10,936 nucleotides of DNA from Candidatus Baldrarchaeum yapensis (lineage in GTDB: Archaea > Asgardarchaeota > Baldrarchaeia > Baldrarchaeales > Baldrarchaeaceae). A program made the translations under genes and the position numbers. Under the pieces are notes generated by a model. That model made no database searches and was not told the DNA's origin. It saw only the letters and a program-made list of their open reading frames with translations. The stretch is from contig JAEOSH010000065.1 in NCBI GenBank assembly GCA_016840465.1, positions 1 through 10,936 of the forward strand, in the 5' to 3' direction. Of this stretch, positions 1-10,936 are shown one piece after another (position 1 is the stretch's first letter; the number at the start of each line of letters is the position of its first letter).

Positions 1-47
1 AGTAGCACTATCGCGATGCAATCGAGGACCACGTACTTCCTCTTCAT
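1..47 (-). CDS. 5' end of a gene running off the left edge (MKRKYVVLDCIAIVLL...), possible signal peptide or membrane anchor
   Basis: ATG at 47-45 overlaps the TGA (46-44) of the upstream membrane protein gene (ATGA coupling). GGAGG lies a few nt upstream. The sequence is basic then hydrophobic and open to the window edge. It is not in the ORF track. Confidence 0.5.
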   Translation of the reverse strand, partial: MKRKYVVLDCIAIVL

Positions 48-427
48 TTTTCAACCCTCCTGACTGCCATTTTTGTAAAATATCCTACACATCCTCCGAG
101 AAAGACGTAAATTGCCGCTAGTATGAGCGATAGCGCTATTATTCCGGTCGCACCGAGGCCTATGATGCTCCCCATGAGTTCCAGTAGGTAGCCGGCGTCA
201 TACGAGTACAGGACATAGGCTATCGCTATCGCGTATGCAGCCAGCGCGCCCACGATCGTAGAAATCGCCATGATAACTGCTGTTTCCGAAATAATTCCTG
301 CTATTACGCCGGCAACGGGCGCCAAGTACCATAAACCAGTGAACTCAAATAATATCGAAAGGACGAATGCCGTGACAAATGGAACAATTTTCCAAGTGGC
401 TTTAGTGATTTTTTCCTGCTGTGCCAA
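44..427 (-). CDS. Small integral membrane protein (about 127 aa, roughly 4 hydrophobic Gly/Ala-rich segments), function unknown
   Basis: ORF 44..436 is almost entirely hydrophobic. The GTG at 436 sits inside an SD-like GGGTGAT, so TTG at 427 is the more likely start. It overlaps the next gene by ATGA. Confidence 0.7.
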   Translation of the reverse strand: MAQQEKITKATWKIVPFVTAFVLSILFEFTGLWYLAPVAGVIAGIISETAVIMAISTIVGALAAYAIAIAYVLYSYDAGYLLELMGSIIGLGATGIIALSLILAAIYVFLGGCVGYFTKMAVRRVEK

Positions 428-467
428 GAAGATCACCCGTCAGGATTCCTCTCCCGTTTAGAGTTCG

Positions 468-506
468 TCATAAAATTTTCCGCTGACTTATTGTATAAAT
501 TTTTTC
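468..506 (-). promoter_or_regulatory. Candidate BRE/TATA promoter(s) for the membrane protein operon
   Basis: On the minus strand, GAAAAAA-TTTATACA (506-492) and GGAAAA-TTTTATGA (481-468) both fit purine-rich BRE plus TATA upstream of the 427 start. Confidence 0.35.
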
Positions 507-606
507 TTGCAATTTTGTGTTCACTGTCGCGGAATTCCTGAGATCAGCGTGTGGGGAAAAAACGGCGGTACGGGATTCACGCATGATGTATTTATAGGTA
601 CGCAGT

Positions 607-636
607 GATTGCAATTGCAACATAATAGTTGCAATC
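607..636. repeat. Palindromic TTGCAA array, candidate transcription factor site
   Basis: GATTGCAATTGCAACATAATAGTTGCAATC contains TTGCAA at 609, 615 and 629, a perfect 12-bp palindrome (609-620) and a perfect 8-bp inverted repeat ATTGCAAC-N6-GTTGCAAT (614-635). It lies just downstream of TTTATA at 591-596. Confidence 0.5.
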
Positions 637-847
637 GTTGAGATGGGGATCCAGTCGTCATTTGGAATAGAAGCCTTAGCCATATTGTAGTCTGATGGTG
701 AGATTTTACCTATGGGGCGCGTTATGGGGGTCTTGGATCAGAGATGTGCTGTCTTATTACAAATTTACCTCCTTAGTGGTGTACTGCATGATTTAATAGG
801 TTCTCGTGGCAAGATATCTAGTGCATGTGAATATGCGGGTGGTGGTT

Positions 848-1702
848 ATGAAGTTTAAGGTTGCGCTCGCGCAGATGAACAGCATTTGTGGAGACGTCGA
901 GAAGAACCTTGCCAAGATGGAGGAATTAGTGGTGAGGGCTTCGAACGAGGGCGCGAAGATGGTTGTGTTCCCAGAGATGTGCCTCTCAGGTTACATGGTC
1001 ATGGACGGGAAGGACTTCCAGACGATTTTCAGGTGCGCAGAGACCGTGGACGGTCCCTCGGTAAAGAGGATGAAGAAATTATCGGAGGATCACGGGATAT
1101 ACATAGTTTTTGGCATGCCCTTGGAGAGCAGCACCGTCAGGGGCGTTATCTTCAACAGCGCGATACTTGTGATGCCCTCGGGAGAGGTAGGAGTTTATAG
1201 GAAGACGCACCTGCCGACCGGCAACTTGGGAGGAACGACGTACTATGAGGGTCTCTACTGCCAGGCGGGGGATAGCTTTCCGGTTTTTGACACGGAGCTG
1301 GGGAGGATAGGCTTGGAGATATGTTATGACTTTGCATTTCCCGAGGTTACGAGGATCCTTGCAATAAAGGGCGCGGATATCGTGATCAACATATCCGCCG
1401 GACCGGAGACCTCAAAGCCGTTCTTCGATGCGATGCTTCCCGTAAGGGCGATGGAGAACGGAATATTCCTCATATACGTGAATGTTGCAGGGGAGCAACG
1501 CGGCTATAGGTTCTTTGGTCACAGCAGGATTTTCGATCCACTTGGAAGAGTCGTCCTCGAGTGCGCGGTCGGCAAGGAGGACTTCAAGGTTGGAACCATA
1601 GATCTTGGGCAGATAAAGATGATGCGGTCGTTGCTCCCCGCGTTTAAGGATAGGAACAGGAGGCCCGAGATCTACGGTGAACTCGCAAAGCAGTACGCAT
1701 AA
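848..1702 (+). CDS. Nitrilase-superfamily carbon-nitrogen hydrolase (284 aa)
   Basis: N-terminal KVALAQM and the Glu-Lys-Cys triad motifs VVFPE, YRKTHL and EICYDFAFPE, plus RAMENG and FFGHSRIFDPLG. The start is moved from 806 to ATG 848, which follows GGGTGGTGG and matches the family N-terminus. Confidence 0.92.
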   Translation: MKFKVALAQMNSICGDVEKNLAKMEELVVRASNEGAKMVVFPEMCLSGYMVMDGKDFQTIFRCAETVDGPSVKRMKKLSEDHGIYIVFGMPLESSTVRGVIFNSAILVMPSGEVGVYRKTHLPTGNLGGTTYYEGLYCQAGDSFPVFDTELGRIGLEICYDFAFPEVTRILAIKGADIVINISAGPETSKPFFDAMLPVRAMENGIFLIYVNVAGEQRGYRFFGHSRIFDPLGRVVLECAVGKEDFKVGTIDLGQIKMMRSLLPAFKDRNRRPEIYGELAKQYA

Positions 1703-1722
1703 TCCTCTTTTTATTTTGAATT
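1703..1722 (+). terminator. Possible T-rich archaeal terminator after the C-N hydrolase
   Basis: TCCTCTTTTATTTTGAATTT directly follows the stop codon, in a 43-bp gap between convergent genes. Confidence 0.35.
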
Positions 1723-1745
1723 TGCGGTGCATTTCCGTCAAAACA

Positions 1746-2897
1746 TCATTCAACTCTTACCGCGCGAGTTCCTATAAAGTTCAGCTTGAACTTCCTTATC
1801 ACCTCGGGAGGGACGATCTCTCCGTCCGGCCTCCTAAAGTAAAGAGCATCGGAGGGACATTGAACGATACACGCTCCACATTTTATACATCGCTCTGCTT
1901 CCACCATGACTGCCACGTTTTTCTCCTCATCCATTCTGTAGCAGTTTCTCGGGCAAACGTTCTCACAGGTACGGCAGCCGATGCACTTTTCTTGATTTAT
2001 TTCGATGGTAAGGAGACGATCCTTGAGAAATTCACTTCTGTAAATAGGGGTAAGACCCATTAGGTCCATGTTTAGTACAAAGGTGAGTATTACTGATATG
2101 GCGGCCCATCTGAGGATCTCAATCCACGACAATTGTCCCGTTAGGAACTCCACGATCGAAACGAGCAGTATGAATATTCCCCACACAAACAGCGAGTAAA
2201 TGAGTGTGTCTAAGAAACGTGGTTGTCCATTTGGCGTTCTTTTCCTTCTGCGGTCAGCCATTCTTGAAAACAGCGGAAATGCCAAGAATGTCAAGAATGA
2301 TAGTGACCAGATTGCGACAAGTGCGGGAATCATTAGTTTTGGGAACACGAAAAACAATATGAGACCTATTATTAACGAAATTGGGAACGCCCATGCGACA
2401 GAGATTTCTAGTCGTTGTCTGAGCGGAAATTTGATCTCTCGCATATTGGGAGTTTTCTTAAGGTTGTTTCTTAGGAACTCGGGGATGTCATGCGCGTAGA
2501 CCGGTCCCCATATCACATTCCATCCCGTCTTTTCCTTTATGACTTTGGCTTCGATTCCCGATGCTGCGAGTTGCGGCAATATTATGTTTCTGTGACCGAC
2601 GAGTTCTTCTATTCCGCTGGTTTTTAGGATGGAGATGACGCTGTGATTTGTAAGATGGCCGCCCGCCGATGCGCACCACACGTTAATGCCCCTACTATTT
2701 GCCACTAGCAGGTAGCAGTCAATTCCTCTGATCGCCTTCTTTACTCTTTCCACGGTCAGCCAGTAATTACAAGTTAAAAGGACGGGTGAGTCTCTCCCGG
2801 GGTTGCCTATCTTGATGACCCCCGTCCTGCACGGGATGGGGATAAACCTCAGTAGGGTGCACAGGACGTTTGCGACGAGATACCTTAAGTTGCTCAT
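1746..2897 (-). CDS. hgcAB: HgcAB-like fusion protein: CdhD/HgcA-type corrinoid-binding domain, about 4 TM helices and a C-terminal 2x[4Fe-4S] ferredoxin (383 aa)
   Basis: HgcA-like motifs in order: GNPGRDSPVLLTCNYWLTVE, cap helix GINVWCASAGG (Cys75, nt 2690-2658), IILPQLAASGI and WGPVYAHDI. A hydrophobic block follows, then CIGCRTCENVCP and CIKCGACIVQCP. The symbol denotes homology, not demonstrated Hg methylation. Confidence 0.88.
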   Translation of the reverse strand: MSNLRYLVANVLCTLLRFIPIPCRTGVIKIGNPGRDSPVLLTCNYWLTVERVKKAIRGIDCYLLVANSRGINVWCASAGGHLTNHSVISILKTSGIEELVGHRNIILPQLAASGIEAKVIKEKTGWNVIWGPVYAHDIPEFLRNNLKKTPNMREIKFPLRQRLEISVAWAFPISLIIGLILFFVFPKLMIPALVAIWSLSFLTFLAFPLFSRMADRRRKRTPNGQPRFLDTLIYSLFVWGIFILLVSIVEFLTGQLSWIEILRWAAISVILTFVLNMDLMGLTPIYRSEFLKDRLLTIEINQEKCIGCRTCENVCPRNCYRMDEEKNVAVMVEAERCIKCGACIVQCPSDALYFRRPDGEIVPPEVIRKFKLNFIGTRAVRVE

Positions 2898-3562
2898 TCG
2901 GTTTCCCTCATCGGCTTTCTTGCAACTACTTCCACGAAGTTTTCCAGCCTGCTGACCCTTATAGACTCTATTATGAAGCCGGCCTTCTCAAGTCTTTCGG
3001 GCAGGTTCTTTATCGGGTGGGAGGTTCTCTGAGCAACCAGATAAGTTATCAGGAGCAGAGGTGCTCTGATTATCCAATTAATAACTCTTTTGAGGCGGTT
3101 TCTCGGCACAACTTCGTCTGCTACGAGGAAGAGACCCCCTGGTTTCAATATTCTCATCACCTCTTTTAGCGTGTAGTCGAGTTCGTGGGTTGTCAATTCT
3201 GATAGCACAAGAACAGCAGTCACCACGTCATAACTTTCTGATTCCTCCTTATCCAGTTCAACGACGCTCATTTCATGCAGTTCTACCCTATCTGAGAGAT
3301 TTTCCTTTTCGATCTTTGCTAGCGCGATCTCGAGCATCTCGGGGTTTACATCGATTCCCTTCACCAGTGCCCCTCTCCGTGCTGCTCTTATCGTCATGTT
3401 CCCGGTTCCGCACCCTATGTCGAGAACGCGTTGTCCGCTCTTGACGTGAGATGCAAGGCTATCGTATACATTCTCCGCCTTTCCGAGAGTAATTATCCGG
3501 ATGCCCCAATCGTATTTCTTCGGGGACGATTCGAAGATTCTCATCAGAACGTATGCGCACAT
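2894..3562 (-). CDS. cpaM: Class I SAM-dependent methyltransferase, UbiE/MenG-like (222 aa); resembles the family I recall as corrinoid protein-associated methyltransferase CpaM
   Basis: Motif I VLDIGCGTG, post-I GIDVNPEML, YDVVTAVLVLSEL and LKPGGLFLVADE. Its TGA overlaps the ATG of the HgcAB-like gene (2897-2894). The start is placed at ATG 3562, about 28 nt below a TATA-like box, rather than 3586. The CpaM name is from memory and needs an HMM check. Confidence 0.85.
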   Translation of the reverse strand: MCAYVLMRIFESSPKKYDWGIRIITLGKAENVYDSLASHVKSGQRVLDIGCGTGNMTIRAARRGALVKGIDVNPEMLEIALAKIEKENLSDRVELHEMSVVELDKEESESYDVVTAVLVLSELTTHELDYTLKEVMRILKPGGLFLVADEVVPRNRLKRVINWIIRAPLLLITYLVAQRTSHPIKNLPERLEKAGFIIESIRVSRLENFVEVVARKPMRETE

Positions 3563-3589
3563 TAAGCGACACCGGAGGTGTAGCATTTG

Positions 3590-3611
3590 AATTTATGTGC
3601 AACAATGTTGC
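3590..3611 (-). promoter_or_regulatory. Candidate TATA box with an adjacent 13-bp palindrome for the methyltransferase-hgcAB operon
   Basis: GCAACA-A-TGTTGC (3599-3611) is a perfect inverted repeat just upstream of ATAAATT (3596-3590, minus). The spacing to ATG 3562 fits a leaderless mRNA, and no SD is visible. Confidence 0.4.
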
Positions 3612-3766
3612 TAGGTGATATCGTTCGAGATTCTAAATTTCTGGAATGTAATTAGTAAGGTTATCTTTAAGGAAGAGAAACTTAATGTATGATTAAAATA
3701 TTGGTCACTATCGATTAAACGAAACTCTAAGCTAGGATTGCCTCTACATTTATTGGATGTGATCAC

Positions 3767-4243
3767 ATGAGAGAAAGCTTACATGCGGTACTAGCCGTTG
3801 CTGAGTGGCTTCTACTGATCCTTTGTATAGTCGTGGGGTTTTTCTTCGGTCTTAGTTTCTTTAATATGTTTCTTTGCATAGCCGGATGGTCCATTTTCAC
3901 AACGGGAATGGCAATTCATTTTCTCAGTCACAAGGAGCACCCTAAGGCGCATAAGAGCATTGAGGAAATAGATTACGTTGCATCGAAGGGAATTTACTCA
4001 TGGGTTAGACATCCAGGGTACTTAGGGCTAATACTTGCATACTTAGGACTCGCCATAGCATTCGGAAGTGTTCTTGCATTAGTGGTCGCGGTTCTCTTCG
4101 CGGTTCATCACTATCGCCTCGCCTGCAGGGAGGAGAAAATGATGCTGGAGAAATTCGGTGAGCGCTATGCAAAGTACATGGAAGAGGTGCCGGATAGATT
4201 TATACCGATAAGAAAACTCCTAAGGAAGTTGAAATACAAGTGA
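3767..4243 (+). CDS. Isoprenylcysteine carboxyl methyltransferase (ICMT/Ste14)/PEMT-family membrane methyltransferase (158 aa)
   Basis: Several TM segments and the family motifs KGIYSWVRHPGYLG and REEKMMLEKFGERYAKYMEEVPDRFIP. An SD-like GTGAT lies 3 nt before the ATG. Confidence 0.88.
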   Translation: MRESLHAVLAVAEWLLLILCIVVGFFFGLSFFNMFLCIAGWSIFTTGMAIHFLSHKEHPKAHKSIEEIDYVASKGIYSWVRHPGYLGLILAYLGLAIAFGSVLALVVAVLFAVHHYRLACREEKMMLEKFGERYAKYMEEVPDRFIPIRKLLRKLKYK

Positions 4244-4381
4244 ACTGAGATTTTTTGGTGGAGAACATCAACCTCGCAAACTCTGAGGATGCGGGATACT
4301 CTAAGAATCCTATAGGCTCATATGTCGAAGACCCCGCGCTCCGTTCTTCAAAAGCAATATGGAAACTCGAACTGGTGATAC

Positions 4382-4427
4382 TATACACCATATAGTTTAT
4401 ACACCATATGGTGTATACACCATATGG
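4382..4427. repeat. Three copies of TATACACCATAT at 16-bp spacing, forming two overlapping perfect palindromes
   Basis: Exact 12-mers start at 4382, 4398 and 4414. The palindromes are TATACACCATATGGTGTATA (4398-4417) and CCATATGGTGTATACACCATATGG (4404-4427). They overlap TTTATA (4396-4401) and run up to the SD of the ATPase gene. Confidence 0.9.
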
Positions 4428-4435
4428 GTGATACC

Positions 4436-5968
4436 ATGTTTGTTAACAGGGAGCAGGAGTTGGAGGTTCTGCGGAGGCTCTTCGATGCGAGGTTGAAAGG
4501 ATCAAGTTTTCATGTTTTGGTTTATGGGCTGAGAAGAGTGGGGAAGACAGCTCTTATTGACGAGTTTCTGCGCGATAAGCGCGGATTTAGGGTGGACTGC
4601 TCGTATGTATCTCATGGGACGGATCTTTTTAGGGCCATGTTCCACGAAATTCTTTCTCTCGAGGGCGAGGGTTTTCCCGTGAGGCCGAATGAGTTGAGAT
4701 CCCCGGCTTTAAGGAAATATTACCCTTACTTTGAGAGGCCCCTTGAGGATTCCCTCGAAATGCTGAGGCAAGCGTTCTTCCTCATTAATGAGTATGCTAG
4801 GGAGGTGGACCACTTAGTAGTGGCACTTGACGAATTCCACGGGCTCGTGGAGAACATTTCCCTGCTCACGCCGGGCGCGCCAGCTGAGGTTCTTAGATCG
4901 AGAGTTCTGTGGATGGTGCGTGACGCCCTACAGAGATCCCCCAATAACGTGTTTTGGATTATGTGCACGAGTGCGGGATTCCTCATGGAGGAATACGGGA
5001 GAGCAGATAGTGCCTTTTTGGAGATGTTTCAAAAACTTGAAGTGGGACCGTTGCCGGAGAGGGCTTCAGCAGAACTTGTAAGGGCAAACTTGTCAAATAT
5101 GGGTGTTAGCTTCTCGGAAGATGCCGTTTTGGAAATTTCAAGGATATCAGGTGGGATTCCTGCAATAATAAACGAGATAACCGCCGCACTTGCAACCGAG
5201 AGGGAGATTTCAGGAACAGTTGTTAGGAAAAGGGTGAGGGAGTTGCTGGAGCGTGGGGAGTTTGATGACTTCTTCGAGGCCTACATTTCCTTCATCGCGG
5301 ATTGGAGCAAATGGAGCAAGCAGACGATCCTTAAGGTTCTGCGGTGCATTGCAGAGGGTAAGACCACACCGAAGGAAATAGCACGGGTGAGCGGTATGAA
5401 ACCATCCACCGTTGCAAACATGCTTGTGGATTTGAAGAAGAAGCACGTGATAACAGAGTCAAAGGAAATAAGGTACCCATTGCTCAGAGAATGGTTGCTG
5501 GCGCGGCCACACCCTCCGTTTGGAATTCCGAGAAGAGAGTTGCTGATGATGCATCTCGGAATTACGTTTGAGTCGTACTGCAGGGAACTCTTCCAGAGAA
5601 TAAAGGAGACGGTTTCCATAGAGGACGAGGACAAGATGTTCTTAGGAACGCGCCAAAGGCTGGAAATCCCACCAGTTGTCGAGGTAAAATCGGGTGAAGA
5701 CGCCGATATATTGGTGATAACCGAGAAAGGGGTACTCGTAATTGAGGTGAAATCCGGGGTCATTTCAAAGAGAGATGTCGAGAAACTCGACGAGAAAGCG
5801 GACAAGTATGGAAACGTGATATCCAAGATAATAATCGCAATGAGAGGTGCACTCCCGAGCGCGATCGCGGAGTGCATCAAGCGGAAAATCACAATCCTCA
5901 CGGCGGATGCAATAAACGCACTTGCGGGTAAGGTGCGCATGCCTAAACTTCCACGCATAAAACCATGA
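4436..5968 (+). CDS. Archaeal (MJ-type) ATPase with winged HTH and C-terminal PD-(D/E)XK nuclease-like domain (510 aa)
   Basis: N-terminal FVNREQEL, Walker A GLRRVGKT and Walker B LVVALDEFH. wHTH TPKEIARVSGMKPSTVANMLVDLKKKHVI. Nuclease-like FESYCREL...DADILVITEKGVLVIEVKSG. The start at ATG 4436 follows SD GGTGA. Confidence 0.85.
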   Translation: MFVNREQELEVLRRLFDARLKGSSFHVLVYGLRRVGKTALIDEFLRDKRGFRVDCSYVSHGTDLFRAMFHEILSLEGEGFPVRPNELRSPALRKYYPYFERPLEDSLEMLRQAFFLINEYAREVDHLVVALDEFHGLVENISLLTPGAPAEVLRSRVLWMVRDALQRSPNNVFWIMCTSAGFLMEEYGRADSAFLEMFQKLEVGPLPERASAELVRANLSNMGVSFSEDAVLEISRISGGIPAIINEITAALATEREISGTVVRKRVRELLERGEFDDFFEAYISFIADWSKWSKQTILKVLRCIAEGKTTPKEIARVSGMKPSTVANMLVDLKKKHVITESKEIRYPLLREWLLARPHPPFGIPRRELLMMHLGITFESYCRELFQRIKETVSIEDEDKMFLGTRQRLEIPPVVEVKSGEDADILVITEKGVLVIEVKSGVISKRDVEKLDEKADKYGNVISKIIIAMRGALPSAIAECIKRKITILTADAINALAGKVRMPKLPRIKP

Positions 5969-6668
5969 GAAGGAGCTGATTGATCCACCAGATTTTCGTC
6001 TAAAATTCCAAAGGTTGAGCAAACACAATTAAGTGGATAAAAATACCACTCGCGAACTCCGTCCAGATATGAACAACTTCTACCCCACTTTTTAGCAGTG
6101 AGTCCGTCACGACCATCACACGAATTTTTGGGTAACTTAGAGACTCGGTCAAATTCGGCACTTCAGCCGCGACTTTGATGGAAAGGTTTCGTTTTCTTCT
6201 TGTACTGCCTTTCGGCTTGCTTCTTTCCGCGGATTCTTTTAATCGCGCGAAGCAGTACGTGTGTTTTGTGTAGGTTTGTGATAATGTGCCCACTGCTCAT
6301 GAGGGCGTGTCAATGGAGGTGATTCAGTTGACGACCTTCTTGAAGGGAGATGTAATACTTTCCACGACAAAGGATTTGGATCCGTATCGGCGAAGGACTT
6401 TCTGGTCGATCGCTATGATGAGTAGAGACCTGCTATCTTTTTCGCGCTCTTCTGGGGCCTTTCTATAACGGGGGTGATTGGGCACACGCGGGTAGTGCGT
6501 TATCGCGAATACTTTCCAGCAGTGAAAGTAGCATGCCGATGTAAGCGTCAAGTGCCGAAATGTTCCTTTTCGTCAGTTAGTTGGCAGTACTATGATGATT
6601 AGCCGGGTCTTCTCTTTCCAATCCTTATCATAGGTAATCATCCACTTGACAATAACTTGGCAAAAGAT

Positions 6669-6707
6669 TGACTTTGACAAGGTCATTAGTATCAAAAACT
6701 TTTAAAT
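6669..6707 (+). promoter_or_regulatory. Candidate pckA promoter: imperfect palindrome, then BRE and TATA
   Basis: TGACTTTGACAAGGTCA (6669-6685; 7 of 8 pairs complementary) is followed by AAAAAC-TTTTAAATT (6694-6708), about 35-40 nt upstream of ATG 6742. Confidence 0.4.
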
Positions 6708-6741
6708 TACCTTGCTGCAAGTCCATGTGGTGCATTACATA

Positions 6742-8250
6742 ATGAGAGAGATGAGAGATTTCATAAATGAAGTTCTAAAGGAAGCAACACTCATAGAAAA
6801 CCCTAAGGAGACCTTTTTAGAGAATGCATCTAAGGGATACGCGGTTCCCAACAAGCTGGGAGTTTTGCTTTTCCACACGAGAGTACGCGCAAGAAGCCCT
6901 CAGAAAACTATAGAGAACGTGAATCTCCTTCCGGAAGAGGAGAAGAAAAAGATAATTGAAGAGTTGGAAAAGGTGAGGGAGTTTCTCCGAGGAAAGAAGT
7001 TGATAGTTGTCGACAGAAATATAGGAAACACTGATAGGTTCCGCATGAGGGCACGCGCGATCATTTCTGCAAAGTACCCTCACCTTGCACTAATGTTTGC
7101 GAGAAACTACTTCCCGCCTAGCGGAGATACGGATATTCCCGAAATAGTCTCGCTGTGCATACCCGAATGGCCCTACGTGAAGGTGATCGTGGATCCCGAG
7201 GAGCTAATAAACATAATCCTAGGCGTCGACTACTACGGAGAGCTGAAGATGAGTTTTCTGAGACTGGCGATGAACTATGCGCGTGACAAGATGGGAATGC
7301 TTGGGTTGCACGCGGGAAGTAAACTCTACATTGTGCGCAACAACAATGGAGAATTTGTAAAGCGTGGAGTGCTGATCTTCGGGCTCAGCGGGACCGGCAA
7401 GTCCACCGTTACGATGGCGAACAATGGACTATCACCGGGAGAGAGAGTAGTGGTCCGACAAGATGATATCGTCATTCTGACCCCTGATGGAATGGCACTT
7501 GGAACGGAGCGAAATCTTTACCCCAAGACCGATAGCATAAACAGCATACCTCCACTTCTTCAGGCAGTAAAACACCCCCTGACGATATTGGAGAATGTTG
7601 CAGTTAAAGACGATGGGACTGTAGACTTCGACGATGTGGACTTCTGTCCAAACGGCAGAGCCATAATAATAAGGCGGGCGATCCCGCTGACTGATGAGAG
7701 GGTTGATCTAGAGAGGGTCGACATTCTCCTATTTCTGACGAGGAGGAAGGAGATGCCCATTGCCGCCAAGACCTGTTCACCGGGACAGGCGGTAGCGTAC
7801 TTCATGTTAGGAGAGTCAATAATGACCTCGGCGGGAACCATGAAGAAAGAGGAGATGGGCAGACCCATCAGGGTGCCCGGATTCGACCCCTTCATGTTGC
7901 AACCCAAGTCCAGGACCGCGAACCTCTTGTATAAGTTCCTGAAGAGGCATACCCACGTCCAGACATGCATTTTAAACACCGGATACGTGGGGGACGTGAA
8001 GGTAACGCCGGAGGACACCATGAAGACCGTCCTCTCAATAGTCAAGGGGACGATAAAATGGAAGTACGACCCGAACCTCAAGATGGAGGTTCCCGCCGAG
8101 ATACCGGGCGTCGACCTGGAGAAGTACGACCCCTACCGCATCTTCGGAGAGGAGAAGTATAAGGAGATAATGGAGAGGCTGAGGGAGGATAGAATAAGAT
8201 ACCTGCGGGAGAACTTTCCAGATCTGGAGTATTTATTCGATCATGTCTAA
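6742..8250 (+). CDS. pckA: Phosphoenolpyruvate carboxykinase (ATP) (about 502 aa)
   Basis: YYGELKMSFL, LGLHAG, kinase-1 FGLSGTGKST, kinase-2 RQDDIVIL, NGRAII, YFMLGES and LNTGYVG are ATP-type PEPCK motifs. The start is ATG 6742 (or 6751) rather than TTG 6712. Confidence 0.9.
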   Translation: MREMRDFINEVLKEATLIENPKETFLENASKGYAVPNKLGVLLFHTRVRARSPQKTIENVNLLPEEEKKKIIEELEKVREFLRGKKLIVVDRNIGNTDRFRMRARAIISAKYPHLALMFARNYFPPSGDTDIPEIVSLCIPEWPYVKVIVDPEELINIILGVDYYGELKMSFLRLAMNYARDKMGMLGLHAGSKLYIVRNNNGEFVKRGVLIFGLSGTGKSTVTMANNGLSPGERVVVRQDDIVILTPDGMALGTERNLYPKTDSINSIPPLLQAVKHPLTILENVAVKDDGTVDFDDVDFCPNGRAIIIRRAIPLTDERVDLERVDILLFLTRRKEMPIAAKTCSPGQAVAYFMLGESIMTSAGTMKKEEMGRPIRVPGFDPFMLQPKSRTANLLYKFLKRHTHVQTCILNTGYVGDVKVTPEDTMKTVLSIVKGTIKWKYDPNLKMEVPAEIPGVDLEKYDPYRIFGEEKYKEIMERLREDRIRYLRENFPDLEYLFDHV

Positions 8251-8297
8251 ATTACCATCCCTCTCTCTTATCAAAACCTGAAGATCATTAAGATAGG

Positions 8298-8774
8298 TTA
8301 GGGAATTGTTCTAACTTTTATCTTCAATTTCTCTCTTTTTGAGAAATACTCGACCACGGAATTTATCGCTTTATCGTTCGAGAGAAAAATTACCGTGTGA
8401 CCCTTCCGTGCGAAATAAATAGCAAGCCCTATTACCGTGTGGTCCGCTTTTACCTTATCTGGTGATATACCCTCTATTTTTGCGATGCGCAGACGCGCTT
8501 CGTCCATCACCTTGGATACTGACCGGAAATCCATCTCCGGAATCCTAATCGTCCCCCTTTCTATAAGCGATATTATTTCGGATACGGATCTTTTGATCTT
8601 ATCCCGTAACTCGGGGAGTTTTATCCGGCTCAGTACCTTTAGTGGTTTATCCACAAGTTCCTCGTATATTCTCCTAGTTATGAACACGGTTTTTCCCTTA
8701 AGCGAGGTTGCCAGCTGCCCCCTCCTCTGAAGGGCTATTATTGCGCTGGAGTTTGCAATTATGACTTCGGGCAT
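8298..8774 (-). CDS. PIN-domain protein, VapC-like toxin of the COG2405/DUF3368 type (158 aa)
   Basis: VIIANSSAIIAL...VFITRRIYEEL...KADHTVIGLA...FLSNDK follows the PIN pattern. It lies 9 nt downstream of a UPF0175-containing gene. Confidence 0.72.
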   Translation of the reverse strand: MPEVIIANSSAIIALQRRGQLATSLKGKTVFITRRIYEELVDKPLKVLSRIKLPELRDKIKRSVSEIISLIERGTIRIPEMDFRSVSKVMDEARLRIAKIEGISPDKVKADHTVIGLAIYFARKGHTVIFLSNDKAINSVVEYFSKREKLKIKVRTIP

Positions 8775-8783
8775 AGGAAATCA

Positions 8784-9251
8784 CTAGATATACCCGTTTT
8801 CCTCAAGGAGCGCATACGCCTCCACGTATGTCACCCCAAGCATTTCAGCCGCGTCATATATGCTTAGCTTTCCTTCCTTAACAAGCGGACCTATTTCGCG
8901 CAACTTCTTTACTATTTCAATTCCCCTTTCCTTAATAATATCGGCCGTCATACGCGTTTTCTCCCGCTCAAGTACGCTCCCTACGACTTCGGGCGATATG
9001 ACTATCCGGAACTCACGAACTCTGTAAAGTGTCGCATTACCAGTTCTAAATTTCTCCACAATACCAGCCCTTTCCATCTCTGTAAGATACTTCCTCACGG
9101 TTGAGATGGGAATCCCCACTTCTTCTGCAAGATCTTCTGCGCTCATAGTCTTACCGCGAAGCACTGCCAAAAGTCTCAGAACACCAACCCGACTGAGTAC
9201 ACGTAATATGAACGCAAGCGTGTCCAAAGAACTTATGTTCATCCCGTTCAT
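8784..9251 (-). CDS. ArsR-like winged-HTH regulator fused to a C-terminal UPF0175 (COG2886)-type antitoxin module (about 155 aa)
   Basis: N-terminal wHTH RLLAVLRGKTMSAEDLAEEVGIPISTVRKYLTEMERAGIVEKFRTGNATLYRV. C-terminal GKLSIYDAAEMLGVTYVEAYALLEENGY resembles the UPF0175 pattern. The start is ATG 9251 or TTG 9257. Confidence 0.78.
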   Translation of the reverse strand: MNGMNISSLDTLAFILRVLSRVGVLRLLAVLRGKTMSAEDLAEEVGIPISTVRKYLTEMERAGIVEKFRTGNATLYRVREFRIVISPEVVGSVLEREKTRMTADIIKERGIEIVKKLREIGPLVKEGKLSIYDAAEMLGVTYVEAYALLEENGYI

Positions 9252-9265
9252 TGACAAATCAGCCC

Positions 9266-9278
9266 CTTATACTTTATA
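9266..9278 (-). promoter_or_regulatory. Candidate TATA box(es) for the antitoxin-PIN operon
   Basis: Tandem TATAAAG-TATAAG on the minus strand, 15-27 nt upstream of ATG 9251. Confidence 0.35.
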
Positions 9279-9444
9279 CGTCATGAGGTGCGACAATGAA
9301 TATAAAATATGAAGTATGTTTTAAAATTCATGTTTCATGTCTTTGATTTAGAGGTTGTCTCTTAAAAATTATGTACATGTACTTTGATCATGAAGTGAAA
9401 TCCTTAGGGAAATGCTATTATTTCCACTATTAGAGGGTTGTAAA

Positions 9445-10629
9445 ATGCGGGTCTCGGTACTTCTGCTCCTGTGCATGCTTGGGTTCTTCGCGATCATGAG
9501 TTCCACGGCTTCCAAATCCCCAACGCTACCTCTCTATGCTAAACATCTTGGTCTGAATCCGTTCGAAATAGGTCTGGTTGCAGCGGCATCCACGATCACG
9601 GGAATCTTCGTAAACTTCTCCGCCGGCTATCTATCCGACATTTATGGGCGTAAGAAACTCCTCCTCGTAAGTGGTTTTGTCTTCATGACGGCACCGTTCC
9701 TCTACCTCTTTGTATTAAACGCTTGGGAATTTACCGCCGTCAGAGTATATCACGGGGTTGCGACAGCTATATTCGTGCCCGTGGCCACAGCGCTCGTGGC
9801 TGATCTTTACACATCTGAGAAGGGGAAGATGATGGGGATCTTCTCCACCGCCAGAACACTAGGGAGGCTGATAGCACCCACCCTTGCGGGCGTATTAATA
9901 TACGCTTACAGCTTTCACTTCACCTTCATAGTATGTGGGCTCCTCGGAACAATGGCATTCGCTCTGGTGATCCTTCTTCCCTCTGGCCATGAAGCACCGA
10001 AAATAAATACATTTAGGGAGAATGTGCCACCGGAAAATGCCAAAGACCCTATTGATAAATACGCTATCGGAATGCTTCTGTCGGTGGGTCTTGTGGAGGC
10101 CTCAACGTACTTCGCCATGCAAGGGGTCGAAACATTCCTCCCTCTCTACAGTAATGAATTTGTGGAAAATCCATGGCTCGTGGGCCTGATATTCACGCTA
10201 CAGCTTTCAATAATAGCGGCATTGAAACCATTGATGGGTGCGCTCTCTGACAGGGTGGGAAGACTGCCAGTTATAGCCTTAGGGGTATCAACATCGGCCC
10301 TCGGGATGGTGGTACTCTCCCTCTCCTCGAGTGTGGTAATGGTAATATTATCAATAGTTATCTTCGCGACGGGGGTCTCCATGAGCACCGCCGCTACGGC
10401 ACCACTTGCGGCGGAAACCTTGGGAAAAGGATCCCATGGAACCGCAATAGGAACTCTTGAGACAATAAAGGACATAGGACAGGCGCTAGGACCGATAATT
10501 GTGGGATTTATCGCTCTCACGACCTCATATGGGTATGCCTTCCTAATCGCCGCCCTTGTAGAAATAATCGCCCTCGCAATAATACTCATAATGTTCAGGA
10601 TCATGCATAATAAAATTCGGCAGATGTGA
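9445..10629 (+). CDS. Major facilitator superfamily transporter, 12-TM DHA1-like (394 aa)
   Basis: MFS motif A in both halves (GYLSDIYGRKKLL, GALSDRVGRLPVI) and a hydrophobic two-domain layout with a central hydrophilic loop. The start at ATG 9445 follows SD GAGGG. Confidence 0.92.
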   Translation: MRVSVLLLLCMLGFFAIMSSTASKSPTLPLYAKHLGLNPFEIGLVAAASTITGIFVNFSAGYLSDIYGRKKLLLVSGFVFMTAPFLYLFVLNAWEFTAVRVYHGVATAIFVPVATALVADLYTSEKGKMMGIFSTARTLGRLIAPTLAGVLIYAYSFHFTFIVCGLLGTMAFALVILLPSGHEAPKINTFRENVPPENAKDPIDKYAIGMLLSVGLVEASTYFAMQGVETFLPLYSNEFVENPWLVGLIFTLQLSIIAALKPLMGALSDRVGRLPVIALGVSTSALGMVVLSLSSSVVMVILSIVIFATGVSMSTAATAPLAAETLGKGSHGTAIGTLETIKDIGQALGPIIVGFIALTTSYGYAFLIAALVEIIALAIILIMFRIMHNKIRQM

Positions 10630-10631
10630 AT

Positions 10632-10707
10632 AGTACTTCTGAAAACTCCCTCTCGAAGAAGGACTGGACGAGAAAATGTCGATTACTTAGAAAGTTTCGG
10701 AAGTACT
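10632..10707. repeat. 76-bp segment bounded by 13-bp inverted repeats and AAT direct repeats
   Basis: AGTACTTCTGAAA (10632-10644) pairs with TTTCGGAAGTACT (10695-10707), 12 of 13 positions. AAT flanks both sides (10629-10631 and 10708-10710). Confidence 0.45.
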
Positions 10708-10786
10708 AATAATGTGAAGACTCTCCCCAGAGAGGACATCAATAACCTCTTGAAGAATAAAAGTCCCACGCGTTGCATCGTCGATC

Positions 10787-10936
10787 TCAAAGTTCCTTGC
10801 CTATGATCAACTCTATTCCGTGCCTTTCGGCTAACTCCTTTATTTCTCTCGACACTCTCCTAGGTGCTGTCAATATTATCAGAAATAGCATCGCCCTTCT
10901 CCCGTATTTCTTCTCCGCAACCCTCGCCTTTCTCAG
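10787..10936 (-). CDS. 3' end of a gene entering from the right edge; resembles the C-terminus of archaeal PD-(D/E)XK nuclease-domain proteins (DUF3782/DUF1626-like)
   Basis: Open frame LRKARVAEKKYGRRAMLFLIILTAPRRVSREIKELAERHGIELIIGKEL*, stop at 10789-10787. The helix, hydrophobic strand and 'ELAERHGIELI' ending are typical of such domains. It is not in the ORF track. Confidence 0.65.
   Translation of the reverse strand: MRKARVAEKKYGRRAMLFLIILTAPRRVSREIKELAERHGIELIIGKEL

Follow-up and report, generated by a model that had tools for sequence, protein, structure and literature searches.

A two-gene CpaM and HgcAB-like fusion operon in an Asgard archaeon, with a possible route for methyl transfer from SAM through a corrinoid to a membrane acceptor

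HgcA and HgcB (Parks 2013; Zheng et al. 2024, PMC11588087) combine a CdhD-type corrinoid domain, a cysteine-bearing cap helix, a membrane domain and a two-cluster ferredoxin, all of which recur in the protein described here. In true HgcAB, methyl-Co(III) is formed from SAM, a Cys thiolate acts as cobalt ligand and HgcB is required for reduction (PMC11588087), which bears out the earlier note on this DNA in naming SAM as the reported methyl donor. The cap helix of true HgcA has the consensus N(V/I)WCA(A/G)GK (Capo et al. 2022, PMC10087281). Fused HgcAB proteins, known from Pyrococcus furiosus, Methanococcoides methylutens and Kosmotoga pacifica (Podar et al. 2015; Gilmour et al. 2018; Lin et al. 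2023) and equivalent to the NCBIfam family NF043039, form a clade distinct from true HgcA (PMC10083202). Methylmercury is not made by P. furiosus or M. methylutens, both of which carry fused hgcAB (PMC4646819, PMC5893877), as the note had also stated correctly.

We analyzed a window of 10,936 nucleotides from Candidatus Baldrarchaeum yapensis, in which reading of the ORFs places both genes of a candidate methylation module on the minus strand. The upstream gene, cpaM, encodes a class I SAM-dependent methyltransferase. Its longest ORF spans 2894..3586 (minus strand, 230 aa), opening at an in-frame upstream ATG at 3586. The N-termini of CpaM homologues align at Met9 with the consensus MSTYILMKILES, and the true start is therefore probably at 3562, giving a gene at 2894..3562 (minus strand) and a product of 222 aa. 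The hgcAB-like fusion gene follows at 1746..2897 (minus strand) and encodes 383 aa with a corrinoid domain, four transmembrane (TM) helices and a 2x[4Fe-4S] ferredoxin. As previously noted, the stop of cpaM and the start of the fusion gene share an ATGA overlap at 2894..2897 (minus strand, TCAT on the plus strand), an arrangement that points to translational coupling of the two genes. A 4-nt overlap is also found in 40/74 related loci, and that of Methanococcoides methylutens is identical. The divergent intergenic region at 3563..3766 (no strand assigned) presumably holds the promoter of the cassette; an A/T-rich CATAAATT box is situated about 33 nt upstream of the cpaM Met9 codon. Scans for tRNA and Rfam families revealed no RNA genes in the window, and its flat base-composition profile gives no compositional sign of recent transfer.

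Both proteins almost certainly belong to the CpaM / HgcAB-like family. The cpaM product reaches 286.3 bits against the CpaM profile NF043040 (curated cut-off 180; aa 12-224, profile positions 2-216) and the fusion protein reaches 452.5 bits against the HgcAB-like fusion profile NF043039 (curated cut-off 285; aa 9-353, profile positions 2-350). These two profile searches, which the earlier note had proposed, thus succeed, and the models for true HgcA, HgcB and CFeSP fail. Together the two genes make up a self-contained operon of this family in an Asgard archaeon. The description of the module as an "orphan" overstates its novelty, because both genes sit in curated, named families; the module is an ordinary copy of a catalogued family. 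The fusion has been in the literature since 2015, and the NCBIfam name itself records the partnership. For the window itself, the result is mainly the annotation of an ordinary family copy in an Asgard archaeon.

Pfam, the cap helix and the AlphaFold helices confirm the original reading of a class I methyltransferase next to a corrinoid, TM and ferredoxin protein. In the fusion protein, Pfam detects CdhD at aa 20-141 and two Fer4 motifs at aa 298-351. The predicted corrinoid-binding domain (aa 20-148; 2454..2840, minus strand) is a homologue of the B12 domain at the C-terminus of the CFeSP/ACDS gamma subunit, and a profile built from our fusion-protein alignment (A1) matches the CFeSP large subunits 2H9A, 4C1N and 4DJD in the PDB over aa 19-146. 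Within this domain lies the cap helix NVWCASAGGH (2652..2684, minus strand; Cys75 codon at 2673-2675). Residues N72, V73, W74 and C75 are invariant in 20/20 fusion-family sequences, the helix varying as NVWC[ASG][AS][TA]GG, and the thiolate of Cys75 is presumed from this pattern to be the cobalt ligand. The membrane domain (aa 159-279; 2061..2423, minus strand) has four predicted TM helices in the AlphaFold secondary structure (159-184, 186-217, 227-253 and 258-279), and its conserved residues, taken from the invariant columns of A1, are R162, E164, WAF 169-171, W264, D278, T283 and P284. The HgcB-like ferredoxin domain (aa 296-353; 1839..2012, minus strand) contains two CxxCxxCxxxCP motifs, each recognized by Pfam as Fer4, followed by a basic tail devoid of Cys; the protein carries CIGCRTCENVCP and CIKCGACIVQCP. 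All cluster cysteines are invariant across the family, as is the cap-helix Cys. The AlphaFold model is of moderate quality, with a mean pLDDT of 65, about 80-90 in the corrinoid domain and low confidence in the cap helix.

We then compared the pair with true HgcAB. SAM is the likely methyl source of both systems. The window protein differs in being one fused chain with four TM helices, against the five reported for HgcA, and its cap helix has one extra residue and lacks the Lys: NVWCAAGK is present in 26/32 true HgcA sequences. It also lacks the Cys-rich tail of HgcB, with 0 Cys after the second cluster motif compared with 3-8 in 31 true HgcB proteins, most of which end in CC. The fusion protein was rejected as true HgcA (NF040863; 164.5 bits against 275, N-terminal half only) and as true HgcB (NF040864; 55.6 bits against 99). 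In our tree, too, the fused forms are a clade separate from true HgcA. The gene neighborhood differs as well: a class I methyltransferase partner is obligatory in the window family and missing from true hgcAB loci, a CpaM-grade neighbor occurring in 0/32 true hgcA loci, two of which have weak generic methyltransferases nearby. Fused hgcAB-like genes are routinely caught in surveys of mercury-methylation potential and set aside by hand; the obligatory SAM methyltransferase partner offers a simple genomic marker separating this sister lineage from true hgcAB loci.

Other corrinoid systems were compared with the pair as well. The CFeSP large subunit (AcsC / CdhE) of the Wood-Ljungdahl pathway has a B12-binding domain homologous to aa 19-146 of the window protein, which lacks the N-terminal cluster and the TIM-barrel domain of that subunit. 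CFeSP is moreover soluble and draws on methyl-folate through MeTr, rather than on SAM, for its methyl group. The CFeSP/ACDS gamma-subunit model (NF003195) gave 102.1 bits against 306 and covered profile positions 321-449 only. The reactivation module of MetH and class B radical-SAM methylases such as TsrM resemble the way in which the pair would work: in both, cobalamin in the Co(I)/Co(II) state is methylated by SAM with the help of an obligatory low-potential donor. Their folds are unrelated to that of CpaM, a Rossmann class I enzyme, and the window pair, in which Pfam detects no radical-SAM domain, belongs to neither family.

The copy of CpaM in the window resembles its family, a "hypothetical equivalog" in NCBIfam, in length, motifs and position directly upstream of the corrinoid protein, with no notable difference. 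Pfam assigns class I methyltransferase domains (Methyltransf_25/31/11). SAM motif I reads VLDIGCGTG, an acidic residue follows strand 2 (GID) and the later motifs are kept across 29 sequences, with D48, G50, G52, D71, D149 and E150 invariant in our CpaM alignment (A2); the SAM-binding motifs are intact. The sole conserved Cys lies inside motif I. According to profiles and PDB relatives, the nearest characterized relatives are UbiE/MenG, ArsM and phosphoethanolamine N-methyltransferases, all methylators of small molecules. CpaM was rejected as an arsenite methyltransferase, the ArsM profiles (NF008823 and relatives) giving 50-65 bits where the cut-offs are 263-575, and as a UbiE/MenG quinone methyltransferase (TIGR01934, 72.9 bits against 158). 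The literature yielded neither a paper using the name CpaM nor experimental data on the methylation substrate of its members.

The earlier note had staked its proposal on the pairing being conserved, and the pairing proves essentially obligatory. A CpaM homologue lies directly upstream of the fusion gene, on the same strand and in the same order, in 78/78 loci that could be assessed, which come from many phyla of bacteria and archaea. M. methylutens also carries this cassette. Together with the 4-nt overlap seen in more than half of the related loci, this shows that the gene order in the window is not due to chance. In every Asgard genome for which both coordinates are listed, the two families stand side by side, and the window's genome has one copy of each. 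Pairwise divergences of CpaM and of the fusion protein correlate (Mantel r 0.75, reached by 0/999 permutations), indicating that the two proteins travel as a unit. Some Asgard archaea encode single-ORF CpaM-HgcA-HgcB proteins of 596 and 642 aa, with natural single chains at L101:1183-2973 (minus strand) and L102:1480-3408 (plus strand). In others, a CpaM-HgcA fusion of 547-584 aa precedes a small gene for a ferredoxin. Split forms from this phylum (types C and D) were rejected as true HgcA, scoring 148-203 bits against the cut-off of 275.

No third conserved gene accompanies the pair: any other ORF cluster is found in at most 6/80 loci, and the commonest Pfam family among immediate neighbors occurs in 3/59 loci upstream and 5/64 downstream. 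The latter figure also disposes of an MMPL exporter, the best downstream candidate. The divergently oriented PEMT/ICMT-type membrane methyltransferase at 3767-4243 was likewise discarded as a part of the module, a relative being near the pair in 2/80 loci. With no other conserved neighbor, the pair must itself supply the donor chemistry, the carrier and the entry point for electrons.

These features suggest a cycle in which the C-terminal 2x[4Fe-4S] domain would accept low-potential electrons and reduce the corrinoid of the N-terminal domain to Co(I). CpaM would then bind SAM and load the methyl group onto cobalt, releasing SAH and producing a methyl-Co(III) whose lower ligand is Cys75 in the cap helix. 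The methyl group would depart, as the equivalent of a carbanion or a radical, for an electrophilic acceptor, probably other than Hg(II), bound at the conserved membrane domain of four helices or close to it, leaving Co(III)/Co(II) for the ferredoxin domain to re-reduce at each turnover. We consider the chances of this mechanism as a whole, an operon with methyl loading by CpaM and transfer to a membrane acceptor, to be evenly balanced, and we are similarly divided between accepting and doubting SAM-dependent loading as the role of CpaM. The genome encodes CbiB as well as an ACDS corrinoid subunit, from which it follows that the organism handles corrinoids; CobS was not found in the 96%-complete assembly. 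A complex prediction that paired CpaM (A2) with aa 1-160 of the fusion protein (A1, corrinoid domain), run without controls, scored 0.18 against a mark of 0.32, which weighs neither for nor against binding. A separate loader is not chemically required, since true HgcAB uses SAM without CpaM. We know of no class I Rossmann methyltransferase that methylates a protein-bound corrinoid.

More tentatively, and with the balance tipped somewhat against it, CpaM may represent a novel type of methyl-loading enzyme, in which a class I Rossmann SAM methyltransferase acts on the Co(I) of a corrinoid bound to a protein. The partnership of CpaM, whether free or fused, would then mark the whole sister lineage of true HgcA, including the Asgard-specific split and fused forms outside the curated families, and the inversion of polarity from SAM to cobalt would serve to methylate an electrophile that bacteria and archaea have in common, for example a metalloid, and that SAM cannot methylate directly. 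The scheme of SAM, CpaM, Co(I) and acceptor provides a concrete biochemical hypothesis for a widespread family that has been without a function since 2015.

Several other explanations have to be weighed. The two proteins could work one after the other on the same small molecule without relaying a methyl group, the membrane protein performing a reduction (for example a dehalogenation or demethylation) and CpaM then methylating the resulting nucleophile with SAM. The resemblance of CpaM to UbiE/MenG, ArsM and related small-molecule methyltransferases (50-73 bits), the dechlorination of CCl4 by HgcAB described in a 2026 preprint (10.64898/2026.04.26.720869) and the dispensability of CpaM for SAM use by true HgcAB all speak for such a division of labor. 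We nonetheless judge it unlikely, because the covalent CpaM-corrinoid fusions of constant order and the invariable 1:1 pairing favor a direct hand-off between proteins, and because the methyl-Co(III) chemistry of HgcA has its hallmark in this invariant Cys-on cap helix (PMC11588087). Still less probable is a genuine mercury methylase, with HgcAB in fused form and CpaM merely boosting its activity: despite the homology to HgcA and HgcB, the common NVWC core of the cap helix and the two ferredoxin motifs, we regard this as very improbable. The scores fall under both cut-offs, NVWCASAGGH replaces NVWCAAGK, the Cys-rich HgcB tail is missing and the fused forms make up a separate clade (our tree; PMC10083202). 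Furthermore, no methylmercury comes from P. furiosus or from M. methylutens, which has the same cassette, and true hgcA and the fusion gene co-occur in two genomes (G301 and G302), arguing for different jobs.

Two further readings keep the corrinoid at the center and change the part played by SAM. Reactivation of MetH combines SAM with a low-potential electron carrier, and corrinoid methyltransferases generally depend on an activase; CpaM and the ferredoxin domain could in the same manner only repair the cofactor, reductively methylating oxidized Co(II) while other molecules at the membrane domain act as catalytic donor and acceptor. A module of the MeTr, MtaA or MtrH type is not conserved near the pair in 80 loci, which would leave the primary cycle without a catalyst, and we hold repair alone to be quite improbable. 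A module running in reverse, a possibility raised in the earlier note, would strip a substrate of methyl groups, take them up on the corrinoid and pass them into metabolism; this mode has precedents in the corrinoid proteins of methylotrophic pathways. The synthesis of SAM from methyl-cobalamin is thermodynamically unfavorable, however, and a class I SAM-dependent methyltransferase would therefore have no plausible role. Since a methyl-H4F or CoM methyltransferase is not conserved near the pair either (80 loci), this direction seems the most improbable of all.

The origin of the CpaM partnership was considered in the trees as well. In a free quick tree, some CpaM-associated forms fall near true HgcA with weak support. 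A tree holding all CpaM-associated rows together is likelier (AU p 0.87), and neither multiple origins of the partnership nor an ancestral state should be claimed. The window copy branches at the base of a cosmopolitan clade, apart from the other Asgard copies, and its fusion protein is 53-60% identical to any relative found. It shares with the fused HgcAB family the architecture, the full-length match, the invariant residues and the CpaM partner. Its first CxxCxxCxxxCP motif is canonical, a feature missing from about 90% of the family members sampled.

The minus strand between 1746 and 3586 is taken up by two open reading frames, a class I SAM-dependent methyltransferase, CpaM, upstream (2894..3586, 230 aa) and the HgcAB-like fusion downstream (1746..2897, 383 aa). 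By profile score both proteins belong to curated, named NCBIfam families: CpaM reaches 286.3 bits against NF043040 (corrinoid protein-associated methyltransferase CpaM, cut-off 180) and the fusion 452.5 bits against NF043039 (HgcAB-like fusion protein, cut-off 285). The fusion remains below the cut-offs for mercury-methylation HgcA (NF040863, 164.5 against 275 bits), HgcB (NF040864, 55.6 against 99) and the ACDS/CFeSP gamma subunit of the Wood-Ljungdahl pathway (NF003195, 102 against 306). The window copy is a moderately divergent new member of a catalogued CpaM/HgcAB-like module, and NCBIfam already records the CpaM-corrinoid partnership in its family name and model. Publications on the fused family go back to 2015; our literature search found no paper mentioning its methyltransferase partner or the name CpaM. 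The genome (2.27 Mb, 96% complete) has a single copy of each family. Relatives of the fusion number in the thousands in the protein database, the closest 60% identical, and named carriers include Asgard archaea, Hydrothermarchaeota, Methanofastidiosia, Thermococcus, Methanococcoides methylutens, Kosmotoga pacifica and KSB1. Sequence comparison links the corrinoid domain to no solved structures other than the CFeSP large subunits 2H9A, 4C1N and 4DJD, and the solved structures matching CpaM are all generic class I methyltransferases.

Every detail of the pair described in the earlier note was borne out by the open reading frames and their ATGA overlap, the Pfam domains and the AlphaFold helices. 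CpaM matches Pfam Methyltransf_25/31/11 with E values of 1e-20 to 1e-22. Its homologues all start at the position of its Met9 (consensus MSTYILMKILESAPSRYD), so the real start is most likely 3562, the coordinate proposed in that note. The ATG at 3586, upstream of Met9, adjoins an A/T-rich CATAAATT box that could be a putative promoter element of the pair. The fusion starts inside the CpaM stop codon (ATGA on the coding strand, 2894-2897) and comprises a CdhD-type corrinoid domain (aa 20-141, Pfam), a cap helix NVWCASAGGH that includes Cys75, four hydrophobic helices (aa 159-279) in an AlphaFold model of moderate confidence (mean pLDDT 65), and two ferredoxin motifs, CIGCRTCENVCP and CIKCGACIVQCP (aa 305-348, sequence and Pfam). 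Invariant residues of the membrane domain are R162, E164, WAF 169-171, W264, D278, T283 and P284. The pair, a two-gene operon, is flanked on the cpaM side by a divergent gene for a PEMT/ICMT-type membrane methyltransferase (3767..4243, plus strand) and on the fusion side by a convergent nitrilase-family gene (806..1702).

To look for CpaM, we examined 80 loci with fusion relatives, taken from species-representative genomes that span many phyla. In 78 of the 80, the gene immediately preceding the fusion on its strand encodes a CpaM homologue (45-67% identical); in the remaining two, a contig end lies no more than about 130 bases from the fusion start, so that the upstream side is not assessable. 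The commonest spacing is the 4-nt overlap (40 of 74 loci, with naively called ORFs), and the same overlap joins a 216-aa methyltransferase gene to the fused gene in Methanococcoides methylutens. CpaM and the fusion diverge at an equal rate (mean p-distance 0.41), and their pairwise divergences are correlated across loci (Mantel r 0.75, reached by 0 of 999 permutations). Judged from these sequences, the two genes are inherited and transferred as one unit. Clustering of ORFs revealed no third conserved gene, no other cluster occurring in more than 6 of the 80 loci. Immediate neighbours were mixed when compared with Pfam, the commonest upstream family being present in 3 of 59 loci and the commonest downstream one, MMPL exporters, in 5 of 64. 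In a Methanococcoides sp. MAG (L023:4928-5620, plus strand) the CpaM homologue is alignable only from residue 66, its conserved N-terminal segment being swapped for unrelated sequence, which may reflect a frameshift or a variant start; the M. methylutens gene (L145) is normal, at 216 aa.

Among 301 sampled genomes of the window's phylum, the fusion is above cut-off in 58 and CpaM in 67, and the two are side by side wherever both coordinates are listed. Relatives of one paralogue from this sample carry Thorarchaeota or Promethearchaeota annotations, in keeping with an Asgard (Baldrarchaeia) genome. About 135 of the 301 carry weaker relatives of both, and reading 13 such places yielded four architectures (loci from other genomes are given as L-numbers). 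Type A, found in the window and in L106, has CpaM followed by the HgcA-HgcB fusion. Type B (L101, L102) is a single ORF of CpaM, HgcA and HgcB (596 and 642 aa), and in L101 both families are above cut-off within one protein. In type C (L097, L098, L100, L103, L108) a small ferredoxin gene comes after a CpaM-HgcA fusion of 547-584 aa, and type D (L099, L104, L105, L107, L109) has separate CpaM-like, HgcA-like (~320 aa) and HgcB-like (~75 aa) genes. None of six scanned HgcA-like proteins of types C and D (three of each) reached the true-HgcA cut-off, with scores of 148-203 bits. The HgcA-like paralogues of these two types (among L097-L109) reach neither the HgcA nor the HgcAB-like curated cut-off and carry no annotation beyond hypothetical protein. 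What may be less familiar is that types C and D lie outside every curated family, and that a CpaM-like partner accompanies all of them and none of the true hgcAB loci.

Among genomes of a Desulfobacterota-like phylum, 75 of 251 have true HgcA above the NF040863 cut-off; in the window's phylum, 1 of 301 does. When 32 true hgcA loci, with 1.5 kb of flank on either side, were searched with a CpaM profile built from 82 sequences, no neighbour was CpaM-grade; the only matches were two generic methyltransferases with weak scores (71 and 63 bits). The cap helix reads NVWCAAGK in 26 of 32 true HgcA sequences, whereas the fusions have NVWC[ASG][AS][TA]GG, which adds one residue and lacks the lysine. 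The tail of true HgcB has 3-8 cysteines, most ending in CC; that of the fusions has none or one (8 counted, window included). Two genomes (G301, G302) carry both true hgcA and a fusion, at separate loci. The sole true hgcA among the 301 genomes, in G025, is preceded at a distance of about 700 bp by a same-strand gene for a generic class I methyltransferase (L110:2787-3515, minus strand, 71 bits against the CpaM profile), and this genome has a regular CpaM/fusion pair at another locus. The first cluster motif of the window fusion (1941-1988, minus strand, aa 304-319) is a canonical CxxCxxCxxxCP. In about 90% of 80 sampled family members its second cysteine is replaced (C-x-G-A-G-x-C), and an extra cysteine three residues past the CP (C319, CPRNC) is invariant in the sampled fusion family; in most members the ligation of the first cluster may differ, or the cluster may be of a 3Fe type.

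A quick maximum-likelihood search on the HgcA part (88 rows, short outgroup, branch support from SH-aLRT only) recovered true HgcA as monophyletic (SH-aLRT 99). The window copy is an unresolved basal branch within a cosmopolitan fusion clade (SH-aLRT 99), whose sister is formed by three other Asgard copies of types A and B (SH-aLRT 96), so that it does not group with the copy of its same-order relative. Lateral acquisition of the window copy is possible from this topology; the base composition of the window gave no sign of it. Types C and D were scattered in the free tree search. The tree with all CpaM-associated rows together had a likelihood higher by 39.6 log units (AU p 0.87); a single origin of the CpaM partnership is thus not rejected by the alignment, which supports no direction of gain or loss. 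The division into two lineages is consistent with Lin et al. 2023 (PMC10083202).

In true HgcAB, methyl-Co(III) with a Cys thiolate as lower ligand is formed from SAM, the ferredoxin is required to regain Co(I), and carbanion or radical methyl donation has been proposed (PMC11588087). From these facts and the autonomy of the pair we infer that a three-step cycle, from SAM via CpaM and cobalamin to an acceptor, is most likely. The ferredoxin domain would reduce the corrinoid to Co(I), CpaM would present SAM so that its methyl group is loaded on the corrinoid, and the Cys75-ligated methyl-cobalamin would transfer it, at the conserved membrane domain, to an electrophilic acceptor. Each turnover would require two electrons, a demand that would account for the built-in ferredoxin. 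Of the computational evidence gathered here, the natural covalent fusions, in which CpaM is always N-terminal, argue most strongly that CpaM acts physically on the corrinoid protein. The main weakness of the loading model is that true HgcAB works without CpaM. Alternatively, the substrate of CpaM might be a small molecule that the corrinoid protein makes or releases, or CpaM might serve solely in reductive reactivation, as in MetH.

The Cys-rich tail of HgcB presumably delivers Hg(II). The fused-form carriers P. furiosus and M. methylutens produced no methylmercury (PMC4646819, PMC5893877), and these negative culture tests, the lack of a Cys-rich tail and the altered cap helix argue against mercury as the acceptor of the methyl group. 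Identity within the fusion family is 50-60% between bacterial and archaeal members, suggesting that both domains share the acceptor; a small electrophile, inorganic or metabolic, would fit better than a domain-specific lipid.

The flanking methyltransferase gene at 3767-4243 (plus strand) was considered as a member of the module and rejected, a relative being near the pair in only 2 of the 80 loci; its adjacency to cpaM looks coincidental. Its product is a 158-aa integral-membrane protein (Pfam PEMT, 6e-12) with weak NCBIfam matches to isoprenylcysteine and methanethiol methyltransferases. The gene at 4424-5968 (plus strand) encodes a 514-aa protein in which an archaeal ATPase domain (PF01637) and a winged helix are joined to a nuclease-type, NERD/MmcB-like region at the C-terminus, a STAND-like architecture of a kind known in regulators or defence proteins. 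The ~740 bases between this ATPase gene and the PEPCK gene (5969-6711) contain only short unassigned ORFs, and scans returned no tRNA and no Rfam match there. At 8298-9257 (minus strand), a 157-aa TrmB/ArsR-type HTH protein with a weak C-terminal UPF0175 match is followed by a 158-aa protein without a Pfam match, possibly a toxin-antitoxin-like pair. Elsewhere the assembly encodes CbiB; CobS was not found in this 96%-complete genome. Its ACDS/CFeSP-type corrinoid protein is a 603-aa open frame (L002, in G000:C56:44835-48203) with two tandem corrinoid-domain matches (aa 356-476 and 480-600), a pattern suggestive of a B12-domain duplication or a fusion of two subunits.
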